DNA of 64,000 nucleotides from a phage. Under the pieces are notes generated by a model. That model was not told where the DNA came from, did not search any database, and saw nothing but the letters and a program-made list of their open reading frames with translations. Below, piece after piece: positions 1-64,000 of this stretch (positions within the stretch are counted from its first letter, which is position 1; the number at the start of each line of letters is the position of its first letter). The stretch lies in the NCBI GenBank assembly GCA_018175275.1, contig GCA_018175275.1_4531.1; one strand, given 5' to 3'. The translations under genes and the position numbers were made by a program.

Positions 1-116
1 TACAATAGAAGTTGTACCATTGTTTTCAGATGTGTATTTTTCTGGATGGAAAAGAAAAACTGCATTGCCGTTACCATCTTCAAACACGTGTTTTTCTAAT
101 AGAGACATTGTTCCTC

Positions 117-368
117 CTAATCTGTTAGTTGTTCGTCCTCTACCAAGTTTGACACGAGAACGTCTGTTATACATTGATGCTGATAAACCCTTTCGGGACT
201 ATCATCAAAAGCCAAACCTGTGCAAATAGAACAGAGGTCTGATTCCTTGATGACTCCATTTTTATCACGTCTGGAGTGGTTTGTCAAATGCCTATTACAA
301 GCACGGCACCTAAAATAAAAACTATTTTGCATATATCCTTCGAACCCCAAATGGGGAGTGATCGGCAT
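117..368 (-). CDS. hypothetical Cys-containing small protein
   Basis: 83-aa track ORF co-directional with 406..591; SD-like GAGGAG abuts the ATG so start is uncertain. Confidence 0.3.
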   Translation of the reverse strand: MPITPHLGFEGYMQNSFYFRCRACNRHLTNHSRRDKNGVIKESDLCSICTGLAFDDSPERVYQHQCITDVLVSNLVEDEQLTD

Positions 369-405
369 CTCCTCACTTCTAGTTTAGCACGAAGGATATC
401 TTAAG

Positions 406-591
406 TCAACTAGGAATAATTTTATCCTTTTTGGTTTCATAACCAGTCCAATCTAAATCCTCCCAGCCTTCATCATCGTCTAACACATTGTCATCGTCAT
501 AAGATGCAATGTTATAAATAGAACGTGGATTACAAGACATACAATCTTTAATAGGCACATGATGCCATTTGCACGGATTCTCACTAATCAT
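406..591 (-). CDS. hypothetical acidic small protein
   Basis: 61-aa ORF; GGAGGT 5 nt upstream of ATG on minus strand. Confidence 0.5.
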   Translation of the reverse strand: MISENPCKWHHVPIKDCMSCNPRSIYNIASYDDDNVLDDDEGWEDLDWTGYETKKDKIIPS

Positions 592-599
592 TGCACACC

Positions 600-1070
600 T
601 CCATTCTTGTTAAGATGTTCCGTACTGTACTTCATACTAATCTATAGATCAAGTATTATTTATAATAATTTATTATTTTATTTTTTAATTGATAGAAGTT
701 GATCTGTACGTACCAGTTCTGATACACTGTACCTGTTTGTTAGATCTAATAATTATTTATTATTAATATTTAATAATTATTAATCTAGTACGGAGTACAG
801 TACTTGAGTACAGAGTACTACATCAACAACCTAAAACCTTAACTCGCTGCGCTCGTTAATAGATTTCTAGGGTAGCATACTTCGAACACAAAAGTCAAGA
901 GTTTTATTAAAATTATTTTCTGTGTGCAAAAAACCTTGCTTAAATAGGTAGCAATAGTATAGCCTATAACATAAGCTTCATAAGAGGCTCGTAGAGCAAG
1001 TTCACTTACTAGGTAAGGTGATTTATCATCTTATATATAAAAAGTGCGTCAGAGACGCGTTTAGGAGGCT
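600..1070. promoter_or_regulatory. AT-rich divergent control region with GTAC-rich inverted repeats
   Basis: No ORF; repeated GTACTGTACT / AGTACAGTAC motifs flank a ~150 bp A+T tract; separates minus- and plus-strand gene blocks. Confidence 0.4.
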
Positions 1071-1073
1071 AGA

Positions 1074-1397
1074 ATGAGATTTACAAGACAAGAGGTAGTT
1101 GTGCTGGACGAAGCAATGACAATGATCGTCTTTTACTACGAGGATATCTTCTGTGCAGCATATCATTTAAATGATATTCAGATTGAATGGCAGCAGATAG
1201 CATTCCTGTTGGACAAGAGTAATCATTTGGATGGCTTTGAGTATTTGGAGTGGGATGGTGCAAAGGAAGTTAAAATTGTAGGGTTAAATCACGATCAGAT
1301 TGTTGACATGCAATGTAAGTTGTGTCATTATCAGTTCTCAAACAAAGTCAAACTCGAAAGGCAATTGGAGGTGGTTAAAGATGATAGCACTAATTAG
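1074..1397 (+). CDS. hypothetical protein
   Basis: 107-aa ORF; TAGGAGG 5 nt upstream of ATG. Confidence 0.55.
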   Translation: MRFTRQEVVVLDEAMTMIVFYYEDIFCAAYHLNDIQIEWQQIAFLLDKSNHLDGFEYLEWDGAKEVKIVGLNHDQIVDMQCKLCHYQFSNKVKLERQLEVVKDDSTN

Positions 1398-1497
1398 TGA
1401 GAACCCAATCCTGACAACAATTGTTCTGATTTTTGCCATGTGTGTGGTTCACGATGTTCTGGTAAGTTATTTTGACAACAAAGGAGGTAAGAAATGA
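1381..1497 (+). CDS. small hydrophobic peptide (38 aa)
   Basis: Internal ATG of track ORF 1300..1497; GGAGGT 8 nt upstream; hydrophobic core ILTTIVLIFAMCVV; stop overlaps next ATG. Confidence 0.35.
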   Translation: MIALISENPILTTIVLIFAMCVVHDVLVSYFDNKGGKK

Positions 1498-1688
1498 AAG
1501 ACGTTATTCAAATGGTATTCCGTGTCACCCTGGATGATATTCATGTTGTTAAAGGCACCCAGAACTACACAGAAGCGAAAGAACATTTCCTGGAATGGGT
1601 TGAGACGTTGAAGACACAAAACGTTTCCTACAACCGTGTGACGCTCACTGGCGACCATACCCCAATCATGGAGTACGTAAAGAAATGA
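1494..1688 (+). CDS. hypothetical protein
   Basis: 64-aa ORF; AAGGAGGT upstream. Confidence 0.55.
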   Translation: MKDVIQMVFRVTLDDIHVVKGTQNYTEAKEHFLEWVETLKTQNVSYNRVTLTGDHTPIMEYVKK

Positions 1689-1924
1689 GCAAATATCCAA
1701 TTACAGGTGTAACCTATTCTTGTGTATCAAAAGGTGGCTTATATACGGTCGTGGAATTTCCAAAACCTGCCGGAATATCTAAAGTGTTTGATCCTGTTGT
1801 TATCTATGAAGATCTTAGAACAGGTCAACGTTATTGGAGATTTGTGAATGACTTTTTAGATCGTATGGAGGTAGTAAGTGGCGAAAACACCGAAGAAGTT
1901 ATCAAAGCCAAAGAACGTTACTAA
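1685..1924 (+). CDS. hypothetical protein
   Basis: 79-aa ORF; ATGA start-stop overlap with upstream gene. Confidence 0.5.
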   Translation: MSKYPITGVTYSCVSKGGLYTVVEFPKPAGISKVFDPVVIYEDLRTGQRYWRFVNDFLDRMEVVSGENTEEVIKAKERY

Positions 1925-2231
1925 GAAACCGAAAAACGAGGTTCTCAAAGTAGCCAAATCAGTTCCTAAGAAAGATAAGTTTGATACGGAGGCATTCGTC
2001 TTTGACACACCAATCGAGAAGATTGAAGAAGCGTTGCAACGTCTTGAGGAGCAGGAGGCAGATCCAATGGCTGAACCACTCACGGCAGACCAAATCTATT
2101 GGTGGGGAATATGGACTTTGCAACTGCCAGAAGCAAAAAGAAGAGGAATGACTTCAGTTCCTACTTGTGCAAAAGAAGCTGCTGTGTTAGGTTTGTATGA
2201 GAAATCTAAAAAGAGGAGCAAAAAGAAATGA
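1878..2231 (+). CDS. hypothetical Lys-rich protein
   Basis: 117-aa ORF, GTG start with GGAGGT 5 nt upstream; overlaps 3' end of 1685..1924. Confidence 0.45.
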   Translation: MAKTPKKLSKPKNVTKKPKNEVLKVAKSVPKKDKFDTEAFVFDTPIEKIEEALQRLEEQEADPMAEPLTADQIYWWGIWTLQLPEAKRRGMTSVPTCAKEAAVLGLYEKSKKRSKKK

Positions 2232-2509
2232 TCAAGACTTTCCTGAAGTGTGTAAAAGCAACAGATAGTGAGTGGTACTCTGGATTATTCACTGTTGGCA
2301 AGAAATATGAGATCCTCAACGGGACAGGCAAGAAGTTTTCTCTCGTTGTAAACGATGAAGGCACGAAGCAAATGGTATTTGCTGAAAGCTCTGTCTATGG
2401 TATCTTTGAAGTGGTGCAAGAAGGCTCTCCAATGATTCTGGAGTATCATGGCACTAATAAACCATATACTGCTATGGATGTTATCAACAACAAGAGGAAT
2501 GCAAAATGA
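2228..2509 (+). CDS. hypothetical protein
   Basis: 93-aa ORF; GAGGAG upstream; ATGA overlap. Confidence 0.55.
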   Translation: MIKTFLKCVKATDSEWYSGLFTVGKKYEILNGTGKKFSLVVNDEGTKQMVFAESSVYGIFEVVQEGSPMILEYHGTNKPYTAMDVINNKRNAK

Positions 2510-2688
2510 TTTTGCTCTATTCCGGTAAGGCAAAATACATGCAAGGTGTTAAACGCGTAGAGGTTACTAGGACAGTAACAATAGGGAAATCTTTTATCGT
2601 TTATTGTTTCCTTGTTAATGGGAAGGAGTATGCTGTAGCAAAGACCTTGGTTGATAATGGTAAAACTTGGAAAGTGGAGGCACTATGA
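2506..2688 (+). CDS. hypothetical protein
   Basis: 60-aa ORF; ATGA overlap; AGAGGAA upstream. Confidence 0.5.
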   Translation: MILLYSGKAKYMQGVKRVEVTRTVTIGKSFIVYCFLVNGKEYAVAKTLVDNGKTWKVEAL

Positions 2689-2882
2689 TCACTGTAGCTG
2701 GGTGGGTGGTATTGGCAACACTTAATGGGAATGTTACTGTGGAGACTAAAACCATCTTCAAAGCACCAGAAGATTGCTATAACTCCTTGGTAACTTGGCC
2801 TCGTGATGAGGATGATAAGGCAGAGTATCAGTGTTTTTACATTGAGGGTAAGCCTGTAGAATTTGAGGTGAGGGTGAAATGA
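2685..2882 (+). CDS. hypothetical protein
   Basis: Internal ATG (residue 7 of track ORF 2667..2882) with GTGGAGG upstream and ATGA overlap. Confidence 0.5.
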   Translation: MITVAGWVVLATLNGNVTVETKTIFKAPEDCYNSLVTWPRDEDDKAEYQCFYIEGKPVEFEVRVK

Positions 2883-3364
2883 AAATAAAAATTACTAAAG
2901 CACATGTAGATAACCCACAATTCTTTTCTTTGAATACAAGCTACGATATTAAAAACGGAGATGAGTTTGATGTTGTTGATATTGTAACAGATTCCGATGG
3001 CGTGGATTTTGGATATATGATTGTTCCTCCTTGTGGCGGTAGTCCTATTGTTGTATTGCGTGACGAAGCTGTAGAAGTGAGTTATGATGAATCCCAATAC
3101 GACAGTCCATATATGACAGAGTGGATCGTGGCTGTAGATGTTGGAGGTATGGTTTCTGTACTGAAAGCTCCAAATCTCCACCCTGGTTTTACAGAGAACG
3201 GTAAGACAGCTTTGGATTATGGGTTGCCAGAAGATGTTGAGAATACACCGCCAGGTATGTACCGTTGGATTTGCTCTTTCCATGAAGAGAAGGATTGGGA
3301 ATCAGGGCTTGTGGAGGATTGGCATTTTGAAGTGGAGAGTTCTTTTTTAATCATGCCTGCTTAG
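2879..3364 (+). CDS. hypothetical protein
   Basis: 161-aa ORF; GAGGTGAGGG upstream; ATGA overlap. Confidence 0.55.
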   Translation: MKIKITKAHVDNPQFFSLNTSYDIKNGDEFDVVDIVTDSDGVDFGYMIVPPCGGSPIVVLRDEAVEVSYDESQYDSPYMTEWIVAVDVGGMVSVLKAPNLHPGFTENGKTALDYGLPEDVENTPPGMYRWICSFHEEKDWESGLVEDWHFEVESSFLIMPA

Positions 3365-3374
3365 AGGAGGTTAT

Positions 3375-3731
3375 ATGGGTACTATTATTTGGCTTGATGA
3401 TTTACGTGATCCAAAAGATTATGGTTATCCAGATGCAATCTGGTTTAAAACATCACAGGAACTTCTTGCCTCTCGTTACATGAATGAGGTGCAGAAGGGT
3501 TATCGTTTTGTAGACGAGTGGCATTTTGACAACGATTTGGGTGAAGACTCTGATCGAGATGGGTATGATGTTTTCTTACATTTGGAAGAACTCCTGATGT
3601 TTGGTAAACCTTGTTTTGGTTCACCTACTATTTTCGTGCATACTTCTAATCCCTCCGCTGGGGATAAATTCATGCTTGCAAAAGAATCCATGCTGCGTTA
3701 TGGTATTCAAATGAAGCGTGTTCACTATTAA
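3375..3731 (+). CDS. hypothetical protein
   Basis: 118-aa ORF; AGAGGAGG upstream. Confidence 0.55.
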   Translation: MGTIIWLDDLRDPKDYGYPDAIWFKTSQELLASRYMNEVQKGYRFVDEWHFDNDLGEDSDRDGYDVFLHLEELLMFGKPCFGSPTIFVHTSNPSAGDKFMLAKESMLRYGIQMKRVHY

Positions 3732-3742
3732 GGAGAAACTTA

Positions 3743-4099
3743 ATGAGCAGTATTGATCAGAACATTTGTTACCAACCTCTCGCTTGGATCGGTGAGGGGC
3801 ATTATGCGCAACGTGTTATCGTCTGTGCTGCGAATAAGTATATTTTGAATAATGGTGAAGAATTAATTATTCCTTGCGTTAGACATGCAAATCCTGTATT
3901 ATCTGCACAATTGAATGTATTGAAAGAAGCAGGTGTGCTTGATAAAGCGCATTGCCTTCCAAACAATCAAGGTTTTATTGATCAATACTACAATTGGTGG
4001 AGTCGTGAAGATGCATACATCATTGCAAAACACGCAGACCAGATTGACTACGAACGTAATGGTCATGATCGTGACCTATTTAGCGAGGGATTATACTAA
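3743..4099 (+). CDS. hypothetical protein
   Basis: 118-aa ORF; AAGGAGA upstream. Confidence 0.55.
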   Translation: MSSIDQNICYQPLAWIGEGHYAQRVIVCAANKYILNNGEELIIPCVRHANPVLSAQLNVLKEAGVLDKAHCLPNNQGFIDQYYNWWSREDAYIIAKHADQIDYERNGHDRDLFSEGLY

Positions 4100-4650
4100 T
4101 GTTTATTACAAGTGATTTGCATTTTATGCACAAACGTATACGAGAGTTTGCTCCTGAATATCGACCGTGGGAGGATATGGACCACATGACAGAAGCCTTG
4201 ATCGAAGCATGGAACAAATGTGCTACTACTCCTGGTGTTAAGATGTGGCATTTGGGCGACTTCTGTTTCGGAACTGAAGAAGATACCCGTAAAATTGCTT
4301 CTCGTCTCCAAGGAGATATCACCTACTGTGTTGGGAACCATGACTACAGCAAACACCGAGAAGTGCTTGCAGAGTATGGTGAAGTGGTGTATTATGACGA
4401 AGTGAAATATCAGAAGCTGTTCTTCGTCTTAAGTCATTACCCTATGGCCTCCTGGAACAAACAAGGTCGTGGATCAATCATGCTACACGGGCATTCCCAC
4501 GGATCTTTCCCTGATGAAGCTTATGGTAAAATGTTAGATGTGGGTTGGGATGCACACGGAAAAATCTTGCATTTTGATGAGATAATTACTATGATGAGTA
4601 AACGAGATATCGTGACTGTAGACCATCACAAAATAATCAAAGGAGAGTAA
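4099..4650 (+). CDS. calcineurin-like metallophosphoesterase (candidate RNA 2',3'-phosphoesterase)
   Basis: Motifs SDLHFMH (D-x-H), GDFCFG (GD), VGNHD (GNHD); TAATG overlap with upstream gene. Confidence 0.7.
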   Translation: MFITSDLHFMHKRIREFAPEYRPWEDMDHMTEALIEAWNKCATTPGVKMWHLGDFCFGTEEDTRKIASRLQGDITYCVGNHDYSKHREVLAEYGEVVYYDEVKYQKLFFVLSHYPMASWNKQGRGSIMLHGHSHGSFPDEAYGKMLDVGWDAHGKILHFDEIITMMSKRDIVTVDHHKIIKGE

Positions 4651-4651
4651 T

Positions 4652-5584
4652 GTGACTAAATTTAATTGCGACGATTTGGTTGAAAAAGGTTTAGTTCATA
4701 AGAAAACATATAAAGAAGGAGAGTATTCTGGTCTATCTGTTCTTAAGTATAAGAACAAAGTTTTCTGGGATAACCTGTGGAACATTGATTCTCGTCTTCT
4801 AGAATGTCGCGGAATCGTTGTTGACGCTGATGACAATGTTGTTATTTGGCCTTTCACTAAGATTTTTAATCGTTTTGAGAATGGCACAGATCTACCAGCG
4901 GATGAATTTGTAGATGTGGTTCGTAAAGTAAATGGTTTTATGGCCTCTGTAGGTGTATATAAAGGTCAACTTATTGTATCGACAACAGGAAGCCTTGAAT
5001 CAGATTTTGCAAGTATTGCAAAGAATCATATTGTTTCAGAGTGTGATGACATAGAACATTTCATCAAATGGACAGAGAGTGCAAAAGCAACTTTCCTTTT
5101 TGAAATCTGTGATCCTTCTGATCCGCATATTGTCGAAGAAGAACCAGGTGCATACTTAATTGGTGCCAGAATTCAAAACCCTGATGGGACAAGTTTTATG
5201 TTACCTGAAGGTGCTCTTGATGGAATTGCTTCTGTCACCAAATTTAAGCGTCCTGAAGTTCATCCAATGGTTAAGTTTTCAGATGTTGTTGAAATGTCTA
5301 AACATTGTAAACACGAAGGGTTTGTAGTTCGTGAAACAAACTATCCGTTCAACTTACTTTTAAAAATTAAATCACCACACTATCTTACTAAGAAGTTTCT
5401 TATGCGCGGTGGAGATAAAAAGTGGGATCTGATTTGGGATAATCCAAAAAATGCCAAACAAATGGTTGACGAAGAATATTACGCTTTGTTAGAATGGATT
5501 CGAAATAATTTTACGAAGACTCAATGGGCTGCTTTAAATCAGCAAGAGCGACGTGAAAAAATCGAAAACTTTTTTGGAGGATAA
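4652..5584 (+). CDS. Rnl1-like ATP-dependent RNA ligase
   Basis: 310 aa; LECRGIVVD segment resembling T4 Rnl1 as recalled; candidate nucleotidyltransferase motif I as K-V-N-G; GTG start after AGGAG. Confidence 0.55.
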   Translation: MTKFNCDDLVEKGLVHKKTYKEGEYSGLSVLKYKNKVFWDNLWNIDSRLLECRGIVVDADDNVVIWPFTKIFNRFENGTDLPADEFVDVVRKVNGFMASVGVYKGQLIVSTTGSLESDFASIAKNHIVSECDDIEHFIKWTESAKATFLFEICDPSDPHIVEEEPGAYLIGARIQNPDGTSFMLPEGALDGIASVTKFKRPEVHPMVKFSDVVEMSKHCKHEGFVVRETNYPFNLLLKIKSPHYLTKKFLMRGGDKKWDLIWDNPKNAKQMVDEEYYALLEWIRNNFTKTQWAALNQQERREKIENFFGG

Positions 5585-5989
5585 ATGAAACAACTTATCA
5601 TTTTACGTGGCGTTTCAGGTGCTGGTAAATCTACAGTAGCAGAAATTATTTCTGAAGGTTATTGGCCTATCTGTGAGGCAGATCAATATCATTACACAGA
5701 GAGTGGTGTTTACGATTGGAAGCCAGAAAATGTAGGTAAAGCACACGCATGGTGTCAGGGTATTGTTCGTGATGCTATGGCATCTAATCTTAACAAGATT
5801 ATTGTTTCTAATACTTCAACCACAGAGAAAGAACTTAAACCTTATCTAGCTCTTGCTGAAGAGTTTGGTTATCAAGTTATCTCTTTAGTTGTTGAAAATA
5901 GGCACGGTAATGATTCAATTCACGAGGTTCCACAATATATCCGTGATCAGCAAGAGAAACGTCTTCGTGGTTCACTTAAACTTCAATAA
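5585..5989 (+). CDS. P-loop polynucleotide kinase-like protein
   Basis: Walker A GVSGAGKST near N-terminus, 134 aa, adjacent to ligase and phosphoesterase. Confidence 0.65.
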   Translation: MKQLIILRGVSGAGKSTVAEIISEGYWPICEADQYHYTESGVYDWKPENVGKAHAWCQGIVRDAMASNLNKIIVSNTSTTEKELKPYLALAEEFGYQVISLVVENRHGNDSIHEVPQYIRDQQEKRLRGSLKLQ

Positions 5990-5998
5990 GGAGAAATA

Positions 5999-6325
5999 AT
6001 GCAGATTTATACAGATGATCGTAAATATGAGACAATTTTAGATGAAGATACTGGACGAATTACCGTTCTCCGTCACGGTGAAGAGTGGCGTGATGAAACG
6101 GGAGACAATTATATCTTGTCTCTGATTCATCTTATTGAACAAATGCGTGATGATTACGCTGAACTGCATTATGAAAATGAGGCTAATAAAGTAAAATTTG
6201 AAAATGAATTAGAAGAGAAAGAATCCGAAATGGTATATCTAAAAGAAGAGATCTCCCGTTTGGAGGAAGAGATTGATGCTCTTCAAGAAGAGATTTACGA
6301 ACTCAACAACGAACTGAACGCTTAA
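5999..6325 (+). CDS. hypothetical acidic coiled-coil protein
   Basis: 108-aa ORF; AAGGAGA upstream; E-rich heptad-like C-terminus. Confidence 0.5.
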   Translation: MQIYTDDRKYETILDEDTGRITVLRHGEEWRDETGDNYILSLIHLIEQMRDDYAELHYENEANKVKFENELEEKESEMVYLKEEISRLEEEIDALQEEIYELNNELNA

Positions 6326-6334
6326 GGAGGGATT

Positions 6335-6523
6335 ATGAAAAAAGATATCGTTGTTGGTTGGCTGACTTGCCCTTGTGGTAGTAATGACATAACTGTAAAC
6401 ACAGAGGGTGATAAAAATTATTTATTCTACGGGGATAAAATCACTTGCAATACCTGCGGACGTGTTGGTATTATAGAAACCGATGATTGTTGTGCTTTTG
6501 AATCTTGGGATGAAGAAGAATGA
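6335..6523 (+). CDS. small zinc-ribbon protein
   Basis: 62 aa with CPCG...CNTCG; AAGGAGGG upstream. Confidence 0.5.
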   Translation: MKKDIVVGWLTCPCGSNDITVNTEGDKNYLFYGDKITCNTCGRVGIIETDDCCAFESWDEEE

Positions 6524-6741
6524 GTACTGCATTTTATGTTCGTAGCGGAGACGAGGATTTTCTGGCTACTTTTGATGACGGTGATATTGAAGATATGTAT
6601 GACGATATGCTTGACTATGCCAAAGGGCAAGGTTTCACAAGCATTGATTATATGTTGGCAACATCTACAACGTTACTCGACGCAGATTTGGATGAAGTGT
6701 GTAACAGATTGAAAATTTCAGTTTTTAAATGGGAGGACTAA
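6520..6741 (+). CDS. hypothetical acidic protein
   Basis: 73-aa ORF; ATGA overlap. Confidence 0.5.
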   Translation: MSTAFYVRSGDEDFLATFDDGDIEDMYDDMLDYAKGQGFTSIDYMLATSTTLLDADLDEVCNRLKISVFKWED

Positions 6742-7856
6742 TGCAACAAACAAATCAAACGCTGTATGGTAAAGATTCAAAAGGAAAACTTAAACAGTGG
6801 ACAGTGTATACAGATGGTGCAGTTGTTACTGTAGCTCATGGAAGGGTAGGTGGAAAAATCACAGAAAAATCTTATACAGCAGAAGCAAAAAACATCGGTC
6901 GTTCCAATGAAACAACACCGGAAGAACAAGCTGAACTTGAAGCTTTTGCCAAATGGACAAAACAGTTAAAGAATGGCTATTATAAAACAAAAGAAGAAGC
7001 TGAAAACCATGTTCCTTCTACACCAATGAAATGCCAGGATTATAAAGATTATCCTGAAAGGGTTGTGTTCCCTGGTTATGCACAATACAAACTGAACGGG
7101 TTACGTTCTATGATTAACATGAAAGGGGAGTGTTTATCAAAAGCTGGGGAAGTGTATAACCTGCCACCTCATTGGAAAGGTATTCCAAACTTTATTAGTG
7201 AAGTTGTTGGTCATCCTCTTGATGGTGAAGTGTTTGCTGGGTTAGGTGTCCTTAGTCTGCAACAAATTAATAGTGCCTGGAAGAAGCATAATGCAAATAC
7301 ACCTTTGCTGAATTATTACGTATATGATATTCCAGTTCCAGATCTACCGTTTGAAAAACGTGTTGATGTTCTTGCTGCTCTTAAGGCAGTAGTTGAAGAT
7401 TATGGTCTTGATGAGCTTATTTGTGTAGTTCATACAGAGTATATTGAAAACCAAGAACAGTTTGATGCTTTCTATGAAAAAGCTTTACTTGAAAAGGCTG
7501 AAGGTGTAGTATATCGTAATGCTCGCGGAGTTTACGAATTTGATAAACGCTCTTATGACGTTATTAAACGTAAACCTCGTCATACTCTTGAAGTTAAAGT
7601 AACAAATTCAAAAAGTGATAAAAATGGTGATGGAGTGTTGACAGGCGAGATGGAAAATGGTAAAGTAGTCGAATTCTTAATGCGTAAAGATGCTCATGAG
7701 ACTATCAATTATCGTAAAGCAGAGAATGCTTCTACCTTGATTAATCAGTTCGTTGAAATAGAATATGAAGAATTTTCAGATGAAGGTATTCCGACAAAAC
7801 CTGTTGGTGTTCGTATTCGAGAAATGATCCCAGGCACTTGGGAACCAGCAGAGTAA
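6741..7856 (+). CDS. ATP-dependent DNA ligase-like nucleotidyltransferase
   Basis: Motif I variant YKLNGLR (KxDGxR with Asn); GGGAGG upstream of second ATG of track ORF 6729..7856. Confidence 0.6.
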   Translation: MQQTNQTLYGKDSKGKLKQWTVYTDGAVVTVAHGRVGGKITEKSYTAEAKNIGRSNETTPEEQAELEAFAKWTKQLKNGYYKTKEEAENHVPSTPMKCQDYKDYPERVVFPGYAQYKLNGLRSMINMKGECLSKAGEVYNLPPHWKGIPNFISEVVGHPLDGEVFAGLGVLSLQQINSAWKKHNANTPLLNYYVYDIPVPDLPFEKRVDVLAALKAVVEDYGLDELICVVHTEYIENQEQFDAFYEKALLEKAEGVVYRNARGVYEFDKRSYDVIKRKPRHTLEVKVTNSKSDKNGDGVLTGEMENGKVVEFLMRKDAHETINYRKAENASTLINQFVEIEYEEFSDEGIPTKPVGVRIREMIPGTWEPAE

Positions 7857-7865
7857 GGAGGAAAA

Positions 7866-8060
7866 ATGTTTTTAGCCATTCTAATCGTTTTCAGTGCGCT
7901 TTCTTTTTATTGTATGAATGCTTCGGAAAACTTTCCTAAGAATTCAAAGAAAAGAACCGTATGTGTTGCGATTGATTCATGTATGTCTGGAGTTGGGTAT
8001 GCGGTAGTTTCTTGTTTCTTAGCTTATCATTGTGCAAAATACTTGGAGGCATTTTTATGA
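7866..8060 (+). CDS. small membrane protein
   Basis: 64 aa, hydrophobic N-terminus; AAGGAGG upstream. Confidence 0.5.
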   Translation: MFLAILIVFSALSFYCMNASENFPKNSKKRTVCVAIDSCMSGVGYAVVSCFLAYHCAKYLEAFL

Positions 8061-8239
8061 TAATTTTAGCAACAATTCTTATGATGTTGATAGCAATTGC
8101 TATTGTAATACTGGCATCTTTTCCAGCGGATAAATGGTATTTCAATATTCCACGTATGCTTGTTTTCGGTTTTGCAGGAATTTACATGGGTGAGTCTGTA
8201 GTAAATATTAGCAACTTTCTAGAAAGCTATTTTAAATAA
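8057..8239 (+). CDS. small membrane protein
   Basis: Internal ATG of track ORF 7979..8239; GGAGG upstream; ATGA overlap; two hydrophobic segments. Confidence 0.5.
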   Translation: MIILATILMMLIAIAIVILASFPADKWYFNIPRMLVFGFAGIYMGESVVNISNFLESYFK

Positions 8240-8248
8240 GGAGTTATA

Positions 8249-8974
8249 ATGATCGAGAATTTTTTTAAAGATATTAAATTCGATACTGAATTTTTCAAAA
8301 ATGCAGCAAAGCACGTGATTGATTGGAATGCTAAAGCGCGAGGTGGTGAACAACCTGAATTTACTCAAGAGCTATTTATGTCCCAAATCGGGTTCGTTCG
8401 TGAAGAACTTAAAGAGTATGAAACAGCCGCGAAAGTAAACGATCATGTAGAACTCTTGGACGCAGCAGCAGATATTTTTGTAGTATCCAGTTATCTGACT
8501 TACATGTTCTTTGGTGAAGAACATACGATGAATTTCTTGGACTATACTGTAGGTGATGTTTTTACTCCGACTGTGTATACTGACTTTGATGCTTTGGAAC
8601 AAACATTTACAGAGCCAGTTCAAATGGCACTAATGGCTGCTGGTATTATGCGTATGTCTCGTGACACTCTCATTCGTTCAAAATATCCAGAAAAGAAAAT
8701 TATTAAAGAAGTATTGAAAAGTAACGATTCCAAGTATCCAACTAAACAACAGTTGCTGAAAACTTGGAAAACTTCAGATATCGATTCAGCCATTGCACAA
8801 GAATGCACTGCAATTGAAGAACGAAACGCCAATCGTCCAGAAGGAGCATACACGGGTGTTCATGCTGTTTATAATGAAAAACAGAAAGTGTATGTGTTCT
8901 TTGATGATAAAGGTAAGATCATGAAGTGGTCAGGTTTCATTAAACCCAACATTGCAGCTATTATCAAAAAATGA
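8249..8974 (+). CDS. hypothetical protein, possible MazG-like all-alpha NTP pyrophosphohydrolase
   Basis: 241 aa; EELKEYE...ELLDAAADIF pattern reminiscent of MazG/dCTPase EExxE...D motifs; AAGGAG upstream. Confidence 0.4.
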   Translation: MIENFFKDIKFDTEFFKNAAKHVIDWNAKARGGEQPEFTQELFMSQIGFVREELKEYETAAKVNDHVELLDAAADIFVVSSYLTYMFFGEEHTMNFLDYTVGDVFTPTVYTDFDALEQTFTEPVQMALMAAGIMRMSRDTLIRSKYPEKKIIKEVLKSNDSKYPTKQQLLKTWKTSDIDSAIAQECTAIEERNANRPEGAYTGVHAVYNEKQKVYVFFDDKGKIMKWSGFIKPNIAAIIKK

Positions 8975-9612
8975 TAGGTTCAACAAAGGGAGATTTTAGA
9001 ATCTCCCGTCTTTCTGAAACCAAGATTGACAATCAAACTACTTTTGTATGTTTATGCTTGGTATGCCAAAAAGAAAGTTTAAGAACATTGTCCAGTCTGA
9101 AAAGATCAAAGAGTCCGAAATGCATGTATTGTAGTAAGGGCGATGGCCTATCTAATAAGGAACGATATACTTACGAAAGTTATCGTAATATGCTACAAAG
9201 GTGTTATAATGAAAATTGTGAGCACTATGATAGATACGGTGGACGAGGAATTACTGTTTGTGATGATTGGAAGAAATCATTTAACACTTTCTTGAAAGAC
9301 ATGGGTAAGCGACCTAAAAACCATAGTTTAGATCGTGTAAATGTTGATCTTGGTTACAGTAAAGAGAATTGCAGATGGACAACACAAAGTGAACAGATTC
9401 GAAACAGAGGTAAAACAAAAAGCAAGTATTCAAATTTTAGGGGAGTCTCCTATGACAAAGCTAAAAATAAATGGCTGGCTTTTATTTGTTTCGATAAGAA
9501 AACAAAATATTTAGGAAGATATACTACAGAGTTGGAAGCGGCTGAAGCTTACAATCTCGAAGCATTAGAGTTAGGTATGTCTAACTATTTTTTAAATACC
9601 CGTTTTAAATAG
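8971..9612 (+). CDS. HNH homing endonuclease with AP2-like DNA-binding domain
   Basis: SLDRVNVDLGYSKENCRWTT (HNH_3-like) followed by FRGVSYDKAKNKWLAFI...YLGRYTTELEAAEAYN (AP2-like). Confidence 0.65.
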   Translation: MIGSTKGDFRISRLSETKIDNQTTFVCLCLVCQKESLRTLSSLKRSKSPKCMYCSKGDGLSNKERYTYESYRNMLQRCYNENCEHYDRYGGRGITVCDDWKKSFNTFLKDMGKRPKNHSLDRVNVDLGYSKENCRWTTQSEQIRNRGKTKSKYSNFRGVSYDKAKNKWLAFICFDKKTKYLGRYTTELEAAEAYNLEALELGMSNYFLNTRFK

Positions 9613-9620
9613 GAGGAAAC

Positions 9621-10499
9621 ATGTTTGTAAAATCTTTTAAATCCGCTCTGCCTATGGTTGTTGGTGACAATGCTTCTGTAGCATCCCTTAACAGCATTAC
9701 AGATATTCCTCTGGAATTTGTAACAGCAGAAGGCTCCCAGTCACACACTATCGGTCTTGTTCGTTTCGAAGATGACTCTAAATTTGTAAAAGAGTTTTCA
9801 GATCTTGAACTGCTTAATGTAGGTCAATCTGTGAAGAAGGTAGATAAAAAGAAAGTTAAACGTATTCTGAATGAACGTCTAGAAGAAATGCGTCAGGACA
9901 TGGAGAGCGAAGGTAAAGAGTTTTATGTCGATAAAGAAGTAGTCAAAGCAATGAAAGAAGATATTGAATTTGCACTATTGCCTGAAACAGAACCTGAAGA
10001 TTTCTTTAACTATGTTGTCTTGGATAAAACTACGAATCTTCTTTATGTTCTTAATGGAAGTAAAAAGGTTGCAGAAGAGATTACTTCTTTCCTCCGTTCC
10101 GTTCTGGGGACTTTCCCTTCGGTAGGTTTTAGTGTGCACGAAGAAGCTATTGTAAAAGGTTTTGGTGAATTGCTGGAGAATCACGAAGCAGATCGTATTA
10201 CTCTCGGAAATTATATCAAAATGGAGGATAGCGAGGGCGTTGTTGTTTGGAGTAAAGAATCCCTATACGAGTCTAAAGCTGTCGAACTAAAAGAAGATGG
10301 TAAAGATGTTGTTGCAATCGGTCTTGAATATGACGGTGTTGTAGATTTTGTAGTGGATAAAGAGTTTAAACTTTCTAAACTACGTTTTCCGAAATATTTT
10401 GCAGACGAAGAAGGTAGTATTGAAGCTTCAGTCCTTCTGTGCTTCAATGAGATTCGAGGTCTGATGGAAGATTTAACCAAAGCAACAATCCTTAAATAA
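9621..10499 (+). CDS. RdgC-like recombination-associated protein
   Basis: 292 aa; segments YVLNGSKKVAEEITSFLRSVLG and KEFKLSKLRF resemble E. coli RdgC as recalled; AGGAGG upstream. Confidence 0.45.
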   Translation: MFVKSFKSALPMVVGDNASVASLNSITDIPLEFVTAEGSQSHTIGLVRFEDDSKFVKEFSDLELLNVGQSVKKVDKKKVKRILNERLEEMRQDMESEGKEFYVDKEVVKAMKEDIEFALLPETEPEDFFNYVVLDKTTNLLYVLNGSKKVAEEITSFLRSVLGTFPSVGFSVHEEAIVKGFGELLENHEADRITLGNYIKMEDSEGVVVWSKESLYESKAVELKEDGKDVVAIGLEYDGVVDFVVDKEFKLSKLRFPKYFADEEGSIEASVLLCFNEIRGLMEDLTKATILK

Positions 10500-10503
10500 G
10501 TTC

Positions 10504-10532
10504 TTGACTTGCGGGATTAGTTATGATATTAT
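10504..10532 (+). promoter_or_regulatory. sigma70-type promoter
   Basis: TTGACT-17 bp-TATTAT. Confidence 0.45.
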
Positions 10533-10566
10533 GCCTACCTACCTACTTAATGAGGTAGGCTTTTTA
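10533..10566 (+). terminator. rho-independent terminator overlapping promoter
   Basis: GCCTACC...GGTAGGC stem followed by TTTTT. Confidence 0.5.
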
Positions 10567-10575
10567 GGAGGCGTT

Positions 10576-10785
10576 ATGAAAAAGATTCTGACAGTCGTTC
10601 TTTTAGCTTTTAGTTTCACAGTAGCAGCAGGTCAAATTACTTTAATCTTGTCTGATTCTGAAGTTAATGGCAACACAAAATATTGCTACTATTCTAACGC
10701 TAACCAAGATGAAGTTATAGCAATCCCGAAAAGTCGTCAATGTCCGTATACTAAAACATTCTCAACAGAGGATGACGATGAATAA
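10576..10785 (+). CDS. small secreted protein
   Basis: Internal ATG of track ORF 10504..10785 with TTAGGAGG upstream; signal-peptide-like MKKILTVVLLAFSFTVAAG; two Cys. Confidence 0.55.
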   Translation: MKKILTVVLLAFSFTVAAGQITLILSDSEVNGNTKYCYYSNANQDEVIAIPKSRQCPYTKTFSTEDDDE

Positions 10786-10797
10786 TTAGGGGGAAAT

Positions 10798-11916
10798 ATT
10801 AGCGGTTATATTTTAATTAAACCTGAAGATCTTCATTTATATGTCAACGAAGAAACAATAGCTGCAATTGATTATGATCAGATCGCTTTCCAAGCAGCGT
10901 CTGCATTAGAGAAAAGAACAATCATTGCGAAGCACATCCCTTCAGGTGCTCAAAAGGAATTTAAAAATAAGACAGAGTTTTGGGGTAAAAGCAAGACTAA
11001 AATTGGAGGTTGGCTAGGAGACACAAATGCAGAAAGAGCCTCCAAAAACAAACGTCCCTTCACAAAGGAAGAGTTCGAAATTATTGATAAGCAATACCCG
11101 CCAGAAGATATCGGACACACCTTCCAAGCAGCTAAAACAAAAGTCTTAGGTATTCTAAAACATCTACGTTTAGAAAAATATTGCGGAGTTATTGGCGTAG
11201 GAAAAACTTTCAGACACGCCTTCAAAATGCCTGTAGAATATAAATCTGAACGATTAGATATCAAACCACTTCAGCTTTCAGAAACCAAAGATTATCTTGT
11301 GGAGTTTCACAATGGTGATGTTGTTACTGTAATAGAAGCTGATGATGAGTTAGAGAAGTATGGTTTCCAAGGTTATAAAGATTATAAAAGGACGGGTAAA
11401 TTTTCTTATATCGTAGTGTCTATAGATAAAGATAGTTTACATACTCCTAGTATCCTTTTTAATTTCTACAAAGAGGATGGAGTATTTAAAAATCCAGATA
11501 TAATTCTTATTGACGAGTCTATTGGCGATATATGGATCGTAGATAAAGGTAAAAAGAAAGAAGTTAAAGGTTGGGGCAGTTACTGGTTAGCATATCAGAT
11601 GCTAATGGGAGATAAAACAGATAGTATCCGACCTTATCAAGATTTTGATATTAAGTTCGGAGATATTACTTGTTTTAATCTTCTTTCAGCTTGTAAAACT
11701 CAAGCAGAACTTTTCCAAACAGTTAAAGATACTTACTACTCATGGTTCCCAGATGGTGTTAATTTTACTTCTTGGGATGGAGAAGAAGTCCATATGACAA
11801 CAGATGAATGGATAGAAACAATTTTCCAGTTGGTATACATGAAACGCTGGGATAATGACGATACAACATTTGAGAGTATGCTTCAGTCATACATCTCGCA
11901 ACAGGAGGCAGAGTGA
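10798..11916 (+). CDS. rnh: RNase H / 5'-3' exonuclease (FEN family), start codon unresolved
   Basis: IAAIDYDQIAF, IEADDEL and LMGDKTDSI resemble T4 RNase H motifs as recalled; frame open from 10786 with no ATG/GTG/TTG until 11227. Confidence 0.55.
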   Translation: MSGYILIKPEDLHLYVNEETIAAIDYDQIAFQAASALEKRTIIAKHIPSGAQKEFKNKTEFWGKSKTKIGGWLGDTNAERASKNKRPFTKEEFEIIDKQYPPEDIGHTFQAAKTKVLGILKHLRLEKYCGVIGVGKTFRHAFKMPVEYKSERLDIKPLQLSETKDYLVEFHNGDVVTVIEADDELEKYGFQGYKDYKRTGKFSYIVVSIDKDSLHTPSILFNFYKEDGVFKNPDIILIDESIGDIWIVDKGKKKEVKGWGSYWLAYQMLMGDKTDSIRPYQDFDIKFGDITCFNLLSACKTQAELFQTVKDTYYSWFPDGVNFTSWDGEEVHMTTDEWIETIFQLVYMKRWDNDDTTFESMLQSYISQQEAE

Positions 11917-12872
11917 GCAGATTAACAGAAGAGCAGAAAGCAGATATCCTTAGTATGAGTGCAGAGGGTATGTCTTCTCGCAATATTGCAGCAATTGTTT
12001 TAGGTAGTCCAACAAGAAAAAGCACAGTGAACGATTTCCTTGCACGATTCGGAGCAAGTAAACAAGAGCCAGTTAAAAAGAAACAACCAGTTATTAAAAT
12101 TATTGATGTTGAAACTGCACCAGAGATTGCATATACTTTCCGTCGATTCAAAGCCTTCATTTCTCCAGATCAAGTAATTCGTAGGGGTTATTTGTTATCT
12201 TACTCTTCTGCCGACCTGCATACTGGTGAAGTGGAAGGTAAGAATTTGTCTTCTTATCCTCTTTTTGATATTGATCATACAGATGATTGGGAGCTTTGCC
12301 AAGATCTTTGGAACCTTCTGAATGAGGCAGATGTAGTTGTGGCACACAACGGGTATAAGTTTGACCGTGCATACATTAACCAACGATTTGCATATCACGA
12401 TATGGCTCCTCCTTCTAATTATGTAGTTGTTGATACATTGAAGGCAGCTAAGAAACAATTTGCACTTCCTTCCAACTCCCTTAAAGAAATGGGAGCATAT
12501 TTCGAAACAGAAAGTGAAAAACTGGATAACGAGGGGTTCCCTTTATGGAAAGCATGTTGTGAAGGTGATCGTGATGCTTTTGAACGTATGCAGATTTACA
12601 ATGATGGTGATGTTGTTTCACTCCGTGATTTGTATATGAAAATCCTTCCGTGGATTCCACAGCATCCTAACTTATCCGCTTATTACCCAGATGAGAAGGT
12701 CCGTTGTTCTCGTTGTGGCAGTGATCACGTTCACGTTGTTACTGGTAAACAATACCACACTGCGGTAAGTTCTTTCGATATCATTCGTTGTGAATCTTGC
12801 GGCGGTTTGTCACGTAGTAGAGCAAACACCAGATCCAAGGATAAACGAGCAGCAACTATCATTGGAATCTAA
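11913..12872 (+). CDS. DEDD-family 3'-5' exonuclease with N-terminal HTH and C-terminal zinc ribbon
   Basis: Exo motifs IIDVETAP, VAHNGYKFD, YNDGD; CSRCG...CESCGG; GTG start after AGGAGG. Confidence 0.6.
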   Translation: MSRLTEEQKADILSMSAEGMSSRNIAAIVLGSPTRKSTVNDFLARFGASKQEPVKKKQPVIKIIDVETAPEIAYTFRRFKAFISPDQVIRRGYLLSYSSADLHTGEVEGKNLSSYPLFDIDHTDDWELCQDLWNLLNEADVVVAHNGYKFDRAYINQRFAYHDMAPPSNYVVVDTLKAAKKQFALPSNSLKEMGAYFETESEKLDNEGFPLWKACCEGDRDAFERMQIYNDGDVVSLRDLYMKILPWIPQHPNLSAYYPDEKVRCSRCGSDHVHVVTGKQYHTAVSSFDIIRCESCGGLSRSRANTRSKDKRAATIIGI

Positions 12873-12876
12873 TAAT

Positions 12877-12902
12877 CAGGGAGCTTATTGCTCCCTTTTT
12901 TA
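12877..12902 (+). terminator. rho-independent terminator
   Basis: GGGAGC-TTATT-GCTCCC followed by TTTTTT. Confidence 0.6.
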
Positions 12903-12931
12903 TTGACAAAAATTTTATATTAGTGTATACT
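12903..12931 (+). promoter_or_regulatory. sigma70-type early promoter
   Basis: TTGACA-17 bp-TATACT. Confidence 0.6.
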
Positions 12932-12958
12932 CTGCTAACCACAATAAAAGGAGGAAAT

Positions 12959-13186
12959 ATGAGCATTACATTAACAGGTAACGAAATTTTCGAACTGTTT
13001 GAAATGTTAGGTTTGAACTATACCATCGAGAAAGACCCAGATTTACTTGATGTTGAAATAACAATTCAAGAAGATACAGCAATCTACAATAATGATGGTG
13101 ATGTTATCTATCAAGGTAGGGTAGCTTATTATACAGACTACCCAGAAGAAGGCGCAGTAGGAATTCAGGAGGAAAATTATGTCTAA
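12959..13186 (+). CDS. hypothetical protein
   Basis: Internal ATG of track ORF 12923..13186; AAAGGAGG upstream. Confidence 0.55.
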   Translation: MSITLTGNEIFELFEMLGLNYTIEKDPDLLDVEITIQEDTAIYNNDGDVIYQGRVAYYTDYPEEGAVGIQEENYV

Positions 13187-13580
13187 TGCTTTTGATAATC
13201 AGGTTGACGGTGATCACTACACAAAAATGGCAATGCAACCTATTGAACTAGCTTATTTGGTTGGTGGCACACCTTGTTTTTGCAAATTGGCAAAATATGC
13301 AACACGTATTAAAGGTGAACGTCAGATTAACCTAGATAAAGCTATTCATTGTATTGAACTAGAAAGAACCCTTATGCAAAATAACACGTATATGGTTCGT
13401 GAAAATTATCCATCTATGACAAATGCAGCTAAACATGATCAAGCTATGCTTCTTATTGATTTCTTCACAAAAGATCCTTTAATCCGAGTGGCACTGAAAC
13501 ACATGTATAACTCTTCTTATGTAGATGCAATCGAAGCTATTAAACAACTTAAGGAACGTATTAGTGGCGAGCAATACTAA
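13179..13580 (+). CDS. hypothetical protein
   Basis: 133-aa ORF; CAGGAGG upstream. Confidence 0.55.
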   Translation: MSNAFDNQVDGDHYTKMAMQPIELAYLVGGTPCFCKLAKYATRIKGERQINLDKAIHCIELERTLMQNNTYMVRENYPSMTNAAKHDQAMLLIDFFTKDPLIRVALKHMYNSSYVDAIEAIKQLKERISGEQY

Positions 13581-13658
13581 ACAATATGGAGCAGGAGAAG
13601 TTTATAAAATATTCAACCGAAAAGGTGATAAACTTTTACTAACTTTGACTATTCCAGA

Positions 13659-13688
13659 AACAATGTGCAAGGCGGGGTTAGACCGCCT
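13659..13688 (+). terminator. rho-independent terminator
   Basis: GGCGG-GGTTAGA-CCGCC followed by TTTTGTTTTTT. Confidence 0.55.
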
Positions 13689-13747
13689 TTTGTTTTTTAA
13701 ACACAATATCCCACCAGGGGAATATACAGCTAAAAAGGTGAGCAATA

Positions 13748-14323
13748 TTGGCAGGTGAACCAAAAATAATGTGGGGTGAAGGAACACCCTGGAAAACACA
13801 AGCGGAATTTTATACTTATCTTAGAGGATGTTTTAGAAAAGCATGGATGAGACACCCTAATAAAATTAAGGTTATCAATGCAAGGCGTTTTAAAGTTGAT
13901 CGCGTAGATAAAGACGGCAATGTGATGATAGACAAGAAAACTGGAAAACCAAAACAAGTTTGGAATTGTGAGTGCGAAATATGTGGACATAGAGGAGGAA
14001 TGAAAGACTTCCAAGTGGATCATATTCACGCAGCAAAACAACTTCAATGTTTTGATGATATTCCTCTTTTTGTTTTCCGTTTAATCTATGTGAAAGAAGA
14101 AGATTTGCGAATGGTTTGTAAATTGTGCAACTCTATTCTTGCTTATGCAGACAAGCAAGGCATATCTTTTGAAGAAGCGAAAGCTGAAAAAGAAGCAATA
14201 GCTTTGTGTAGAGCTAAGAAAGATAAAGCTTGGTTGAAGAAGCGTAAAATAGAACCTGAAAGCACAGTAGCAAAACGCCGTAAACAAATAGTCAAAATCC
14301 TATTGCAGGAAATTGAAAGTTAG
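13748..14323 (+). CDS. HNH endonuclease (free-standing)
   Basis: CECEICGHRGGMKDFQVDHIH HNH motif plus CKLC; TTG start after AAAGGTGAG. Confidence 0.6.
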   Translation: MAGEPKIMWGEGTPWKTQAEFYTYLRGCFRKAWMRHPNKIKVINARRFKVDRVDKDGNVMIDKKTGKPKQVWNCECEICGHRGGMKDFQVDHIHAAKQLQCFDDIPLFVFRLIYVKEEDLRMVCKLCNSILAYADKQGISFEEAKAEKEAIALCRAKKDKAWLKKRKIEPESTVAKRRKQIVKILLQEIES

Positions 14324-14359
14324 TATAAGATAACTATACTGAAAGAGAGAGGAGGTTTT

Positions 14360-14968
14360 ATGCAGATAGTATGTGATTGGGATTTAGTTGTGGCTCCATT
14401 AGATGTTGCTTGGTTAGAATGGTTGAATAAGATTAGTGGACTTGGTGTTAAGATAGACACATTCACAAAAAATGCAGACTATGATCTTACCAACTACTTT
14501 CCTGGTTTCAGGGAGGAGTTCAATATAGATCCTTACGGATTTCTGGATAATCCTCATCTCTATGATACAATGGGTTTTGTTCCAGGTATGCCAGATTTCT
14601 TAAAGTATGTTTCAAGGAAAGGTAGCAATCTTTTGATCGCAAGTGTGACAAAAGGTGGTCACTTAAGTTCTAAACATAAGCATGTTTTAAGAACGTTAGA
14701 TACGATTGATTTTAGCAAAGGATCTGGTAACGGCTTTTTTGCTACGAAAGAAAAATACTTATTGCCTTGTGATATAGCAATAGATGACAGGGCTGATAAC
14801 CTACTATATTTTCCAGATGAAGTGGTTAAAATATATTTTAATACGCCTTATAAAGATAACCATCTAGAAGAACTAAAGAAAAAACCAAATGTTGTGATCA
14901 CAGGTTTAGAAGATCAGTGGCTAACATGTTTGGATGTTTTTAACACTTTGAACAATTTTAAAAACTAA
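14360..14968 (+). CDS. HAD-type 5'(3')-deoxyribonucleotidase-like protein
   Basis: N-terminal CDWDLVV (DxD) and later IAIDDRADN; GAGGAGG upstream. Confidence 0.5.
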   Translation: MQIVCDWDLVVAPLDVAWLEWLNKISGLGVKIDTFTKNADYDLTNYFPGFREEFNIDPYGFLDNPHLYDTMGFVPGMPDFLKYVSRKGSNLLIASVTKGGHLSSKHKHVLRTLDTIDFSKGSGNGFFATKEKYLLPCDIAIDDRADNLLYFPDEVVKIYFNTPYKDNHLEELKKKPNVVITGLEDQWLTCLDVFNTLNNFKN

Positions 14969-14977
14969 GGAGAAAAA

Positions 14978-15976
14978 ATGACAAAACAGATTTCGGCTAG
15001 TATTATTGCGCATTCCATCACTGAAGACGGAAAAGAGATTGTAACTTTTGAACTGGAATATCCACGTATTATTCATTCAGAACTGATGACTCACCGCCTG
15101 TTCAGTCGTAATGCTGCTTCTAGCCGTGCTATACCTGTTAAAACACTGATTGAAATGGTGCGAAATCAACCTGCTCGTCCTTATCGTTTTGGGGCTAACC
15201 AACCTGGTATGCAGGATAAAGGTGTTGATCATGACGCTCTTATTGATGCAGGTTATACTGCTCAAGAGTGGTGGGATCTTGCCGCGCTTAGTGCAGCACG
15301 TTTTGCAGAAGAATTCTCTTTGGCAGGGTACCACAAACAAGTTGCAAACCGTCTTCTGGAACCTTTCCAACGAATTAAAACAGTTCTGACAGCAACAGAA
15401 TATGAAAATTTCTGGTGGCTACGTGATGACAAAGAAGCCGATCCTACTATCGAAGCTTTGGCTAAAGAGATGCACAAAGAGTATGAAGAATCTACACCAG
15501 AAGTGCTGAAACCAGGGCAATGGCACACACCTTATGTAGACCATTTCTATGATAATATTGGCACAGAAGGTGACGATCATTTTGTTTTTGGTGGATACTA
15601 CGTTCAAGATGAATCTGGAGAAGTTGTTGTGCTTACTTTGGAAGAAGCCAAAGCTATTTCAGCTTCGTGTTGTGCACAGGTTAGCTATCGTCGTTTAAAT
15701 GCAACTAAAGATAAAGCTTTAGATATCTATGGTCGTTTGCTGACTGGGCGTAAGGTTCATGCTTCTCCGTTTGAACATCAAGCTACTCCAATGCAAGAAA
15801 CATGCGAACAATACGGAGAGAACTGTTTTGAAGATTTGTTTATCAATGCTCCTTGGGATTTTAACTCTTGGGAACCAGGTATTACCCATGTAGATCGTAA
15901 TGGTAAGTTTTGGTCTGGCAATTTCAAAGGTTGGATTCAACATCGTCAACTTTTAACAAATCATACTAAATGGTGA
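14978..15976 (+). CDS. thyX: flavin-dependent thymidylate synthase
   Basis: ThyX signature spacing HR-x2-S-x-N-x2-S-x-R present as THRLFSRNAASSR; AAGGAGA upstream. Confidence 0.75.
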   Translation: MTKQISASIIAHSITEDGKEIVTFELEYPRIIHSELMTHRLFSRNAASSRAIPVKTLIEMVRNQPARPYRFGANQPGMQDKGVDHDALIDAGYTAQEWWDLAALSAARFAEEFSLAGYHKQVANRLLEPFQRIKTVLTATEYENFWWLRDDKEADPTIEALAKEMHKEYEESTPEVLKPGQWHTPYVDHFYDNIGTEGDDHFVFGGYYVQDESGEVVVLTLEEAKAISASCCAQVSYRRLNATKDKALDIYGRLLTGRKVHASPFEHQATPMQETCEQYGENCFEDLFINAPWDFNSWEPGITHVDRNGKFWSGNFKGWIQHRQLLTNHTKW

Positions 15977-15991
15977 TCTGTTTAAATAGTT

Positions 15992-16019
15992 ATTGACTTT
16001 AGTATTAGTTTTAGTATAA
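15992..16019 (+). promoter_or_regulatory. sigma70-type early promoter
   Basis: TTGACT-16 bp-TATAAT. Confidence 0.55.
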
Positions 16020-16033
16020 TATAGCACAATACT

Positions 16034-16053
16034 GGGAGGAGGTGAGTCCTCCC
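16034..16053 (+). promoter_or_regulatory. 5'-UTR stem-loop
   Basis: GGGAGGA-GGTGAG-TCCTCCC, about 15 nt downstream of the -10. Confidence 0.4.
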
Positions 16054-16074
16054 ATTCAAAACGAAGGAGAAAAT

Positions 16075-16485
16075 ATGTCATTAGTAAATACTACAACTTG
16101 GGCTACCGTAAGCATGTCTACTGTAATGTCTACCCCTATCTGGAAACTAGAATCAAATAAACACAATGGCAATATCCCACACGAGAAACAAAATGCTGTT
16201 ATTAGAGCGTCGCTTGTAATGCTGGGTATGGCTGAAGATTCACACTATTCTGTTGAGCGTAATGTGAATATCCGAAGCAATAACGATAAGCGAGTAGTGT
16301 TTGCAAATACAACGCTTTTCACTTTCCCTGTTTCACCTAATTGTGGTTTTAAACGAATCTATCAAGAAAATGATATTTTTCATTTTGGTGATGAAGAATT
16401 TACAGGTTGGGGTGCGTCACATATTAAGATGGATGATTTCGGTAACTCTTATGATCCTGCGAAAGCAGATGATACTAATCAATGA
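16075..16485 (+). CDS. hypothetical protein
   Basis: Internal ATG of track ORF 16042..16485 with AAGGAGA upstream. Confidence 0.55.
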   Translation: MSLVNTTTWATVSMSTVMSTPIWKLESNKHNGNIPHEKQNAVIRASLVMLGMAEDSHYSVERNVNIRSNNDKRVVFANTTLFTFPVSPNCGFKRIYQENDIFHFGDEEFTGWGASHIKMDDFGNSYDPAKADDTNQ

Positions 16486-16736
16486 GAGGGACAATGACTG
16501 ATAATAAATATGAAGGCTGTGAAATCGAAGTCTATTTTGATGAAACTATTGGTTGTAATGTAACTGTAATTCTAGACACTTCAAAACGTTTATCTCCTAA
16601 AAGACAAGAAGCAGATCGTCGAGCAAAAGCAAAAGGGTTTGATGACATAACTCATTTTGAAGGTTTTCTATATGCTAATGGACTTTTTAATGAAATGAAG
16701 TTCGGTTATGATGTAGATGTTTTGAATATGCATTAA
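16482..16736 (+). CDS. hypothetical protein
   Basis: 84-aa ORF; ATGA overlap; alternative ATG 12 nt downstream. Confidence 0.5.
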   Translation: MRGTMTDNKYEGCEIEVYFDETIGCNVTVILDTSKRLSPKRQEADRRAKAKGFDDITHFEGFLYANGLFNEMKFGYDVDVLNMH

Positions 16737-16752
16737 TAATAGGGAGGAGAAG

Positions 16753-18996
16753 TTGATTCGTTTTGTAACTAAATCTAATGGTAAGACAGAGGAGTTTAAC
16801 CCAGAAAAACTTCGCAAGTGGTCTGAATTTGCAGCAGGTAAACTAAACTGGTCTGAAATTGAATTAGAAGCTGTGAAGCGGTGTTATGACGGTGTGTCTA
16901 CACGTGATCTGCATAAAGCAATGATTGCAGCGTGTATTGACAAGAAAACACAAGCTTACAGTGATATGGCAGGAAGACTTCTTCTGGGTATGATTTACAA
17001 ACAGGCTCATGGGGGATACCACAGTATCCCTTCACTGAATACCTTTTATCATGATATGGTAGAACGTGGTCATTGGGCTAAAATGGATTATACTGATGAA
17101 GAGATCAAAGAAATCGGTAAGATTGTAAAGCATAATAAAAATCTAACTTATGGTTATTCTGTTTTACGTCAAATGGTGGATAAATATCTTATTCGAGATG
17201 CAGTAAACGATGTGGTGCATGAGTCTCCACAGTTCCTTTTCATTGGTATCGCAATGAAGGTTATGGAGATCCAACCAAAAGAACGCCGTATAGAAGATAT
17301 TAAAAAACTTTATACTTATGTCAGCGATCTTAAGATTAATCTGCCATCGCCATATCTGACAACTCTACGAACTCCAATCAAAGGAAGTGCGTCTTGTTGT
17401 TTATTCCGTGCAGACGATACGGCAGAGTCTTTAGCCATTGCTAATTACTTAGCTCATGAGTATACGTTGAATAACGCAGGTATTGGTGTTAATCTTCAAA
17501 CTCGTGCCACAGGTCAAGGTGTTAAGAATAATCGTATTATTCACGGTGGTCTTCTTCCGTATCTGAAATGGATGGAAGATAGTGTTGGAGCTTCAAAGCA
17601 AGCAAGCCGTGGAGGTAGTGCTACAGTTACCTTTACCATACTTGAACCAGACTTCGACGATCTGATTCGACTGAAGAATCCAACAACACCTATAGATAAA
17701 CGAGTGGATAAACTAGATTATTCTATTGTTGTTAACCGTTCGTTCTTGCGTCGAGCAGCAAAAAACGAAGACTGGATGTTAGTTAGTTGTGATGATGCTC
17801 CTGAACTTTATGAAGCTTTATATAAAAGTGAAGAAGAGTTTGATGCAGTTTATGACAAAGTAAGTCGTCGTCGCATTAAGAAAAAATTTGTTAAGGCTCG
17901 TGATCTTCTGACAGAGATTATTGTTCAACGTGCAGAAACAGGACGTATTTACATGTTCTTTGCTGACAACGTTAACAACCATACACCTTTCTTGGATACG
18001 GTGTATCAATCAAACCTGTGTCAAGAGATCTTCTTACCAACTAAAGCTTTTCACAGTATGCCGGATCTCTTTACTGGTGAAAATACAGAAGATCAAGAAT
18101 TGGCTTTATGTTTCTTATCTTCTATTGTTGCTGGTCGTGTATTACCTGAAGAATATGAGGATGTTGCATACTACACTGTATTGACAATTGACAACGTTAT
18201 TGAAACAATGGATTATCCATTTAAACATAACGAAATAACTGCTAAAGCACGTAGATCTATTGGTGTAGGCATTACAAACTTAGCACATTACTTGGCAAGT
18301 AATTTTGTAAATTATTCAGATGATTATGCTAAAAAATTAATGCATGAACTTGCAGAACGTCATTACTTTTGGTTGGCAAAAGCCTCTTTGCGTCTGGCTA
18401 AGGAAAAAGGTAATGCAGAATGGATCGATAAGACCAAATGGCCTCAAGGTTGGCTACCGATTGACACCTATGCTAAAGCAGTAGATAGTGTCGGTAACTT
18501 TGATCTTAAAATGGACTGGGAAGGTTTACGTGCTGAAATCATTGAACAAGGTGGTATCCGTAATAGTGTCTTGGCTGCTATTGCACCTAATGAGTCCAGC
18601 AGTTTGGTAAGCAATACTACTAACTCTCTGTACCCTGTTCGTGATACTATTATGTATAAACAAAGTCAGAAAGGTAGTGTATTATTTATTGTTCCAGACT
18701 ACGAAAAACTGAAAATGTTCTACCAATCCGCCTGGGATACTCCGGCTAAAGACCTTGCAGAAATGTATGGTATCTTTACCAAGTTTACAGACCAAGGAAT
18801 TTCTTGTGATTCTTGGCTAGATTATTCTAAATTGGTAGGTGGACGTTTATCAGTGAAAGCCGAGATGCAGTTTATTCTGAATTTTGCTAGATTGGGTGGC
18901 AAGTCGTTGTATTATCTTAACAGTAGAACAAAATCAGCAGATTCTTTAGCACAAGAAGATTCTGAAGACGAAGGGTGTAGTGCCTGTAAAATGTAG
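16753..18996 (+). CDS. nrdA: ribonucleoside-diphosphate reductase large subunit
   Basis: 747 aa; N-terminal ATP-cone-like region; length and order relative to nrdB; TTG start after GGGAGGAG. Confidence 0.9.
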   Translation: MIRFVTKSNGKTEEFNPEKLRKWSEFAAGKLNWSEIELEAVKRCYDGVSTRDLHKAMIAACIDKKTQAYSDMAGRLLLGMIYKQAHGGYHSIPSLNTFYHDMVERGHWAKMDYTDEEIKEIGKIVKHNKNLTYGYSVLRQMVDKYLIRDAVNDVVHESPQFLFIGIAMKVMEIQPKERRIEDIKKLYTYVSDLKINLPSPYLTTLRTPIKGSASCCLFRADDTAESLAIANYLAHEYTLNNAGIGVNLQTRATGQGVKNNRIIHGGLLPYLKWMEDSVGASKQASRGGSATVTFTILEPDFDDLIRLKNPTTPIDKRVDKLDYSIVVNRSFLRRAAKNEDWMLVSCDDAPELYEALYKSEEEFDAVYDKVSRRRIKKKFVKARDLLTEIIVQRAETGRIYMFFADNVNNHTPFLDTVYQSNLCQEIFLPTKAFHSMPDLFTGENTEDQELALCFLSSIVAGRVLPEEYEDVAYYTVLTIDNVIETMDYPFKHNEITAKARRSIGVGITNLAHYLASNFVNYSDDYAKKLMHELAERHYFWLAKASLRLAKEKGNAEWIDKTKWPQGWLPIDTYAKAVDSVGNFDLKMDWEGLRAEIIEQGGIRNSVLAAIAPNESSSLVSNTTNSLYPVRDTIMYKQSQKGSVLFIVPDYEKLKMFYQSAWDTPAKDLAEMYGIFTKFTDQGISCDSWLDYSKLVGGRLSVKAEMQFILNFARLGGKSLYYLNSRTKSADSLAQEDSEDEGCSACKM

Positions 18997-19107
18997 TAGG
19001 AGAACAGATGAAGAAGGGTAAACGTAAAGTTACCGTTCTCACAGAGAGGGGAGAAATCCCCTTGATTGTGGATGTTGAACGTAGATTGTGGGAAGGTGGT
19101 GTTATCA

Positions 19108-19665
19108 ATGGAAAAAAGGGTTAATACATTCATAGATCCTTCCTATGCAGCTTGGAAAGGCATGTTTAATCGCGCATATCGTATGGAAAACATTAGACCA
19201 GGTTATAAAGATGTTACCGTGTGTGATGCTTGGTTCACCTTTTCAAACTTTGATAACTGGTATCAAGAACATAACGTGGAAGGCTTTGTTTTAGATAAAG
19301 ATCTTGTTCTTGAAGGAAATACTGTTTACTGTCCTGAATATTGTAGGTTTGTTCCTCCTTACATAAATACACTCTTAAGTTATGCTAAGAGGTATGAAAG
19401 AAAATACTTACTAGGAGCACATGTTAGGAAAGATGGTAAGATTTATGCCAAAGCTTCTGGGAGCAAAGGTAAGCATTTAGGTTACTTCGCTACAGAGGAA
19501 GAGGCACACTTCGCTTGGCTAAAGGATAAAGCTAAGTCAATCAGGGAAACAGCGGATCGTTACAAAGAGGAAGAACATTTTTATCAAGAGGTGTACAACA
19601 CTCTTGTAAACAAGGCGGATTTCTATTGGCATCTGGCTGAAACAAAAACAGTGTTTCGAGGCTAA
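19108..19665 (+). CDS. HNH-family homing endonuclease with AP2-like domain (MobE-like position)
   Basis: Paralogous to 8971..9612 (YxxW..MxxR N-terminus; GAHVRKDGKIYAKASGSKGKHLGYFATEEEAHFAW AP2-like); between nrdA and nrdB. Confidence 0.6.
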   Translation: MEKRVNTFIDPSYAAWKGMFNRAYRMENIRPGYKDVTVCDAWFTFSNFDNWYQEHNVEGFVLDKDLVLEGNTVYCPEYCRFVPPYINTLLSYAKRYERKYLLGAHVRKDGKIYAKASGSKGKHLGYFATEEEAHFAWLKDKAKSIRETADRYKEEEHFYQEVYNTLVNKADFYWHLAETKTVFRG

Positions 19666-19669
19666 ATAT

Positions 19670-19693
19670 AAAGGGGCTTCGGCCCCCTTTTTA
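19670..19693 (+). terminator. rho-independent terminator
   Basis: AGGGGC-TTCG-GCCCCC followed by TTTTT. Confidence 0.65.
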
Positions 19694-19709
19694 TCGAGGA
19701 GAATTTTAA

Positions 19710-20798
19710 ATGGCAGCAATTAATTTACACAATGAAGTTTACAAAACAGGAAAATATCCAGTATTTTTAGGGGAACAATTAGGGATCTTTGATTCTGTTA
19801 ACGTGACTTATCCAGAAATGCACAAACTCTACAAACTTCAAAAAGCACAAGATTGGGATGAAAACGAAGTTAACTTGGATCAGACACGTAAAGATTTCGT
19901 AGCTTGTTCTAAAAACAACTATGATGTTATGATTAAAAACTTATCGTTCCAATGGGAAAATGATTCTCTTGCAAAATCAATCATCACTTTGTTCTCTCCA
20001 TTCTTGAGTAACAATGAAGCCTGTGCTATGATGATGAAGCAGAGTGAAATGGAAGTTCTCCATGCGTTAACGTATTCTGAAATAATCCGTCAATGTACTC
20101 CAGATCCAATCGAAGTCATCAATCAGATTATGATTAATGATAAAATTTTCAATCGTATGGGTATCATTGCTGATATCATGGGTCAGTTGGAAGAAGCTGG
20201 TCATAAGTATGCTCTAGGATTGATTGAAGCTAACGATGAACTTCGACTGCTGATTCTTAAAGGGATGGTAGCCCTGATTGGGTTAGAAGGTATTCAGTTT
20301 ATATCTTCCTTCTCTGCTACTTTTGCTATGGCAGAACAACAACTGTTTGTTGGAGCTTGTAAACTGATCCAGAAAATTATGCTAGATGAAATCTTGCATG
20401 TTAAGATGGATTATGCTGTAATTGATGCATTGATGCATGACCCAATTTGGCGTAAAATTTACGAAGACAATATCGAAGAGTTGACTTTGATTCTCGACAC
20501 TGTTGTTGAACAAGAGGAACAGTGGTGTGACTACCTGTTTAGTGAAGGGCGTTTTATTGTAGGTCTTAACGCCGAATTGTCTAAACAATGGGTTTATTTC
20601 AATGCTGCTCCTATTTATCGTCGATTGAAAATGAAAGCCAAGTTTAAAGCACCTAAACATAGTCCTTTAGCTTGGATGGAAAAATGGTTGAATCCTGATT
20701 TGATTCAGTCAGCAGCCCAAGAGATTCAGTTAACTAACTACAAATTAAATTCAGCTAACAAAGATCTCTCTGATGATGAGGAGCTTGACTTCGAATGA
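19710..20798 (+). CDS. nrdB: ribonucleoside-diphosphate reductase small subunit
   Basis: 362 aa with paired E..H di-iron motifs (EMEVLHAL, DEILHVKMD); GAGGAG upstream. Confidence 0.9.
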   Translation: MAAINLHNEVYKTGKYPVFLGEQLGIFDSVNVTYPEMHKLYKLQKAQDWDENEVNLDQTRKDFVACSKNNYDVMIKNLSFQWENDSLAKSIITLFSPFLSNNEACAMMMKQSEMEVLHALTYSEIIRQCTPDPIEVINQIMINDKIFNRMGIIADIMGQLEEAGHKYALGLIEANDELRLLILKGMVALIGLEGIQFISSFSATFAMAEQQLFVGACKLIQKIMLDEILHVKMDYAVIDALMHDPIWRKIYEDNIEELTLILDTVVEQEEQWCDYLFSEGRFIVGLNAELSKQWVYFNAAPIYRRLKMKAKFKAPKHSPLAWMEKWLNPDLIQSAAQEIQLTNYKLNSANKDLSDDEELDFE

Positions 20799-21004
20799 TT
20801 TTGAAATGTGTTGGTATAATCGACACATTCAAAGACGTTTTTGATAAAGGGGCTTCTTATGAAGCCTCTGAAATGAAGAATGGTTTTTGTGATGTATTCG
20901 GTAAACGCCTGAAGAAAAACGGCGATCCTTGGCTAGGAGTTATGTCTTGTGGTCATATTATTGTAAATGGTGTTGCCAAGTTTGAAATAATTAAGGAGGA
21001 ATAA
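20795..21004 (+). CDS. hypothetical protein
   Basis: 69-aa ORF; ATGA overlap with nrdB stop. Confidence 0.5.
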   Translation: MILKCVGIIDTFKDVFDKGASYEASEMKNGFCDVFGKRLKKNGDPWLGVMSCGHIIVNGVAKFEIIKEE

Positions 21005-21156
21005 TGGCTGAAAAACTTATTTTTTGTCCTGTGTGTGGTGGGACTGGACAAATGGAAGTGGAAATTATGGTAACATTTCCTTGCCTGAATTGTCATGGTG
21101 AGGGGCGAGTAGTAGTCTTTGAAAAAGAAGGGTTGGAGGTAGAAGATGGAGAGTGA
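21004..21156 (+). CDS. small zinc-ribbon protein (about 50 aa)
   Basis: Not in track; ATG after AAGGAGGAA; CPVCGG...CLNCHG. Confidence 0.4.
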   Translation: MAEKLIFCPVCGGTGQMEVEIMVTFPCLNCHGEGRVVVFEKEGLEVEDGE

Positions 21157-21299
21157 AAAAGAGTATGTCCGCATTCCACGAGAATTAACAGATCACATTG
21201 CAGAAGCAATAGCTTTCGAAGCTAGATGTTGTGGAGGTATTGCTTACGATATTTATGAAGCAATTATTAAAGCTGCTCAAGAAGAGGAGGAGATGAATA

Positions 21300-21626
21300 A
21301 TGGGTATTGATATCGAATGGCGTATGTTACAGGGTGCACCATATGATAAATGGAAAGAAATATTTGGAGACGACCCACAAGTTGAAGACCAGTTCGATGG
21401 GGACTTTAATTGGTTTCTCTGCGAAGGTTTGGGCTTGGAAAACATTTCCCCGTGGTACGATGCAGATCCTGAAGATTGTGTCTTCGGTGTCAAGCTGTGT
21501 AGCGGCTGTGGTGCTTGTGCCATAGACCTCACAAGCTTAAATAAAAAAGCGAATGAGATCTATTTTGAACTGCTTAATAAGTATAATATTGAAACTGAAA
21601 CATTAGTATCACAAAACGTCTGGTAA
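21300..21626 (+). CDS. hypothetical protein
   Basis: 108-aa ORF in coupled gene chain; CSGCGAC motif. Confidence 0.5.
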   Translation: MGIDIEWRMLQGAPYDKWKEIFGDDPQVEDQFDGDFNWFLCEGLGLENISPWYDADPEDCVFGVKLCSGCGACAIDLTSLNKKANEIYFELLNKYNIETETLVSQNVW

Positions 21627-21635
21627 GGAGAACTG

Positions 21636-22628
21636 ATGCGCTATCTGGTAACAGGTGGTCTTGGTTTTATTGGGAGTGCCGTGGTGCGCTCTCTTTGTCA
21701 AGATCCTAATAACGAAGTTTTTGTCGTTGATAAGATGAGCTATGCAGCAGATATTGAGAATGTAGGCGATATCACTCACGTTAAACTAAGCATGACAGAT
21801 TTGGCAAACGAAGCCCAAGTAAAAAGTTTAGTAGTAGAGTGCAATCCCGATTTCATCATTCACTTAGCGGCAGAGAGTCATGTGGATAATTCTATCAAGA
21901 ATCCACGAGTTTTCATCGACTCCAATATTATTGGTACATACAATTTATTGGAAGCTGCAAGGCTCCTCCCAAAGAATAAACTGAAGATGTTCGTACACGT
22001 CTCCACAGACGAAGTGTACGGCGATATGGCAGACTCTGGCGTTCCCTTTACCGAAGAGACAGCTTATGCCCCTTCAAGCCCATACAGTGCGTCTAAGGCA
22101 GCATCTGACCATCTTGTGAAAGCTTGGCACCGTACCTACGATTTGCCTGTTGTGATAACCAACTGCTCCAATAACTTTGGACCCTATCAACATCCAGAAA
22201 AGCTGATCCCAAAAATCATCACAAGTATCTTGACGAATAAAGAGATTCCGGTGTATGGTAAAGGCGATCAGGTGCGAGACTGGCTTTTTGTTGAGGATCA
22301 TGCGCGAGCTATTCTTCAAGTGGCAACAGGTGGAGAACCAGGTAAAACGTATAATGTGGGAACACGTAATCCCAAAACCAATATGGAGATCATCTATATG
22401 GTTTGTGACTACATGGATGCTGTACATCCAGAAGCAGGAACCTACCCTTCTTCCAACTTGATAACTTTTGTTGAAGATCGTAAAGGGCATGACTTGCGTT
22501 ATGAAATCAATCCTTCTAAGATAGAGTCTGAACTGGGTTGGAGTGCAAACTCTACATTTGAACAAGATCTCTACTCAACGATTGAATGGTACTTAAACAA
22601 CCCTCAATGGTGGAGTGGGAAGATTTAA
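21636..22628 (+). CDS. rfbB: dTDP-glucose 4,6-dehydratase
   Basis: N-terminal [14 protein letters not shown] Rossmann motif, 330 aa; GGTAAGGAG upstream. Confidence 0.85.
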
Positions 22629-22636
22629 GGAGGGCT

Positions 22637-23515
22637 ATGAAAGGTATTATTTTGGCGGGAGGAAGTGGAACCCGCCTTCATCCGGTAACACGCAGTGTGA
22701 GCAAGCAATTGCTCCCTGTGTATGACAAACCCATGATCTACTACCCTTTATCGGTATTGATGTTGGCTGACATTAAGGATATCTTAATCATCACCACACC
22801 AGGCGATCAGGAAGACTTTGAGTATCTTCTCGGAGATGGGTCTATGTTTGGGATAAAACTCACTTACGCAATCCAATCCGAGCCGCGAGGTCTTGCGGAC
22901 GCTTTCATCATCGGTAAAGATTTTATCGGAGAAGACTCTGTTGCTCTTATTTTAGGTGACAACCTATTCTTCGGACAAAGCTTTGGTAAACTACTGATTA
23001 ACGCCAGTGAGATGGTAGATGTTTGTGGCGGAGCTTGTATCTTCGGGTATTTGGTGAAAGATCCTGAACGATTCGGTGTGGTTGAATTTGGGAGTAATCG
23101 TCAAGCTATTTCTATTGAAGAGAAACCTGAAAATCCTAAATCAGATTATGCTGTCACAGGTTTGTATTTCTATGATAACTCTGTTGTTCAACGTGCATTA
23201 GAAGTAACCCCTTCCGCGCGTGGAGAACTGGAGATCACAGATATCAATCGCAGCTACCTCGAAGACAGGAAGTTACAAGTGGAAGTTCTCGGACGAGGAT
23301 TTACTTGGCTTGACACAGGAACACACGCCAGTCTGATGGAAGCTGGTCAATTCGTGCAGACTATTGAGAACCGTCAAGGGTTGAAGATTGCGTGCCTGGA
23401 AGAAATTGCTTTCAAAAAAGGGTGGATTTCTTTAGAGACTTTGGTATATCATGGAAACTCACTGAAGAAAACAGAGTACGGGCAATACCTACTCAAATTA
23501 GCGGAGAGAAAATGA
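22637..23515 (+). CDS. rfbA: glucose-1-phosphate thymidylyltransferase
   Basis: [16 protein letters not shown] signature; internal ATG of track ORF 22586..23515 with AAGGAGGG upstream. Confidence 0.85.
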
Positions 23516-24078
23516 AAGTAGAAAAAACAAAAATTGAAGGTGCGGTAATTATCAAACCAGACGTTTATAAAGATGATCGTGGTTTCTTTTTAGAAACATA
23601 TAATGAACAAAAATACGAAGATATCATCGGTAGACAAACTTTCGTTCAAGATAACATGTCTAAATCAAACTTCGGTGTTTTGCGAGGAATGCACTTTCAA
23701 ACAAATAATCCGCAAGGTAAGCTTGTTCGTTGTGTAAGTGGGGAAGTATTGGATTTCGCTGTAGACCTACGTAAAGATAGTCCTACTTACGGTGCTTGGG
23801 ACGGTGTTGTTCTTCGTGCACGACACCATACACAGTTCTGGCTTCCACCTGGTTTGGCGCATGGTTTTATAGTGTTGAGTATGGATGCTATCTTCGAATA
23901 CAAATGCACAACTCCATACGACCCTTCCAGCGAACAAAGTTTACGTTGGGATGATCCTGATATAGGGATTGATTGGGGCTTCGATATGATTTTTGACGAA
24001 GATTTTAAACCTATCTTATCAACAAAAGATGCAATGGCTAAGTCTTTTCAACAGCTACGTAGCGAGGGTGTATGCTAA
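23512..24078 (+). CDS. rfbC: dTDP-4-dehydrorhamnose 3,5-epimerase
   Basis: 188 aa cupin-like; YKDDRGFF and RGMHFQ motifs; ATGA overlap with rfbA stop. Confidence 0.8.
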
Positions 24079-24914
24079 CATATCTGGTATTGGGTGGTAA
24101 TGGACAACTGGGACAAGCTTTACGTAAAGTGGCTCCTTCAAATGTGTCTTTAATTTATCCTAAAGAACGTGTAGATATTACAAATTTTGAAGCTGTGCGA
24201 AACGCTATTGTTGAAGATTATGTAGATGGTGTTATTAATTGCGCTGCTTATACGGCTGTAGATAAAGCAGAACAGGATTTTGCTACTGCTTTGGCTGTTA
24301 ATGCCTATGGCCCTGCAAATATTGCGGCAGTGTGCAGCAAACTTAAAATTGATTTTGTGCATATTTCTACAGACTATATTTTTAATTATTCTCATCCTAT
24401 TTTTGAAGACACTACACCTAACCCGATAAACAATTATGGGTATACGAAAGAACTCGGTGAAAAAATGGTGCGAGGAGTTAACCCAAACGCATATATTATT
24501 CGAACAGCGTCTGTATATAGTGAATTTGGAAATAACTTTCTAAAAACCATGTTGTCTCGCTATAATGATGGACAACGTGATTTTATTATTGTTGCTGATC
24601 AGTTCTCTTGTCCAACATATGCCCCAGATTTAGCAGAAGCTATTTTTGAAGTATTAAAAACAGGTTGGTCAAGATCTGTAAAGACTTACCATTTTGCAGG
24701 AAGCCATCTTATTTCTTGGGCGGAGTTTGCGGAAAAGATCTTGACACAGATGCCAGAACCTGTTAAGATATCGGCGGTATCAGCTTCAACCTATAATGCT
24801 CCAGCAGCACGTCCGGTGAAGTCACAATTAGTAACCAGTCACTATCTTACAAAATCAGATTTAAATAAAGGTATTGAACGGTCTTTAGCAGTATTACTTA
24901 ATAAGGAGAGGTAA
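24072..24914 (+). CDS. rfbD: dTDP-4-dehydrorhamnose reductase
   Basis: N-terminal LVLGGNGQLGQAL; 280 aa; start overlaps rfbC stop. Confidence 0.75.
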   Translation: MLTYLVLGGNGQLGQALRKVAPSNVSLIYPKERVDITNFEAVRNAIVEDYVDGVINCAAYTAVDKAEQDFATALAVNAYGPANIAAVCSKLKIDFVHISTDYIFNYSHPIFEDTTPNPINNYGYTKELGEKMVRGVNPNAYIIRTASVYSEFGNNFLKTMLSRYNDGQRDFIIVADQFSCPTYAPDLAEAIFEVLKTGWSRSVKTYHFAGSHLISWAEFAEKILTQMPEPVKISAVSASTYNAPAARPVKSQLVTSHYLTKSDLNKGIERSLAVLLNKER

Positions 24915-25174
24915 TGGAATTTGTAATTTTTGGTAAACCTAACTGTCAATTTTGCGAAATGTCAAAACAACTATTAACCATGCGCAATAAACAGTTTGAA
25001 TATTTAAGTCTTGACCAAGACTACGATTTAGAATCAATGACTAAAACAGTTGTTGATCTTACCGGAGTTCCTCCACGCACATTTCCACAAATTCTGTCTG
25101 AAGTGAACGGGGAGGTAACATACGTAGGCGGTTTTACCGAACTGCGTGATCTCATGGCTCAAATTGCGGAGTAA
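24914..25174 (+). CDS. glutaredoxin-like protein (NrdC/NrdH type)
   Basis: 86 aa, CQFC redox motif near N-terminus; AGGAGAGG upstream. Confidence 0.65.
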   Translation: MEFVIFGKPNCQFCEMSKQLLTMRNKQFEYLSLDQDYDLESMTKTVVDLTGVPPRTFPQILSEVNGEVTYVGGFTELRDLMAQIAE

Positions 25175-25336
25175 CAATTATGAAAAGTAAACAGAAACGT
25201 AAGATCTTTTCTCGTGCTTTGGCAAATGAGCTGAAGTCCAACATAAAGAAAACGAAACCAAAACGTGAAACTTCTCCAGAACACCTGTTGTTTAACGAGT
25301 TGGATCACGGAGTAGGAGATGACGAATAGGAAGTAA

Positions 25337-25837
25337 ATGGCTAAAGTAGTAGATGAGTTTGATATGCTACGAGTCGATGAAGGACTGAAGCTTACTGTTT
25401 ATCAAGACCATCTTGGTTATTGGACAGTCGGCATAGGACACCTTCTGACTAAAATAAAAGATAAAGCAAAGGCTATTCAAATCTTAGATAATCTCCTTGG
25501 TCGTAAGACCAATGGAGTTATCACAGAAAAAGAAGCCCGTCAAATCTTTGCTGACGATGTTGCAAAAGTGAAGAGAGACATAAAAAACAGTGCTATCTTA
25601 TCACCAATCTATGATAAGGTGAGTGATACTCGTAAATTGGGAATAATCAACATGGTTTTCCAGTTGGGGTTAAAAGGTGCTGAAGGGTTTAAAAATAGCT
25701 TGACTTTAATCAGCAATGCATATTATACTCAAGCAGGTAAAAACATGCGTAAAAGCCGATGGTATAGCCAGACGCCAAACCGTGCTGAACGAGTAATTAA
25801 AGTTCTGACTTCTGGAACTTTAGATGCTTACAACTAA
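25337..25837 (+). CDS. e: T4-type lysozyme (endolysin)
   Basis: MLRVDEGLKLTVYQDHLGYWTVGIGHLL and RWYSQTPNRAERVI closely match T4 lysozyme incl. catalytic E/D/T positions. Confidence 0.85.
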   Translation: MAKVVDEFDMLRVDEGLKLTVYQDHLGYWTVGIGHLLTKIKDKAKAIQILDNLLGRKTNGVITEKEARQIFADDVAKVKRDIKNSAILSPIYDKVSDTRKLGIINMVFQLGLKGAEGFKNSLTLISNAYYTQAGKNMRKSRWYSQTPNRAERVIKVLTSGTLDAYN

Positions 25838-25838
25838 T

Positions 25839-25862
25839 AAAGGGGCTTCGGCCCCTTCTAAA
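25839..25862 (+). terminator. terminator-like hairpin
   Basis: AGGGGC-TTCG-GCCCCT with weak U-run. Confidence 0.4.
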
Positions 25863-25874
25863 AGGAGTGCTACT

Positions 25875-26633
25875 ATGGGAAATAAAACCGCAGCTAAAAC
25901 ACAACGGCAGAAACTGGCTAATTCAGCAAAGATTGAAAGCCGTTATGCAGCAAAAGCGGTAGGTAATGACGATTACCGTTTAGATGAATTTATGCCTGAA
26001 GGGGACCAAAATAAGATTGTTCAAAGCATGATTTGGAATGATCTGACTGTTGTAAATGCTCCGGCAGGGACTGGTAAAACCTCTGTTGCTTTATGGAAAG
26101 CTTTGCAGATGCTTCGTTCAGGAGACTTCCGTAAACTACTTTTTATCAAGAACCCTACTGAAGTCGGAGATGACCAGATTGGTTTCTTGTCTGGGGATAA
26201 AACAGATAAACTAGCAGCACACTACGAATCTACAAAACGTATTTTCCAGCAATTCATGACAGCCAATAAATTGGAAAATGATATTGGATCAGGTAAGATC
26301 GAATTGAATATTCCTAACTATTTGTTGGGAGCTACCCTGGATAATACAATTGTCATTATTGACGAAGCACAACTTATGTCAACAGAAACACTTAAACTTC
26401 TTATTGAACGTGCAGGTATTAATACGCATGTTATTGTATTAGGCGATGTTCGCCAGACATATGCAATTAAAAAACGTAGCAATGGTCTGCATCAAATTTT
26501 GGAACTTTTATATCCAGAAAATGAAGAAGGTGTTCGTGAGCCAATTGTAGATTTTATTGGATATGTTGAACTGACAACGGACGATAATAAACGTGGACGT
26601 TTGTCTAAACTGATTACTGAAGTGTTTATTTAA
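25875..26633 (+). CDS. phoH: PhoH-like ATPase
   Basis: Walker A APAGTGKTS; internal ATG of track ORF 25824..26633 with AAAGGAG upstream. Confidence 0.8.
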   Translation: MGNKTAAKTQRQKLANSAKIESRYAAKAVGNDDYRLDEFMPEGDQNKIVQSMIWNDLTVVNAPAGTGKTSVALWKALQMLRSGDFRKLLFIKNPTEVGDDQIGFLSGDKTDKLAAHYESTKRIFQQFMTANKLENDIGSGKIELNIPNYLLGATLDNTIVIIDEAQLMSTETLKLLIERAGINTHVIVLGDVRQTYAIKKRSNGLHQILELLYPENEEGVREPIVDFIGYVELTTDDNKRGRLSKLITEVFI

Positions 26634-26665
26634 TAACGTGGCAGGGAAGCCATTTATAAGGAGGA

Positions 26666-27169
26666 TTGATGGGTGTAGCAACAATAGCTATCGGAAGAAG
26701 TGGTATAGATGAGTGCTATCAAACGGGACTCGTAAAACCTAACGAATTTCGTCAAATTTGTGTAAACCATATTGAAAAAGAGATTGCTCTTACTTTAGAG
26801 AATATGACCCTCCGAGATAAACTGGAAATGTTTAAATGTTGGTGTCTAGGAGAAGATTGGCTTTTAAACCATTTTCAAGAACTTTCTGATAGTAAAGAAA
26901 GCTTGTTTGATTGTATAATAGGAATAGCTGGCTCCGATCCTAGCCTTCTGCACATAACAGAAGAAGAGGCGAAGTTACTGTTCTTAAGTAATTTGTTTAA
27001 TAAGAAAGCACTGCTTGTTCGTGATTGCAGTGATCTTCTTAATAACCCGCTCGCAACGTCTGATCAAATTTTTGTTGACAAAGAGACACTACGTGCGATA
27101 GAATACATCTGCAAATATGTGAATGGCGGGAAAGCGGTTCTTAAAACATTAACAGAGGAGGAAGAATAG
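26666..27169 (+). CDS. hypothetical protein
   Basis: 167-aa ORF; AAGGAGG upstream. Confidence 0.55.
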   Translation: MMGVATIAIGRSGIDECYQTGLVKPNEFRQICVNHIEKEIALTLENMTLRDKLEMFKCWCLGEDWLLNHFQELSDSKESLFDCIIGIAGSDPSLLHITEEEAKLLFLSNLFNKKALLVRDCSDLLNNPLATSDQIFVDKETLRAIEYICKYVNGGKAVLKTLTEEEE

Positions 27170-27861
27170 TGACGACAATTATTGCAACCAAGAATAAGAT
27201 TTTGAGTGATGGTAAGGTAACTTTTGGCGGACGTGTAGATTCTATTAATTTCAAAAAGGTCCGAAAAATTGGAGATTACCTTGTAGGTGGTGCTGGTCGT
27301 CTGACCTCCGTGCTTTCTTTCTTTCAATGGTTTGAACAAAACCTACAGTGCGAAGCAGCACGTGATGCTGTCCCTGGTTTGATGATTCATTCTGATCCAG
27401 ATAAAGAAGATGAAGAGTTTATTGCGCTTGTTGTTCATCCAGACGGACGTATTTTCCTGCACGAAGGTAACAATCCAACACGTGCATATCCGATTGATGA
27501 AGAATATTATGCAGTAGGAAGTGGGTCAGACTTTGCTTTAGCTGCTCTTGATGCAGGGGCAACACCAGAACAAGCTATGGAAGTAGCTAAAAAGCGAGAT
27601 GCTTTTTCTGGTGGTGAAACATTTATTGAAGAACAAGACGAGATTATTGAATTAACAGACGATGATTTAGAAAACTTCTCCAAAGAAGAATTAATCAATC
27701 TTTTGAAATTCGGTAATCCCTACGGTGAAGAAGAACCTCGTAACGTGGCAGGTAACGAGGCGGACACTGAAGAAAAATCTGTTGCAGAAAACAACTTGAC
27801 TTCTAAATCTGAAAATATTAATCTCGTAAATGTGGCGGATTTCGAAGGAACCGCTATTTAA
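27169..27861 (+). CDS. HslV (ClpQ)-like Ntn-hydrolase peptidase with acidic C-terminal extension
   Basis: N-terminal MTTII (Thr1), KKVRK, GGAG and AVGSGSDFALAA parallel HslV; GTG start after AGGAGGAAGAA. Confidence 0.6.
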   Translation: MTTIIATKNKILSDGKVTFGGRVDSINFKKVRKIGDYLVGGAGRLTSVLSFFQWFEQNLQCEAARDAVPGLMIHSDPDKEDEEFIALVVHPDGRIFLHEGNNPTRAYPIDEEYYAVGSGSDFALAALDAGATPEQAMEVAKKRDAFSGGETFIEEQDEIIELTDDDLENFSKEELINLLKFGNPYGEEEPRNVAGNEADTEEKSVAENNLTSKSENINLVNVADFEGTAI

Positions 27862-27865
27862 CAAA

Positions 27866-27888
27866 CTGCCCCTTCGGGGGCATTTCTT
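27866..27888 (+). terminator. rho-independent terminator
   Basis: GCCCC-TTCG-GGGGC followed by ATTTCTT. Confidence 0.5.
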
Positions 27889-27906
27889 AAACATAGGAGA
27901 TTAATA

Positions 27907-28341
27907 ATGTTACAAGTTCCTGCTAAGTTTGTTGAAGGCGCTATCCACTCTTACCGTCAAACATGTAAGAGGGCAAGAAACTGTTTAGATGGTCTGGTGG
28001 CAAAAACCTATACTGTTGAAAAGAAGAAACGTTGGTTTGGCAAAGATGTTTACGAAGTTAATATTTTTGGTGAACATAAACTAAACCACGATACTCCTGA
28101 AAACATGTTAGAAATATTTCTAAGAGATGACAAAATATCTCCTATGGATTACCAACTTTTAAAATTTTATGATTCTTCTTTGGCTATTGATAAGTTTGTT
28201 GAGGATATTTTGTCTAGAAAAACAGATAAAAACACTTATCCTCTAGAGGCTGATCAAATAGGATTATTAAACGAGATTTCATCTTTTAAAGAGTTGGATA
28301 ATATTACAAAAGAGGAGATTTTAGATGGCATTAGATTATGA
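27907..28341 (+). CDS. hypothetical protein
   Basis: 144-aa ORF; TAGGAGA upstream. Confidence 0.55.
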   Translation: MLQVPAKFVEGAIHSYRQTCKRARNCLDGLVAKTYTVEKKKRWFGKDVYEVNIFGEHKLNHDTPENMLEIFLRDDKISPMDYQLLKFYDSSLAIDKFVEDILSRKTDKNTYPLEADQIGLLNEISSFKELDNITKEEILDGIRL

Positions 28342-28834
28342 TCGCCCAACGAGCGATTATTATCCTACACCGCAAAAAGCAATCAATAGTTTGTTTAGTG
28401 TTATAGATTTCAAAAATCTAAAGGAAGAAGGTTGGGTTTTTGCAGAACCTTGCAGAGGTGAAGCTGAAGCGATTTATCGCCATTTTCCTGAAGGTTCAGA
28501 ATATTGTGAACTTGAAGAAGGTAAGGATTATTTTAGTCACGAGTGGGAAAATCGTCCCGACATTATAATCACAAACCCTCCATTTAAGTTAGCAATGGAG
28601 TTCTTGGAAAAGAGCTTAAAAGAGGCGGATGTTTGTATTTATCTTCTTCGGTTGGGCTTCTTGGAGTCAAAGAAACGACGAGAGTTCCATCAAAAGAATC
28701 CACCGACAAACCTTATAGTTCTTTCAGAACGGCCTTCGTTTGTTGCAGGTGGAACAGATAAGACAGCATACGCTTGGTATGTATACGACCCAAAGAATCG
28801 TTTGGGCCTCTCTCAACCATTTTATTTTGTTTAA
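28325..28834 (+). CDS. putative DNA N6-adenine methyltransferase (small phage Dam-like)
   Basis: YYPTP near N-terminus and catalytic-type NPPF tetrapeptide; 169 aa. Confidence 0.45.
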   Translation: MALDYDRPTSDYYPTPQKAINSLFSVIDFKNLKEEGWVFAEPCRGEAEAIYRHFPEGSEYCELEEGKDYFSHEWENRPDIIITNPPFKLAMEFLEKSLKEADVCIYLLRLGFLESKKRREFHQKNPPTNLIVLSERPSFVAGGTDKTAYAWYVYDPKNRLGLSQPFYFV

Positions 28835-28846
28835 GGAGTGTGAACT

Positions 28847-29083
28847 ATGGGTAAACTAATTATGACAGTGGCTATTGATTTTGATGAAGTAGATGAAAGC
28901 CTCAACCTTTCACTTTCTACTGATGTAGAGGGTGAAATGGATAATATTGAAGCAGCTACTGCTCTTTTCTTCAAAAAAGCTATTGAAGTTTATGCCGAAC
29001 ATGCTGCAAACCAAGCAGTAGACTATGGCGGCATCGTGCGAGCTTTGGTTCACTCTACCGAGAACAATGACTGGGAAGACTAA
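28847..29083 (+). CDS. hypothetical acidic protein
   Basis: 78-aa ORF; TAAGGAG upstream. Confidence 0.5.
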   Translation: MGKLIMTVAIDFDEVDESLNLSLSTDVEGEMDNIEAATALFFKKAIEVYAEHAANQAVDYGGIVRALVHSTENNDWED

Positions 29084-29286
29084 TGGCTTACAATTATTAC
29101 TGCATTTATGCACATGAAAAGAAAAAAGGTGACACTGGGACTAACGTTTATGCGGAGTCTGAATCTCATGCAAAAGAGATTGGTGCTATCCTTCTATCAC
29201 GCTGGACTGGAAATAATTACAGTGCAGAAGATATGTTTGCAGAAGTGGATTCTGGTATCCAAGAAGACAACATAACAACTACGTGA
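29083..29286 (+). CDS. hypothetical protein
   Basis: 67-aa ORF; TAATG overlap. Confidence 0.5.
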   Translation: MAYNYYCIYAHEKKKGDTGTNVYAESESHAKEIGAILLSRWTGNNYSAEDMFAEVDSGIQEDNITTT

Positions 29287-29332
29287 TATACTTATACTCC
29301 CTTCTCGGAGGGAGTATTTTTAAGGAGGGATT

Positions 29333-29527
29333 ATGCAGAGCGGAGAAGAACTTTTAGAGAAACAATTCTCAACGCGTCAACAAGCTTTAAGTTATATGGT
29401 TTTTCTAAGTAATCTTGATGTGAATGAGATACTTTTACGGCGCGAAGGTAATTTCTGGAGCGTTAAATATCATGCAACAAGGTCTGTAATCTACCTGGAA
29501 GAGGCGGAATTCTCTTTGGTAGAATGA
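29333..29527 (+). CDS. hypothetical protein
   Basis: 64-aa ORF; AAGGAGGG upstream; preceded by hairpin/T-run at 29292-29322. Confidence 0.5.
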   Translation: MQSGEELLEKQFSTRQQALSYMVFLSNLDVNEILLRREGNFWSVKYHATRSVIYLEEAEFSLVE

Positions 29528-29541
29528 TCCGAGGAGTAGTT

Positions 29542-30114
29542 ATGCGTTCAACTTTCACTGGCAAAATAAACGCTGGTTTGATTTTTACCGCAGTAAGCAT
29601 TCTTAGCAAAAAGTTTAAAGTTGTTAACTTACCTGTGTGTGTCGATTTCGATCATGTTTTTGATCCTTCGAACCCCACTCGTTGCATAGTAAGGAGTAAT
29701 GTTGAAAACCCAACAGAAAATCTTTTTTATGTAACAAAACCATCTCAAAGCATACTTAACCAGGTTGAGGCGAAATTGATACCTAACGGTAAATATTACT
29801 CCTTTTTACCTTGTAAGTCGGTTGAAGTAGAGAATAGCAGTACTTTCGCTAACAACTTGTCTGTATTCGTTTTCTTTGTTTCGCACGAAGATGAAACAGA
29901 TGAAATGGTAGCAACAGTGAGATCACTTTATGACTCTTTAGGGGTTGTTTATAGACAACAAGTGTGCGAAAATAATAAAGCCTGTGTAGATTTCATTATC
30001 AACGGTATTTGTGTTTGTAGAGTAGAATCTTTTTGGCTGCACGATACATATGTGACTGTAGCAGAGGTTATATCTGAACCAAAATTTAGTCATGCGGTTT
30101 CGTTAATAATTTGA
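29542..30114 (+). CDS. hypothetical protein
   Basis: Internal ATG of track ORF 29524..30114 with GAGGAG upstream. Confidence 0.55.
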   Translation: MRSTFTGKINAGLIFTAVSILSKKFKVVNLPVCVDFDHVFDPSNPTRCIVRSNVENPTENLFYVTKPSQSILNQVEAKLIPNGKYYSFLPCKSVEVENSSTFANNLSVFVFFVSHEDETDEMVATVRSLYDSLGVVYRQQVCENNKACVDFIINGICVCRVESFWLHDTYVTVAEVISEPKFSHAVSLII

Positions 30115-30124
30115 GGAGGAAGGA

Positions 30125-30454
30125 ATGGAAATTACTACAGAACAAGCCCTTATCGACGAGGGTCGTAAAATCTTAGAAAAGCATTTAGGGGAGATTCATA
30201 AAACTCCTGGCTATTTGGGTTGGAGAATTGTTGAAGCTGTAGATTTCCTTCCTCGTAACAGTAAAAGCGTCGAAATGCGATCTCTTTTCTTATTAGTAAA
30301 GGTGGATGGGGATACACCTTTTAAAGATGCCGCAGAGCATATTGAAAAAGTTGAAGAGAAAGCTTATGCAGAATTTGCCGATCTTGTTTTAGAACAAAAG
30401 ATTGAAGGAAAGGTGAATATTTTTATTTTCTTAGATTTTGAGGAGGATAAGTGA
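30125..30454 (+). CDS. hypothetical protein
   Basis: 109-aa ORF; GAGGAGGAAGG upstream. Confidence 0.55.
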   Translation: MEITTEQALIDEGRKILEKHLGEIHKTPGYLGWRIVEAVDFLPRNSKSVEMRSLFLLVKVDGDTPFKDAAEHIEKVEEKAYAEFADLVLEQKIEGKVNIFIFLDFEEDK

Positions 30455-31194
30455 TCATACATAGAGAAATTACTGTTAAAAGCGATCAAGATCTTTTTAT
30501 AATTGGAGATCTACACGGTTGTTATAATTTGTATGAAAAAGGAAAGGCAAAGTTAGGTATCCGAGATACAGATGTAGTTGTATCTTTAGGAGATCTTACT
30601 GACCGTGGAAAGCAAAACTTTCGTTGTGTTTTAGAATTTACTCGTAAACACAACCGCTACGCTATTCGTGGAAATCATGAAGACATGATGATTAAAGGTA
30701 TGCTGGAAGGAGATCGTAGCTACTTCGAGTGTTGGTATCAAAATGGAGGATATACAGTCCTTGAAGAATGTGGTGAAGAAGGAGCTACAGCCTTAGCAAT
30801 GATGACAGAAGATTTACCTGTTGTTCTCATTGTTAACTACAGAGGCATGAAACTTGCGTTTATTCATGGTGGGTATCCATCTTCTTTGGAATATCTCCCT
30901 GTAACAGATATTCCAGAATACACTTTGAAGATGACAAAAACACAGGAAAACCGTTTTGCTGAAGCACTTATGTGGGACAGAGATATGGTGGACTGTGCTA
31001 AAGAGGGAATGAAACTTCCTGTTGTGATGGGTGTGGACTATGTGTTTCATGGACACTCTTATGTAAAAACACCTATTATCAATGCGAATCGTGTTTATAT
31101 GGATACTGGATCTGTGTTCAATAATAACTTAACATTTGCTTATTTCGATATGGACGGTGGTCTTCAATTTTATTCAACTCTTGAGGAGGATTAA
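30451..31194 (+). CDS. PPP-family Ser/Thr protein phosphatase (lambda PPase / ApaH-like)
   Basis: GDLHG, GDLTDRG and GNHE motifs in order; GTG start after GAGGAGGA. Confidence 0.75.
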   Translation: MIIHREITVKSDQDLFIIGDLHGCYNLYEKGKAKLGIRDTDVVVSLGDLTDRGKQNFRCVLEFTRKHNRYAIRGNHEDMMIKGMLEGDRSYFECWYQNGGYTVLEECGEEGATALAMMTEDLPVVLIVNYRGMKLAFIHGGYPSSLEYLPVTDIPEYTLKMTKTQENRFAEALMWDRDMVDCAKEGMKLPVVMGVDYVFHGHSYVKTPIINANRVYMDTGSVFNNNLTFAYFDMDGGLQFYSTLEED

Positions 31195-31505
31195 TGTATA
31201 AGATTACAATTATTCAAAGTGTAGGTAATATCCGTAAAGAAGTTATCTTAGAAACAGAAGATGTTAATCTTGTTCGTGAGATTGTTTTTAAGGAAGATGA
31301 CCTGCAAGCTGTAGAATCGGATGCACCGAATCTTATGGTGGATCAAGAATATTCTGAACTTCGTCGTATTTTTGAAGAGATTCAGAAGAAAGAAACACAA
31401 CCTACCATAAAACCTTTTGGTCCTTATGATCCGAGCAATCCTAGCAGTCCTTGGATCATGAGAAATACGGAACCCTATTATGCACCTTTTGAAATTACTT
31501 GCTGA
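31194..31505 (+). CDS. hypothetical protein
   Basis: 103-aa ORF; GAGGAGGA upstream. Confidence 0.55.
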   Translation: MYKITIIQSVGNIRKEVILETEDVNLVREIVFKEDDLQAVESDAPNLMVDQEYSELRRIFEEIQKKETQPTIKPFGPYDPSNPSSPWIMRNTEPYYAPFEITC

Positions 31506-31512
31506 GGTGTTT

Positions 31513-32094
31513 ATGGCAGAATTGTTTTATACGGGAGTTGGAAGTAGAGACATCTCCAAAGAAGAGTGGGCTTTGATGGTAGGCATAGGGAAATGGCTTT
31601 CCAACCTTGGATTTAAATTAAGGTCTGGGAAGGCAGAGGGTAGTGATTCTGCTTTTGAAACAGGTGTCCAAGAGTCTGAAAATCCTAGCAACAAGGAGAT
31701 TTATGTACCTTGGGAAAATTTCAAAGGTAATCAGATTCCAGGTGATGTTATTGTTCTTGCAAAACCAGATACAATGAACTATGCTATCTCTGTGCAATGG
31801 ATCAAAGATGTTCACCCAGCTTATGAAAAGCTTAAGCAGGGCGCTAGAAAATTGCACCAACGTAATGTGCATCAGGTGTTAGGTAAAGATTTGGAGAATC
31901 CTGCTCCATCATGTTTCTTGTTGGCTTGTGCCGATACTGATAAACATGGAGATGCAAAAGGTGGAACAGCTACGGCTTGGAAGATAGCTAAAGCCAATAA
32001 TGTTCCTTGTTTAAACATTCGTGGGAAAACAAAACAAGAGATTTACGATTTTCTACGACCTTTGGTAATGAGGGCAATAACAAGTGATTCCTAA
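31513..32094 (+). CDS. DprA/Smf-like Rossmann-fold (SLOG-type) protein
   Basis: GVGSRDIS, SGKAEGSD, QRN and GGTATA segments in DprA-like order; internal ATG of track ORF 31480..32094. Confidence 0.45.
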   Translation: MAELFYTGVGSRDISKEEWALMVGIGKWLSNLGFKLRSGKAEGSDSAFETGVQESENPSNKEIYVPWENFKGNQIPGDVIVLAKPDTMNYAISVQWIKDVHPAYEKLKQGARKLHQRNVHQVLGKDLENPAPSCFLLACADTDKHGDAKGGTATAWKIAKANNVPCLNIRGKTKQEIYDFLRPLVMRAITSDS

Positions 32095-32596
32095 ACGTAA
32101 ACGTGGTGAACAAAGAACAAACTTGGCAGAAATCTTAGATTACAACATGGTTAATGATGTGACAAAAGAAATTCTGCCTGTTGTAGAAGATATTCTTCAA
32201 AGAGGGTTACGATTCTGCTCGGATCGGGTGCATTTCATGTGGACACATAAAAGTGACTCCGCTTTGAATTTCTATCCTTTGGACTATACTCTGAACAATA
32301 CGGAGATGAAAGATATCAACAAATACTTAATGGGATATAAAGATATAACAGAAACTGTTCTTGGAGAATTGGCAGAAATCTTGGCTAACGATATCCTTAG
32401 AAATATTAATAAGGCTCTTGACAGAAGCCCAGCAGGAGTAGTAGTATCTTTTGCTGTGCCAGATATGGTTAAATATGAGTCTACAATACCTAATAAAGCT
32501 TATGCCTTTCTTCGGAGAGACGTTCGTGGAAATGTGTTGGAGATGGAGTCAAACTACAAGATTGAGGAGGTTTTATGGCAGAGTTCGGATCAGTAA
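32084..32596 (+). CDS. hypothetical protein
   Basis: 170-aa ORF, GTG start. Confidence 0.5.
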   Translation: MIPKRKRGEQRTNLAEILDYNMVNDVTKEILPVVEDILQRGLRFCSDRVHFMWTHKSDSALNFYPLDYTLNNTEMKDINKYLMGYKDITETVLGELAEILANDILRNINKALDRSPAGVVVSFAVPDMVKYESTIPNKAYAFLRRDVRGNVLEMESNYKIEEVLWQSSDQ

Positions 32597-32865
32597 CAAG
32601 TTTTGAAAGTAACTTCGTTACCGCTTGGGAAGCTTGGGATGAAATGGGTGTTGGGGAACTTTATTTTTACAATGTAACACTACGTCCAGAGTATGCTTAC
32701 CTGGTACCAGAAGGAACAGTTCAAATTGGCATGTATTTGTCTTCTCAAGACGGTGTTGTTCAATTTGAGTTTTATTCTAACACAACGGACAACGAATTTA
32801 CATACCGCGCATTTCATGTCAACATGTCTTTAGGAGAGGAGAAATTTTATGACGACCAAGTTTAA
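32575..32865 (+). CDS. hypothetical protein
   Basis: 96-aa ORF; GGAGG upstream. Confidence 0.5.
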   Translation: MAEFGSVTSFESNFVTAWEAWDEMGVGELYFYNVTLRPEYAYLVPEGTVQIGMYLSSQDGVVQFEFYSNTTDNEFTYRAFHVNMSLGEEKFYDDQV

Positions 32866-33046
32866 AACAGTAGAAGAAGCCGTAAAAGCAGCTTATGATG
32901 CTTTAGCGGAAGCAGAGCAGTTAGCAGACGAGACTGGAGAAGGTTTCCATTTCTCCCCTGAATATGGGATGGGTGGTTATTATGATCCAGAAGATGAAAA
33001 TGAGAATACTGGGACAAATTGGCATCCATCTTCTTTAAGTTGTTAA
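32849..33046 (+). CDS. small acidic protein, W-x-(P)-S-S-(L)-S-C C-terminal family
   Basis: 65 aa ending NWHPSSLSC; GGAGAGGAG upstream. Confidence 0.5.
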   Translation: MTTKFKTVEEAVKAAYDALAEAEQLADETGEGFHFSPEYGMGGYYDPEDENENTGTNWHPSSLSC

Positions 33047-33057
33047 TAGGAGGTAAA

Positions 33058-33333
33058 GTGGGAATCGAAGATATCAAAGGTTATAAGGCGCATACTGACG
33101 ATAAGATTGGCAAGGTTAACGCTATTAAAGATGCAGAAGAGCGTTTAGGTTTAATCTTCAAAGCTTTAGAGGAAGAGTATTGTGAAGCATATCATGGGTC
33201 TTTTGACGGCACAGAAAAAGAATTAGATGTTGCATACGAGCGTATTGATCAAATCCGTTGTGCTATTAAACATTTAAAAGAAGCTAGTATGTGGGCTTGT
33301 CGTTCAGTTTTCCAACCGGAGGAGAAATACTAA
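33058..33333 (+). CDS. hypothetical protein
   Basis: GTG start after TAGGAGGT inside track ORF 33019..33333. Confidence 0.45.
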   Translation: MGIEDIKGYKAHTDDKIGKVNAIKDAEERLGLIFKALEEEYCEAYHGSFDGTEKELDVAYERIDQIRCAIKHLKEASMWACRSVFQPEEKY

Positions 33334-33551
33334 TGAGTGATCGTAATGTTGAAGAATTAACTGAAAAAGCCCAAGCTATTATGGCTTTAGTGGACGAACT
33401 TACAAAAGAAGCTGAAGATGCTGGTTTTGGTCTTAGTTTAGAAGATAACGCAATCTGTTTTGAAGATTGGCAATCCTCTTCTTGTTATGGTGAAGGTGAT
33501 GATGGTTTTGTCGTTAATTCTCAAGGTGTTTGGCATAGTAGTAGCTGTTAA
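33333..33551 (+). CDS. small acidic protein, W-x-S-S-S-C C-terminal family
   Basis: 72 aa ending GVWHSSSC (also internal DWQSSSC); GGAGGAGAAA upstream. Confidence 0.5.
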   Translation: MSDRNVEELTEKAQAIMALVDELTKEAEDAGFGLSLEDNAICFEDWQSSSCYGEGDDGFVVNSQGVWHSSSC

Positions 33552-33560
33552 GGAGAGATT

Positions 33561-33833
33561 GTGGAGTCTGAAGGCGAACTGCTGATAAAAAAGAAAGTTA
33601 AAGAGATGGAACAAGCACAGAGAAAGTTTCGTAAGGAAATTGAAGAACTTTGTGAACAGTTTCAGGAACAAGCTTGGATAGGTGACTACGGCAACGGAGA
33701 AACTTATTACCCTACAGGAACGCCAGCCGCAGATCACTATATTGATTTCATTTGTGAAGATTATGGTGTAGAGTTGGATGAAAATGGTTTAACCACAAGA
33801 GGTGTTTGGATCTCTTCTTCCTCAATGTGTTAG
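33561..33833 (+). CDS. small acidic protein, W-x-S-S-S-x-C C-terminal family
   Basis: 90 aa ending GVWISSSSMC; GTG start after AAGGAGAG. Confidence 0.5.
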   Translation: MESEGELLIKKKVKEMEQAQRKFRKEIEELCEQFQEQAWIGDYGNGETYYPTGTPAADHYIDFICEDYGVELDENGLTTRGVWISSSSMC

Positions 33834-33841
33834 TAAATAAT

Positions 33842-33865
33842 AACCCGCTTCGGCGGGTTTTTTAT
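33842..33865 (+). terminator. rho-independent terminator
   Basis: ACCCGC-TTCG-GCGGGT followed by TTTTTT. Confidence 0.6.
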
Positions 33866-33893
33866 TGACAGGAATCTGGAAGCTTGATAAACT
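33865..33893 (+). promoter_or_regulatory. sigma70-type promoter
   Basis: TTGACA-17 bp-TAAACT immediately after terminator. Confidence 0.5.
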
Positions 33894-33923
33894 TAACCTA
33901 TCAACCAATAGAGGAGAAATATT

Positions 33924-34865
33924 ATGGTGTTAATTGGTAGCCGTGCATTACAAATTCATGCTATGGACATGGGAAAAGACTTGTATCGCCCTTGTGTAGA
34001 TTTAGATTATCTCTGTACAGAACAAGAGTGGGAAGAATTATCAAAAATGTTCTCTCAAGACGAGTTTGTTGAACTTGTAGAACGTAAAGGGAACAAAGGC
34101 CATGTCAAAATGATAGCTGGTGCACATTTGGAATACGATATTGCTTCTCAAGGAGATAGCACAGAAGCTTTGATTAGTTATTGTGAAGATTCTGATGATG
34201 TTCGTCGAACTTACGCTGGACATGTTGTTGCTCCTTTAGATGTGCTCTACCTTCTTAAAATGAGTCATCGTTTTAAAAAGGATAGTCCTCACTTCTTTAA
34301 AACTATGAAAGATATTCATTTCATGCGGTCACTGGGCGCAAAGATCCCAGAAAATCTTAAGAGTATTTATGAGTTGCGTGAGAAAGAAACATACACTTAC
34401 TCTCATCCGAACTTAAACGTAAAAAGTAAAGAGTTCTTTAAAGGTGACGAGGTTCCGTATGTTTATGATCATGATTCTATCCATGAAGCAATCGCGTTAA
34501 TGGATGCTCCAGCATATAAATCTTATATGAAAGATGGAAGTGAAGTTATGACCAGCAAAGAAAAGTTTTTTGCTCAACCAAAACATGTGCGGCTGTTAGG
34601 TGTTTATGAAGAAGCGTGTGTTTTGGCTTTGGAACGTTCACAAATTCCTTTCGGTGAAGAGATCGGAGGTCCAACCCCTAAGCAAAGTTTTATAATGGCT
34701 TTATCTAAAGTCTGCACATCCATCACTAGTGGTTGGTTTAGGGAATATGCTTGGGAAAACTTTTATGTTGTTATTAAGCTATATGAAAACATGGGCGAAA
34801 ACGACTATGTTGAACGTTTTAAAGCTAATCAACATGTAGTAAAGCCTTTTGAAGGAGGTTATTAA
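33924..34865 (+). CDS. hypothetical protein with possible minimal nucleotidyltransferase motif
   Basis: 313 aa; N-terminal GS...DLD arrangement; GAGGAGAAA upstream. Confidence 0.55.
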   Translation: MVLIGSRALQIHAMDMGKDLYRPCVDLDYLCTEQEWEELSKMFSQDEFVELVERKGNKGHVKMIAGAHLEYDIASQGDSTEALISYCEDSDDVRRTYAGHVVAPLDVLYLLKMSHRFKKDSPHFFKTMKDIHFMRSLGAKIPENLKSIYELREKETYTYSHPNLNVKSKEFFKGDEVPYVYDHDSIHEAIALMDAPAYKSYMKDGSEVMTSKEKFFAQPKHVRLLGVYEEACVLALERSQIPFGEEIGGPTPKQSFIMALSKVCTSITSGWFREYAWENFYVVIKLYENMGENDYVERFKANQHVVKPFEGGY

Positions 34866-34866
34866 T

Positions 34867-35262
34867 ATGTGTGGATATCTTTCAGAAAGTTATTTCAAAG
34901 TGACGCATGAGGATTTAGAAAAAGCACGATTGAAACTGACAGCTATTATTGAATACTCTAATACTGTTGAACACAGATTAAAGACTACTAAAGTATCTGT
35001 TCCTTGTTGGTTAGGTTTACGGCATAAAATAATGTCTCAACATGACCATGTTGTTCGAGAGATGCATGGTTGGTGTTGGTTTCACGATGTGGCTCTGCAT
35101 TTTGGTTATATTACAGAAGAAGAGCATAGATTCTGTGAACTAACATATCGTATTCCAACCCTTCACGATTTAGATTTGTGGAAGAAAGCAAACGAGATTT
35201 TTCTTACAGAAAGTGATTGGCGTAAAGTTATGGCTTGTCTTGAATGGAGGGGTAATGAGTAA
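34867..35262 (+). CDS. hypothetical protein
   Basis: Internal ATG of track ORF 34849..35262 with GGAGG 8 nt upstream. Confidence 0.5.
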   Translation: MCGYLSESYFKVTHEDLEKARLKLTAIIEYSNTVEHRLKTTKVSVPCWLGLRHKIMSQHDHVVREMHGWCWFHDVALHFGYITEEEHRFCELTYRIPTLHDLDLWKKANEIFLTESDWRKVMACLEWRGNE

Positions 35263-35938
35263 AACAGTTTTGTCTATGTTTGACGGATCTGGGATCATGG
35301 TGTTACGTTATGCCGAAGCAGGTCACAAGTGTTTTTGTGTAAACGCTGATGAAGGGGATCACGGTAAATACGAGGTTAGGATGGAGCACCCAAACATAAC
35401 CTATGTGAATGCTTGGATAGATTCTACATTCAACCCTGAAGATCATGGGATACCTAAACCCGATATTATTTTTGGATTTCCACCTTGCACTATGTTAGCA
35501 GGTAGTGGTAGCAAACACGAACGCAGCACAGAGGAATTGGATGAAGCTTTAGCTAATATTCGTGTAGTGGAAGCTTTGGGTAACAAATATAATGTTCCTT
35601 GGATGATTGAGAACCCAGTAGGTAAACTTTCAACCTTATGGCGTAAACCCGATTTTTACTTTGATCCTTATGAGTATGGTGGGTATTTGTTTGAAGAGGA
35701 AGGAAGCTTTCATCCTAAAATGCCTACCCGTGATGGGTATACAAAGAAAACTTGTATTTGGCACGGCAATGGTTTTGTTCAACCAGTGAAGAAACCAGTA
35801 GATCATATAGGCTGCTTCTGGGGTTGGAAAAGCTTAGGTGGAGCTAGTGCAAAAACAAAACAACTTAGATCCCTAACCGCACGTGGTTTTGCTCGTGCCG
35901 TGTTTTTGTCTAACAATCTTCTAGATAAGGAGAAATAA
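35255..35938 (+). CDS. C5-pyrimidine methyltransferase-like protein (compact, no obvious TRD)
   Basis: FDGSG (motif I-like), GFPPCT (PCQ-like with Cys), ENPVG (ENV-like); internal ATG of track ORF 35213..35938. Confidence 0.5.
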   Translation: MSKTVLSMFDGSGIMVLRYAEAGHKCFCVNADEGDHGKYEVRMEHPNITYVNAWIDSTFNPEDHGIPKPDIIFGFPPCTMLAGSGSKHERSTEELDEALANIRVVEALGNKYNVPWMIENPVGKLSTLWRKPDFYFDPYEYGGYLFEEEGSFHPKMPTRDGYTKKTCIWHGNGFVQPVKKPVDHIGCFWGWKSLGGASAKTKQLRSLTARGFARAVFLSNNLLDKEK

Positions 35939-36588
35939 TGTCAAATTCAAAACCAGTAGTTGCTTATCAAGTAGATCGTAATGATGGTGAAGGAAGTGTT
36001 GTTATTTTCAGTACACACGGTCTTGAGGCTCGTCGAAAAGGTGCATATCGTTTAGAATGTGAGTTTGAAGACTGCACAAGCCACCGTGTCAAACAATTCG
36101 ATCAATATGCTGATAAAGGCTTCGTCCCTATCAAAGCCTTACTGGAAGATGGTTGGTGGGTATATTCTGCTTTTGATGGTGTTAGACTCGACGAACCTGT
36201 AGGAGGTCTTGAGGCAGATTTTGACGAATGCGAAGATGGCTTGTATATTGAAGAGGATCTTGTATTTTCCCTTGACGAGAAAAGCGTGTGGAAGAACTGG
36301 GAAGAAATGGAACGTCACGCGCATTTTATCAACAATGCTTTGATTCGTAAAGCTTGGTTTATGGAGGCGGTGAAGGTAGCGTATCCGCAGTTCACCTTTA
36401 CAGAGGTTTGGGGCGGTCCACACCACATCACCCATACAGCATTTTTCGACTTCCCTGGTTCACGTTACAAAGGTAATATAATGTGGGACTGGGATGAGAA
36501 TAAACAACCTTCGGCTCAAGACTTCCGTTGTTATGTTTGCCAAGGCGATCAAGAAGCCCTTGACAAATACCTACAAAGTCTGGTATAG
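35938..36588 (+). CDS. hypothetical protein
   Basis: 216-aa ORF; AAGGAGAAA upstream. Confidence 0.55.
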   Translation: MSNSKPVVAYQVDRNDGEGSVVIFSTHGLEARRKGAYRLECEFEDCTSHRVKQFDQYADKGFVPIKALLEDGWWVYSAFDGVRLDEPVGGLEADFDECEDGLYIEEDLVFSLDEKSVWKNWEEMERHAHFINNALIRKAWFMEAVKVAYPQFTFTEVWGGPHHITHTAFFDFPGSRYKGNIMWDWDENKQPSAQDFRCYVCQGDQEALDKYLQSLV

Positions 36589-36646
36589 TGCCAGCATCTG
36601 AACAAAGCCTCCTGTTTCAGGGGGCTTTTCTTTTATGGGAGGAAAT

Positions 36647-37138
36647 ATGTTTCAAGTAGAAATTCATGTGCACAACAGTTGTTCAAATTGCGAAACTTGT
36701 GGTTACAATAGTTCAACCATGATCACTATTAGCGGAGACTTAGGAGATGCCAAGTTTGGCGAAGTTGCAAGCTGCTTCAGCGGAGAGGATGCAGATTGGC
36801 ATGATATTGCACACTGGTTGGTGAGCAAACTAAAAGAAAAAGAGAAACCATTTCCTGCTCTGCTTGATCGTTCTCTTGTGGAAGATGCAGGTAAAGCATA
36901 TGCAGACTATGCATATGCAGACGGGAAATATTTGGAAGATGATAAGGCTAACCATTTGCTTTATGTTTACTATGAAGCTGAATCTGCCTACGATAATTAT
37001 TACAGCATGTCCAACATTCTACGTTTGTTTGCGGAGTTTGATATTTACTTTGAAGTGAGTTATTCTCAAGACGAAGTGCACGATTTGGATGACGAAGATT
37101 ATGATGATTATGAGGAGGAAGAATGCCAAGACGATTAA
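36647..37138 (+). CDS. hypothetical Zn-finger protein with acidic tail
   Basis: CSNCETCG near N-terminus; D/E-rich C-terminus; GGGAGGAAA upstream; preceded by hairpin/T-run at 36607-36635. Confidence 0.5.
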   Translation: MFQVEIHVHNSCSNCETCGYNSSTMITISGDLGDAKFGEVASCFSGEDADWHDIAHWLVSKLKEKEKPFPALLDRSLVEDAGKAYADYAYADGKYLEDDKANHLLYVYYEAESAYDNYYSMSNILRLFAEFDIYFEVSYSQDEVHDLDDEDYDDYEEEECQDD

Positions 37139-37923
37139 TAGTGATCAGCGGCGCTGGCTTAAGCGCCGATAGCGGTGTTCGTACTTTCCGCACTGACACA
37201 GAAAGTGGCAAAGCTTTGTGGGATGAATACGACCTTTCTGAAGTGTGCGACATTTTCAACTTCCGTGCTGGATACCAACAAGAACAGTGTGTTCCTGGGG
37301 CTGTTGGCGGATTAGATGCAGAGGGATACAACCTCTACCGTAAAACTCATGACTTCTACAATAAACGTCGCGTAGAGATGGATAGTGTAACTCCTAACGC
37401 TGCGCATTACCAGATCGCGGAATGGTTTCAAGAGTACGGCTGTGATCGTGTTATCAACATCACGACAAACGTAGATGATCTTCTGGAACAAGCGGGTGTT
37501 GTTCATGAAGATGTTCTACATGTTCACGGCTTCCTGCCTGAAGTGATCGTAGACAATAGAATCATCAAAGATGTTGGCTATGCTGCTATCGATGTGGATG
37601 ATTACAAGTATGTGAAGCCCAATGTAGTGTTCTTTGGGGAGACTGCCCCATTGTATAACGATATGTACCACATCTTAGACGGCTTGACGGCTCAAGATAT
37701 GGTGATTGTAGTGGGTTGCTCTAATCAAGTTATCAATTTTAACTGGGAGCTTTTTCCTGCTCTTAATAGCGGGACAAAAATGGTTGTAGTTAACCCTGGA
37801 GTTAATTACGAAGAAACACTTCTCTATGAAGATCGTGGAGTTTTTGTTTACCGAGAAAAAGCTGCAACAGCCTTCAGCAATGAAGGTTTCATTAAAATGG
37901 TCGAAGACCACTTAAACAAATAA
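37123..37923 (+). CDS. SIR2-family protein lacking the zinc-ribbon module
   Basis: GAGLSADSGVRTFR, TTNVDDLLEQAG, VHG, VVFFGE, VVGCS in sirtuin order; GAGGAGGAAGA upstream. Confidence 0.65.
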   Translation: MPRRLIVISGAGLSADSGVRTFRTDTESGKALWDEYDLSEVCDIFNFRAGYQQEQCVPGAVGGLDAEGYNLYRKTHDFYNKRRVEMDSVTPNAAHYQIAEWFQEYGCDRVINITTNVDDLLEQAGVVHEDVLHVHGFLPEVIVDNRIIKDVGYAAIDVDDYKYVKPNVVFFGETAPLYNDMYHILDGLTAQDMVIVVGCSNQVINFNWELFPALNSGTKMVVVNPGVNYEETLLYEDRGVFVYREKAATAFSNEGFIKMVEDHLNK

Positions 37924-37929
37924 ACCACT

Positions 37930-37955
37930 CAAGGGGCTTCGGCCCCTTTCTTATT
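37930..37955 (+). terminator. terminator-like hairpin
   Basis: AGGGGC-TTCG-GCCCCT followed by TTCTTATT. Confidence 0.5.
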
Positions 37956-37966
37956 AGGAGAATAAA

Positions 37967-38239
37967 ATGACTGAAGAAATCCGTGATTACTACCTTGCAC
38001 ATTACGTTTACTACTTTGCTAATGCTACACAAAAAGGGGAAGGTAATCTTTACTTGGCAACAGGACATGGAACAGGCGTTAGGAAATCAAATATTGATAA
38101 TGCCTTGGCTCAAGTGGCTGCGGGGCTAGAAGATAAACTTCAAACACCTGTAGTTGTAGTGATGCAAAATATAAGTTACCTAGCAAGTTGTACTGAAACC
38201 GAATTTAACGCGTCTGAGACGCAATCTAACGAAGAATAA
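37967..38239 (+). CDS. hypothetical protein
   Basis: 90-aa ORF; TAGGAGA upstream. Confidence 0.55.
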   Translation: MTEEIRDYYLAHYVYYFANATQKGEGNLYLATGHGTGVRKSNIDNALAQVAAGLEDKLQTPVVVVMQNISYLASCTETEFNASETQSNEE

Positions 38240-38241
38240 AA

Positions 38242-38270
38242 CAAAGGCACCCAAGTGGGTGCCTTTTCTA
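38242..38270. terminator. bidirectional rho-independent terminator between convergent gene blocks
   Basis: AAGGCACCC-AAGT-GGGTGCCTT flanked by A-run and T-run. Confidence 0.6.
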
Positions 38271-38308
38271 TTTTAGAGCGTCTCTGTTCGATTTAGGTGG
38301 GTTCTAGC

Positions 38309-38539
38309 TTACTTGTGCAGTGCTCTCTCGTATAACTCGATGATCAATTCATCCTCTACTGTAATACGCGCCATTTGATCCGTCTTGAGTATTGTTGGTT
38401 GGTAGTGGTGCATTTCACTATTGATACTACAATCCCATTCGTCATAACCTAAATACTCTCCTACATGGACCTTAACCATAAAGGGAAACGGGTTATCTAC
38501 CAAAAATGCCATACAACCTTCTTCGATTTTATTTAACAC
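38309..38539 (-). CDS. hypothetical protein
   Basis: 76-aa ORF, GTG start after AGGAGG. Confidence 0.45.
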   Translation of the reverse strand: MLNKIEEGCMAFLVDNPFPFMVKVHVGEYLGYDEWDCSINSEMHHYQPTILKTDQMARITVEDELIIELYERALHK

Positions 38540-38562
38540 ACGACCTCCTATTGCTACAGATA

Positions 38563-38586
38563 TGAAAAAACCCGCCGAAGCGGGTT
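38563..38586 (-). terminator. terminator/attenuator-like hairpin
   Basis: On minus strand ACCCGC-UUCG-GCGGGU then U-run, 25 nt upstream of next start. Confidence 0.45.
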
Positions 38587-38630
38587 CTATTGCTACGATA
38601 GGATCACTATCCTATAGTATTGTTTCTGTG

Positions 38631-38912
38631 TCAAGCCTTAGCGTAGAAAAACTTCTCATATTCAGATTTTGTTACGATTGTGGGGCAACCTTTTGTTCCA
38701 TCCTCGATAACAGGGGCTTCTACCATTCTGGTGTTGAATAAGCAATAAGTTCCACGCATGTAAATACCCAGTTTTGTTTCTACGATGTGCTCTTTACTTA
38801 CGCTTGAAAACTTAATCTCACCATCGGAGTCTCTTATAGCAATAAGCGCATGTTCGGGCCAATCTTTTCCTTTTGCTCCTAAAGCATTATACAATTCTTG
38901 AACGAGTTCCAT
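38631..38912 (-). CDS. hypothetical protein
   Basis: 93-aa ORF; AAGGAGGT upstream. Confidence 0.6.
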   Translation of the reverse strand: MELVQELYNALGAKGKDWPEHALIAIRDSDGEIKFSSVSKEHIVETKLGIYMRGTYCLFNTRMVEAPVIEDGTKGCPTIVTKSEYEKFFYAKA

Positions 38913-38924
38913 ATGACCTCCTTA

Positions 38925-39098
38925 TTAAATAACAAATTTTTCTTCTTCTGGCTTATCGTAATCTGGAGAATAAACATGTGCGGGATTAAAACCTTTAAAA
39001 TTTCCGCGACCTTTACGTGGACAGTTGAATGTGCGAGCTTGATGATCCCCAAAAGATTTCCCACAATGCATACATTTAAAATCAGTGCGTTTAGTCAT
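38925..39098 (-). CDS. small zinc-ribbon protein
   Basis: Internal ATG of track ORF 38925..39125 with AAGGAG upstream; CMHCG...NCPRKG. Confidence 0.5.
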   Translation of the reverse strand: MTKRTDFKCMHCGKSFGDHQARTFNCPRKGRGNFKGFNPAHVYSPDYDKPEEEKFVI

Positions 39099-39261
39099 GC
39101 CATATCTCCTTTTAAAAGGCTGCACCTATTGAAGATGCAGCTTTGATAGATTATTTAGATGAGTCTAAAATGTCTTTTACTTTTGCCGTGATAACGTCTT
39201 GATATTTGTTAATAAGATAGCCTACAACTACACCTACGATAAATGAAACCATTATTTCTCC

Positions 39262-39870
39262 TTATTTAAGTGGTGAGAGAACAATCTCTCGGTTTTTTAA
39301 GAACCAAAGCATGTCATCTTGATCATAGTCTGATCCCTCTGTAGTAGAATTTTTGATAGAATCAAAAAACCAACGAGGTATACCAAAACAACTTCCAGAT
39401 GACTGCATGTCTTTCTGCGACATTTTAAATGTGATTGGAAAATCACAATTATCAATCTCTCGTATATCTGCTGAAGATAAGATTGTAACTTCAACCAGTT
39501 CGTCGTTAGATGTAGTATCGTTGTCTTCCTGAATAATGTCAAATGCTTTTTGCACATCTTTTGCATCTAATGTTAAACCTGTGGCTTTCTGAAAAGCCGA
39601 AACAAAAATTAGAGCTTCTTCAGAGCAAGGGGCTTCCAGCAAATGAGCCATAATAGGTGACAAGCAAATGTTAAGATCTTTGTCATACCAACGAACAATC
39701 CACACAGGCGTTGCTCCGTTTTGTTTGTCACGAGCCAAAATTGTAACGTGCTGACCTTCTTCTGGTATATGATACAAACCAGAAAAACCAGGGCCTGTAG
39801 TAGATTTTTTGACACGTGCTACGTGTCCAACTTCTAAAGGATCTTTACCATCCCAAATCTTCTCTTCCAT
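39262..39870 (-). CDS. hypothetical protein
   Basis: 202-aa ORF; AGGAGGT upstream. Confidence 0.6.
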   Translation of the reverse strand: MEEKIWDGKDPLEVGHVARVKKSTTGPGFSGLYHIPEEGQHVTILARDKQNGATPVWIVRWYDKDLNICLSPIMAHLLEAPCSEEALIFVSAFQKATGLTLDAKDVQKAFDIIQEDNDTTSNDELVEVTILSSADIREIDNCDFPITFKMSQKDMQSSGSCFGIPRWFFDSIKNSTTEGSDYDQDDMLWFLKNREIVLSPLK

Positions 39871-39878
39871 ATAACCTC

Positions 39879-40142
39879 CTAAATAACATCTTTGAAATAG
39901 TGAATCACTTCAATATTATGGTACAAAGTGCTTCGCTCTTTTGTGTACTCTGTTTTAGTAACAAACACTTTTGCAATACCGTACTTATGTGCTGGTAGGT
40001 TTGGATTGGTTTGCATAATTTCTTTCACTACACTTATAGTTTCGTGCTCGGATTCCCAATAAGTGAAGTAACCCTCACTATCAACGATTAAAGACTCGTT
40101 TTCAAGATCTACAAAACAGAAAAATATTGACGGATGGCTCAT
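39879..40142 (-). CDS. hypothetical protein
   Basis: 87-aa ORF; start overlaps upstream stop. Confidence 0.5.
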   Translation of the reverse strand: MSHPSIFFCFVDLENESLIVDSEGYFTYWESEHETISVVKEIMQTNPNLPAHKYGIAKVFVTKTEYTKERSTLYHNIEVIHYFKDVI

Positions 40143-40306
40143 TCTTTTTCTTCAACCTTCTTCAAAGCTTTTTGATCGAATATAGCGTGTTGCAACTCCC
40201 CGTTTTCATCAAACCAAGTTACTTTACAAGATTCACCATAACTTTCTATTACTGTCATTTGTTTGTTTGCACCTTTAAGACAAACCACATCACCTACTTG
40301 CATCAT
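40139..40306 (-). CDS. small protein (YodC/DUF2158-like pattern)
   Basis: Not in track; about 55 aa MMQVGDVVCLKGANKQMTV...; ATGA overlaps on both sides. Confidence 0.35.
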   Translation of the reverse strand: MMQVGDVVCLKGANKQMTVIESYGESCKVTWFDENGELQHAIFDQKALKKVEEKE

Positions 40307-40752
40307 GATTGAGTTCCTTTTTGTTTTTCAATAGCTGCACGAATTTCTGCTAAAGGCTCTGCTACCAGATCTTCAACTTCTTGGATTTGTTCATTCATTA
40401 CGTCACGAACCATTTGAATCCGCTCTTCAAGGGAAACAGCAAGTTCATCTGCATAAGCCATATTAAGAACGTGGTAGAAATTTTCTTGTGCACTTAAAGC
40501 ACCAGATAACAAATAATCCTGATCTTCCTCTGGTAAAAGCATGTGTTGCTCATATTCAGCAAAAGTGTTTTTGTTAATCTCAAGCAAAGCACCCATCATA
40601 ACATCATACTGATAATCTTTATGACCAGGATTGTTTAAAATAACATCTTCAAAGATATTAAGAAGAATCTTAGTAACAAAAGCATTGTTTTCGGCACCTT
40701 CCATCTGACGGATTACTGTGATTACTTCTTTTTCTTTAGCGTTTTGGCTCAT
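40303..40752 (-). CDS. hypothetical protein
   Basis: 149-aa ORF; AGGAGAAA upstream. Confidence 0.6.
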   Translation of the reverse strand: MSQNAKEKEVITVIRQMEGAENNAFVTKILLNIFEDVILNNPGHKDYQYDVMMGALLEINKNTFAEYEQHMLLPEEDQDYLLSGALSAQENFYHVLNMAYADELAVSLEERIQMVRDVMNEQIQEVEDLVAEPLAEIRAAIEKQKGTQS

Positions 40753-40942
40753 AGTGTTTCTCCTCTGATTCTATTTGGATATAACCTGTGGTTTTGCACG
40801 GGTTACACTCGTAAATTTGACCTACATCCGCCATAACATATCCTGCACCACCACAATAGGGGCAAGGCATAGGAGGACAAGGTATGGACGTAGTGATTGT
40901 TACGACATTATCAATTTTCAACATTTTCGCCATTATTACCAT
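40736..40942 (-). CDS. small zinc-ribbon protein
   Basis: CPPMPCPYCGG...CNPCK. Confidence 0.5.
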   Translation of the reverse strand: MVIMAKMLKIDNVVTITTSIPCPPMPCPYCGGAGYVMADVGQIYECNPCKTTGYIQIESEEKHYEPKR

Positions 40943-40981
40943 TCCGCTATTAACGTCAAACCAAGTGCATCGTTAAAACGC

Positions 40982-41155
40982 TCAACATTTGAGTATAGGT
41001 ATGGAGGGGGTTATTTGCTCTAAAATTTGTGCTGCTTCCACTTGGTGCTCTATGTTTTGAGAAGTTCGGGCATAAACTAAGACACCCATTTTATTCAAAA
41101 TAAAAACAGAATCAGACCCATCCAGCTTATCAACGGCTGCATACATTTTAGTCAT
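40982..41155 (-). CDS. hypothetical protein
   Basis: Internal ATG of track ORF 40982..41185 with AGGAGAAG upstream. Confidence 0.5.
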   Translation of the reverse strand: MTKMYAAVDKLDGSDSVFILNKMGVLVYARTSQNIEHQVEAAQILEQITPSIPILKC

Positions 41156-41168
41156 ATCTTCTCCTGGA

Positions 41169-41384
41169 TTACCACTCAGCAACAAGACTAGGATTCATAG
41201 CAAAAGCTTTGAAAGTTGTTATATCATGACTAACATTAAAACTAACACCTTTTACTTTCTCTAGTATTTGAACTTTCGTCTCTCCGTCCCACGGTAGGAT
41301 GATAACACCATCTGCTGTGATCAACCACCAATGGTTCTCTCCATCTCGTGAATCTTTTGCTTTGTATAGAAAATTGGAACTCAT
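41169..41384 (-). CDS. hypothetical protein
   Basis: 71-aa ORF; AGGAGGAAG upstream. Confidence 0.6.
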   Translation of the reverse strand: MSSNFLYKAKDSRDGENHWWLITADGVIILPWDGETKVQILEKVKGVSFNVSHDITTFKAFAMNPSLVAEW

Positions 41385-41399
41385 TCTTCCTCCTGTTCG

Positions 41400-41720
41400 G
41401 TATTATTCACTTGTGAGACACAATGTAACATAAGCTTTGTGAGTTTGTCAAGGATCTAATTACATTCTACAGAAGAAGAGGGTTAATAACTATAGGAATA
41501 GTCTTACTATAGGTGCAATACTAGTTAAGAGTTAGATTGATAGGTAAGACTTATCTTAAACAGATAATTGATAGGTGAATCAGCATTGACTTTTTCAAAA
41601 AAATATGGTACCCTAAACATATGTTTACGAGCGATAGCGAGTAGTAGATTTCTATATAATAATGTTTCATGTTACTCACGATAGTGAGGTATGAAACGTA
41701 AGTGAAGGTAGATAAACTAT
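41400..41720. promoter_or_regulatory. ORF-free regulatory region with direct repeats and long hairpin
   Basis: Direct repeats ATTGATAGGT (x2) and ACTATAGG (x2); nested hairpin GTTTCAT..CTCAC-GATA-GTGAG..ATGAAAC; promoter-like TTGACA on minus strand. Confidence 0.4.
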
Positions 41721-41744
41721 GATCATCTATCTACCATCTATTAA

Positions 41745-41954
41745 TCAATATAGATCTAATGTTAGACTAACAGTTATCCAACAAACAATAGCAGTCCATA
41801 TAACAAGTAATGATCTACAAACTACATCCCATTCAAATACATTGTATGTTAACCATTCTCCCATCACAACAGAAGAACCCAACCAACATCCAACAACAAC
41901 TATAATCCAATAAAAGAATCCTACAGTAGAGTATACAGCAAAAGCTTTTAACAT
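41745..41954 (-). CDS. small membrane protein (two predicted TM segments)
   Basis: 69 aa, hydrophobic; GGAGGAAAG upstream. Confidence 0.55.
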   Translation of the reverse strand: MLKAFAVYSTVGFFYWIIVVVGCWLGSSVVMGEWLTYNVFEWDVVCRSLLVIWTAIVCWITVSLTLDLY

Positions 41955-42367
41955 CTTTCCTCCAGAAGTTGTTCAACAGTTTGACGAGTATGATTGTCCC
42001 AGTAAACCTTAGTGAAGTCAAGAGTTCCTTGTTCGTTTCTCTTAGTTTCGAAGAAGTATCCGCCTTCTCTTTCTACTCTGTCTCTAATGTGCTCTATGAG
42101 GTGCTTTTTACAAGATGCTGATAAACAATAGTCATACTCCCCACGAAGCAATGCTATAGCTGCAAGTCTGTTATCACCAACTTGAGATATTGTCCAAGAA
42201 AGCATACTACCTTTTATACCTAAAGGTGTTTGTCGAATGGAATATCCACCATGCCGACTGATAGAAATTATGGCAAGTGGTTCTCCTGTTAGAGATCTTC
42301 CTAATGCACCTTCTGTTGGACTTCCTTCGATAATACGTTTGAAAAAGGCTTTGATCTTACCTAACAT
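41948..42367 (-). CDS. hypothetical protein
   Basis: 139-aa ORF; GGGGGA upstream. Confidence 0.55.
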   Translation of the reverse strand: MLGKIKAFFKRIIEGSPTEGALGRSLTGEPLAIISISRHGGYSIRQTPLGIKGSMLSWTISQVGDNRLAAIALLRGEYDYCLSASCKKHLIEHIRDRVEREGGYFFETKRNEQGTLDFTKVYWDNHTRQTVEQLLEERC

Positions 42368-42384
42368 AAGTCCCCCTTAAAAAT

Positions 42385-42519
42385 TTACTTGTTTAAAGTA
42401 TCTCTTACTTGTTCTGCTTGACGTTTAGTAATAAAAGTCCCAACCGAAACGTTAAACTCATTGACTACAGAGAACGATCCATCACGGTTCTCACGAATAT
42501 TAAACAATTTCTTACTCAT
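42385..42519 (-). CDS. small protein (about 44 aa)
   Basis: Not in track; GGAGGTAGAA upstream; ATGAGTAA-type overlap with upstream stop. Confidence 0.35.
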   Translation of the reverse strand: MSKKLFNIRENRDGSFSVVNEFNVSVGTFITKRQAEQVRDTLNK

Positions 42520-42715
42520 TTCTACCTCCTTCAATGCTTTGTGCCGTACCATCCCAAGCCATTAGAATGTTTTCCAATAGTTCACGAGGATCTTTAAACC
42601 AAACTTCCATTTCATCAAGGATCTCGTCCGTGTCGTAAGTATAACCTGGAACACCAAGTTCACATTTCTTAAGATAGCTTTCTAACCAGCGGTGATAATT
42701 CTTAACCCCATTCAT
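42512..42715 (-). CDS. hypothetical protein
   Basis: 67-aa ORF. Confidence 0.5.
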   Translation of the reverse strand: MNGVKNYHRWLESYLKKCELGVPGYTYDTDEILDEMEVWFKDPRELLENILMAWDGTAQSIEGGRNE

Positions 42716-43040
42716 ACTGTGCTACCTTTTCTTTTACCCAATCTACACGATCTTTATCATAATGTTGAGTGCCAAGGAAAAGACCATTGTGGAAACTTTC
42801 CTCACCGAAAGGATAAATTGGATCTAAACCATCTTCTTCAAATAACATTTTTAATCTGTTTGATGTAGATTTCTTAGTTTCTGAATTGTAGTTTGTGGTT
42901 ATAAGCCAATCTTCCAAACAACGACACAAACCTTGACGAGAATCCCAAGGAAAAACACAATCTCCGACAGGAGCTTGTTCCGCCCATTTCAACCAGCCTT
43001 TAAAAAAGTTATACAGTATGTAGTCTTCAGTGTAATACAT
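42702..43040 (-). CDS. paralog family A protein (GLC...PF...RVxWV motif)
   Basis: Internal ATG of track ORF 42702..43088 with AAGGAGGAG upstream; shares WL..W, GLCRCL, PFG, RVDWVKE with five other ORFs. Confidence 0.55.
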   Translation of the reverse strand: MYYTEDYILYNFFKGWLKWAEQAPVGDCVFPWDSRQGLCRCLEDWLITTNYNSETKKSTSNRLKMLFEEDGLDPIYPFGEESFHNGLFLGTQHYDKDRVDWVKEKVAQYEWG

Positions 43041-43091
43041 TATCTCCTCCTTTACGTATACAATAACACCCCGAAGAACGGGGTGCAACTG

Positions 43092-43703
43092 TTATTTAAT
43101 CTGTTTGAAAATTTCGTTTGGAACGGTACCGTTTAAAATACCTTCTACGATCTCTTGTGCAGATGTGTAAGAGAGTCCAAAAGAAGCTACGCCTAAAATT
43201 GCCTCCTTCAAAGGATCTGGCAGGGGTTCAAAATTACCTGCAACAAAGCCACCTGCACAAGCAGCGCCTTCATCATCCCAGAAAACAACTGCTACATCGT
43301 TACCATGCGAAGTTGTGCGATGTGCAATAACTTCAACTTCGGTGCCTTCTTTAGGAACAGAATAAGAACTGTCCCAAGAATATCTTTCTAAATCAGGAAC
43401 AAAGATAACCTTTTCACCTACTGGCGGCAGTTCACAACGATAATACCAAGAATTTTTTTCGTTCATTGCTCTATTTTCCTCCACGTCTTCAAAAGTAACG
43501 ATCCAATCGTAGCCGTAAGAAAACGGATATTTTAGATCTAAAGAATAAGTTTGACCTAGATCGTCCTCAACAAGAACCATCTTGTCAAAGTTTGCGATGT
43601 TAGGATTATGTTTAATGACAGGGTATGTTTCCCCTACAGTAAATTGTCCTAAATGGTAAAGTTCATCTCTCCAAGTAATTTGGATATGAGTGCATTGAAT
43701 CAT
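43092..43703 (-). CDS. hypothetical protein
   Basis: 203-aa ORF; GGGGGTGA upstream. Confidence 0.6.
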   Translation of the reverse strand: MIQCTHIQITWRDELYHLGQFTVGETYPVIKHNPNIANFDKMVLVEDDLGQTYSLDLKYPFSYGYDWIVTFEDVEENRAMNEKNSWYYRCELPPVGEKVIFVPDLERYSWDSSYSVPKEGTEVEVIAHRTTSHGNDVAVVFWDDEGAACAGGFVAGNFEPLPDPLKEAILGVASFGLSYTSAQEIVEGILNGTVPNEIFKQIK

Positions 43704-43707
43704 AAAA

Positions 43708-43980
43708 TCACCCCCAAGAAATATTTATATATCTTACAATGTTTGCACTGTCTAAAGCCATGTTTGCACCACACCCACGCTCGCGCCAGTAACTAACAAT
43801 ACCTTCACAGATACTCTCTTGTATCTTCTTATCACTTGGCATTTCTAGTATAAGACTTGGGTTGTGGATGTTTATGTTATAATACCCTTCCTCTGCTGCT
43901 TGAGCTACCAATTTACTTACTTTTTCAAAGTACGGGGAATTAGTGGCATCTGCCATTGTTTTTAAGGTTTGTCTATCCAT
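43708..43980 (-). CDS. hypothetical protein
   Basis: 90-aa ORF; TAATG overlap. Confidence 0.5.
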   Translation of the reverse strand: MDRQTLKTMADATNSPYFEKVSKLVAQAAEEGYYNINIHNPSLILEMPSDKKIQESICEGIVSYWRERGCGANMALDSANIVRYINISWG

Positions 43981-44345
43981 TATTCTGCCTCATCATAGAA
44001 GAAATCCAACTCTTGTTCCAGTTGTTTAACTTGATCCTTAACCCACTGTACACGTTTTTCATTAAACATGCAACGTTTTTCCTTACACTCTTGCTCAAAA
44101 GATTTTGCTGTGTTAAACGGGAAAGTTGTATCTAAACCAGCATTTTCAAAACTGGCTAATTGCATACCATAAACAGAATATGCTAAAGAATGATCGGCTC
44201 GAAATTCATCACTTATATACATACGTAGACCTCGGCATAAGCCAACATCAGCGTAACCACTTTCTCGTGGAAAGAGACGGAGGTGTTCTAACCAATTATT
44301 ATAGAAATCTAAAAGAATCCTCTTACACTTCAAATCAATTGTCAT
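43980..44345 (-). CDS. paralog family A protein
   Basis: Internal ATG of track ORF 43980..44378 with AGGAG upstream; GLCRGL, PFN, RVQWVKDQV. Confidence 0.55.
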   Translation of the reverse strand: MTIDLKCKRILLDFYNNWLEHLRLFPRESGYADVGLCRGLRMYISDEFRADHSLAYSVYGMQLASFENAGLDTTFPFNTAKSFEQECKEKRCMFNEKRVQWVKDQVKQLEQELDFFYDEAE

Positions 44346-44745
44346 AAAAAGTTTCTCCTTCATCGAACAAGTTGGCAAGATTGTTCACCGCAATTTGGGT
44401 GGAAAGAAGACAACTGTTTGCAGACACATAAGCACGAGCTATTTTGTAAACATAGGCTTTCGTATTACAATTATCTAGGATCGGAAGACTTTCGTCGATA
44501 GCATCTATAACACTAAACATCACATCTAAAACTTTAATGGTGAGTGTTGTATTTGTATCTTCGTAACCTTTTTCAATCCGACCTGAATAGAAAGCATAGT
44601 CCTCAACAGTTCGTCGTTTAAACTGGCGCATAAAATCGGAACCATCTGTAGCAGAATTGAACAAATTTTCAAAAAATACGTCCCATCCGGCAAAAAGGGC
44701 TGACAGCATGATTAAGTGATCTATAGATTCATTTTCTTGTTTCAT
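44335..44745 (-). CDS. hypothetical protein
   Basis: 136-aa ORF; AGGAGAGG upstream. Confidence 0.6.
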   Translation of the reverse strand: MKQENESIDHLIMLSALFAGWDVFFENLFNSATDGSDFMRQFKRRTVEDYAFYSGRIEKGYEDTNTTLTIKVLDVMFSVIDAIDESLPILDNCNTKAYVYKIARAYVSANSCLLSTQIAVNNLANLFDEGETFYDN

Positions 44746-44753
44746 ATCCTCTC

Positions 44754-45425
44754 CTATTTAATGTTCAGTCTGGCACACAAACGAGAAACAGTTTTAGCAT
44801 CCCATTTACCACCACGTGCTGTTGCTATTTTCTTACTATTGAATTTTTCAGCAATAGTTTTGTAAGGTGTATTTAAATCTCTAAGGATCTCCAAGCGTTC
44901 ACGGAATGTCTCTGCAAAAGCGTCTGCTTTAACAGAGTTGTATTCCATTTTTCCTTTTCTACGTGCAGCGGCAGTTTTAGGATTAGCACTGCCTAATAAA
45001 ACACCTTTGCTTTTTGCTACAGCAAGCCCCTTTTTAATACGATCAGCAATACCTCTAACTTCTTGTTCAGCCAGAACAGACAGAAGCTGTATAACCATTT
45101 TATCTGCGTCTGGCATGATGGCTATCTTAACATCAATCATTTCTAGAAGAGTTGCTACGGAGGCGTTGTTACGACCCAAGCGGTCAACTTTAGCTACCAA
45201 TAAAGTTGCTCCGGTAGCTTTACACATTTCAACCGCTTTAACCAGTTCCTTACGTTGCTTCCAATCGCCCTTACCCGAATAGTATTCAGAAAATTGACCA
45301 ATAACTTCCGCATCAGGCACAGAGTCTAAGAAGTAACGGATATCATTCTCTTGGCTCTCCATACCATATTGTGCCTCACCTTTTTTCTGTTTAGAAAGAC
45401 GACTGTAAACAACAAACTTTTTCAT
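44754..45425 (-). CDS. serine recombinase (resolvase/invertase family)
   Basis: VYSRLSKQKKGEAQ (catalytic Ser region), VDRLGRN, LAEQEVRGIADRIKKG; C-terminal HTH-like tail; AGGAG upstream. Confidence 0.75.
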   Translation of the reverse strand: MKKFVVYSRLSKQKKGEAQYGMESQENDIRYFLDSVPDAEVIGQFSEYYSGKGDWKQRKELVKAVEMCKATGATLLVAKVDRLGRNNASVATLLEMIDVKIAIMPDADKMVIQLLSVLAEQEVRGIADRIKKGLAVAKSKGVLLGSANPKTAAARRKGKMEYNSVKADAFAETFRERLEILRDLNTPYKTIAEKFNSKKIATARGGKWDAKTVSRLCARLNIK

Positions 45426-45454
45426 AACCACTCCTAAACCATTGCTGTATTCTC

Positions 45455-45484
45455 ACTTTACAAAACGAATAAACACTTGTCAAG
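45455..45484 (-). promoter_or_regulatory. sigma70-type promoter for recombinase gene
   Basis: Minus strand TTGACA-18 bp-TAAAGT, no downstream stem-loop. Confidence 0.45.
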
Positions 45485-45495
45485 GTATTTATTAT

Positions 45496-45708
45496 TTACA
45501 GCCATTCTACTCTTAAGCAGTATTCCTCGACATGTTGTTTACGCTTGTTTTTGTCTATGTAAGTGTATTCAACAAATGTCCCAAGATAGTCCTTGTCTAC
45601 ATTGTGTGGGCTATTGATTGGACATTTAGTACGACAAACCCGTTGCCACTGACGAAGAATTACGGCTTTGTTTTTAGGATCAAAGGGATGAGGGTAATGT
45701 ACCTTCAT
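45496..45708 (-). CDS. hypothetical protein
   Basis: 70-aa ORF; AGGAGGCG upstream. Confidence 0.55.
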   Translation of the reverse strand: MKVHYPHPFDPKNKAVILRQWQRVCRTKCPINSPHNVDKDYLGTFVEYTYIDKNKRKQHVEEYCLRVEWL

Positions 45709-46032
45709 TCACGCCTCCTGTTTTAGTCGAAAAATATTTTGAATAACTAGAGATGTATAGTTATCACTTAGTCCCATAAGTTCTACTTCCAAGTTTCGAA
45801 TATCTTCCACCGTAGGAGGATATGTTGGTAAAAATGCTTGAGCATTGCCAGATCCAACCTCATTGCTGTAAGCAGTTGTAAAATTGTAAGATACAAAACA
45901 TGAAACACCTTTTTGTCGGTACCCGATTAATCGACGAATACACCAGATAAGAGCCAAACCTATGAGAACACCTCCTAAACCAGCTAACAAGAAGGATAAG
46001 TTCATAATAGCTTCGTTAACAACTGCTTGCAT
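45709..46032 (-). CDS. membrane protein
   Basis: 107 aa with TM-like LSFLLAGLGGVLIGLALIWCI; AAGGAGAAA upstream. Confidence 0.6.
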   Translation of the reverse strand: MQAVVNEAIMNLSFLLAGLGGVLIGLALIWCIRRLIGYRQKGVSCFVSYNFTTAYSNEVGSGNAQAFLPTYPPTVEDIRNLEVELMGLSDNYTSLVIQNIFRLKQEA

Positions 46033-46042
46033 TCTTTTCTCC

Positions 46043-46342
46043 TTAGTTGTGTAAACCCAAATGTGCTACAACTTCTCTACGATAAGATAACTGCATAGCG
46101 ATTTTATAGCCAGGATGAAAACCATTTACATCAATGTCATCAAACCAAACCTCAAATGAACCGTGTTTAAGAGTCATTAAGTTAATATACCATTCAATAG
46201 TATAATGATCGTTAGCAATACCTTCGATGTAAAATTCTCGACAACAGTGAGATAAATCTTCACTTGTTTCACGTTTCCAGTCTTTGATAGCACCCTTCTC
46301 TTTGGCTTTATTCAGAATGTGGATCAGGTCTTCAACTTGCAT
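46043..46342 (-). CDS. hypothetical protein
   Basis: Internal ATG of track ORF 46043..46390 with AAGGAGAG upstream. Confidence 0.55.
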   Translation of the reverse strand: MQVEDLIHILNKAKEKGAIKDWKRETSEDLSHCCREFYIEGIANDHYTIEWYINLMTLKHGSFEVWFDDIDVNGFHPGYKIAMQLSYRREVVAHLGLHN

Positions 46343-46352
46343 ATTCTCTCCT

Positions 46353-46907
46353 TTAGTTCCAACTAATAATAATGTGTTTGATAATCCCAAAAATACTGTG
46401 CTCTGCGGTTGCCAATGTTACATCCAAACCTTTTGCACGTAGCATTGTAGCTACAACATTTGCCCCTCTTTTCTGTTCACTTATCTGTTCATAAGAAGAA
46501 GGGTTATTGCACAAACCAAAACTGGAAGGTTCAAAGTATTTTTCAAACTTCCCTTGTTCCGCACAATCTTCAATCTCTAATAGAACGGCGTCTACCATTT
46601 CAGTAAAATGGGAATTTGCTTGCAGTGCTTTATTACGCAGTTTATCACGTAAACTTCCCGTAGATTCTTCCTGCTCTTCTGTCTGTCCATCTTCACAGAA
46701 AGGATGAAGTTCAGCCCAGTCCCAAGCATCTCCTTCTAAAGCAAATGGAGTGTTGTAATTGAAGAAAGTGCAGCGCGGATATTCCCCGTTGAAAGAATCT
46801 TTCAGCAGAATATATTTCTTACCGTTTGCATGGAAGAGTTCTCCTTTGATAACCTTACCTACAAGGATATCACTGTTAGTGGAACGGGTGCAAATAAATT
46901 TTTTCAT
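46353..46907 (-). CDS. hypothetical protein
   Basis: 184-aa ORF; AGAGGAGAAA upstream. Confidence 0.6.
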   Translation of the reverse strand: MKKFICTRSTNSDILVGKVIKGELFHANGKKYILLKDSFNGEYPRCTFFNYNTPFALEGDAWDWAELHPFCEDGQTEEQEESTGSLRDKLRNKALQANSHFTEMVDAVLLEIEDCAEQGKFEKYFEPSSFGLCNNPSSYEQISEQKRGANVVATMLRAKGLDVTLATAEHSIFGIIKHIIISWN

Positions 46908-46969
46908 GATTTTCTCCTCTTTGTTTCGATGAGATGATTATGACAAAGACAGATCCTTCTGTCAACTAT

Positions 46970-47191
46970 TTATTTCCATTCCCCTTGGTGTTCTTTGATC
47001 TCATAAGAGTAGTATTCGAACATGCTCATACAAACCACACCAGACATTTCTAAACAAAGAGGTTTACTATTATAAAAGGCACTTATCATTCTTCCAGCTT
47101 TATCTGCTGACTCTTTAGTATCACATCCACAAACTGTTCTCACCCAAGGATCAGGGCCATCATATTTAAGACGCACAATCCACATGATCAT
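46970..47191 (-). CDS. hypothetical protein
   Basis: 73-aa ORF; ATGA overlap. Confidence 0.5.
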   Translation of the reverse strand: MIMWIVRLKYDGPDPWVRTVCGCDTKESADKAGRMISAFYNSKPLCLEMSGVVCMSMFEYYSYEIKEHQGEWK

Positions 47192-47415
47192 TCTTCCATC
47201 TCAAACCATTCAGGGAACACTTTGCGGAAGACCCGCGTGTTTTCTAAGAGAAATTCCAACTCTTTTTCCAAATCTGCGTTCCAACCGTTTATTTTAACAC
47301 GGATTGCCAATGCACTTGCACGGCGACTCAATTCTTGACAGATTGGATCACGCAGAACTATTGAGTCATAAAACTGACAAACAGCCTCAAGTTCATACCA
47401 GTTATAATCCGACAT
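47188..47415 (-). CDS. hypothetical protein
   Basis: 75-aa ORF; AGGAGGATG upstream. Confidence 0.55.
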   Translation of the reverse strand: MSDYNWYELEAVCQFYDSIVLRDPICQELSRRASALAIRVKINGWNADLEKELEFLLENTRVFRKVFPEWFEMEE

Positions 47416-47741
47416 TATTCATCCTCCTCTGCAATACGATCTCTTACCCAATTAATCCTGTCCACGTTCAGGTGACATACCTCTGCATCTGATTCTAAGA
47501 CATATGCATCGTAGTTCTCATTGAAAGGGAGTGCTTGACTCAACCCTTTGTGGTAAAACTGTGCGTGCATTTCATCTGACAAGGTTGTTATAAGGGGATT
47601 GTAATTACCTCTGTGCACATAATCGAACAAGTTGGCACACAAACCACAATCCCGCCGAAAAGGTTTACCATCAGGAGCACCAACATCAATCCATGCTAGA
47701 TAAATTTTATAAAACTCCATCAACCTTGTGCTTGTTTTCAT
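47415..47741 (-). CDS. paralog family A protein
   Basis: YLAWI, GLCANL, PFN, RINWVRDRI; GAGGTGG upstream. Confidence 0.6.
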   Translation of the reverse strand: MKTSTRLMEFYKIYLAWIDVGAPDGKPFRRDCGLCANLFDYVHRGNYNPLITTLSDEMHAQFYHKGLSQALPFNENYDAYVLESDAEVCHLNVDRINWVRDRIAEEDE

Positions 47742-47979
47742 TTAGCCACCTCGTTAGTTTTTCTTGCTCTTTGTTTGCGCGTTCTAAGCTTCTGAACTTT
47801 AAACAGAGGGAACGAGAATCCCTACCCATGCACAAGCTTTCATCTAAGCTGTGCTCCCCAACCAACCAAAGAGAGTATGTTTGAACATCTAACCCATAGT
47901 TTCTGTCTTTCCATAATCTCACCCCAAGAACATCAAAAGGAGCTTCCGCGACTAAAGAAAGAAACCGATCTTTATTCAT
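47707..47979 (-). CDS. hypothetical protein
   Basis: 90-aa ORF; AAGGTGGTG upstream. Confidence 0.5.
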   Translation of the reverse strand: MNKDRFLSLVAEAPFDVLGVRLWKDRNYGLDVQTYSLWLVGEHSLDESLCMGRDSRSLCLKFRSLERANKEQEKLTRWLNENKHKVDGVL

Positions 47980-48041
47980 ATTACACCACCTTGCTCACGT
48001 TGATAATGTATGTATACCATACATAAAATAAATGTCAAGGC

Positions 48042-48242
48042 TTATCGACACAGATAGTTGTAACGATCTGCTTTATCCTCGGCTTCAGCAAAGTCAGCAA
48101 TCAAGGAAGTTTTGAGTTCTTCCAACTCTTTCACCCAAGAGTCGTAATCGTTCTGTGTTTCTCCAATAGTTTGGAGAAAACAATCGTCGTAGCCAATAGA
48201 CATGGCTAACTCGATAATACGTTCCAGTTTTTCTTCCATCAC
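48042..48242 (-). CDS. hypothetical acidic protein
   Basis: 66-aa ORF; start overlaps upstream stop. Confidence 0.5.
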   Translation of the reverse strand: MMEEKLERIIELAMSIGYDDCFLQTIGETQNDYDSWVKELEELKTSLIADFAEAEDKADRYNYLCR

Positions 48243-48601
48243 TTCTCTCCTTCTACAGACTTCTGTTTAACATAAAAGTAAGCACCACGAGCAAGATACA
48301 AATCATGTTCAATATCGCTCACAGGAAAACCATCTGGATTTTTAAAACCGTCTTCTACAGCCAAAATGAGAGATCGTAAACTGATAGCTAACAACTCCAT
48401 TTGATCTTGTAGTTTTCTATTTTCTGCATAAAGGTTTTTGCATTTTTGTTCTGCATTTTTCCATTGTTCTAATGCATGATCATAGTTTCGCATAAGGATA
48501 GCTTTTTCTTGTTCACGTTTAAAAGTTTCTTCACAAATGAAACCCGTGCCTAAACCAGTTTCTTCATCTTTGACAAACACTTCAACAAAATCTTTAGACA
48601 T
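48239..48601 (-). CDS. hypothetical coiled-coil protein
   Basis: Internal ATG of track ORF 48239..48733 with TAGGAGAT upstream. Confidence 0.5.
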   Translation of the reverse strand: MSKDFVEVFVKDEETGLGTGFICEETFKREQEKAILMRNYDHALEQWKNAEQKCKNLYAENRKLQDQMELLAISLRSLILAVEDGFKNPDGFPVSDIEHDLYLARGAYFYVKQKSVEGEK

Positions 48602-48602
48602 A

Positions 48603-48866
48603 TTATCTCCTATTTGCTTTTGGATACTCCCAACCCTCTGGGAGATCTTCTTTACACATCCACTCAAAAGGCCAGCGACAATAACTGTGCCACTTTCCAT
48701 CGAGATACAAGCAATCTTCATCCACTGGTCCACAAGGGTTGATAACTACAACACACCCTTTTGCTCGCCAATATTGAACTATTTCAGGGTAAAAACAAGA
48801 AACGTCGGTCCACTCCCAAATACGTTCATCATTCAAACGGTATGCTGCTGGCAATGTCTCTTTCAT
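48603..48866 (-). CDS. hypothetical Cys/Trp-rich protein
   Basis: 87-aa ORF; AGAGGT upstream. Confidence 0.5.
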   Translation of the reverse strand: MKETLPAAYRLNDERIWEWTDVSCFYPEIVQYWRAKGCVVVINPCGPVDEDCLYLDGKWHSYCRWPFEWMCKEDLPEGWEYPKANRR

Positions 48867-48870
48867 ATTA

Positions 48871-49317
48871 TTAAACCTCTGTCAAAGAGAAACGCCAATC
48901 CTTACTACTACCTACACCAAGGAAGATATAGTCTCCGGTACTAACGGAATATCTCCAAGCGGGAATCCAATCAGGAATCTCTGGCTTATGGCTGTAGCCA
49001 TAACGCTCGCCACTCGAATCTGTTGCAATATAATTAACAAATTCAGGAACCTCTAAAGTTTCACCTTGATACTCTACACGCTTGAAGCCATCTTCCACTT
49101 CTTTCTCACCTTCTACCAGAAGGGCAAGAAGTTTGATGTGAGGGCAAGTGAAATCTTGTCCTGGATAACGTGAACGGATATCTGTTAACAATGCGACTAC
49201 AGCATCCGATAACTCTTTATAATCCTCATATCTTACAAATGTGCCTTCTGTCGGATCATCAGGACACAAACGCCAAACATCGTTGCAGTTTACAGCGTAA
49301 TGTCTCATTTTAGTCAT
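48871..49317 (-). CDS. hypothetical protein
   Basis: 148-aa ORF; GGGGGA upstream. Confidence 0.6.
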   Translation of the reverse strand: MTKMRHYAVNCNDVWRLCPDDPTEGTFVRYEDYKELSDAVVALLTDIRSRYPGQDFTCPHIKLLALLVEGEKEVEDGFKRVEYQGETLEVPEFVNYIATDSSGERYGYSHKPEIPDWIPAWRYSVSTGDYIFLGVGSSKDWRFSLTEV

Positions 49318-49326
49318 AAATCCCCC

Positions 49327-49725
49327 TTATCGTTGCGTACAATCAGCTTCTAGAGTAAGAACATTCGTTATTGTTTTATCATTTTTTAGAAATGCAAACC
49401 AAGCCAAAGTGTCTCGATACTCTGTGCGCATCATTACTACTTCAGTAGTGCCAATAAATTGTTGTGAACCGTACATAGCACTACCATCTTTACTTTTTTC
49501 TCCTGTGTATTGCAGAATGCCACTCATCAAAGCACCACCTGAATTTTTAAGGATAAAGGAGTTATCTTTATTAATGACAACAGAAGCCATTTTCTTAGGA
49601 CCAGAAATCACTTCACCTTTCAGATTTTTAACAACCACATCTGACACACACTCATAAACTTGAGACGCATTTGCTGTTCCAAGTGATGCAACGAGTAGCA
49701 ATAAACCTACAATGATCTTTTTCAT
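49327..49725 (-). CDS. secreted/periplasmic protein
   Basis: Signal-peptide-like MKKIIVGLLLLVASLGTANA; AGAGGAGAG upstream. Confidence 0.6.
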   Translation of the reverse strand: MKKIIVGLLLLVASLGTANASQVYECVSDVVVKNLKGEVISGPKKMASVVINKDNSFILKNSGGALMSGILQYTGEKSKDGSAMYGSQQFIGTTEVVMMRTEYRDTLAWFAFLKNDKTITNVLTLEADCTQR

Positions 49726-49739
49726 ATAAACTCTCCTCT

Positions 49740-49820
49740 TTATTTACCCGACGCGCCCCTGTTGGGCAGAAAGGGTTGTACGCAAAATTTTTAGCTCCAA
49801 TCGTCGGGTGTCCCGACTCC
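49740..49820 (-). other. structured intergenic element (nested inverted repeats)
   Basis: CCCGACG...CGTCGGG long-range pair enclosing GCCCC-TGTT-GGGC and GTCGGG-TGT-CCCGAC hairpins. Confidence 0.3.
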
Positions 49821-50027
49821 TTACGCTTTTAATGTTTTAATAGAATGACAAGCTTTGCAAACCATAACCGGAACAAGTTCGTCTCCACTATCCGCATAAA
49901 TCACTGTTTTCTTCATCCTGCCACCACATGAACAATACTCCGTATGATCTGCTGGAATATTAAATATTCCGTAATCACTTTCATACTGTTTCTTACATAT
50001 GGACACTGCTTTTGTAAAACAAGACAT
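49821..50027 (-). CDS. small zinc-finger protein
   Basis: CSCGG...CKACH; 68 aa. Confidence 0.5.
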   Translation of the reverse strand: MSCFTKAVSICKKQYESDYGIFNIPADHTEYCSCGGRMKKTVIYADSGDELVPVMVCKACHSIKTLKA

Positions 50028-50029
50028 AC

Positions 50030-50251
50030 CTACTCCGAAAGAACATTCACTTCATCAGAGAAAAATACGTAATCACAACCTTCCCAAACATCTTCTTCAA
50101 ACCACTCCCATCCCTCAACTTTGGACATTTCTTCTATCGTAACAAAGAATGTTGTCATGTCATCGCTAACAAGATGTGCTTCAACAACAAAAGGAATCTG
50201 AACATTCTCAAAACCAACATAACCCAATACATCACAAACTCTAATTTTCAT
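50030..50251 (-). CDS. hypothetical protein (paralog of 53581..53802)
   Basis: Shares W-x-W...EG-DYVFF segment with 53581..53811; AGGAG upstream. Confidence 0.55.
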   Translation of the reverse strand: MKIRVCDVLGYVGFENVQIPFVVEAHLVSDDMTTFFVTIEEMSKVEGWEWFEEDVWEGCDYVFFSDEVNVLSE

Positions 50252-50252
50252 A

Positions 50253-50441
50253 TTATGCTCCTTTGTAGATTATGTTGGTGCGTTCACACTCTGCCACCAG
50301 CAAGCGATTAGCGATGTTGTCCATAGGAACATCAATCTCTACGCTCCAGGCATTGATATACACTTCTTCAATCTTTGCTCCAAGCGTTTGTGCGATCAGG
50401 GCAACAGCCCCAGCATATTCAAGTTTAATCTCTATTACCAT
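50253..50441 (-). CDS. hypothetical protein
   Basis: Internal ATG of track ORF 50253..50453 with GGTG upstream. Confidence 0.45.
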   Translation of the reverse strand: MVIEIKLEYAGAVALIAQTLGAKIEEVYINAWSVEIDVPMDNIANRLLVAECERTNIIYKGA

Positions 50442-50455
50442 TTTGCACCTCAAGG

Positions 50456-50656
50456 TTATTTATCTTGCTTGTATCTTACAAGGCGATCACACTCCAGGTC
50501 AAGAAATTTCTCCGCATTTCGTTCATGTTTGAGCACAATACATTGTTCTTTCCAGTCTGTAGCTCTTTGCTGCGCTGCTCCTGGGTCAAAATCCCAAAGC
50601 CATGCCGCGAAAAGAACAACCATAACAATTACCAAGAAACTAAACACTATTGGCAT
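50456..50656 (-). CDS. small membrane protein
   Basis: Internal ATG of track ORF 50456..50692 with AGGAGGATG upstream; TM segment IVFSFLVIVMVVLFAAWLW. Confidence 0.5.
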   Translation of the reverse strand: MPIVFSFLVIVMVVLFAAWLWDFDPGAAQQRATDWKEQCIVLKHERNAEKFLDLECDRLVRYKQDK

Positions 50657-50961
50657 TGCACATCCTCCTGTGTAGCATGATCTTTTACCCATTTTATACG
50701 GGCAGCATTCAAATGTAGCAGCCCGTTTCTTTGTGCAAAATCATATTTAAACCAATCCCCATCATCAAACGGGTATTCTTCAGACAAACCTGCTTCGCGG
50801 AATTGCATTTGCATTTCATAATTTAGGTCATCATAACCACCAGACCAAAGATAGAGGCAACTACATAATCCTTTATCATGCCAGAAAGGATTATTATCTG
50901 GAGCACCAGCTAACAGCCAGTTATGATATGCCTGATAAAATTCTTTAAGTTCCTCTGACAT
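50647..50961 (-). CDS. paralog family A protein
   Basis: YHNWLLAG, GLCSCL, PFD, RIKWVKD; AGGAGGT upstream. Confidence 0.6.
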   Translation of the reverse strand: MSEELKEFYQAYHNWLLAGAPDNNPFWHDKGLCSCLYLWSGGYDDLNYEMQMQFREAGLSEEYPFDDGDWFKYDFAQRNGLLHLNAARIKWVKDHATQEDVQCQ

Positions 50962-50962
50962 T

Positions 50963-51139
50963 TAACCTCCTGTATACAGTGTTGAAAGATACGCAGCAAA
51001 AGCATTCTCGGCTGTTTTCACCTCCTCTTCAAGATCTTCACGCTCTGCTGGCGTTAATGCATTCCGCACAGCAGCGTCTGCTTCTCGGATTTTTCTTACT
51101 AAACGTGAAACATCTTTCAGTTGTTGAAAAGTAGCCATA
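50963..51139 (-). CDS. small protein (about 58 aa)
   Basis: Not in track; AGGAG 7 nt upstream of ATG. Confidence 0.35.
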
Positions 51140-51174
51140 ATCTTTCTCCTAGAATCTTTGTGATTTCACTTTTT

Positions 51175-51393
51175 TCAATTAGTCTGATTTTCATATCGTA
51201 CTTCCTTCAATGCGAGTAATGCATTCACCAGATTATCAACACCTTGATCATCCAGTGCAATAACATCAAAGTTAAACCCTGTATCAGTTGGGACTTTACG
51301 TTTTATGGTGTAATAGTCTCCTTCATGACGTTCAACATACGCGTATGGGTAACTGCTGTTTGGATCATGTTTCACGCGAATAGATGTTTTCAT
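51175..51393 (-). CDS. hypothetical protein
   Basis: 72-aa ORF; AGAGGAGAA upstream. Confidence 0.55.
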   Translation of the reverse strand: MKTSIRVKHDPNSSYPYAYVERHEGDYYTIKRKVPTDTGFNFDVIALDDQGVDNLVNALLALKEVRYENQTN

Positions 51394-51408
51394 GTTTTGT
51401 TCTCCTCT

Positions 51409-51645
51409 TTAGTCAAACCAGTCGTATTCAGAAGGGTAACGAGCGTAGTTTGGCTTGTACCCCAGCCTTTCCATCTTAACAGACATACGAGTGAAGCCAA
51501 AGGTTGTTTTGCCCTTAGACATAAACTTCTTCCCACTCTTCATTGGCTTCTTAGGGTCTTTGATCGTCTGGTGTAACGCTCGCGCAAGCCACAAAGTGTA
51601 TGCGCTCGGCACTTGATTAACTTTCATCTTGTTACCTTTCATCAT
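51409..51645 (-). CDS. hypothetical basic protein
   Basis: Internal ATG of track ORF 51409..51660 with GAGGTGA upstream; Lys-rich. Confidence 0.5.
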   Translation of the reverse strand: MMKGNKMKVNQVPSAYTLWLARALHQTIKDPKKPMKSGKKFMSKGKTTFGFTRMSVKMERLGYKPNYARYPSEYDWFD

Positions 51646-51941
51646 TTCACCTCGGACCAATCAATAGTGATCCACTCGTATGCCCCGTTCAGATCCATTT
51701 CTTTATAAACAATAAGCCCACGCTCACGAAGAATTGCTACTGCTTCATCCATCCACTTCACCTGATTGTAGATCGCCCCTGGGTGGGTAGGGGAATTATC
51801 CAGACCAAAATCAGATGGTGTGAAATTTCTTGAAGAATTCCCCGCTCGTGCTTCAGCAAAACATGTCTCGATCACTTCTTCAACAGGGAAGTTGAAGGAA
51901 GCTTCTTTTGCAATACGGCGTAACTGTTCGGTCAGATTCAT
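51642..51941 (-). CDS. hypothetical protein
   Basis: 99-aa ORF; AAGGAGAA upstream. Confidence 0.55.
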   Translation of the reverse strand: MNLTEQLRRIAKEASFNFPVEEVIETCFAEARAGNSSRNFTPSDFGLDNSPTHPGAIYNQVKWMDEAVAILRERGLIVYKEMDLNGAYEWITIDWSEVK

Positions 51942-51968
51942 CTTATTCTCCTTTCGTTGTGCGAAACA

Positions 51969-52406
51969 TTATAACAGATCTAATGCTTTCAATTCTTCTT
52001 TCAATGATTCAGGCAGGTCACATTCAATGTCAATCAGAGATAACAAGTGACCAACAATGCCTTCCAGATGTTGATACTCACTATAACTTATAAATTCAGA
52101 ATTGTAAACAGAAACATCCTTAGTTTCTTTCACAACTTCCCCCGCAGACACGCACATAAAAAAGTTACGCTCTCCGCGAGCTAACAATATCTCCCAACTC
52201 CTGAACGGATACTGTCCAGCTTCAATAATATCCCCGCTGTCCAATAAAGTCAATGAGCAAACAGACCCTGATTCACTAACATCTTCGACGCGGAAACAAG
52301 ACCCTTCAATCAAAGCTGCCATTTTGAAATTTTCATCAGAGATCATAGAGAAAGCTTCACGGGCAGCTTTAGTTTTGAAACAGTAAACAGCATTAACTTT
52401 AAACAT
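51969..52406 (-). CDS. hypothetical protein
   Basis: Internal ATG of track ORF 51969..52472 with GGGGGA upstream. Confidence 0.5.
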   Translation of the reverse strand: MFKVNAVYCFKTKAAREAFSMISDENFKMAALIEGSCFRVEDVSESGSVCSLTLLDSGDIIEAGQYPFRSWEILLARGERNFFMCVSAGEVVKETKDVSVYNSEFISYSEYQHLEGIVGHLLSLIDIECDLPESLKEELKALDLL

Positions 52407-52419
52407 AACATTCCCCCTT

Positions 52420-52878
52420 TTAAACAAAAGATACGCCGATGGTAGCAACAACCAAACGTTTATAAACTTCAACCTCTTCTGTAGGATTAGCCATTTTATG
52501 CTCTGCTGCTTCTTTCAAAGCTTCTTCATAACTTTCAAATCCAGAAATACAGGTGTCATCAGTCATTACAACATACCACTCTTCTTTTGTTGTATCAACA
52601 GGTTCTTCTTGGGGTTTTCCACGACCACCACGAACACCACCGTCAACAAAATAATCTATATGAGCAGAATTGATTATGTAACGATCCCCATCACCAGCAG
52701 TGATAATACCATCTCTCATACCTATTACAACCATTGACAAGATATTACCATTTGCATCAGTGCTCAACACCTCGAAAAAATTCTCTCCAATGATAGCCGC
52801 AATACTGTTATCAAAGGTAGAATATAGTCGCATATAATCCTCATCCTGGAAACGGTAGACATGACCTTCTTTAAACAT
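52420..52878 (-). CDS. hypothetical protein
   Basis: 152-aa ORF; AGGAGGAGAG upstream. Confidence 0.55.
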   Translation of the reverse strand: MFKEGHVYRFQDEDYMRLYSTFDNSIAAIIGENFFEVLSTDANGNILSMVVIGMRDGIITAGDGDRYIINSAHIDYFVDGGVRGGRGKPQEEPVDTTKEEWYVVMTDDTCISGFESYEEALKEAAEHKMANPTEEVEVYKRLVVATIGVSFV

Positions 52879-53332
52879 TGCTCTCTCCTCCTAGTTCATC
52901 ATACCATTTCAAAGCGTCTTTTGGAAGCATACCAAAATCTTCTTTCAGTTCTTTTTCAATCTCTTCTTGCATTTCCATCAGCATTTTCAGTTGGCGTATT
53001 TTCTTCCGTAACAAAGCTTCCCGTTCACTGTTGCTTGGTGTTACTTCGTTTGCTGTTACCATTACATATCCTGTCGGAGAGCAAGGAAGATAATCATCAA
53101 TATTTTCTAAAGCATAACGATAATTGGAGTCCAGGAAGTTTACATGCACTCGATCACATCCAAACAACGTGGCACGAAATACTTCATAACGAGTTTCAGA
53201 TAAGATATGTTGCACACAGACAATGCCTACATCATTTTGCACTGCACAGGTTACATTTAATAAACTTGAGTGTTCTTTGACATAATCTACAACACATTGC
53301 ACATGCGCTTCCAGTATAGATGGTTGTCTCAT
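52871..53332 (-). CDS. hypothetical protein
   Basis: 153-aa ORF; GGGGAGGT upstream. Confidence 0.55.
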   Translation of the reverse strand: MRQPSILEAHVQCVVDYVKEHSSLLNVTCAVQNDVGIVCVQHILSETRYEVFRATLFGCDRVHVNFLDSNYRYALENIDDYLPCSPTGYVMVTANEVTPSNSEREALLRKKIRQLKMLMEMQEEIEKELKEDFGMLPKDALKWYDELGGESNV

Positions 53333-53577
53333 TTTCTACCTCCCCATAATGCTAACATTTTATTGAAAATGGAAACGCGTCGTGCGCGAGATGCCATATC
53401 ATAATTCATTCTTTCCGTCTCTGCAAGAAATTGATCTACTGTAATCAACGCTTTTGTCTTCTCTTTCAGAGTTTGCATATTCATCCATTCACATTCAGAG
53501 TACCAATTATCGAAATACAAACTATCAAGAAGATCCATTGCTGCTTCATTTTGTTGTGGTGTGATCATTGCATACAA
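53329..53577 (-). CDS. hypothetical protein
   Basis: 82-aa ORF; start region with two ATGs. Confidence 0.5.
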   Translation of the reverse strand: MYAMITPQQNEAAMDLLDSLYFDNWYSECEWMNMQTLKEKTKALITVDQFLAETERMNYDMASRARRVSIFNKMLALWGGRK

Positions 53578-53580
53578 CCT

Positions 53581-53802
53581 TTAATAAACAATTGCATATT
53601 CGTGAGGAAAGAAAACATAATCTTCCCCTTCTCGTGCATCTATCTCGTCCCAAAACCATTCCTGCACTTCCATCATCTTCGAGAATCGCACATGAGCAAG
53701 CCCACTGTATTCCACCGTAGCTTCCAACACAAGTGGGAATTTTGCACGGGTAAGTCCTTTATAACCACCATCATTCTCAATACGAATTTTCATGCGTTTC
53801 AT
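53581..53802 (-). CDS. hypothetical protein (paralog of 50030..50251)
   Basis: Internal ATG of track ORF 53581..53811; shares EG-DYVFF segment. Confidence 0.5.
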   Translation of the reverse strand: MKRMKIRIENDGGYKGLTRAKFPLVLEATVEYSGLAHVRFSKMMEVQEWFWDEIDAREGEDYVFFPHEYAIVY

Positions 53803-53803
53803 G

Positions 53804-54013
53804 TTATGCATCCTTCAGACCCTTAATAAAGTAACGACCAACCGGATTCCCTCGGAAGTATTCGTTAATGAAATCGATAACACACGTTTCACTGCCTGTC
53901 ACAACGGACGGCTTAAAGTTTTGGAATTCTACAGCTACACGGCTGGCTTTAGCCAGTGCTTGCACACGTGTAGGATCAGTCAAGAACATTGTGACAGTTT
54001 TCAAATTCTTCAT
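53804..54013 (-). CDS. hypothetical protein
   Basis: 69-aa ORF; GAGGAGATG upstream. Confidence 0.55.
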   Translation of the reverse strand: MKNLKTVTMFLTDPTRVQALAKASRVAVEFQNFKPSVVTGSETCVIDFINEYFRGNPVGRYFIKGLKDA

Positions 54014-54062
54014 TTCATCTCCTCATTGGCTATCTGTTATGTCATCCATTATACAAACATCT

Positions 54063-54431
54063 TTATTCAATGCAAGCATTATTTGCATCTTCAATGCGAT
54101 CTTTCACCCATTGAAGACGTAACGTGTTGGTATGACACGCCAAGTTTATACACTCTGAAAGGTAATCCATGCAATCTGCATTGAACGGAAGATTGTAGTC
54201 CAGCCCTGCACATGTAAATTGTTTCCTCATTTCATATTTCAAACGGTCTAACAAATGATCACGCCATCTTCTATCTTCTTCTCTAGTTGCCTCACCAACA
54301 AAATCATCTACATAATCTACCAGACAACCACATAAGCCACTCGTTGTGCGATTCATTGCAGGATAGTTGGCAATCCATGCTTTGTAGAAGCGAAGCAATG
54401 TTGCACTACTCAACGGAATATTATTTGTCAT
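54063..54431 (-). CDS. paralog family A protein
   Basis: Internal ATG of track ORF 54063..54446 with AAGGAGAG upstream; FYKAWIA, GLCGCL, PFN, RLQWVKDRI. Confidence 0.55.
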   Translation of the reverse strand: MTNNIPLSSATLLRFYKAWIANYPAMNRTTSGLCGCLVDYVDDFVGEATREEDRRWRDHLLDRLKYEMRKQFTCAGLDYNLPFNADCMDYLSECINLACHTNTLRLQWVKDRIEDANNACIE

Positions 54432-54765
54432 TTTTCTCTCCTTCATAATCCTGAATTCTATCTAGCACCCATTGTATACGATGTTTGTTTTTATGGCAAA
54501 TATGTTTTTTATGTTCGAAGGTGTATTCCTCATAACCACCTTCATTAAACGGGAAATTGTAATCTAGTCCTGCACCAATAAACTGGGATTTCATCTCTTG
54601 TTGTAGACGAGGTAACAGTTCATCAGGGTATGTTCCCTCTACATACTTAATCAAACATATGCACAAGCCACTCGTTGTGTGACCTTCTACCTCACCAGCA
54701 AGCCAAGCTTTGTAAAACTTCATTAGACGTAAACTACTTAACGGAACATTTTTACTCTCTTGCAT
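54421..54765 (-). CDS. paralog family A protein
   Basis: FYKAWLAG, GLCICL, PFN, RIQWVLDRI; AGAGGAGAT upstream. Confidence 0.6.
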   Translation of the reverse strand: MQESKNVPLSSLRLMKFYKAWLAGEVEGHTTSGLCICLIKYVEGTYPDELLPRLQQEMKSQFIGAGLDYNFPFNEGGYEEYTFEHKKHICHKNKHRIQWVLDRIQDYEGEKNDK

Positions 54766-56360
54766 GACAATCTCCTCTCATCGTTAGCCATCTTTCATGG
54801 CAATCATCAATCACCAACATCATACGATCAATCTTAAGGAATTACAATCGAATTACCATAGGGGATTCCTATCAATTATCCCATATATACCGATTATTTT
54901 TGACACCCCACTCTTGTATAAAAAGTAACCCAAAATATCTACGGGGAGAGATTATTTCGGGACACCTTGTTTCATGGCAATCATGGCAAGAATATCTAAT
55001 AGAATCAATATCCTATGGCAAAAATCATGGCGCATACGTAAGAAGTGCTTAACGCGAATTTTCGGGCCGTCAGGTCCACGCAGCGACAATTCCCAAATAT
55101 CATGCGAATGAGAATAATTATCATTCGTATTCAATGACTTATGCAAGGCTCATGCCAACATAGCGACAAGGTGGGCCACCTGATTATAAATCACACAAAT
55201 ACTTATTTATCAATGGTTTGGCAACTTCATCATATGACGGAACACTGTCAACTAATCCCGCTCATGACAAGCAGACTATTATTTATATGAGAATGATTAT
55301 TATTTAAACGTTTATTAACATAAAAACTAAAATAAATCAAGAATTTTCTGATTTTATTTACGTTTAAGAGAACTTGCTCAACATTCCCGCCTGTGGCGGT
55401 AACATTTCGCCCCCAAAATTATTGACTTTTATTCTATTATGTGCATAGTGTGCAATGTATCGGAATGATGATAATCATCCTCCCATTGCCCCCATAATTA
55501 TTGCCTTGCTAATCTTTTCATTGCTAATCATTACAATGATTATTGTTATTGCGCTAATGTTATGATCTTGGTAATTACATATAATGCTAATAATAAGCCA
55601 GCGCAATAAGTGTAAGCGTCATTACGCTTGCAATTATTGCAAGCTACGCAGTAACAAGAAATAACCGTCACCGATGGTTATGATTGTTGGGGTGTAGTTG
55701 GCTTATTATTAGCTCGCTATGTGTCCGGCATAGCGTGCTAATGATGACTCTGTGAATGATTCGTTTTGTAATGATTTCATTCATGCACTATTTTGCTAAT
55801 AGTTATTATTTTAATGGTTTCGTTTGTTATTGTTCGTTAGTTGGTTGTTTTGTCGTGTTATCGTTATTTTGCTTAGTATTCATCATGGTTTGATTGTTTG
55901 TCGTTATCAATCATCTTGCTATTATTCCTTTGATTATGATTAGTTTGCTTATTGTTTTATGTTGTTTGTTGGTTAGTTGTTGCGAACTATTATCAACATT
56001 ATAATTATGCGCTTATATTGCATAGATAATCATGGGTAGATGATAATGGTTATCATTGCACTAGAAAGGAGGTAAAAGGGTGTTTTTGATGGTTTGTTGT
56101 TGGTTGTTGATCGATTTTAACCGCTCTAAATGGCTCTCTAACAGCCTGTAACCCTGGGAGGTATGGTTATTCGTTTGCTGGTTGATTAGCTCGATACCGC
56201 GATTTATTCAGTTTTGTTCTGTGTCGGTTTTTCATAGGCGGAACCTATTGAGAAGATGATAAATAAACTTGTTTGTTATTGTCTGATTAATAGGGTTAGT
56301 CTATCAACATTGTTCGGGCAAAAAGAAAGGGCGCTTGGTGCGCCCTTGTTTTGTTGTCAA
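54766..56360. other. ORF-free island with iterons, palindromes and strand-compositional skew
   Basis: No ORF >=60 aa with SD on either strand over about 1.6 kb; six (T/C)GCTAAT copies at 55505-55805; C-poor G+T-rich plus strand 55800-56000. Confidence 0.5.
56318..56348 (-). terminator. rho-independent terminator
   Basis: Minus strand AAGGGCGCA-CCAA-GCGCCCTT followed by UCUUUUU. Confidence 0.55.
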
Positions 56361-56594
56361 TTATAACGCTTCATAGATTGAGTAGATCCGGTTTGCCAGG
56401 TCATTACGAAAGCGGAATTTTTCATCACGTTTAATCATCAGATCCTTAAAACCGCATTCTTTCAATGCTTCATTAACTTTATGGCGGCAAACGTTCATAT
56501 TATCCTGCGCGTCACCAATAAACTTATTACTGTGATGCATTGCTTTGATCTCTTCCTCTAACACCAGGGCAACTACTGCGATCATCTTTTTCAT
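56361..56594 (-). CDS. hypothetical protein
   Basis: 77-aa ORF; AGGAAGAGG upstream. Confidence 0.55.
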   Translation of the reverse strand: MKKMIAVVALVLEEEIKAMHHSNKFIGDAQDNMNVCRHKVNEALKECGFKDLMIKRDEKFRFRNDLANRIYSIYEAL

Positions 56595-56623
56595 GCGTCT
56601 ATCCTCTTCCTATTGCGTTCAAT

Positions 56624-56639
56624 GGGGCGTTACCGCCCC
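56624..56639 (-). promoter_or_regulatory. intercistronic RNA stem-loop
   Basis: GGGGCG-GUAA-CGCCCC between co-directional genes. Confidence 0.4.
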
Positions 56640-56648
56640 GCTTATGGT

Positions 56649-56885
56649 TTATTGATTGATGTTATAATGAAAGTTATTTTCTTCAATAGCTTTTAAAATA
56701 AAAGCCGTGATCGCTTTCGTGTCTACTTGTTCGAACGTATCAGAATAGCACCAATAATAATCATCCCCTACTTTCGGCGGGTAAACCTGGACAAGGAGAT
56801 CGCCACCTGGTTGATCTATAAGCTCAACATGCAAGCCGGATGATTCAGCGGTTTTAACGGCGTTTAATACTGTTGCAATACTCAT
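56649..56885 (-). CDS. hypothetical protein
   Basis: 78-aa ORF; AGGGAAAGA upstream. Confidence 0.55.
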   Translation of the reverse strand: MSIATVLNAVKTAESSGLHVELIDQPGGDLLVQVYPPKVGDDYYWCYSDTFEQVDTKAITAFILKAIEENNFHYNINQ

Positions 56886-56905
56886 AATCTTTCCCTTTCT
56901 GATGT

Positions 56906-56921
56906 GGGGCGTTGCCGCCCC
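56906..56921 (-). promoter_or_regulatory. intercistronic RNA stem-loop
   Basis: GGGGCG-GCAA-CGCCCC between co-directional genes. Confidence 0.4.
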
Positions 56922-56929
56922 TTTGTTGA

Positions 56930-57229
56930 TTAGATCGCTGTTTCCAGTAGTTCGGCTAACGTCTTACCGCCTGATAGTTGGTCTAACGTTTGCTCTTCTG
57001 GCAAGAAATTAGCTGATATTAAACCGACTTGATTCCCTTTGTGCCAGTTAGCCTGGCGGATGATTCCATCCTTTAAGGATTTTACCGCCATTGTGCAACC
57101 GTCGCCAAATGATTCATTTTTATGGTCCATCACTTCATAAGCGCCCAGTTTGCTGCTGTTAGGCACCATTAACGCGAACACATCACCAACAACCAGTTTT
57201 TCTACGGTAACAATAGCGATAGTTTCCAT
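56930..57229 (-). CDS. hypothetical protein
   Basis: 99-aa ORF; GAGGAAAA upstream. Confidence 0.55.
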   Translation of the reverse strand: METIAIVTVEKLVVGDVFALMVPNSSKLGAYEVMDHKNESFGDGCTMAVKSLKDGIIRQANWHKGNQVGLISANFLPEEQTLDQLSGGKTLAELLETAI

Positions 57230-57244
57230 TTTATTTTCCTCATT

Positions 57245-57305
57245 ATCGGCGGCACCATTGCCGCCCTACGTGGTAAATATTAGCACACTGGCGATCTGTG
57301 TCAAT
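57245..57305 (-). promoter_or_regulatory. PeSL-like cassette (early promoter + 5' stem-loop)
   Basis: Minus strand TTGACA, TAnnnT-type -10, GTAGGGCGGCAATGGTGCCGCC hairpin. Confidence 0.55.
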
Positions 57306-57310
57306 ACTTT

Positions 57311-57697
57311 TTATTCAATATAAATCAAATTATCTTCACCAATGTAAGCCGACACGTTCGGCATAAACTTAGCTGCATTTGTTAGGCGGTTCGCCGTGTT
57401 AGTGGTGTATATTTCAGGGCGATCCCAAAATCCTACGCCGTGACCGTTACGGGTAAAATGTAAATCATTCCCGATCTGGTTGGCTGTTGCGCCGTCGCTC
57501 ATTGCCTCAGAGATAGCGGCAAGATTAGCATTAATAAAGGCTGTTACATCCTGGGCGATCCGTTCGTCCGCGCTAGGAGAAAAATCATAATCGTCTAAGT
57601 TATCAATAAAATTACCTTCATGATCCCTGGCTGATTCAGCAAAAATAAAGGCTTCTTTATAGCCGTTGATGATTTCAATAATGATTTCTGTTTTCAT
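57311..57697 (-). CDS. hypothetical protein
   Basis: 128-aa ORF; start overlaps upstream stop. Confidence 0.55.
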   Translation of the reverse strand: MKTEIIIEIINGYKEAFIFAESARDHEGNFIDNLDDYDFSPSADERIAQDVTAFINANLAAISEAMSDGATANQIGNDLHFTRNGHGVGFWDRPEIYTTNTANRLTNAAKFMPNVSAYIGEDNLIYIE

Positions 57698-57909
57698 GCT
57701 GTACGCTCGACAATAATAATGGTTTGCGGTATCTCGTTTTCTACTACTAATAAGGCTTTTTTCTGCGTGATAGATATTTTAACACGTTGTAAAGTAGCGG
57801 TAAAATCTTTCATTTCATTATGCGCGGATTTAGTGCAATGCCAGATCTCAGGCTTACCTATTTGCAAGCCGCGTAAAAATTCTGTTTTACCTGTCTTATT
57901 CGTGATCAT
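57694..57909 (-). CDS. hypothetical protein
   Basis: Internal ATG of track ORF 57694..57918 with AGGTGA upstream. Confidence 0.5.
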   Translation of the reverse strand: MITNKTGKTEFLRGLQIGKPEIWHCTKSAHNEMKDFTATLQRVKISITQKKALLVVENEIPQTIIIVERTA

Positions 57910-57919
57910 TTGATTCACC

Positions 57920-58024
57920 TTAACCGATACCGTGGGAAGATAGGATCATATTAGCCATAGTTGCAACCACTCCAACCGATAACGCCAGGCCCACTATTAC
58001 AACCGTGAAAATTTTCTCTAACAT
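57920..58024 (-). CDS. small hydrophobic peptide (about 34 aa)
   Basis: Not in track; directly downstream of PeSL; MLEKIFTVVIVGLALSVGVVA. Confidence 0.3.
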   Translation of the reverse strand: MLEKIFTVVIVGLALSVGVVATMANMILSSHGIG

Positions 58025-58039
58025 GATTCTACCCTCATT

Positions 58040-58105
58040 AATGGGCGTTGCCTTATTGCCCCGCCCTATGTCGTACACTTTACCAGATAACCGCGTATTG
58101 TCAAA
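58040..58105 (-). promoter_or_regulatory. PeSL-like cassette (degenerate stem)
   Basis: Minus strand TTGACA-16-TAAAGT then GGGCGGGGCAATAAGGCAACGCCC. Confidence 0.5.
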
Positions 58106-58300
58106 CTATTTTTTACAAGGGATCAGTAAACTCCTTGCTACTGCTTCACGTAAACCTTTACTTTTTATTAGATCTATTGTTGCAGGGTGGCAAGTAAAAG
58201 CCTTTGACCATTTTTGATCACCTGGTTTACGGGCGAAAATGTATACTTCCCCGTCGATTTCATCCCAACGAGTATTGCTTGTTAATTTTTTAAGCGCCAT
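58106..58300 (-). CDS. hypothetical protein
   Basis: Internal ATG of track ORF 58106..58330, whose first 10 codons lie in the PeSL hairpin. Confidence 0.5.
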   Translation of the reverse strand: MALKKLTSNTRWDEIDGEVYIFARKPGDQKWSKAFTCHPATIDLIKSKGLREAVARSLLIPCKK

Positions 58301-58319
58301 GATGATTTCTCTTTTAGTT

Positions 58320-58380
58320 GTGAGCGGCACTATTGCCGCCCTACGAAATACATTCTATCAAGTAATAAACTATTGTCAAG
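58320..58380 (-). promoter_or_regulatory. PeSL-like cassette
   Basis: Minus strand TTGACA-16-TAGAAT-7 nt-GTAGGGCGGCAATAGTGCCGCTCAC. Confidence 0.6.
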
Positions 58381-58564
58381 ATTTATTTTACTTCCCAAAC
58401 GGAAAATTCGCTGCCTGTTGGGATCATCTTTTTAATCTTGTTTGCTGCCGCTACCAGGTCAACGGCTTGCACTGTAATAATATAACCAATTGTTGAGGCT
58501 GTTGCGTTGAAAGTTTTCATTATATTACCCTTTAATACAGGCGGGATTAATCCCGCCTTGTTGA

Positions 58565-58735
58565 TTACTCTTCATCGTTGCCGTTATAGTATTCAATGCC
58601 GTTTTCATCGGTTACGGTGATGTTAACGCCACCGATAGCAACACGATCACGGGCAAACGTCATAGCTTCATTTAAATCTTCAGACCAAAAAATATTGTGA
58701 CCTTTGCGTGATACATAAAACATAGTCGGGATCAT
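58565..58735 (-). CDS. hypothetical protein
   Basis: Internal ATG (residue 29) of track ORF 58565..58819; upstream part is the PeSL. Confidence 0.5.
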   Translation of the reverse strand: MIPTMFYVSRKGHNIFWSEDLNEAMTFARDRVAIGGVNITVTDENGIEYYNGNDEE

Positions 58736-58754
58736 GATTTGTTTCTCTTCTGTT

Positions 58755-58820
58755 ATGAGCGGTGGACCATTCCGCCGCCCTATGTGGTAAACTTTACTAC
58801 GTTGTTTGCCTGCTGTCAAA
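58755..58820 (-). promoter_or_regulatory. PeSL-like cassette
   Basis: TTGACA plus GGGCGGCGGAATGGTCCACCGCTC hairpin. Confidence 0.55.
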
Positions 58821-59105
58821 TTATTTTTTAATGTTTTGCCCTACAAAATTGATCACTTCCTTAAGCTGTCTCTCTGTCATGATCGTACCTGGTAATTCCT
58901 CTTTAATTTCTTCCGGTAAATAAATATTACCACGCCAGGTTAACAAACAACCGTTTTGATCTTCGCAGATAGAATAGGAAAACATCCATTCGCAATCATT
59001 TTCAAGCTCCCAAAAACACAAAAAGTCTTCTTTCCCTAAGTTTTCAACGGTTAAACATAATCCGCGACGTGCTGCATAATTACTTAGGCTTTTTGTGATT
59101 TTCAT
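58821..59105 (-). CDS. hypothetical protein
   Basis: Internal ATG (residue 18) of track ORF 58821..59156; upstream part is the PeSL. Confidence 0.55.
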   Translation of the reverse strand: MKITKSLSNYAARRGLCLTVENLGKEDFLCFWELENDCEWMFSYSICEDQNGCLLTWRGNIYLPEEIKEELPGTIMTERQLKEVINFVGQNIKK

Positions 59106-59121
59106 GATTTTTCTCTCTTCT

Positions 59122-59183
59122 TGTGAGCGGCACCATTGCCGCCCTACAAGATACATATTACCAGACTAAGCCGACTTGTCAAA
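59122..59183 (-). promoter_or_regulatory. PeSL-like cassette
   Basis: TTGACA, GTAGGGCGGCAATGGTGCCGCTCACAA. Confidence 0.6.
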
Positions 59184-59293
59184 CTATTTTTTCTTTTTCT
59201 TTGCTTCCAACCGTCTAAGGTTACGGCTTGACTTATTGCGCAAGGCGCTTAGATCGTCGTACCCTTTCCATGCTTGCATATCTTTCGGATTCA
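59183..59293 (-). CDS. small basic protein (about 36 aa)
   Basis: Not in track; GGGGA upstream of ATG; Lys-rich tail. Confidence 0.3.
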
Positions 59294-59303
59294 TGTTATC
59301 CCC

Positions 59304-59465
59304 TTACTTGTTAGCCGGATTATATGCCAGGACCGCGCCGCTTGCTTTCACGCTTTCCGCTTCATAGTTGCGCAGATCGTTTTCTGTAAGGTTGAGCGCG
59401 ATCACTTCCTCGATCTCAACGTCAGCGGCAAGGGCGATCTCTTTGATAATGTCTGTTGTTTTCAT
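59304..59465 (-). CDS. hypothetical protein
   Basis: Internal ATG of track ORF 59304..59504 with AAGGTG upstream. Confidence 0.45.
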   Translation of the reverse strand: MKTTDIIKEIALAADVEIEEVIALNLTENDLRNYEAESVKASGAVLAYNPANK

Positions 59466-59475
59466 AGTACGCACC

Positions 59476-59595
59476 TTATAAGATGATTGATAAGATAGTG
59501 ACAACGAAAGTGATTATACTGATGGCAAATGTCATCTTTTTACCTTCGGATACTGCCGGATTTTCTACCGTGTATTCTACTATGTACTTGCTCAT
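59476..59595 (-). CDS. small membrane peptide (about 39 aa)
   Basis: Not in track; hydrophobic C-terminus FAISIITFVVTILSIIL. Confidence 0.3.
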   Translation of the reverse strand: MSKYIVEYTVENPAVSEGKKMTFAISIITFVVTILSIIL

Positions 59596-59614
59596 CGTGT
59601 AATCCTCTCGTTTG

Positions 59615-59690
59615 CTTTGAGAACTATTCCCGCCGCCCTATGAATTAAATATACACTATCTGAAAATGATTGCAAGCCTTTTTCTAAATT
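59615..59690 (-). promoter_or_regulatory. PeSL-like cassette (degenerate)
   Basis: TTGCAA-18-TATTTA then TAGGGCGGCGGGAATAGTTCTC. Confidence 0.45.
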
Positions 59691-59692
59691 AT

Positions 59693-59977
59693 TTATGCAG
59701 TAAACAAACCATCATTTACAACGGCGGCGATGATCTCCCGTGCCATTGATTCAGGGAAAGGGGCGCTATAGTCCTGGCTTGTCTCATCGGTATCAGTGAT
59801 CCAATGATAAGCTAACGAGTAAAAGCCTTTACTAACTGTTTTCAGTGAGATGATGATCACTCGGTCAAGCTTATTGGTGAATGTTGCCGTTAATGTGTTA
59901 CCCTCCTGCGTCATGTTGGACAAGTAAGCGGGATCATTAATCAGGGAAAACATTAGCACGATGTTAGCTTTACTCAT
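59693..59977 (-). CDS. hypothetical protein
   Basis: Internal ATG (residue 11) of track ORF 59693..60007 with GAGGA upstream. Confidence 0.5.
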   Translation of the reverse strand: MSKANIVLMFSLINDPAYLSNMTQEGNTLTATFTNKLDRVIIISLKTVSKGFYSLAYHWITDTDETSQDYSAPFPESMAREIIAAVVNDGLFTA

Positions 59978-59994
59978 GATTGCATCCTCAAAGG

Positions 59995-60055
59995 GGCGCG
60001 GCACCATTGCCGCCCTACGCGATAACTATAACACAATATAAAACAGGATCAACCT
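59995..60055 (-). promoter_or_regulatory. PeSL-like cassette
   Basis: TTGATC-16-TATAGT then GTAGGGCGGCAATGGTGCCGCG. Confidence 0.55.
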
Positions 60056-60261
60056 TTATTTTTCCACGGTGTCAGCTTGTTAATCATTGGTGATAAATAG
60101 CGTTTACCAACGTAAAACAGTACGCCAACTGATGCAACGGCGGCGATCTCATGTAAGGAGGAAGGTCGCGCGGTGTCATAGTAGGTACCAATAATAGCAA
60201 TAGCGGCTACTGCGGCAATGTCTGTAATAATTTTTTCTTGTTTTGTTGTGATAGTGGTCAT
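60049..60261 (-). CDS. small hydrophobic protein
   Basis: 70 aa; IAAVAAIAIIGTYY and VASVGVLFYV segments. Confidence 0.5.
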   Translation of the reverse strand: MTTITTKQEKIITDIAAVAAIAIIGTYYDTARPSSLHEIAAVASVGVLFYVGKRYLSPMINKLTPWKNKG

Positions 60262-60277
60262 AATGTTTTTCTCTTTT

Positions 60278-60340
60278 ATGTGGTCGGGAACTATTCCCGC
60301 CCTACGTGATACATCTTATCATACTTGGTTATGCTGTCAA
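60278..60340 (-). promoter_or_regulatory. PeSL-like cassette
   Basis: TTGACA-16-TAAGAT-7 nt-GTAGGGCGGGAATAGTTCCCGACC (compensated stem). Confidence 0.6.
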
Positions 60341-60346
60341 CCGTTT

Positions 60347-60532
60347 TTAAAGATATTTTATGCTAATGACGTTTTCAGGTTTAACCTTGTTGTGATGTGC
60401 ATCAACATAGATCAAACCATCGTCAGAAAAGCCCAGGATCACGCCCTGCGCGATAAAACCATACGCATCACGGTAACGCACGGCTATTTTTAATGTTGCG
60501 TTGTAGGCTGTTTTAAGCTCGTTTAAAGTCAT
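60347..60532 (-). CDS. hypothetical protein
   Basis: 61-aa ORF; GAGGAT upstream. Confidence 0.5.
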   Translation of the reverse strand: MTLNELKTAYNATLKIAVRYRDAYGFIAQGVILGFSDDGLIYVDAHHNKVKPENVISIKYL

Positions 60533-60551
60533 TTTTGTTTATCCTCTACAT

Positions 60552-60582
60552 GTAAAAAGAAAGGGCGCTTGATGCGCCCTTG
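60552..60582 (-). terminator. terminator-like hairpin (near-duplicate of 56318-56348)
   Basis: AAGGGCGCA-UCAA-GCGCCCUU then U-run on minus strand. Confidence 0.45.
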
Positions 60583-60588
60583 TTATGT

Positions 60589-60735
60589 TAATCCTCTAAA
60601 TCCATCCAATTATATTTGTCACTCTTCCCGCGCTTTGTTTTATTGCGCTTGTCGCCTTTGCGGATCACTTCCTCGTTCCAGGCCTTGCGGATCTTGGAAG
60701 ATTGAATTTTTTCTGCGCGATTAGATGTATTCATT
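60589..60735 (-). CDS. small basic protein (about 48 aa)
   Basis: Not in track; GAGGAAACAAA upstream; K/R-rich. Confidence 0.35.
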
Positions 60736-60749
60736 TTGTTTCCTCTTCA

Positions 60750-60808
60750 TATGAGCGGCACCATTGCCGCTATATTGTTAATTTAAACTGTTTTGTAAAA
60801 TTGTCAAG
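60750..60808 (-). promoter_or_regulatory. PeSL-like cassette (degenerate)
   Basis: TTGACA plus GCGGCAATGGTGCCGCTCA hairpin but no GTAGGG box. Confidence 0.45.
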
Positions 60809-60813
60809 GTTTA

Positions 60814-61167
60814 TCATTCATAAGAGCAAGCAAGGATCACGCCTGCAATATAAAGCCAATAATTTTCCCTTTCTCGTTGGATTTTATCATCGCTGCTATT
60901 CTCTTTAATGTATCCCCAGGATGTTAACAGGCGATCAATTTCCCAATATTCGAAAGCGATATTGATATCTGATGGCAAGCCTTGTAACCATGATGCAAGT
61001 GCTTTAACAATACTATAATTAAAACGTGATTGGTTATCAGGGTACCAGTACTCGGAATTAAAACGGCGCATCAATTCCGCGATCTTCTCTTTTTCGGTTG
61101 TAATACCGTAATCATTAAAATCGATAGCGGCAAGGATGTACTCTTTAATTGCATTTTGTGCTTTCAT
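60814..61167 (-). CDS. hypothetical protein
   Basis: 117-aa ORF; GAGAGAAAG upstream. Confidence 0.55.
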   Translation of the reverse strand: MKAQNAIKEYILAAIDFNDYGITTEKEKIAELMRRFNSEYWYPDNQSRFNYSIVKALASWLQGLPSDINIAFEYWEIDRLLTSWGYIKENSSDDKIQRERENYWLYIAGVILACSYE

Positions 61168-61184
61168 GGTCTTTCTCTCTTTTT

Positions 61185-61245
61185 GAGCGGGAAACCATTT
61201 CCCGCCCTATGTGTAACAGTTTACTAAAAATTAAATCGGTGTCAA
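61185..61245 (-). promoter_or_regulatory. PeSL-like cassette
   Basis: TTGACA-16-TAAACT then TAGGGCGGGAAATGGTTTCCCGCTC (compensated stem). Confidence 0.6.
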
Positions 61246-61248
61246 GCT

Positions 61249-61470
61249 TTATTTTGTTACTACCATTTGGTACCCTGTTTCAATGTTGCTAAACACTGTT
61301 ATCCCGTCCTGACGTTCACTCATTAGCATACAAGGCGCTAACATCCTTTCTACTGCCTTGCACTCATTATAAGCGGCGGTGATGTCTCCTGCTGCCTTGT
61401 CTTCTGTAGTAAATGTCTCGTTTACGTAAACCTGACCAGCAACAACGGCGACAATAGCAAAAGTAATCAT
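61249..61470 (-). CDS. hypothetical protein
   Basis: 73-aa ORF beginning MITFA; AAGGAAAC upstream. Confidence 0.5.
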   Translation of the reverse strand: MITFAIVAVVAGQVYVNETFTTEDKAAGDITAAYNECKAVERMLAPCMLMSERQDGITVFSNIETGYQMVVTK

Positions 61471-61544
61471 GATGTTTCCTTGTTAATAGTGGTTTCTCTT
61501 CTCTATAGCGCCCATTATAAGGCGCTATAACGAAAAGTCAACGA

Positions 61545-61712
61545 TTATTTTTTAAGGCTTAAAGTACCTAACTTGTCAGCATGACGCAGACCAGGGAAGA
61601 TCCATTTGCCTGATTTATCTTTTACCGGAGCTTTAAGCGTAGCGCCCAGGTTGGCGGCGTTAACTTTACGTGCAACGTTGCGAGCGGCTTCACGGGTAGC
61701 GAAAGTGATCAT
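61545..61712 (-). CDS. small basic protein (about 55 aa)
   Basis: Not in track; begins MITFA like the downstream gene; GAGGAAAAC upstream. Confidence 0.4.
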   Translation of the reverse strand: MITFATREAARNVARKVNAANLGATLKAPVKDKSGKWIFPGLRHADKLGTLSLKK

Positions 61713-61729
61713 GATGTTTTCCTCTTCTC

Positions 61730-61800
61730 TTTGTTAGGCGGTTGGCTATTCCACCGCCTTGATGAATACAGTTTACTTTATTTTTGCAGTATTGCAAGCG
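61730..61800 (-). promoter_or_regulatory. PeSL-like cassette (variant)
   Basis: TTGCAA-16-TAAACT then GGCGGTGGAATAGCCAACCGCC. Confidence 0.5.
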
Positions 61801-61803
61801 GTT

Positions 61804-62019
61804 TTATGAAATAATTGTCAAAGTAAAATTGTAATCCTTTGACAGTTTATATTGCACCTTGTTACCATAGTAGTCACCTTTACGTAAAGATCCACGAATA
61901 CCGATAACATCCTTCACGTCTTTTAAATTTTTCACGCCTGTAATGTCTTTATTGAAATACTCGTCATCTGAAAATAAAACTTGACTTGCATTTTTCAGTA
62001 AAGTGCGGATATTAGCCAT
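61804..62019 (-). CDS. hypothetical protein
   Basis: 71-aa ORF. Confidence 0.5.
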   Translation of the reverse strand: MANIRTLLKNASQVLFSDDEYFNKDITGVKNLKDVKDVIGIRGSLRKGDYYGNKVQYKLSKDYNFTLTIIS

Positions 62020-62039
62020 CGTGATAATCTCTCTTCTGT

Positions 62040-62101
62040 TGTGAGCGGCACCATTGCCGCCCTATGTAATATATTCTACTCTTTTTCTTTCCGGTGTCAA
62101 C
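62040..62101 (-). promoter_or_regulatory. PeSL-like cassette
   Basis: TTGACA then TAGGGCGGCAATGGTGCCGCTCAC. Confidence 0.6.
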
Positions 62102-62110
62102 AATCTTTTT

Positions 62111-62338
62111 TCAGATTAATTCATCCAGGCACAACAAGCGATCAACGTTGAGATCGGTTAGGCTGATGGTTGGCACCTGGTAGGATTCGATGTACTCGAC
62201 GCTCGCATATTCTCCAAAATTAGCAATAGCCCACTTATTCAAGATCTCACATACATCATTAATCTTTTTGTTTGTTACAACTGCTACAACCTGGGAACTG
62301 CCAACGGTGCCGGATACACGAACAATATTGATAGCCAT
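62111..62338 (-). CDS. hypothetical protein
   Basis: 75-aa ORF beginning MAINI. Confidence 0.5.
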   Translation of the reverse strand: MAINIVRVSGTVGSSQVVAVVTNKKINDVCEILNKWAIANFGEYASVEYIESYQVPTISLTDLNVDRLLCLDELI

Positions 62339-62357
62339 AATCTTTAATCTCTCTGCT

Positions 62358-62423
62358 GTGAGCGGGAAACCATTTCCCGCTCTCTATGTAATACAGTTTA
62401 CTCTTTTTATTCGTGCTGTCAAT
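62358..62423 (-). promoter_or_regulatory. PeSL-like cassette
   Basis: TTGACA then GAGCGGGAAATGGTTTCCCGCTCAC. Confidence 0.55.
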
Positions 62424-62428
62424 GCTTT

Positions 62429-62794
62429 TTATAAATCTTTTTTACGTTTAACATCGCTCGCATGACTGTATACAGTGATCCCATTATCACGGCAAAAACG
62501 GGAAAGATACGCGCCGCGTGAAAACTCTTTACCTTCCATATTAATAACCTTGCTAAATTCTTCCAGGGCGACGGTATCAAAATGATCACCATAACCATAT
62601 TGAAACGGAACGTTAACCACCTCGATCAGTTTACCGCCGATCTCAACGTCAACCATTAAAGAAAAATATGTGTTACCGTAGGACTGTTGAAACCAACGAC
62701 GGGCGCTAATATGCACCGCCTCAATGCTGGATAGTTCAATTTTAGCCGTGTCAGCCAGGGTAGCATAAGAGGAAACATTGATATTAATAGCCAT
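62429..62794 (-). CDS. hypothetical protein
   Basis: 121-aa ORF beginning MAINI. Confidence 0.55.
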   Translation of the reverse strand: MAININVSSYATLADTAKIELSSIEAVHISARRWFQQSYGNTYFSLMVDVEIGGKLIEVVNVPFQYGYGDHFDTVALEEFSKVINMEGKEFSRGAYLSRFCRDNGITVYSHASDVKRKKDL

Positions 62795-62804
62795 GATATT
62801 ACTC

Positions 62805-62862
62805 TCTTTTTTGGTTAGTGGGAAGTATTCCCGATAAAAGTTATTATGCTTATACTATCACT
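62805..62862 (-). promoter_or_regulatory. PeSL-like cassette (variant stem)
   Basis: TTGACA then CGGGAATACTTCCCAC. Confidence 0.5.
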
Positions 62863-62892
62863 CATTGTCAATAGTATAAGACTAAAACTTTT

Positions 62893-63072
62893 AACGATAA
62901 TCGTTATAGGCTTTATTGACCTGGCGAATATAGCATTCAAAAGCTAGATCAATAGATTTATATTCACGGATATAATCACCATAGGAAACCACATACATTT
63001 CTATAGCTTCCTCATATGCCAGGATGATAGAATCTAAACCTATAATCTCAGTTTTTGCAATGATAGTCATGA
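62893..63072 (-). CDS. small protein (about 59 aa)
   Basis: Not in track; AAAAGG upstream; directly downstream of a PeSL. Confidence 0.4.
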
Positions 63073-63087
63073 TGTTAACCTTTTATT

Positions 63088-63149
63088 GTTGGCGGCACCA
63101 TTGCCGCCCTACGTGATAAACTATACCAGAATTTTAAACAGTGTCAACC
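63088..63149 (-). promoter_or_regulatory. PeSL-like cassette
   Basis: TTGACA then GTAGGGCGGCAATGGTGCCGCC. Confidence 0.6.
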
Positions 63150-63153
63150 GTTT

Positions 63154-63516
63154 TTATTCGTAAATTTTACCGCTTTCGGCCCATACCATAACGCGGCGCA
63201 TACTATCCCAAGTGTTTTGATCCAGGTTTAAGCCGTGCAACTCTTCGGTACTTCCCAGACCAGGTACCGCCTTGTTGTAAGTAGCATATAAGCGCCCTTG
63301 ATACTCATACGCCAGAATAAGATCCGTTTGAATCATCTTTTTAAGCATAGCATTAAGCATCATATTAGCGGCATGTTGATCACGTTTTAGCGGTAACATG
63401 TCAATAAGGGCGCGATAAGCTGAAACATGAATATCAACCGTTTCACGTGGTAAATTTTTCATATCATCGCGGAAAGATACCAGATTAAACATGATAGTAT
63501 TGATTTGCTTGCTCAT
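63154..63516 (-). CDS. hypothetical protein
   Basis: 120-aa ORF. Confidence 0.55.
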   Translation of the reverse strand: MSKQINTIMFNLVSFRDDMKNLPRETVDIHVSAYRALIDMLPLKRDQHAANMMLNAMLKKMIQTDLILAYEYQGRLYATYNKAVPGLGSTEELHGLNLDQNTWDSMRRVMVWAESGKIYE

Positions 63517-63554
63517 TGTATTGCCCTTTTTGATTTGGCGGGGAAGTATTCCGC

Positions 63555-63618
63555 CGCCTTATGTGGTACATCTTATCAGCTTATTAGCTGTTGTCAATAA
63601 TGTTTTTAGATAATTTTT
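63555..63618 (-). promoter_or_regulatory. PeSL-like cassette
   Basis: TTGACA then AAGGCGGCGGAATACTTCCCCGCC. Confidence 0.55.
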
Positions 63619-63898
63619 AACTATATGATCCGCATCGTTCGCAGTAGTGATCATCGTCGTCATCTGCCACTTGGTTGATAAAGTGATCGACCTTCGATCT
63701 CAGGTTTTTATAATTGTTCTCTACTTCCTGCAATCTTCGTTGGTAGTATTCCAGGGCTTCCACGTATGCTGATTGTTCGGTTTTAGCTTGCATAGCTAAA
63801 TTCATGCCGCGCGTCTCATCGTATAGCCAAAAACCATCAGTGCACTCACTCATTGAGAGAGTAGGGCTTAACTCTTTATGATTAATTACCTTGCTCAT
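63617..63898 (-). CDS. hypothetical protein with C-terminal CxxC
   Basis: Track ORF 63617..63931; likely start at internal Met (MSKVINHKE); ends HYCERCGSYS. Confidence 0.5.
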   Translation of the reverse strand: MSKVINHKELSPTLSMSECTDGFWLYDETRGMNLAMQAKTEQSAYVEALEYYQRRLQEVENNYKNLRSKVDHFINQVADDDDDHYCERCGSYS

Positions 63899-63934
63899 AA
63901 TGTGCGCCTTATAGAATGATTGAAATAACAATTA

Positions 63935-63992
63935 CTACAGTGATCCACACTGGAACGGCTAACAAAATAGCGTTAATCGTTCCAACCGTCAA
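63935..63992 (-). promoter_or_regulatory. promoter with different downstream hairpin
   Basis: Minus strand TTGACG-17-TATTTT followed by CAGTG-TGGAT-CACTG. Confidence 0.45.
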
Positions 63993-64000
63993 GCTATTTT

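Follow-up and report, generated by a model that had tools for sequence, protein, structure and literature searches.

Several regulatory systems that rely on a short DNA motif or on closely packed promoters have been described. Methylation by Dam regulates the promoters IS10 pIN and dnaA P2 and that of Tn5, and GATC sites are clustered at oriC and at the oriR of P1. In Caulobacter, CcrM and its motif GANTC serve bacterial cell-cycle control, the motif being scarce genome-wide and kept in regulatory intergenic regions. Among phage switch regions, the pR and pL promoters of coliphage 186 stand face-to-face and PR and PRM of lambda back-to-back. At the T7 primary origin and at oriF and oriG of T4, a promoter is followed downstream by an A+T unwinding element.

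The locus described here lies within a 64-kb window (the whole stretch of DNA that was analysed) belonging to a Phapecoctavirus (phAPEC8-like) coliphage genome; nepoznato, a close relative, has a full genome of 150 kb. The phage is virulent and has no lysogeny module. By analogy with the Dam systems, a short palindromic motif would sit on -10 elements or beside A+T-rich DNA, with a methylation state that tracks replication; the differences are that the motif would be GTAC and not GATC, that the enzyme would be a phage-encoded orphan NPPF methyltransferase, and that the genome is otherwise depleted of the motif and holds a single cluster of it. As with CcrM and GANTC, a depleted motif is retained at a regulatory region, but here in a lytic phage, so that the comparison is an analogy only. 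The predicted sigma-70 promoters, divergent and convergent, closely spaced and overlain at their cores by repeated sites, recall the 186 and lambda switches, from which the locus differs in having neither a repressor gene nor a lysogeny module. The predicted promoter P_R2 is followed, within about 15 nt of its start, by 35 bp of pure A+T, as at the T7 and T4 origins; unlike those, this arrangement is found in the GTAC-bearing lineage only.

A further counterpart is found in phage rV5, whose densest GTAC cluster genome-wide lies in the intergenic region ORF78-ORF79 (DQ832317, 65,020-65,240) and adjoins a 45-bp A+T tract. Both regions contain ATCTAGTAC and AGATCT words, both belong to a leftward block upstream of tRNA genes, and both phages encode homologous methyltransferases. 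The rV5 region, however, holds only 4-5 GTACs, has no alignable homology beyond 9-mers, and possesses four 19-bp palindromes and an adjacent GntR-like gene, neither of which is present here. The large virulent coliphages of the rV5, phi92 and phAPEC8 types are common in phage-therapy cocktails, yet their regulation is essentially unmapped, their promoters and origins lacking experimental determination; a literature search found no published promoters or transcriptomes for phages of the subfamily, nor a methylome for the phAPEC8 lineage.

Predicted promoters and the GTAC sites

Judged from its sequence, the locus is a divergent control region, or promoter hub, between the leftward and rightward gene blocks. 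The first leftward gene (406-591, minus strand) encodes a Cys-rich protein of 61 aa (nepoznato_13), with phrog_26411 as its sole match and no Pfam match, and is followed by an 83-aa ORF, a tRNA array, the terminase and structural genes. The first rightward gene (1074-1397, plus strand; 107 aa) heads a block of RNA-ligase, PNK, DNA-ligase and nucleotide-metabolism genes, and its homologues served as the anchor for a comparison of five Stephanstirmvirinae lineages. The result is a compact control region with four predicted promoters, for which starts are predicted near 617 (P_L1, minus strand), 735 (P_R2, plus strand), 862 (P_L2, minus strand) and 1036 (P_R1, plus strand), and possibly near 808 (right arm, plus strand).

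The two innermost promoters are predicted to be of the sigma-70 type. P_L1 (624-652, minus strand) consists of a -35 element TTGATC (652-647), a 17-nt spacer and a -10 element TACAGT (629-624); a first GTAC, at -13 to -10, supplies the -11 adenine, and a second one lies at -8 to -5. P_R2 (699-728, plus strand) has the same -35 hexamer (699-704), a spacer of 18 nt with TG at 720-721, and the -10 element TACACT (723-728). In the window both match the consensus at only 8 of 12 positions, and because of this low score P_L1 is not reported by a standard promoter scan. A promoter nevertheless occupies this position in each of the five lineages, the variants being TTGACT or TTGACC, spacers of 17-18 nt, and TAGAGT, TAGTAT or TACACT. 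Further to the right, the predicted P_L2 (843-898, minus strand) combines TTGACT (898-893), an 18-nt spacer and an extended -10 element TGcTACCCT (877-869) with a conserved box CGAGCGCAGCGAG (855-843) at about +8 to +20; it belongs to a class with three copies per genome that is conserved across the subfamily. P_L2 is predicted to be convergent with P_R2, and its transcription path would cross the GTAC array. Finally, P_R1 and its leader (1001-1073, plus strand) comprise TTCACT, 17 nt and TATCAT (1001-1029), a hairpin GCGTCAGAGACGC (1046-1058) and the ribosome-binding site AGGAGG (1062-1067), with the counterparts TTGACA-17-TATCAT in FKP3 and TTGACT-17-TACCAT in Tr1. P_L1, P_R2 and P_L2 are present in five of five lineages and P_R1 in three, the scores in the window being 8-9 of 12; the first three occupy the same aligned positions in the five lineages although the intervening sequence is unalignable. 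It is on the -10, spacer and +1 positions of the hub promoters that the GTACs fall.

The motifs named in a preliminary description of this DNA were recovered in the places given there, with GTACTGTACT at 622-631, GTACs starting at 788, 795, 800, 808 and 815, GTACGTAC at 706-713, a further GTAC at 729, and TGTAC at 626, 705 and 728. The inverted orientation was likewise seen: the left arm GTACTGTACTTCATACTA (622-639; GTAC at 622 and 627 and a degenerate ATACT at 634) is identical at 16 of 18 positions to the reverse complement of the right arm GTACTGTACTCCGTACTA (786-803), and a repeat search extends the inverted repeat to 56-nt arms with 71% complementarity. The right arm runs into the tandem units GAGTACAGTACTT and GAGTACAGAGTACT (793-819), the whole element spanning 786-822. 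What that description had missed is that one repeat arm is a promoter core. The dyad symmetry lies over that core, since the left arm covers the P_L1 -10 element, and a local dyad, GTACTTGAGTAC, is present as well; the right arm together with the A+T tract beside it looks like P_L1 duplicated in inverted orientation, with an identical TACAGT-AC and GTACs again at -13 to -10 and -8 to -5 but without a -35 hexamer. The central GTACs (706-732) are formed by GTACGTAC at 706-713, inside the P_R2 spacer, and by the GTAC at 729-732, at -6 to -3 of P_R2. Taking GTAC as the target, which is an assumption, the -10 regions overlapped by it are those of P_L1, of its inverted copy and of P_R2 (the last at -6 to -3).

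Between the arms, about 150 bp of A+T had been described. The length is right, as positions 634-786 make up 153 bp with 82% A+T, but the segment is not uniform and falls into three parts: tract 1 (653-698, 91% A+T), a 49-bp mixed core (61% A+T, with three GTACs), and tract 2 (748-782, 100% A+T). Tract 1 lies between the two back-to-back -35 elements and probably acts as an UP-element or bendable upstream region common to P_L1 and P_R2; a tract of at least 40 bp is found at its place in phi92, FKP3, Tr1 and phiWec188. Tract 2 is specific to the GTAC lineage and, by alignment, is not present in the other four.

GTAC scarcity and a lineage-specific methyltransferase

GTAC is depleted in these genomes, a feature that had escaped the preliminary description. 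The 64-kb window contains 73 copies, against 177 expected from trinucleotides or 225 from base composition, and the genome-wide ratio of observed to expected is 0.29-0.41; the depletion is stronger in the phAPEC8-type genome (0.29) than in phiWec188 (0.62) or rV5 (0.53). Against this background, 10 GTACs are packed at 622-818, in about 200 bp. The whole 150-kb genome of nepoznato has 131 GTACs, 10 of them in the hub locus, and the next-best 250-bp window has 4. At a background rate of 0.2 per 200 bp the Poisson probability of 10 or more is 2e-14, and the largest cluster across 100 first-order Markov simulations was 5. The motif is therefore well above genome background, the point on which the preliminary description could have failed: 10 copies stand against 0.2 per 200 bp. 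Other close GTAC pairs in the genome were considered and set aside, since they fall within coding regions and appear fortuitous.

The same lineage encodes an NPPF amino-methyltransferase (nepoznato_229, outside the window), a link that had also been overlooked. The protein carries motif I as VEPSAGEGAF (EPSAGxG) and motif IV as GNPPFG (NPPF), and its residues E36, P37, G40, G42, N85, P86 and P87 are invariant across 32 homologues. It has no Pfam match; its N-terminal half matches phrog_799, 'DNA methyltransferase', solved structures gave weak profile matches at best, to Ta1320 and to the rRNA methyltransferase METTL5, and some homologues are labelled 'predicted RNA methylase'. At 95% identity or more the enzyme is found in 65 records, the same number as the phage records with a GTAC-type locus, the agreement being one of counts and not of record sets matched one by one. 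The enzyme had no matches in phiWec or Justusliebigvirus phages, and rV5-type phages have a homologue at 54% identity. This agreement between cluster and enzyme stems essentially from one evolutionary lineage plus rV5.

Searches of names, Pfam and PDB for a GTAC specificity of nepoznato_229 gave no result; such a specificity is suggested by its distribution and by data from Bas51, an rV5-type phage. Native nanopore sequencing of Bas51 yielded methylated adenines at 509 GTAC positions in the wild type and at 511 in a GATC-methyltransferase mutant (PMC12548924, supplementary Fig 4f data). GTAC m6A is documented in this rV5-type phage only. The GATC enzyme is a different type of protein (D79, T83-NPPF), and a second enzyme of the ORF235 type in rV5-type phages could be the GTAC methylase.

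Proposed methylation-sensitive control and its alternatives

The GTACs on the hub are probably regulatory sites, and possibly sites of methylation. As the preferred reading, it is tentatively proposed that the GTAC cluster provides methylation-sensitive control of the promoters at the hub; this is possible, though we hold it with less than even confidence. In this model, P_L1 and P_R2 would fire back-to-back from a common 46-bp A+T upstream tract, P_L2 would fire back into the hub, and P_R1 would adjoin the first gene of the rightward block. Remodelling of the hub in the phAPEC8 lineage would have placed an inverted duplicate of the P_L1 core (-10 TACAGT within GTAC-A-GTAC) beyond a second A+T tract, and more GTACs in the spacer and start region of P_R2. 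The GTACs would then act in cis as regulatory sites whose adenines are methylated by the NPPF enzyme specific to this lineage; in P_L1 as in the inverted duplicate, the adenine open to methylation would be that at -11, within the -10 hexamer. If virion DNA is fully methylated and newly replicated DNA hemi- or unmethylated, these differing states may lead to different transcription, and the output of the hub may therefore be coupled to replication, in the manner of Dam methylation at IS10 pIN or at the dnaA promoter. The GTAC cluster, its uniqueness, its place relative to conserved predicted promoters and the equal record counts are observed; that the promoters fire, that a nepoznato_229-type enzyme methylates GTAC, and that methylation alters promoter activity is inferred. 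A stronger version, which we consider unlikely, is that a virulent phage possesses its own epigenetic switch, in which a GTm6AC methyltransferase encoded by the phage would mark the -11 adenine of the duplicated -10 elements in the sole GTAC cluster, and the state of parental versus new DNA would time either transcription of the tRNA and late block or the firing of an adjacent A+T unwinding element. If the methylation link is true, a phage-encoded orphan methyltransferase would serve regulation, beyond anti-restriction alone, and this would account for a palindrome that is shunned across the genome yet gathered at a single locus; should the link fail, the map of promoters and the class with three copies keep their value as annotation.

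The preliminary description had offered an origin or a divergent operator region bound by a dimeric regulator. An origin, in which one or both A+T tracts unwind between clusters of GTAC and GATC methylation sites and the promoters on either side provide activation or priming, appears rather improbable. It would fit the occurrence of the GTAC-cluster element once per genome, the pure A+T of tract 2, which sets in about 15 nt past the predicted start of P_R2, the GATC or AGATCT boxes that flank the A+T tracts, the T7-like replication proteins (DNA polymerase, primase-helicase), and the comparable rV5 region, where the spacing of the four palindromes, 21-22 bp, recalls the lambda origin. Cumulative GC skew also reaches its global minimum at the hub locus, but the curve has two minima and two maxima that track gene orientation, so that skew, which follows the direction of transcription, is uninformative as an origin marker; the rV5 authors reached the same conclusion. 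The usual origin signatures are lacking: a single DnaA box (923-931, minus strand) stands against 1.8 expected per 541 bp and there is no box cluster, the GATCTnTTnTTTT 13-mer is matched only with two mismatches inside the A+T tract, and the repeat search gave no iteron family. Moreover, tract 2 and the GTAC arrays are absent from sister lineages that must replicate too, and tract 1 is accounted for without an origin by its place between two back-to-back -35 elements. The operator half of the earlier suggestion fared better as regards placement, with GTACs on the -10, spacer and +1 of promoters conserved in five lineages. A classical operator array, in which a phage or host protein binds GTACT-type half-sites to repress or activate P_L1, P_R2 and a right-arm promoter, perhaps looping arms 164 bp apart, with no role for methylation, would agree with the 18-nt inverted repeat that covers a promoter core, with local dyads (GTACTTGAGTAC among them), with tandem units at 13-14 bp spacing, and with the different three-copy motif at equivalent places in the phiWec sister lineage, as expected when a regulator and its sites co-evolve. 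No dimeric regulator was found among the seven proteins encoded nearby: none is annotated as DNA-binding by Pfam or PHROG, and the small ones (83/71 aa and 61/63 aa) are kept in phiWec188 despite wholly different repeats, with no co-variation. No TrpR or IHF match and no proper LexA box turned up at the hub; CTAGTACG, which we take to resemble the TrpR operator, is a half-site only. As it also leaves the genome-wide GTAC depletion and the tie to the methyltransferase unexplained, the operator reading is regarded as unlikely.

Two further explanations dispense with any function of the motif as a DNA site. The GTACs may be a by-product, since G-TAC arises easily where local -10 hexamers begin with TAC (TACAGT, TACACT, TACCCT), and would then have been multiplied by duplication of the core and kept only as promoter parts. 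The left arm is indeed the P_L1 core and the right arm its inverted paralogue, another promoter at window positions 41586-41614 also reads GGTACCCT, inverted repeats in other lineages are built from P_L1-like and P_R2-like cores with other sequences, and BI-EHEC changes TACAGT to TACAAT with the promoters kept. Half of the ten GTACs (706, 710, 788, 808, 815), however, lie outside any TAnnnT hexamer, a single duplication would hardly yield 10 sites in 200 bp when no other stretch exceeds 4, and most of the 65 records show no variation in the cluster; this account is improbable. Alternatively, the arms might pair in P_L2 transcripts as an RNA hairpin around about 146 nt that could serve the leader of the tRNA operon and the 61-aa gene as a signal for processing or stability. 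When the minus strand 864-592 is folded in silico, the arms do pair (-59.5 kcal/mol; z = -3.3 against shuffles), but arm pairing is a trivial outcome of a DNA inverted repeat, a scan of 350-1250 gave no Rfam match, close relatives are too similar for usable covariation, and EP57 lacks one arm; such an RNA element is highly improbable.

Variation among relatives and nanopore-only records

Methylation-sensitive control would also have to accommodate the few changes seen among relatives. The left arm is deleted in EP57 and invariant in the other Illumina-type records, the GTAC at 729 is ATAC in anhysbys, that at 800 is GTGC in phAPEC8, and dw-ec misses one 15-nt unit; no single GTAC site is thus indispensable. 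A search of IMG/VR and metagenomes, by protein and by DNA pattern, for more diverse copies of the locus returned the two known types only. A comparison of lineage-specific proteins between nepoznato and phiWec188, made to pinpoint a regulator, left 46 unmatched segments at 78% identity, the two being too divergent; the methyltransferase module was an exception in it.

The nanopore-only BI-EHEC record has 67% of its GTAC sites altered, against a background of 10%, which makes GTAC the top 4-mer by far. The changes are strand-asymmetric and random-like in their ratio of synonymous to nonsynonymous (14:13), and look like GTAC-specific miscalls. DW-EC, from the same nanopore pipeline and with an intact methyltransferase (two substitutions), showed no GTAC error signature.

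In the sister lineage phiWec188/179 the hub is kept with no GTAC there, and a three-copy motif of its own, G(A/T)CTTT(T/A)AGATC, is found in that genome at the hub locus only. A genome terminus, direct terminal repeat or pac site was also considered for the locus and rejected, the ends and the 342-bp DTR of BME3 mapping to about 54.0-56.3 kb of the window and not to the hub. The nieznany record starts inside the hub locus, at what looks like an assembly break.

GTAC words in the divergent intergenic region

Window 1-3000 matched 65 phage records at 95-99% identity, all belonging to Phapecoctavirus (phAPEC8-like, Stephanstirmvirinae); Escherichia phage nepoznato, a close relative, shares 98.6% identity over this segment. 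The intergenic region under study (592-1073, 482 bp) separates a leftward block, whose first gene encodes 61 aa (406-591), from a rightward block starting at 1074 with a gene encoding a 107-aa protein. Past the window's left edge the leftward block comprises a tRNA array, terminase and structural genes, and the 107-aa gene is followed by those for RNA ligase, polynucleotide kinase, DNA ligase and nucleotide metabolism. The leftward block also carries, after the 61-aa gene, an 83-aa ORF (117-368, minus strand) with a CxxC...CxxC pattern (phrog_37033), annotated in EP57, unannotated in nepoznato and kept in phiWec188.

Ten GTAC words start in this region, at 622, 627, 706, 710, 729, 788, 795, 800, 808 and 815; they were found where the preliminary description had placed them, and the background comparison it proposed gave 10 GTAC per 200 bp versus 0.2 per 200 bp. 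The cluster is confirmed and is more striking than that description could tell, as the window holds 73 GTACs versus 177 expected from trinucleotides (ratio 0.41) and the 150 kb of nepoznato 131 versus 446 (0.29). The Poisson probability of ten GTACs within 200 bp is about 2e-14, the cluster maximum in Markov simulations never exceeded 5, and elsewhere in the genome 250 bp never hold more than 4; the few other close pairs all lie within coding sequence. GTAC depletion is lineage-specific, the ratio being 0.62 in phiWec188 and 0.53 in rV5. Avoidance of other palindromes also differs between lineages: the 150 kb of phiWec188 contain no CTAG (243 expected), and the observed-to-expected ratios in the window lineage are about 0.5 for CTAG, 0.38 for CCGG and 0.42 for GGCC.

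The two 18-nt arms, 622-639 and 786-803, are inverted copies of each other that agree at 16 of 18 positions. The A+T tract described between them was borne out in composition (82% A+T over 153 bp) but not in continuity, since it consists of tract 1 (653-698, 91% A+T), a 49-bp mixed core with three GTACs, and tract 2 (748-782, pure A+T). The right array comprises two tandem units, GAGTACAGTACTT and GAGTACAGAGTACT. Identity at the locus was 98-99% versus about 96.4% over 1-3000, so that conservation at least equals that of the flanking genes; single sites are nevertheless lost in some relatives. GTGC replaces GTAC at 800 in phAPEC8, anhysbys has ATAC at 729, dw-ec is one 15-nt unit short, and tract 1 varies in length through 10-nt duplications. 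EP57 lacks 603-640 (at 1030-1045 of the retrieved EP57 region), and with it the left arm and the -10 of the predicted promoter P_L1. The nieznany record begins inside the locus and lacks 662-728 (first 120 nt of the record); both gaps may be assembly artefacts or natural partial deletions.

A predicted promoter hub and its repeats

Equivalent regions were taken from phiWec188/179, phi92, Klebsiella phage FKP3 and Citrobacter phage Tr1, anchored on the 107-aa protein. Although the intergenic sequence is mostly unalignable across these lineages, alignment and promoter scanning found the same element set at fixed places, and the region is accordingly called here a conserved hub of predicted sigma-70 promoters, leftward (L) or rightward (R). 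P_L1 (652-624), adjoining the leftward gene, reads TTGATC, 17 nt, TACAGT, and in the other lineages TTGACT or TTGACC, 17-18 nt, then TAGAGT, TAGTAT or TACACT. P_R2 (699-728) reads TTGATC, 18 nt, TACACT with an extended-10 TG, its -35 abutting the A+T tract; in the window both score only 8 of 12 consensus positions. An A+T tract of at least 40 bp recurs across lineages and, since it sits between the back-to-back P_L1 and P_R2, tract 1 is most simply read as an UP-like upstream region common to both. P_L2 (898-869, leftward) reads TTGAC(T/A), 17-18 nt, TGcTACCCT, with the conserved box CGAGCGCAGCGAG (855-843) at about +8, and P_R1 (1001-1029), with which the built-in scan agrees, lies just 5' of the rightward gene. 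A literature search found no published transcriptome or mapped promoter for the subfamily.

The P_L2 class, with consensus TTGACT-N17/18-TG(c/g)TACCCT-N13-CGAGCG(AT/C)AGCGAG (transcribed box included), has three copies per genome, at 843-898 (-), 41586-41641 (+) and nepoznato 81918-81973, and is kept in phi92, FKP3, Tr1 and phiWec188. The nepoznato 81918-81973 copy heads a normal mRNA and the one at 41.6 kb is oriented antisense to the genes beside it. Window 940-1000 is a remnant of a 70-aa gene intact in phiWec188/179 (1659-1871 of the retrieved region), preceded by a candidate promoter, TTGCTT-16-TATAGC, at 935-962. A conserved hairpin, GCGTCAGAGACGC (1046-1058), follows P_R1 and precedes the ribosome-binding site of the gene for the 107-aa protein; the built-in scan scores it as terminator-like on the minus strand.

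The left arm coincides with the P_L1 core, reading GAA-G-TACAGT-AC-GG on the transcribed strand. One GTAC spans -13 to -10 and its adenine is therefore the -11 A; the next spans -8 to -5. In P_R2, GTACGTAC lies within the spacer and the GTAC at 729 occupies -6 to -3. Judged by sequence, P_L1 and its upstream tract have an inverted paralogue in the right arm plus tract 2: TACAGT-AC is identical, complementarity is 71% over a 56-nt arm, and the paralogue has no -35 hexamer. The right arm sits in a zone of convergent predicted transcription from P_R2 and P_L2. Inverted repeats of about 18 nt occur in other lineages too, the left arm again over the P_L1 core, with unrelated sequence, and a motif private to phiWec188, G(A/T)CTTT(T/A)AGATC, occurs there three times, all at this locus. 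Because these lineages keep the hub with unrelated repeats or a private motif, the hub is ancient and the repeats on it are lineage-specific; in the phAPEC8 lineage it gained an inverted promoter-core duplication, a second A+T tract and dense GTACs.

A candidate methyltransferase and possible GTAC modification

A two-gene insertion at nepoznato 109,352-110,587, between primase-helicase and DNA polymerase and absent from phiWec188, encodes a 143-aa protein followed by nepoznato_229, a 264-aa protein outside the window that carries the amino-methyltransferase motifs I (VEPSAGEGAF) and IV (GNPPFG), both invariant in 32 homologues. The nepoznato polymerase gene itself contains roughly 1 kb of additional sequence (112,482-113,457). 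By tblastn, nepoznato_229 occurs at 95% identity or more in 65 phage records, equal to the 65 records with the GTAC-type locus (totals, not sets, were matched); it was not found in phiWec-type or Justusliebigvirus phages, and a homologue of about 54% identity occurs in rV5-type Vequintavirinae. Pfam gave no match, the sole matches of a PDB profile search were weak (Ta1320 and METTL5), some homologues are labelled RNA methylase, and the N-terminal half matches the PHROG family to which the GATC DNA methyltransferase belongs.

In the rV5-type phage Bas51, native nanopore sequencing counted 1405 methylated adenines in GATC, 509 in GTAC and 576 in other contexts for the wild type; with T83P in the GATC enzyme the counts were 35 in GATC and 511 in GTAC (2025 study, PMC12548924, supplementary data of Fig 4f). 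A second phage enzyme thus methylates the adenine of GTAC in that group. Residues mutated in the GATC enzyme (D79, and T83 just ahead of NPPF) match the small nepoznato_62/rV5 ORF123 type and not the ORF100/nepoznato_229 type. Among the other adenine-methyltransferase types of rV5, only ORF100 has a nepoznato counterpart.

Two nanopore assemblies bear on the phAPEC8 lineage. In an alignment of ten close relatives, GTAT or ATAC stands at 7 of the 10 aligned GTAC sites of the BI-EHEC locus, and indels at 706-713 and 795-803 break two more, leaving 729 alone intact. Over about 50 kb, 33 of 49 GTAC sites differ (67%; 25 GTAT, 4 ATAC) versus about 10% for any other 4-mer, with an asymmetry independent of gene orientation and a near-random synonymous:nonsynonymous ratio (14:13, versus 912:397 for other substitutions). 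Nanopore reads were the only input to this assembly (Guppy 4.0.11, Flye, Medaka; PMC8686590), and the phage encodes the methyltransferase at 100% identity. The differences resemble the systematic miscalls that a modified motif would cause. Both TACAGT hexamers become TACAAT, which would be compatible with promoter function. DW-EC, from the same provider and pipeline (PMC8752677), has the methyltransferase with two substitutions (T6I, L136F), but the signature was not seen there, 35 of 44 GTACs being intact. Because the two records conflict, the evidence for GTAC modification in this lineage is no more than suggestive, and the enzyme is a putative DNA methyltransferase.

Possible functions of the hub

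Whatever activity we infer for the hub, it is established that the GTACs cluster, that this cluster is unique, that the architecture is conserved, and that cluster and methyltransferase gene occur in equal numbers of records. The reading ranked first, albeit tentatively, is methylation-sensitive promoter control: GTACs lie on the -10, spacer and start positions of the predicted promoters, and the -11 adenine would be the methylation target, in analogy to the Dam methylation that controls IS10 pIN and dnaA. An operator array acting independently of methylation is unlikely; the small proteins adjoining the hub contain no recognisable DNA-binding domain in a domain search and are kept in the phiWec188-type lineage, where the repeats differ. 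New here is that avoidance of GTAC across the genome goes together with one cluster on promoter cores and with an orphan methyltransferase specific to the lineage; the GTAC set would accordingly be a variant of methylation or operator control and not a new kind of element. The GTACs might also be a by-product of duplicating TAC-initial -10 hexamers, which is rather doubtful.

A transcription-activated replication origin, with the A+T tracts as unwinding elements, is likewise improbable. No DnaA-box cluster, oriC-type 13-mers, IHF site, TrpR operator or proper LexA box was found at the hub. Cumulative GC skew has its global minimum there, but the two minima and two maxima coincide with changes of gene orientation and the minimum was rejected as an origin marker, a limitation likewise reported for rV5 (PMC3606486). 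The origin or operator proposed in the preliminary description is partly supported: GTACs do lie on predicted promoter elements that are conserved in position. That the arms pair into an RNA hairpin in transcripts from P_L2 is very improbable: the arm fold has z = -3.3, but the hub matches no known RNA family.

A physical genome end at the hub was rejected, as the terminal region of Justusliebigvirus BME3, whose 342-bp direct terminal repeat was defined by PhageTerm (PMC12210895), maps to window ~54.0-56.3 kb. The long non-coding region at ~54,000-56,350, homologous to the BME3 record ends and the 342-bp repeat, is probably this phage's physical terminus.

The densest GTAC cluster of rV5 (4 in 60 bp, 65,042-65,099) lies, like the hub, between genes; it adjoins a 45-bp A+T tract and has the words ATCTAGTAC and AGATCT in common with the hub. 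The two have no alignable homology. At rV5 65,020-65,240, adjoining the GntR-like ORF79, four palindromes of 19 bp, GTGTCCGTATCACGGACAG, at a spacing of 21-22 bp precede the A+T tract and then the GTAC cluster, a layout resembling the lambda origin or an operator array.

Follow-up and report, generated by a model that had tools for sequence, protein, structure and literature searches.

A predicted phosphoesterase–ligase–kinase cassette for RNA repair in a Phapecoctavirus

Three adjacent genes of a Phapecoctavirus infecting E. coli, encoding a calcineurin-like metallophosphoesterase, an Rnl1-family RNA ligase and a P-loop kinase, probably constitute a stand-alone RNA heal-and-seal set. The phage is 98–99% identical to sequenced relatives and was analysed over a stretch of 64,000 nucleotides (GenBank assembly GCA_018175275.1, contig GCA_018175275.1_4531.1; hereafter the window). 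In the proposed mechanism, tRNA or other RNA would be cut by host ribonucleases (PrrC/RloC anticodon nucleases, toxin RNases or Cas13-type collateral RNases). The metallophosphoesterase, possibly after ring opening by a cREC protein, would strip the 3'-terminal phosphate to leave a 3'-OH, and the 134-aa P-loop kinase would phosphorylate the 5'-OH at the expense of an NTP. The Rnl1-like ligase would then self-adenylylate at Lys92, pass the AMP to the 5'-phosphate and seal the break. We infer the substrate (RNA, probably tRNA), the role and product of the phosphoesterase, and the identity of the triggering nuclease. The literature searched yielded no biochemically characterised member of the ligase, kinase or phosphoesterase clade.

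Organization of the cassette and its neighbourhood

The cassette is located in a long early/middle gene block on the + strand. The genes considered here are:

3375..3731, + strand, cREC protein, 118 aa (PF20274 cREC_REC, 52.7 bits against a cut-off of 27)
3743..4099, + strand, T4 Arn.3 / T4_Y16D-family protein of unknown function, 118 aa (PF26092, precomputed on all homologues)
4099..4650, + strand, metallophosphoesterase, 183 aa
4652..5584, + strand, Rnl1-family RNA ligase (predicted), 310 aa, GTG start
5585..5989, + strand, P-loop kinase, 134 aa, stand-alone
6741..7856, + strand, ATP-dependent DNA ligase, motif I KLNG (PF01068, 2.9e-9; phrog_114, 5e-74)
8249..8974, + strand, MazG-like nucleotide pyrophosphohydrolase (PF01503, 28 bits; phrog_671)
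37123..37923, + strand, Sir2-family protein, 266 aa (PF02146, 6.5e-20)

The three ORFs of the cassette occupy 4099–5989, and their description in the first-pass annotation as adjacent and coupled is borne out by gaps of -1, 1 and 0 nt. The ATG of the phosphoesterase gene is overlapped by the TAA of the preceding gene (TAATG), a single nucleotide separates the phosphoesterase and ligase genes, with GGAGAG 5' of the ligase start, and the ligase and kinase genes abut, with GGAGG within the 3' end of the ligase gene. The ribosome-binding sites of the coupled genes sit within the preceding genes. Family matches are far above chance, the PHROG matches across the cassette region including values of 1e-55 to 4e-71. 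The near-identical phage nepoznato carries nine tRNA genes immediately 5' of the point matching the window start.

The repair unit exceeds three genes, with cREC on its 5' side, MazG on its 3' side and Sir2 at a distance. The cREC protein, a receiver-like domain with a predicted role in cyclic-phosphate processing, is a probable further member of the set; it has a receiver-type constellation of invariant residues (D8, D9, D52, N53, D54, T90 and K98 in eight sequences), and its gene adjoins the ligase gene in phages FV3 and KB57 and in 11 of 80 viral loci. The cREC–ligase linkage has been described previously (PMC7824862; PMC9503650). MazG, found 3' of the ligase in 17/89 loci, is a recurrent neighbour in rV5-like phages and is listed in the rV5/Mydo neighbourhood (PMC9503650). 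The Sir2 gene is 31 kb downstream of the kinase gene, and its product is 51% and 57% identical to the Sir2 proteins of FV3 and KB57, respectively, both of which adjoin ligase–cREC. The Arn.3-like gene lies inside the cassette, but its membership in the repair set is doubtful: the family is present in 1657 phage records, mainly T4-like, in contexts that are not specific to RNA repair, with adjacency to the ligase confined to close relatives and locus L075. The DNA ligase is outside the RNA repair set. No methyltransferase domain, such as would mark a Hen1 methyltransferase, was found in the 18 ORFs (1074–9612) scanned with Pfam.

Linkage in other phages

Linkage was assessed in 80 viral contigs or loci (IMG/VR) carrying ligase homologues at 41–88% identity, a sample that is not phylogenetically independent. 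Within 3 kb of the ligase, the kinase is present at 71 of the 80 loci, the phosphoesterase at 64 and both at 57. Writing M, L and K for phosphoesterase, ligase and kinase, gene order is shuffled (MLK at 26 loci, KLM at 19, KL at 14, and others), and the phosphoesterase flanks the ligase on either side despite inversions. Kinase and ligase are fused into one protein in some viral contigs, in the domain order kinase–ligase. Conserved linkage through reshuffled gene orders, together with these fusions, backs a functional coupling of the cassette genes.

The same trio also occurs in Vequintavirus, Mydovirus, Pakpunavirus, Otagovirus, Thalassavirus and Saclayvirus, and ligase homologues are found in 736 phage records, including phages of Escherichia, Klebsiella, Pseudomonas, Vibrio and Acinetobacter. 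The more distant Streptomyces matches among these phage records may pair with a T4-type polynucleotide kinase, not with the kinase and phosphoesterase of the cassette. In Pakpunavirus, Otagovirus and Thalassavirus, the ligase–kinase pair is adjoined by genes of NAD+ salvage (NAMPT and PRPP synthetase), neighbours that leave room for a different chemistry.

The RNA ligase

The ligase is predicted from its sequence to be an ATP-dependent RNA ligase of the Rnl1 family. It matches Pfam PF09511 with 56.7 bits (cut-off 28.3; 4e-15), residues 51–244 spanning profile positions 1–227, and phrog_562 at 4e-71; the homologue search returned 1744 sequences. The first-pass annotation had pointed to an ECRGI segment like that of T4 Rnl1 and to KVNG as a candidate motif I, and both assignments withstand profile alignment to T4 Rnl1 (PDB 2c5u, E = 6e-11). 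The segment LLECRGIVV (residues 49–57) places R53 on T4 R54, and motif I (K92-V-N94-G95) places Lys92 on the adenylylation lysine Lys99. Further T4 residues align as K75 with K70, F77 with F72, G102 with G95, E159 with E151, E227/G228 with E222/G223 (motif IV) and K240/K242 with K238/K240 (motif V). The residues specific to the Rnl1 N-terminal subdomain and motifs III, IV and V are thus all present, and across 25 homologues R53, K70, K92, N94, G95, E151, E222-G223, K238 and K240 are invariant, with F72 kept in at least 90%.

The ligase differs from T4 Rnl1 at two positions that we take to be essential in the T4 enzyme, Asp101 (motif I) and Lys119 (motif Ia), which are replaced by Asn94 and Thr112; both replacements are invariant in its clade. 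It also scores only 23.8 bits against the T4 RnlA equivalog model TIGR02308 (cut-off 242). The alignment extends no further than T4 residue 250, and the ligase lacks the C-terminal tRNA-specificity domain of T4 Rnl1 (approximately residues 255–374); the C-terminal remainder is short (about 65 residues against about 124 in T4) and dissimilar. Because this domain is missing, tRNA specificity of the ligase is not implied.

As the first-pass annotation had noted, Asn takes the place of the KxDG Asp in both ligases of the region; YKLNGLR of the DNA ligase aligns with KLDG of the bacterial ATP-dependent DNA ligase 4d05 and with KRNG of the African swine fever virus (ASFV) ligase 6imj. The motif I Asn is a known variant, with precedents in fungal Trl1 and the ASFV DNA ligase (KRNG). 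Fungal Trl1 has TLKENG as motif I, its Asn150 touching the catalytic metal via water, and EGFVIR as motif IV (PMC6379707). The corresponding motifs of the phage ligase are KxNG and EGFVVR, versus KEDG and EGYVAV in T4 Rnl1.

A further reading is that the gene serves mainly in tail-fibre attachment, the second activity of T4 gp63, and both phrog_562 and many GenBank records do carry the label 'RNA ligase and tail fiber protein attachment catalyst'. That label, however, is inherited from T4 gp63, the C-terminal half of which is missing here. The ligase catalytic residues are invariant, and the gene stands in an early nucleotide-metabolism block beside the kinase and phosphoesterase, far from structural genes, all of which makes a tail-fibre role barely plausible.

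The P-loop kinase

The kinase is predicted to be a 5'-OH polynucleotide kinase of the N4BP2 / HD-Pnk / CNPase-associated clade, not a nucleoside kinase, in keeping with its initial description as a Walker-A polynucleotide kinase. Its Walker A motif is GVSGAGKST (G9-VSGAG-K15-S16), and it matches Pfam AAA_33 (41.1 bits, cut-off 27, 2.7e-10) and phrog_505, a polynucleotide kinase family (8e-8). Its profile best matches, among PDB structures, Pnkp1 (8e-7), a component of the Pnkp1/Rnl/Hen1 repair complex, followed by T4 Pnk (1e-4) and the Clostridium thermocellum Pnkp kinase (1e-3). An AlphaFold model (pLDDT 91.4) has the C. thermocellum enzyme and T4 Pnk as its nearest Foldseek neighbours (TM 0.72–0.77). 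The invariant D33 aligns with the general base D35 of T4 Pnk. T4 Arg38 is without an aligned arginine, the kinase having His36 there (at least 90% conserved), and the invariant R106 (ENRHG) falls on T4 R122, not R126, in the HMM alignment. The protein is a single domain of 134 aa and has no T4-type fusion to a HAD 3'-phosphatase. Elsewhere the clade is fused to Rnl1-like ligases, HD phosphoesterases, CNPase and N4BP2-like Smr proteins; CNPase is a 2',3'-cyclic phosphodiesterase.

The P-loop protein could instead be a small-molecule kinase (nucleoside, nucleotide or nicotinamide riboside) serving nucleotide or NAD+ metabolism. Its weaker PDB profile matches are to nicotinamide riboside, gluconate and adenylate kinases (E = 0.002–0.1), NAMPT and PRPP synthetase are its neighbours in the three genera named above, and GenBank often names it merely 'ATPase'. 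Polynucleotide kinases, however, provide its best matches in both sequence and fold, the fusion partners of its clade all process nucleic-acid ends, and its 134-aa chain has neither the lid nor the NMP-binding inserts found in nucleotide kinases; a small-molecule substrate is accordingly highly improbable.

The metallophosphoesterase

The phosphoesterase is assigned by sequence to the aq_1665-like / Metallophos_2 group, with an intact metal site. The D-x-H, GD and GNHD motifs recognized at first reading are all present, and the full series of calcineurin-like metal-ligand motifs (DxH, GD, GNH[DE], H and GHxH) is found as D6-x-H8, G53-D54, G79-N80-H81-D82, H113 and G131-H132-x-H134, invariant in 26 homologues; the list of invariant positions comprises D6, H8, H11, G53, D54, G79, N80, H81, H113, G131, H132, H134 and D151. 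The protein matches phrog_547 at 1e-55, its single-sequence Metallophos_2 score (25.2 bits) is slightly below the cut-off of 27, and its only clear solved relative by profile is PDB 1xm7 (aq_1665; E = 5e-24), itself of unknown function. Motif II reads GDFCFG, without GDxxDRG; the profile does not match the Pnkp phosphatase among PDB structures at E <= 1, and none of the known RNA 3'-healing enzymes has a detectable sequence relation to the protein.

Gene linkage makes the phosphoesterase a candidate 3'-end healing enzyme, acting as a 2',3'-cyclic phosphodiesterase and/or a 3'-phosphatase. Alternatively, it may only share the early-gene block with the ligase and kinase and act on cyclic or linear nucleotide immune signals, or on DNA ends together with the DNA ligase in the manner of the ligase-associated DNA-damage endonuclease PdeM. 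Such a role would accord with the lack of a sequence link to Pnkp- or lambda-type RNA/protein phosphatases and with the unassigned function of aq_1665. A DNA ligase gene lies 2 kb downstream, and 14 ligase–kinase loci, including the fusion group, are without a phosphoesterase within 3 kb. The match to PdeM itself is weak (E = 0.003) and, at 16.8 bits, far under its cut-off of 150; a DNA ligase is present in merely 33/89 loci, whereas in 64/80 no more than 3 kb separates the phosphoesterase from the RNA ligase, through inversions and reshuffling. A function outside RNA end healing is therefore improbable.

Relationship to known RNA repair systems

The cassette resembles T4 Pnk (pseT) plus Rnl1 (gene 63) in its predicted combination of 3'-end healing, a 5'-OH kinase and an ATP-dependent Rnl1-type ligase. 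Within this T4-like set proposed by the first-pass annotation, the ligase and kinase families and their linkage are upheld, and the 3'-healing activity stays a candidate role drawn from gene linkage. The adenylyltransferase domain is homologous to that of T4 Rnl1 (shared motif I lysine, ECRG and motifs III, IV and V), and the kinase has the Pnk fold, P-loop and general-base Asp. Unlike in T4, where a HAD phosphatase is fused to the kinase, the candidate 3'-healing module is a separate metallophosphoesterase. The kinase is a 134-aa protein of the N4BP2 / HD-Pnk-type clade, and in the ligase Asp101 and Lys119 are replaced by Asn and Thr and the C-terminal tRNA-binding domain is lacking.

The closest described arrangement is the rV5/Mydo-type sirtuin-linked RNA repair neighbourhood, a computational prediction (Iyer, Burroughs, Anantharaman and Aravind 2022, section 3.7.3; PMC9503650), a neighbourhood type also treated in PMC7824862. 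Its T4-like ligase, cREC, nucleotide kinase, MazG and calcineurin-like phosphoesterase all have counterparts within 3375–8974, and their orthologues in FV3 and KB57 are 30–75% identical. The present locus differs in that the three cassette genes directly follow one another in one orientation, an Arn.3-like gene separates cREC from the phosphoesterase, and the sirtuin is not inside the neighbourhood. The cassette is not new: such genes are annotated in the genomes of relatives, and the neighbourhood type is in print (PMC9503650).

The bacterial systems Pnkp/Hen1 (C. thermocellum) and Pnkp1/Rnl/Hen1 (Capnocytophaga gingivalis) likewise combine a metallophosphoesterase-superfamily enzyme, a P-loop kinase and an ATP-dependent ligase, and Pnkp1 is the top PDB match of the kinase profile. 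The first-pass view that the arrangement is more like bacterial Pnkp is accurate in that the putative healing enzyme belongs to the metallophosphoesterase superfamily and not to the HAD phosphatases; it does not extend to the enzyme family. Because the phosphoesterase comes from a different, aq_1665-like family without the lambda-phosphatase-type GDxxDRG, the resemblance is one of analogy only. The cassette further differs in having three small separate proteins versus one kinase–phosphatase–ligase polypeptide, and in its Rnl1-type ligase, and no Hen1 was detected in the flanking ORFs scanned.

Fungal and plant Trl1 offers a different comparison, since the ligase shares with it a KxNG motif I and an EGFV(I/V)R motif IV, kinase–ligase fusions occur in related phage contigs, and Sir2 is a possible NAD+-dependent clean-up partner, as Tpt1 is for Trl1. 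In place of a T4-like pathway, the same genes might run a Trl1/Tpt1-like, NAD+-dependent route: cREC (or the phosphoesterase) would open the cyclic phosphate to a 2'-phosphate and a free 3'-OH, the kinase would phosphorylate the 5' end, the ligase would seal the 2'-phosphate-bearing ends, and Sir2 would take off the junction 2'-phosphate with NAD+, as Tpt1/KptA does. The ligase motifs resemble those of Trl1 more than those of T4 Rnl1 (PMC6379707), a cREC gene lies two genes upstream, the sirtuin that FV3 and KB57 encode beside the ligase has an orthologue in the window, relatives link the ligase–kinase pair to NAMPT and PRPP synthetase, and exactly such a sirtuin role has been proposed (Iyer et al. 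2022; PMC9503650). Overall, however, the ligase sequence is nearer T4 Rnl1; Trl1-LIG was undetected by the ligase search even at E <= 10, and no sequence relation between the two is detectable beyond the nucleotidyltransferase core. Trl1 is a ligase–kinase whereas the phage fusions run kinase–ligase, and the cassette is without the 2H cyclic phosphodiesterase that completes Trl1. Sir2 is 31 kb away, cREC occurs in only 11/80 loci, and the metallophosphoesterase, far commoner than cREC in these loci, would suffice for a T4-like route. We know of no sirtuin for which removal of RNA 2'-phosphates has been demonstrated, which also counts against the NAD+-dependent route, and that route is rather unlikely. 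A more specific form of it is unlikely too: a phage Trl1/Tpt1 pathway of cassette, cREC and Sir2, in which the ligase would prefer 2'-phosphate ends from cREC and the sirtuin, not KptA/Tpt1, would remove the 2'-phosphate with NAD+. If true, it would explain the linkage to NAD+ salvage enzymes in relatives. T4-like healing and sealing by the three cassette proteins is the preferred reading.

Biological significance

The wide occurrence of defences that cleave tRNA (PrrC, RloC, PARIS, OLD, Cas13 and Cas12a3) is now recognised. Phage counter-measures besides spare tRNAs are, to our knowledge, experimentally known from T4 alone. The ligase–kinase–phosphoesterase set has a far wider distribution than its T4 counterpart, and many of the phages with ligase homologues are therapy candidates. 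The present cassette is an unexceptional representative of a predicted class, known from existing annotations and a published prediction. Biochemical study of its enzymes would define a second RNA repair system of phages, modular in build, and would establish what the aq_1665-like phosphoesterases and the N4BP2-related mini-kinase clade do.

Gene layout and close relatives

A three-gene RNA-repair cassette had been proposed in the first-pass annotation, and the three open reading frames (ORFs) were recovered with all of the motifs quoted for them, each of which is invariant in the homologue alignments:

4099-4650, + strand, metallophosphoesterase, 183 aa
4652-5584, + strand, Rnl1-family RNA ligase, 310 aa
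5585-5989, + strand, P-loop kinase, 134 aa

The trio is embedded in a long co-directional gene run, with intergenic gaps of -1, 1 and 0 nt and Shine-Dalgarno sequences placed within the preceding genes. Scans for promoters (31 promoter-like sites; 27 expected) and terminators (8 terminator-like sites; 4.4 expected) were uninformative. No tRNA genes were found in the window; Escherichia phage nepoznato, a near-identical relative, has nine, clustered just past the window's left end. Over positions 3000-8000, identity is 98.7% with Phapecoctavirus 536P1 and 97.8% with nepoznato (Stephanstirmvirinae), 57 phage records span at least 80% of this region, and the trio is annotated in nepoznato as 'phosphoesterase', 'putative RNA ligase' and 'ATPase / putative polynucleotide kinase'. 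The DNA as such is thus already on record.

RNA ligase

The ligase matches Pfam RNA_lig_T4_1 (56.7 bits; cut-off 28.3) and phrog_562 (4e-71). As a single-sequence phmmer search of the PDB gave no match, T4 Rnl1 was reached with a profile built from 25 homologues that are 49-86% identical to the query (E = 6e-11, residues 48-239). The profile alignment has no gaps around motif I and places K92 on K99, the adenylylation site of T4 Rnl1, bearing out the KVNG segment earlier put forward as a candidate motif I. The arginine of the ECRG segment (R53) aligns with T4 R54, and K70/F72, E151, E222-G223 and K238/K240 correspond to T4 K75/F77, E159, E227-G228 and K240/K242. Across the clade, two residues differ invariably from T4 Rnl1: Asp101 is replaced by Asn94 and Lys119 by Thr112. 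Precedent for the Asn is provided by Chaetomium Trl1-LIG (TLKENG), in which Asn150 contacts the catalytic metal via water (PMC6379707); profile searches detected no relation of the ligase to Trl1-LIG, even with the threshold relaxed to E <= 10.

The same Asn for Asp in the KxDG motif had been claimed for the DNA ligase at 6741-7856, and is present there as KLNG: in alignments, its motif YKLNGLR falls opposite KLDG in a bacterial ATP-dependent DNA ligase and KRNG in that of African swine fever virus. Motif I Asn is a known minority variant among RNA and DNA ligases, and its presence in both of these enzymes is no functional link between them.

The RNA ligase stops ~65 residues beyond motif V and shows no alignment with the C-terminal tRNA-specificity domain of T4 Rnl1, so homology does not imply tRNA specificity. 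The NCBI equivalog model for T4 RnlA scores 23.8 bits on it, against a cut-off of 242. Judged by sequence, the protein is a predicted Rnl1-family adenylyltransferase and, strictly, not an orthologue of T4 Rnl1.

Kinase

The kinase matches AAA_33 (2.7e-10) and phrog_2071, with a weaker match to phrog_505 'polynucleotide kinase'. Searched against the PDB, a 28-sequence profile matched Pnkp1 from the Pnkp1/Rnl/Hen1 repair complex of Capnocytophaga (8e-7), then T4 Pnk (1e-4) and the kinase domain of C. thermocellum Pnkp (1e-3), and these polynucleotide kinases outranked nicotinamide riboside, gluconate and adenylate kinases. D33 is invariant and aligned with the T4 general base D35, and Foldseek matches the AlphaFold model (pLDDT 91.4) best with CthPnk and T4 Pnk (TM 0.72-0.77). 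An exhaustive profile search (E <= 1e-10) gave 9314 cluster representatives. Among the multi-domain proteins of the clade are an Rnl1-like ligase fused to the kinase, an HD phosphoesterase with the kinase in both orders, a CNPase fused to the kinase, and an N4BP2-like protein that combines three kinase repeats with DUF1771 and Smr. These fusion partners all process nucleic-acid ends and thus, together with the ranking of matches, argue against a nucleoside kinase, the alternative against which the polynucleotide kinase assignment had been set.

Phosphoesterase

The phosphoesterase matches phrog_547 (1e-55) and scores 25.2 bits, slightly under the cut-off, against Pfam Metallophos_2. Its metal-ligand set (D6, H8, D54, N80, H81, H113, H132 and H134) is invariant in 26 homologues. 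The sole convincing match of its profile is Aquifex aq_1665 (1xm7, function unknown; E = 5e-24), with none to the Pnkp phosphatase or lambda phosphatase, so that 3'-end healing is assigned to it from context alone. Given this, and a motif II of GDFCFG rather than GDxxDRG, the likeness to bacterial Pnkp drawn in the first-pass annotation holds as an analogy and not as a relationship.

Linkage across phages

A scan of IMG/VR yielded 80 loci, which are non-independent samples, with ligases 41-88% identical to that of the window. In tblastn searches, 71 of the 80 have the kinase no more than 3 kb from the ligase, 64 have the phosphoesterase that close and 57 have both. With M for phosphoesterase, L for ligase, K for kinase and C for cREC, gene orders are M-L-K (26 loci), K-L-M (19), K-L (14), M-L-C-K (6) and C-M-L-K (4), with one inverted pair. 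Kinase and ligase are fused in a single ORF of 421-432 aa in about a dozen loci (L060-L074), as confirmed by translation and Pfam.

Kinase-ligase fusion ORFs on IMG/VR contigs (motif I, KING)
L060, 7569-8834
L062, 7536-8831
L074, 577-1872

Despite the non-independence of the loci, the persistence of adjacency while genes are rearranged or fused is the usual mark of functional coupling. At L060, a second RNA ligase (PF09414, OB domain) lies 1.7 kb downstream of the fusion, and no phosphoesterase is nearby. An apparent phosphoesterase-ligase fusion at another locus (L018) was rejected as an ORF-calling artefact, the two reading frames being divided by an in-frame stop.

The same trio occurs in the annotated genomes of FV3 (Vequintavirus), KB57 (Mydovirus), C11 (Pakpunavirus), phiPsa374 (Otagovirus), Athena (Thalassavirus) and P1 (Saclayvirus), where it commonly adjoins NAMPT and PRPP synthetase; in FV3 and KB57, it adjoins cREC, Sir2 and MazG. 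At four loci (L004, L005, L006 and L008; Otagovirus, Pakpunavirus, Thalassavirus and Mydovirus), ligase and kinase lie within a few kb of NAD+ salvage genes, namely ribose-phosphate pyrophosphokinase and nicotinamide phosphoribosyltransferase. This recurrent link in four genera lies outside what a simple T4-like repair scheme accounts for.

The wider gene set

The repair unit exceeds three genes, with cREC, MazG and Sir2 also present in the window; they are listed here with three further genes:

3375-3731, cREC (PF20274, 52.7 bits)
3743-4099, T4 Arn.3 / T4_Y16D-family gene, between cREC and the phosphoesterase
5999-6325, + strand, 108-aa coiled-coil protein (phrog_18076, 'hol-like chemotaxis'), directly after the kinase
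8249-8974, MazG
8971-9612, + strand, AP2-domain ORF, 213 aa, between MazG and an RdgC-like gene
37123-37923, + strand, Sir2 (PF02146, 6.5e-20)

The cREC domain, defined by Iyer et al. (2021), is predicted to open 2',3'-cyclic phosphates (PMC7824862), and the window protein keeps its receiver-type DD...D...T...K residues. In GenBank/RefSeq, the nepoznato cREC gene (L001:5376-5732; NC_052658 14306-14662) is named 'putative RNA ligase and tail attachment protein', a name apparently transferred from the adjoining gene. The window Sir2 is an orthologue, at 51-57% identity, of the sirtuins of FV3 and KB57, which directly adjoin the ligase there. It is just 75% identical to nepoznato Sir2, whereas the cassette is ~98% identical, so the genome is mosaic at Sir2. 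The rV5/Mydo-type set has been proposed by Iyer et al. (2022) to clean up and ligate RNA ends with cyclic phosphates (PMC9503650), and the window holds the Phapecoctavirus version of this system, with the sirtuin displaced. GC skew flips sign at ~38 kb (cumulative maximum, 36-38 kb), coinciding with the point just past Sir2 where the + strand early-gene block ends and - strand genes take over.

The gene at 3743-4099 was considered as a missing sirtuin or repair component and rejected: its Arn.3 / T4_Y16D family is found in 1657 phage genomes, in settings that bear no relation to RNA repair. Its product gives a confident model with no fold neighbour in the PDB, and it is treated as a passenger, left out of the repair set. 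The coiled-coil protein is conserved solely in close relatives. The AP2 DNA-binding domain at 8971-9612 scores 30.3 bits, slightly under the 33.3 that Pfam requires; the corresponding spot in nepoznato lacks a gene, and the ORF is probably a homing-endonuclease-type insertion.

Proposed function and significance

The cREC and Sir2 genes, NAD+ salvage neighbours and ligase motifs resembling Trl1 (KxNG and EGFVVR) would fit a Trl1/Tpt1-like route, with a 2'-phosphate intermediate from which Sir2 removes the phosphate NAD+-dependently. Such a route is unlikely, however, because the ligase is nearer T4 Rnl1 in sequence, Sir2 is distant in the window and most ligase loci have no cREC. The cassette probably heals and seals RNA that host ribonucleases have cut, and the core of the RNA-repair interpretation made from the DNA alone is supported. 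Removal of 3'-phosphates would fall to the phosphoesterase, perhaps together with cREC, 5'-phosphorylation to the mini-Pnk and sealing, via Lys92-AMP, to the ligase. By analogy with T4, and given the nepoznato tRNA genes just upstream of the window start, the substrate is probably tRNA.

Literature searches found no experimental work on the cassette. It belongs to a class already annotated in GenBank and predicted in print, and is of modest significance.

Follow-up and report, generated by a model that had tools for sequence, protein, structure and literature searches.

Translation of a FEN-family nuclease gene in this phage very probably starts at a near-cognate AUU codon at position 10798, where an SD-like GGGGG(A) positions the ribosome; the weak start likely limits expression. 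The DNA analysed (the window) is a 64-kb stretch of a phAPEC8-like Phapecoctavirus, in which positions 10798 to 11916 of the plus strand encode, as judged from sequence profiles and a structure model, a 372-amino-acid 5'-3' exonuclease of the FEN family.

A reading frame without a canonical start

The frame containing the nuclease gene is open from 10786 to 11916 on the plus strand (376 codons) and begins right after the TAA at 10783-10785. Translation bore out the sequence-only reading on this extent and on the absence of ATG, GTG and TTG before the first in-frame ATG at 11227; CTG is missing too from in-frame codons 1 to 147. The sole near-cognates in these codons are ATT, ATC and ATA, the earliest being ATT 10798, which only four codons separate from the upstream TAA. 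Given a rate of 5.5% per codon for in-frame ATG, GTG or TTG in the long ORFs of the window, the chance of 147 start-free codons is P ~ 2.4e-4, and the remainder of the nuclease gene holds 9 such codons in 229. The runner-up start-free leader in the 64 kb measures 55 codons, in an antisense frame that looks non-coding. No other ORF of at least 100 codons in the window combines an SD and a near-cognate without an adjacent canonical start. Two further start-free frames, at 50223-50675 on the plus strand and 24150-24539 on the minus strand, were rejected for their low-complexity, non-coding-looking peptides.

The SD-like GGGGGA that had been placed 3 nt before the ATT was found there, at 10789-10794 on the plus strand, followed by AAT and then ATT. 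Between its GGGGG core and the ATT there are 4 nt, a core-to-start spacing that is the mode in the window (31 of 80 crude genes), and pairing of AGGGGG with the anti-SD would be possible with one G-U pair. The SD in the window reads GGGGG and not GGAGG, an observation that speaks against the ATT reading. None of the in-frame ATT, ATA and ATC codons other than 10798 has an SD at the usual spacing. Initiation further downstream, at ATT 10810 or ATT 10816, would also keep the acidic residue D25 in the product, but the GGGGG lies 16-22 nt from these codons, leaving no usable SD, and they are not ATT, ATC or ATA in all relatives, whereas the equivalent of 10798 is conserved. We therefore regard such a start as improbable. 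When 10760-10860 was folded as RNA, the result did not exceed shuffled controls (z = -0.2), which leaves no structural element to account for the start.

A sigma-70-like candidate operon promoter was identified by pattern match at 10504-10532 on the plus strand (TTGACT, 17 nt, TG-TATTAT; 10 of 12 consensus matches with an extended -10) and precedes both a small ORF and the nuclease gene. It is directly followed by a terminator-like hairpin with a T-run at 10538-10565 (plus strand), at which position one GenBank relative (H14) carries an annotated terminator. The small ORF (10576-10785, plus strand) encodes a 69-amino-acid protein that carries a signal peptide and is acidic at its C-terminus. 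The ORF ends with a TAA 12 nt before ATT 10798 and shares its frame with the nuclease ORF. It is annotated as a hypothetical protein in relatives and had no match in a Pfam search; most relatives retain it after rdgC and ahead of the nuclease gene. Downstream, the GTG start of a DnaQ/RNase_H_2-like 3'-5' exonuclease gene (11913-12872, plus strand) overlaps the nuclease stop (GTGA), and the two genes share one operon.

The encoded protein is a divergent FEN nuclease

The assignment to the FEN superfamily, taken as Pfam PF02739 and PF01367 and including T5 D15, T4 RNase H and the Pol I 5' nuclease, draws on several methods. The match to PHROG 107 ('exonuclease') covers amino acids 14-371, and the AF2 model forms a single confident domain (pLDDT 95.5). 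The best Foldseek matches of this model were T5 D15, ExoIX and Pol I, with a probability of 0.99-1.00 to T5 D15 and ExoIX and of 0.97 to full-length mycobacterial Pol I (6vde); the TM on target reached at most 0.60. Using hhalign against residues 1-320 of E. coli Pol I (the 5' nuclease), the probability was 95.4% with E 1.6e-8, and a profile search matched 9l56 and Taq. A PDB search with the single window sequence found nothing, a Pfam scan of the window protein gave nothing meaningful, including no match to PF02739 (5_3_exonuc_N), and the kinship is visible only by profile, fold search and hhalign. Among 25 diverse homologues, 11 score 24-28 bits against PF02739, below the cutoff of 34.3, and the protein therefore represents a divergent branch of the superfamily. 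The earlier name, RNase H homolog, fits if it refers to T4 RNase H and not otherwise, the protein being neither an RNase HI nor an RNase HII.

With T5 D15, T4 RNase H, the Pol I 5' nuclease and ExoIX the protein shares the fold and the acidic metal-binding cluster, and its setting between RdgC upstream and the DnaQ-like exonuclease downstream is the replication and recombination context of the family. It differs from them by an insertion of ~60-80 aa that follows the first strand and helix, a Gly at the position of Pol I D63, a DxD on strand 1 and the non-canonical start.

The sequence before the first ATG is coding

Eight acidic residues are invariant in the 25 diverse homologues: D25, E180, D182, D183, D210, D212, D272 and D275. 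D27 is conserved in at least 90% of them, and both D25 and D27 are invariant in 15 members of the clade. The codons of Asp25-Tyr26-Asp27 (AIDYD; 10870-10878, plus strand) lie before any canonical start, and those of the other seven invariant residues fall within 11335-11622 on the same strand. Aligned with hhalign, E180, D182 and D183 correspond to E113, D115 and D116 of Pol I, and D210 and D212 to D138 and D140. The equivalent of Pol I D63 is Gly133, the one deviation from the acidic cluster. In the AF2 model, D25 and D27 stand at the end of strand 16-25, where the local pLDDT is ~98. From order and secondary structure we infer that D25 is the equivalent of Pol I D13; conservation and model topology would likewise place it in the active site. 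The segment IAAIDYDQIAF, which the sequence-only reading had singled out as lying near the expected N-terminal active site, is thus the N-terminal FEN active-site segment.

The same reading had taken the whole stretch before 11227 to be coding, and this proved correct. The PHROG 107 match starts at amino acid 14, and tblastn homology begins at residues 1-5 in other genera, so that the conserved N-terminus does not begin at the 11227 Met. Over the pre-ATG stretch, dN against 14 relatives was 0.09-0.47 with saturated dS, and strong purifying selection therefore acts before the first ATG. The N-terminus before Met144 is coding and essential-looking.

These results bear directly on the start used in most GenBank annotations, ATG 11227 (Met144; 11227-11229, plus strand), from which a product of 229 aa would be made and 10786-11226 would be left untranslated or as a decayed remnant. 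In its favor, this is the first canonical start of the frame and nearly all records annotate it. However, it has no SD (cttcaaaATG), Met144 is replaced by Leu in six relatives, purifying selection acts on the 143 codons upstream, the invariant D25 is encoded upstream of it, the model is a single domain, and so long a start-free run is improbable by chance. Met144 lies between the conserved GKTFRH and YKSER motifs, which align to Pol I residues 60-80; it is probably just an internal Met, and the ATG-started product begins within the catalytic core. We consider a start at 11227 very unlikely.

Start codons of related phages

Comparison with the starts in related phages supported ATT 10798, the option that the earlier reading had put first. 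In homologues from the Vequintavirinae, the codon aligned with it is ATG in CR3, GTG in KB57 and phiTE, and TTG in the rV5-like phages, and the contexts ATG-GGT-TAT (CR3), GTG-GGA-TAY (KB57 and phiTE) and TTG-AGT (rV5-like) align with ATT-AGC-GGT-TAT. The proposed initiation codon (10798-10800, plus strand) thus combines aligned homologue starts with being the sole near-cognate that has an SD at the usual spacing, and is also the annotated start in one database record, KX552041.2 (see below).

A survey of the Stephanstirmvirinae-like clade covered 32 distinct proteins down to ~50% identity. The codon at the 10798 position is ATT in 13, ATC in 10, ATA in 6, CTG in 1 and TTG in 2, which makes 30 of 32 members with a near-cognate start and none with ATG or GTG. 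Parsimony on an NJ tree gave ATT as the ancestral state and 10 changes, none of them to ATG or GTG. With ~9 third-position changes, the naive neutral expectation of no change to G is ~ 0.03-0.1; the absence of ATG among ~30 lineages is suggestive and not statistically decisive. Both TTG lineages are nested in the clade, and a canonical though weak start is therefore tolerated. Nearly all relatives carry GGAGG or GGGGG 4-5 nt upstream of the start codon; L077 has AGGA alone as its SD. The ATC of four relatives (L017, L059, L060 and L062) comes right after an in-frame TAA, and the protein therefore cannot begin further upstream there. For the throttle discussed below, we observe that the codon drifts among AUU, AUC, AUA and CUG and never to AUG or GUG.

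We also considered, and rejected, a frameshift out of the short ATG-started frame that overlaps the gene (ATGACGATGAATAATTAG), as homology begins at the ATT-aligned codon and a stop adjoins this codon in four relatives.

Conservation and existing annotation

Identity of the start region is at least 95% in 65 Phapecoctavirus genomes that independent labs deposited in GenBank; over 60 nt, 54 of these match at 99% or better and the other 11 at 95-99%. A region kept in 65 independent genomes is not a sequencing error. The earlier suggestion that a sequencing or assembly error had removed or changed a canonical start is therefore abandoned. What could be said for it is that in one pair of short metagenome contigs the SD run is G6 and not G5, but the 65 genomes agree and the near-cognate architecture recurs in ~30 diverged lineages, so that the probability of an error is practically negligible.

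The ATT start has been annotated once. In the record of Escherichia phage ESCO13 (KX552041.2), CDS ESCO13_00118 (YP_009786567.1) is given an ATT start and an RBS, and its 372-aa protein is identical to that of the window. This was the only ATT start in 60 sampled records; the others did not follow ESCO13. The ESCO13 genome announcement is silent on the ATT start (PMC5374246), and KX552041.2 is a database annotation without evidence, clade comparison or rationale. Our literature search on phAPEC8, Stephanstirmvirinae, phage AUU starts and non-canonical flap-endonuclease starts found no paper on the nuclease gene, and neither proteomic nor ribosome-profiling data on these phages. The Phapecoctavirus records checked list the 229-aa product, the single Justusliebigvirus record consulted (ESCO32) lists 344 aa, and in one record a spurious antisense gene is annotated over the first active-site strand.

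Possible contribution of the upstream gene

The proximity of the 69-aa ORF raises two alternatives to de novo initiation at the AUU. The first is termination-reinitiation as the main route, in which ribosomes that translate the small ORF restart at the AUU 12 nt on; the codon would be the same and only the delivery of the ribosome would differ. In every relative examined an upstream ORF ends 0-20 nt before the near-cognate, and in four its stop is adjacent. Re-initiation accounts for 40-50% of second-cistron initiation at gaps of 3-20 nt in reporters, among them the UAA-GGU-AUU junction of infC (PMC3592434). However, close stop-start spacing is usual in these compact genomes, most genes of the window included, and not specific to the nuclease gene, the upstream gene varies (it is a DNA methyltransferase in L033), and the conserved strong SD is needed more by de novo initiation. 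Re-initiation as the main route is thus possible and, on balance, rather doubtful.

The second alternative, which the sequence-only reading had also listed, is readthrough of the in-frame TAA at 10783, which would fuse the secreted upstream protein to the nuclease. Here the two ORFs do share a frame with a single TAA between them, and the databases contain two 'fusion' proteins, P0005 (444 aa) and P0092 (379 aa). We rejected these two as gene-caller artefacts in which TAG is read as Gln; the P0005 locus (L025) has a plain TAG. A conserved in-frame ORF pair across a single leaky stop was not found in the relatives: the upstream gene lies in another frame in Justusliebigvirus and L013, and two in-frame stops intervene in L017, L018, L019 and L059-L062. 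Moreover, homologues begin exactly at the aligned codon, and a signal peptide on a replication nuclease would be biologically senseless. Readthrough can be considered extremely unlikely.

Proposed mechanism and comparison with known systems

For de novo initiation at AUU 10798, the ribosome would be positioned by the GGGGG(A) 4 nt upstream, with possible additional initiation by ribosomes coming off the UAA of the small ORF 12 nt earlier. Initiator tRNA would presumably read the AUU with a third-position mismatch, giving a product with the N-terminus (f)Met-Ser-Gly-Tyr. The peptides expected of the ATT-started product are (f)Met-SGYILIK or SGYILIK and KPEDLHLYVNEETIAAIDYDQIAFQAASALEK-containing peptides. 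The weak start would most likely keep a potentially harmful nuclease low and/or make its synthesis sensitive to IF3. We infer the insertion of fMet at the AUU, the share of re-initiation and the regulatory purpose; the regulatory rationale (toxicity, IF3 sensing) is drawn solely by analogy with the cellular genes described below.

The codons AUA, AUC, AUU and CUG are the four near-cognates that initiate at ~1-2% (0.02-3%) of the level of AUG (bioRxiv 10.1101/063800). Initiation at AUU is repressed by IF3, and throughout the bacteria infC retains either AUU or AUC (PMC5499595). Because near-cognates are weak and rejected by IF3 and are nevertheless kept throughout the clade with a strong SD, low or IF3-sensitive synthesis is the most likely outcome. 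In good contexts AUU was found to be 6-8-fold weaker than AUG in one study (PMC3592434) and ~50-100-fold weaker in another (10.1101/063800). Since reporter data on AUU differ this widely, 'low expression' carries no figure here.

The AUU genes listed as confirmed in E. coli are infC and pcnB only (10.1101/063800), and the phage gene resembles each in different respects. As in infC, the near-cognate (AUU, or AUC in some species) is conserved over a long evolutionary distance (PMC5499595), stands behind an SD a few nucleotides after the preceding stop, and falls in the class of codons rejected by IF3. The infC AUU lies 3 nt after the thrS stop, and about half of its initiation is by re-initiation (PMC3592434). 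In contrast, the product of infC is itself the discriminating factor and is autoregulated, whereas the nuclease has no known link to IF3, and dependence on IF3, if there is any, would run in one direction. The phage clade also uses ATA and CTG, and the phage start is known from sequence alone.

The closest functional analogy is pcnB (poly(A) polymerase), where an inefficient AUU keeps a potentially harmful nucleic-acid enzyme low. For the low level through AUU, the source is Binns and Masters 2002, as cited in PMC3592434 and 10.1101/063800. The two cases differ in that pcnB is cellular and the nuclease gene viral, and in that AUG, GUG and UUG alternate in pcnB of other phyla (10.1101/063800), whereas ATG or GTG occurs in 0 of 32 members of the phage clade.

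Implications

In the records of over 100 publicly available genomes (Phapecoctavirus, Justusliebigvirus and relatives), the nuclease is listed in a truncated form that lacks the first active-site strand, and this leads functional annotation, structure prediction and phage engineering astray. The start is invisible to standard gene callers, and the locus is a useful test case for annotation pipelines. The phage nuclease would be a natural third AUU-initiated gene translated by E. coli ribosomes, and the occurrence of ATT, ATC, ATA, CTG, TTG, GTG and ATG at one homologous position offers a series in which the selection of weak starts can be tested. We tentatively suggest, as a possibility that we hold with limited confidence, that in this clade of large virulent enterobacterial phages the nuclease has been kept behind a strong SD and a near-cognate since the common ancestor as a selected IF3-sensitive throttle or timer, a viral counterpart of infC and pcnB. 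If this is true, nuclease synthesis in the infected cell would be coupled to the condition of the host's initiation machinery.

An open frame without a canonical start codon

The nuclease region matched phAPEC8-like phages (genus Phapecoctavirus, Stephanstirmvirinae) in 65 GenBank records at 95 to 99.7% identity. Directly after the TAA at 10783-10785, an open frame of 376 codons starts at 10786 and ends with the TGA at 11914-11916; ATG, GTG, TTG and CTG are all absent from its codons 1-147. The only initiator-like triplets in this run are ATT, ATC and ATA, the earliest being the ATT at 10798, which is separated by 3 bases from a GGGGGA at 10789-10794; the earliest in-frame ATG is at 11227. Frame, first ATG, GGGGGA and ATT were re-read in the window, and the coordinates of the earlier sequence-only reading were all correct. 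In the long ORFs of the window 5.5% of the codons are ATG, GTG or TTG, so the chance of 147 codons without any of them is approximately 2.4e-4, and no comparable run was found in any other plausible coding frame of the 64 kb.

The stretch before the first ATG had been proposed to be coding, and this was borne out by several methods. The PHROG 'exonuclease' profile phrog_107 covers residues 14-371 of the open frame, and tblastn found homology to other genera from residues 1-5 onward. Against 14 relatives, the 143 codons upstream of the first ATG showed dN of 0.09-0.47 with saturated synonymous sites, the same pattern as in the remainder of the gene. When 25 diverse homologues were aligned, Asp25 (numbered from the ATT) proved invariant and Asp27 nearly so, both falling in the IAAIDYDQIAF segment flagged by the first reading; E180, D182, D183, D210, D212, D272 and D275 are likewise invariant. 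AlphaFold2 modelled the 372-aa product as a single confident domain (mean pLDDT 95.5) with Asp25 at the end of the first long strand.

The alternative that the conserved N-terminus begins at the Met of 11227 (Met144) is contradicted by the homology from residues 1-5 and by the Leu found at this position in six relatives. No Shine-Dalgarno (SD) sequence precedes ATG 11227, and Met144 lies between the GKTFR and YKS motifs, which align mutually between the window protein and E. coli Pol I in profile-profile comparison.

A divergent FEN-family nuclease

The window protein scored below threshold against Pfam. The flap endonuclease D15 of T5 and ExoIX of E. coli were the top structural matches of the model, followed by a mycobacterial Pol I. 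Profile-profile alignment to residues 1-320 of E. coli Pol I gave 95.4% probability and paired E180/D182/D183 with Pol I E113/D115/D116 and D210/D212 with D138/D140. Conservation, model, and structural and profile matches therefore place the protein, as a divergent member, in the FEN / 5'-3' exonuclease superfamily, which includes T4 RNase H. The 229-aa product of most records would be missing the N-terminal portion of the catalytic domain. In the hhalign alignment, the catalytic Asp63 of Pol I corresponds to an invariant Gly in the window family (Gly133, 11194-11196), and strand 1 of the family carries a DxD (Asp25-Tyr-Asp27, 10870-10878) where Pol I has a single Asp; a metal ligand may have been relocated.

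Position and conservation of the start

Vequintavirinae homologues start at the codon aligned with ATT 10798. Where the window reads ATT-AGC-GGT-TAT, CR3 has ATG-GGT-TAT-CCC, KB57 GTG-GGA-TAT, phiTE GTG-GGA-TAC with GGAGGAG upstream, and rV5-like phages TTG-AGT, so that the canonical starts of related phages align with the ATT. The same gene was gathered from IMG/VR, Logan/ENA assemblies and metagenomes, and the start region of each was read. Among the 32 distinct proteins of the Stephanstirmvirinae-like near-cognate clade (lowest identity to the window protein approximately 50%), 13 have ATT at the homologous codon, 10 ATC, 6 ATA, 1 CTG and 2 TTG, and none has ATG or GTG. A neighbour-joining tree with Fitch parsimony gave ATT as the ancestral codon, followed by 10 changes.

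Almost all clade members carry a GGAGG or GGGGG core 4-5 nt 5' of the homologous codon, and 4 nt is the commonest spacing among the window's own genes (31/80). No GGAGG/GGGGG-type motif stands at such spacing before the other in-frame ATT, ATA and ATC codons of the window gene. In four relatives (L017, L059, L060 and L062) an in-frame TAA directly precedes the ATC, and therefore no start further upstream is possible there. Within the window, 10798 is the sole SD-preceded near-cognate site heading an ORF of at least 100 codons without an adjacent canonical start; the near-cognate start is a trait of this one gene and not of the genome at large. Aligned homologue starts, SD spacing and the clade survey agree on initiation at ATT 10798 behind GGGGGA, the first of the options originally listed, and we consider this reading very likely to be right.

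A sequencing or assembly error, also suggested at the outset, is excluded by independent genomes and by the same architecture in approximately 30 diverged lineages; across 65 Phapecoctavirus genomes the 60-nt start region is at least 99% identical in 54 and 95-99% in 11. Readthrough of the in-frame TAA, which ends an upstream ORF of 69 codons (10576-10785), is excluded as well, because the upstream gene is in another frame in Justusliebigvirus and in the relative L013, and two in-frame stops precede the nuclease gene in several lineages. Two public metagenome gene calls, P0005 (locus L025:1501-2835) and P0092, join upstream sequence to the nuclease under an alternative code. They were rejected as gene-caller artefacts in which TAG is read as Gln, and could be taken for products of fusion or readthrough. 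The reading frame of P0092 implies that it also derives from contigs with G6, not G5, in the SD run.

Termination-reinitiation possibly contributes to initiation at ATT 10798. The upstream stop lies 12 nt 5' of the ATT in the window and 0-20 nt in relatives, and in reporters re-initiation accounts for 40-50% of second-cistron initiation at such gaps, including infC UAA-GGU-AUU (PMC3592434). Re-initiation would alter ribosome arrival, not the codon used. Nothing stood out in RNA structure at the start.

Neighbouring elements

The 69-aa ORF has no Pfam match and is kept between rdgC and the nuclease gene in most relatives. Its product bears a clear signal peptide, contains two Cys and has an acidic tail (…TFSTEDDDE); a replication/recombination operon is an unexpected place for a secreted protein. 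Just before the SD and ATG of this ORF, 10504-10565 contains a good match to a sigma-70-like promoter (TTGACT, 17 nt, TG-TATTAT) and, at most 6 nt after it, a terminator-like hairpin (10538-10559) with a T-run. The hairpin could be the terminator of rdgC, overlapping with the promoter that follows, or could form a 5' stem-loop of the transcript. Upstream of rdgC, an ORF of homing-endonuclease type at 8971-9612 ('HNH endonuclease' in one relative's annotation) encodes an AP2 DNA-binding domain. It has full-length DNA matches in only 6 phage records, versus 65 for the adjacent region, and is therefore probably a mobile insertion. Downstream, the GTG start of a DnaQ/RNase_H_2-like exonuclease gene overlaps the nuclease stop (GTGA, 11913-11916), which suggests that the two nucleases may be translationally coupled.

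Annotation of the start

GenBank start annotation of the nuclease gene is inconsistent. Among 60 records sampled across the 127 that matched, the ATT start was annotated once, in Escherichia phage ESCO13 (KX552041.2; AQM50955.1 / YP_009786567.1), as a 372-aa 'putative exonuclease' with an RBS feature; the ESCO13 genome announcement (PMC5374246) does not mention it. In ESCO32 (Justusliebigvirus) the gene is annotated from an internal GTG (344 aa, 32 codons short; L005:601-700). A spurious minus-strand CDS overlies the N-terminal region in PATM (L055:1322-1546), and phiTE is probably annotated too long, from an ATG upstream of the SD-preceded GTG (L008:577-640). We found no paper on the start of this gene.

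A conserved weak start

The codons AUU, AUC, AUA and CUG of the window clade are the four near-cognates for which initiation is detectable in E. coli, at approximately 1-2% of AUG (range 0.02-3%), where infC and pcnB are the sole AUU genes listed as confirmed (10.1101/063800). IF3 discriminates against near-cognates, and infC retains AUU/AUC across bacteria for autoregulation (PMC5499595); the AUU of pcnB limits an enzyme harmful in excess, according to Binns and Masters 2002 as cited in 10.1101/063800 and PMC3592434.

Of approximately nine third-position changes in the clade none was to G (naive probability 0.03-0.1), which is suggestive, not decisive, of active avoidance of ATG; TTG arose once. 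Outside the near-cognate clade, rV5-like phages and two metagenomic lineages start the gene with TTG, KB57 and phiTE with GTG (L007, L051, L073, L008 and L009). These weak canonical starts hint at a broader preference for inefficient initiation of the nuclease.

With the ATT start, a known exception, near-cognate AUU-type initiation, gains a new natural example that is well supported. It brings no new mechanism; it adds clade-wide conservation of a weak start and systematic mis-annotation of the gene, in an unusually clean and directly testable phage case. E. coli tolerates over-expression of 5' nucleases such as T5 D15 poorly. By analogy with the bacterial AUU genes, a strong SD with a weak codon, conserved on a flap-endonuclease gene, would hold nuclease synthesis low, and the near-cognate start would render it sensitive to IF3 availability; one or both of these effects would most likely be its purpose.
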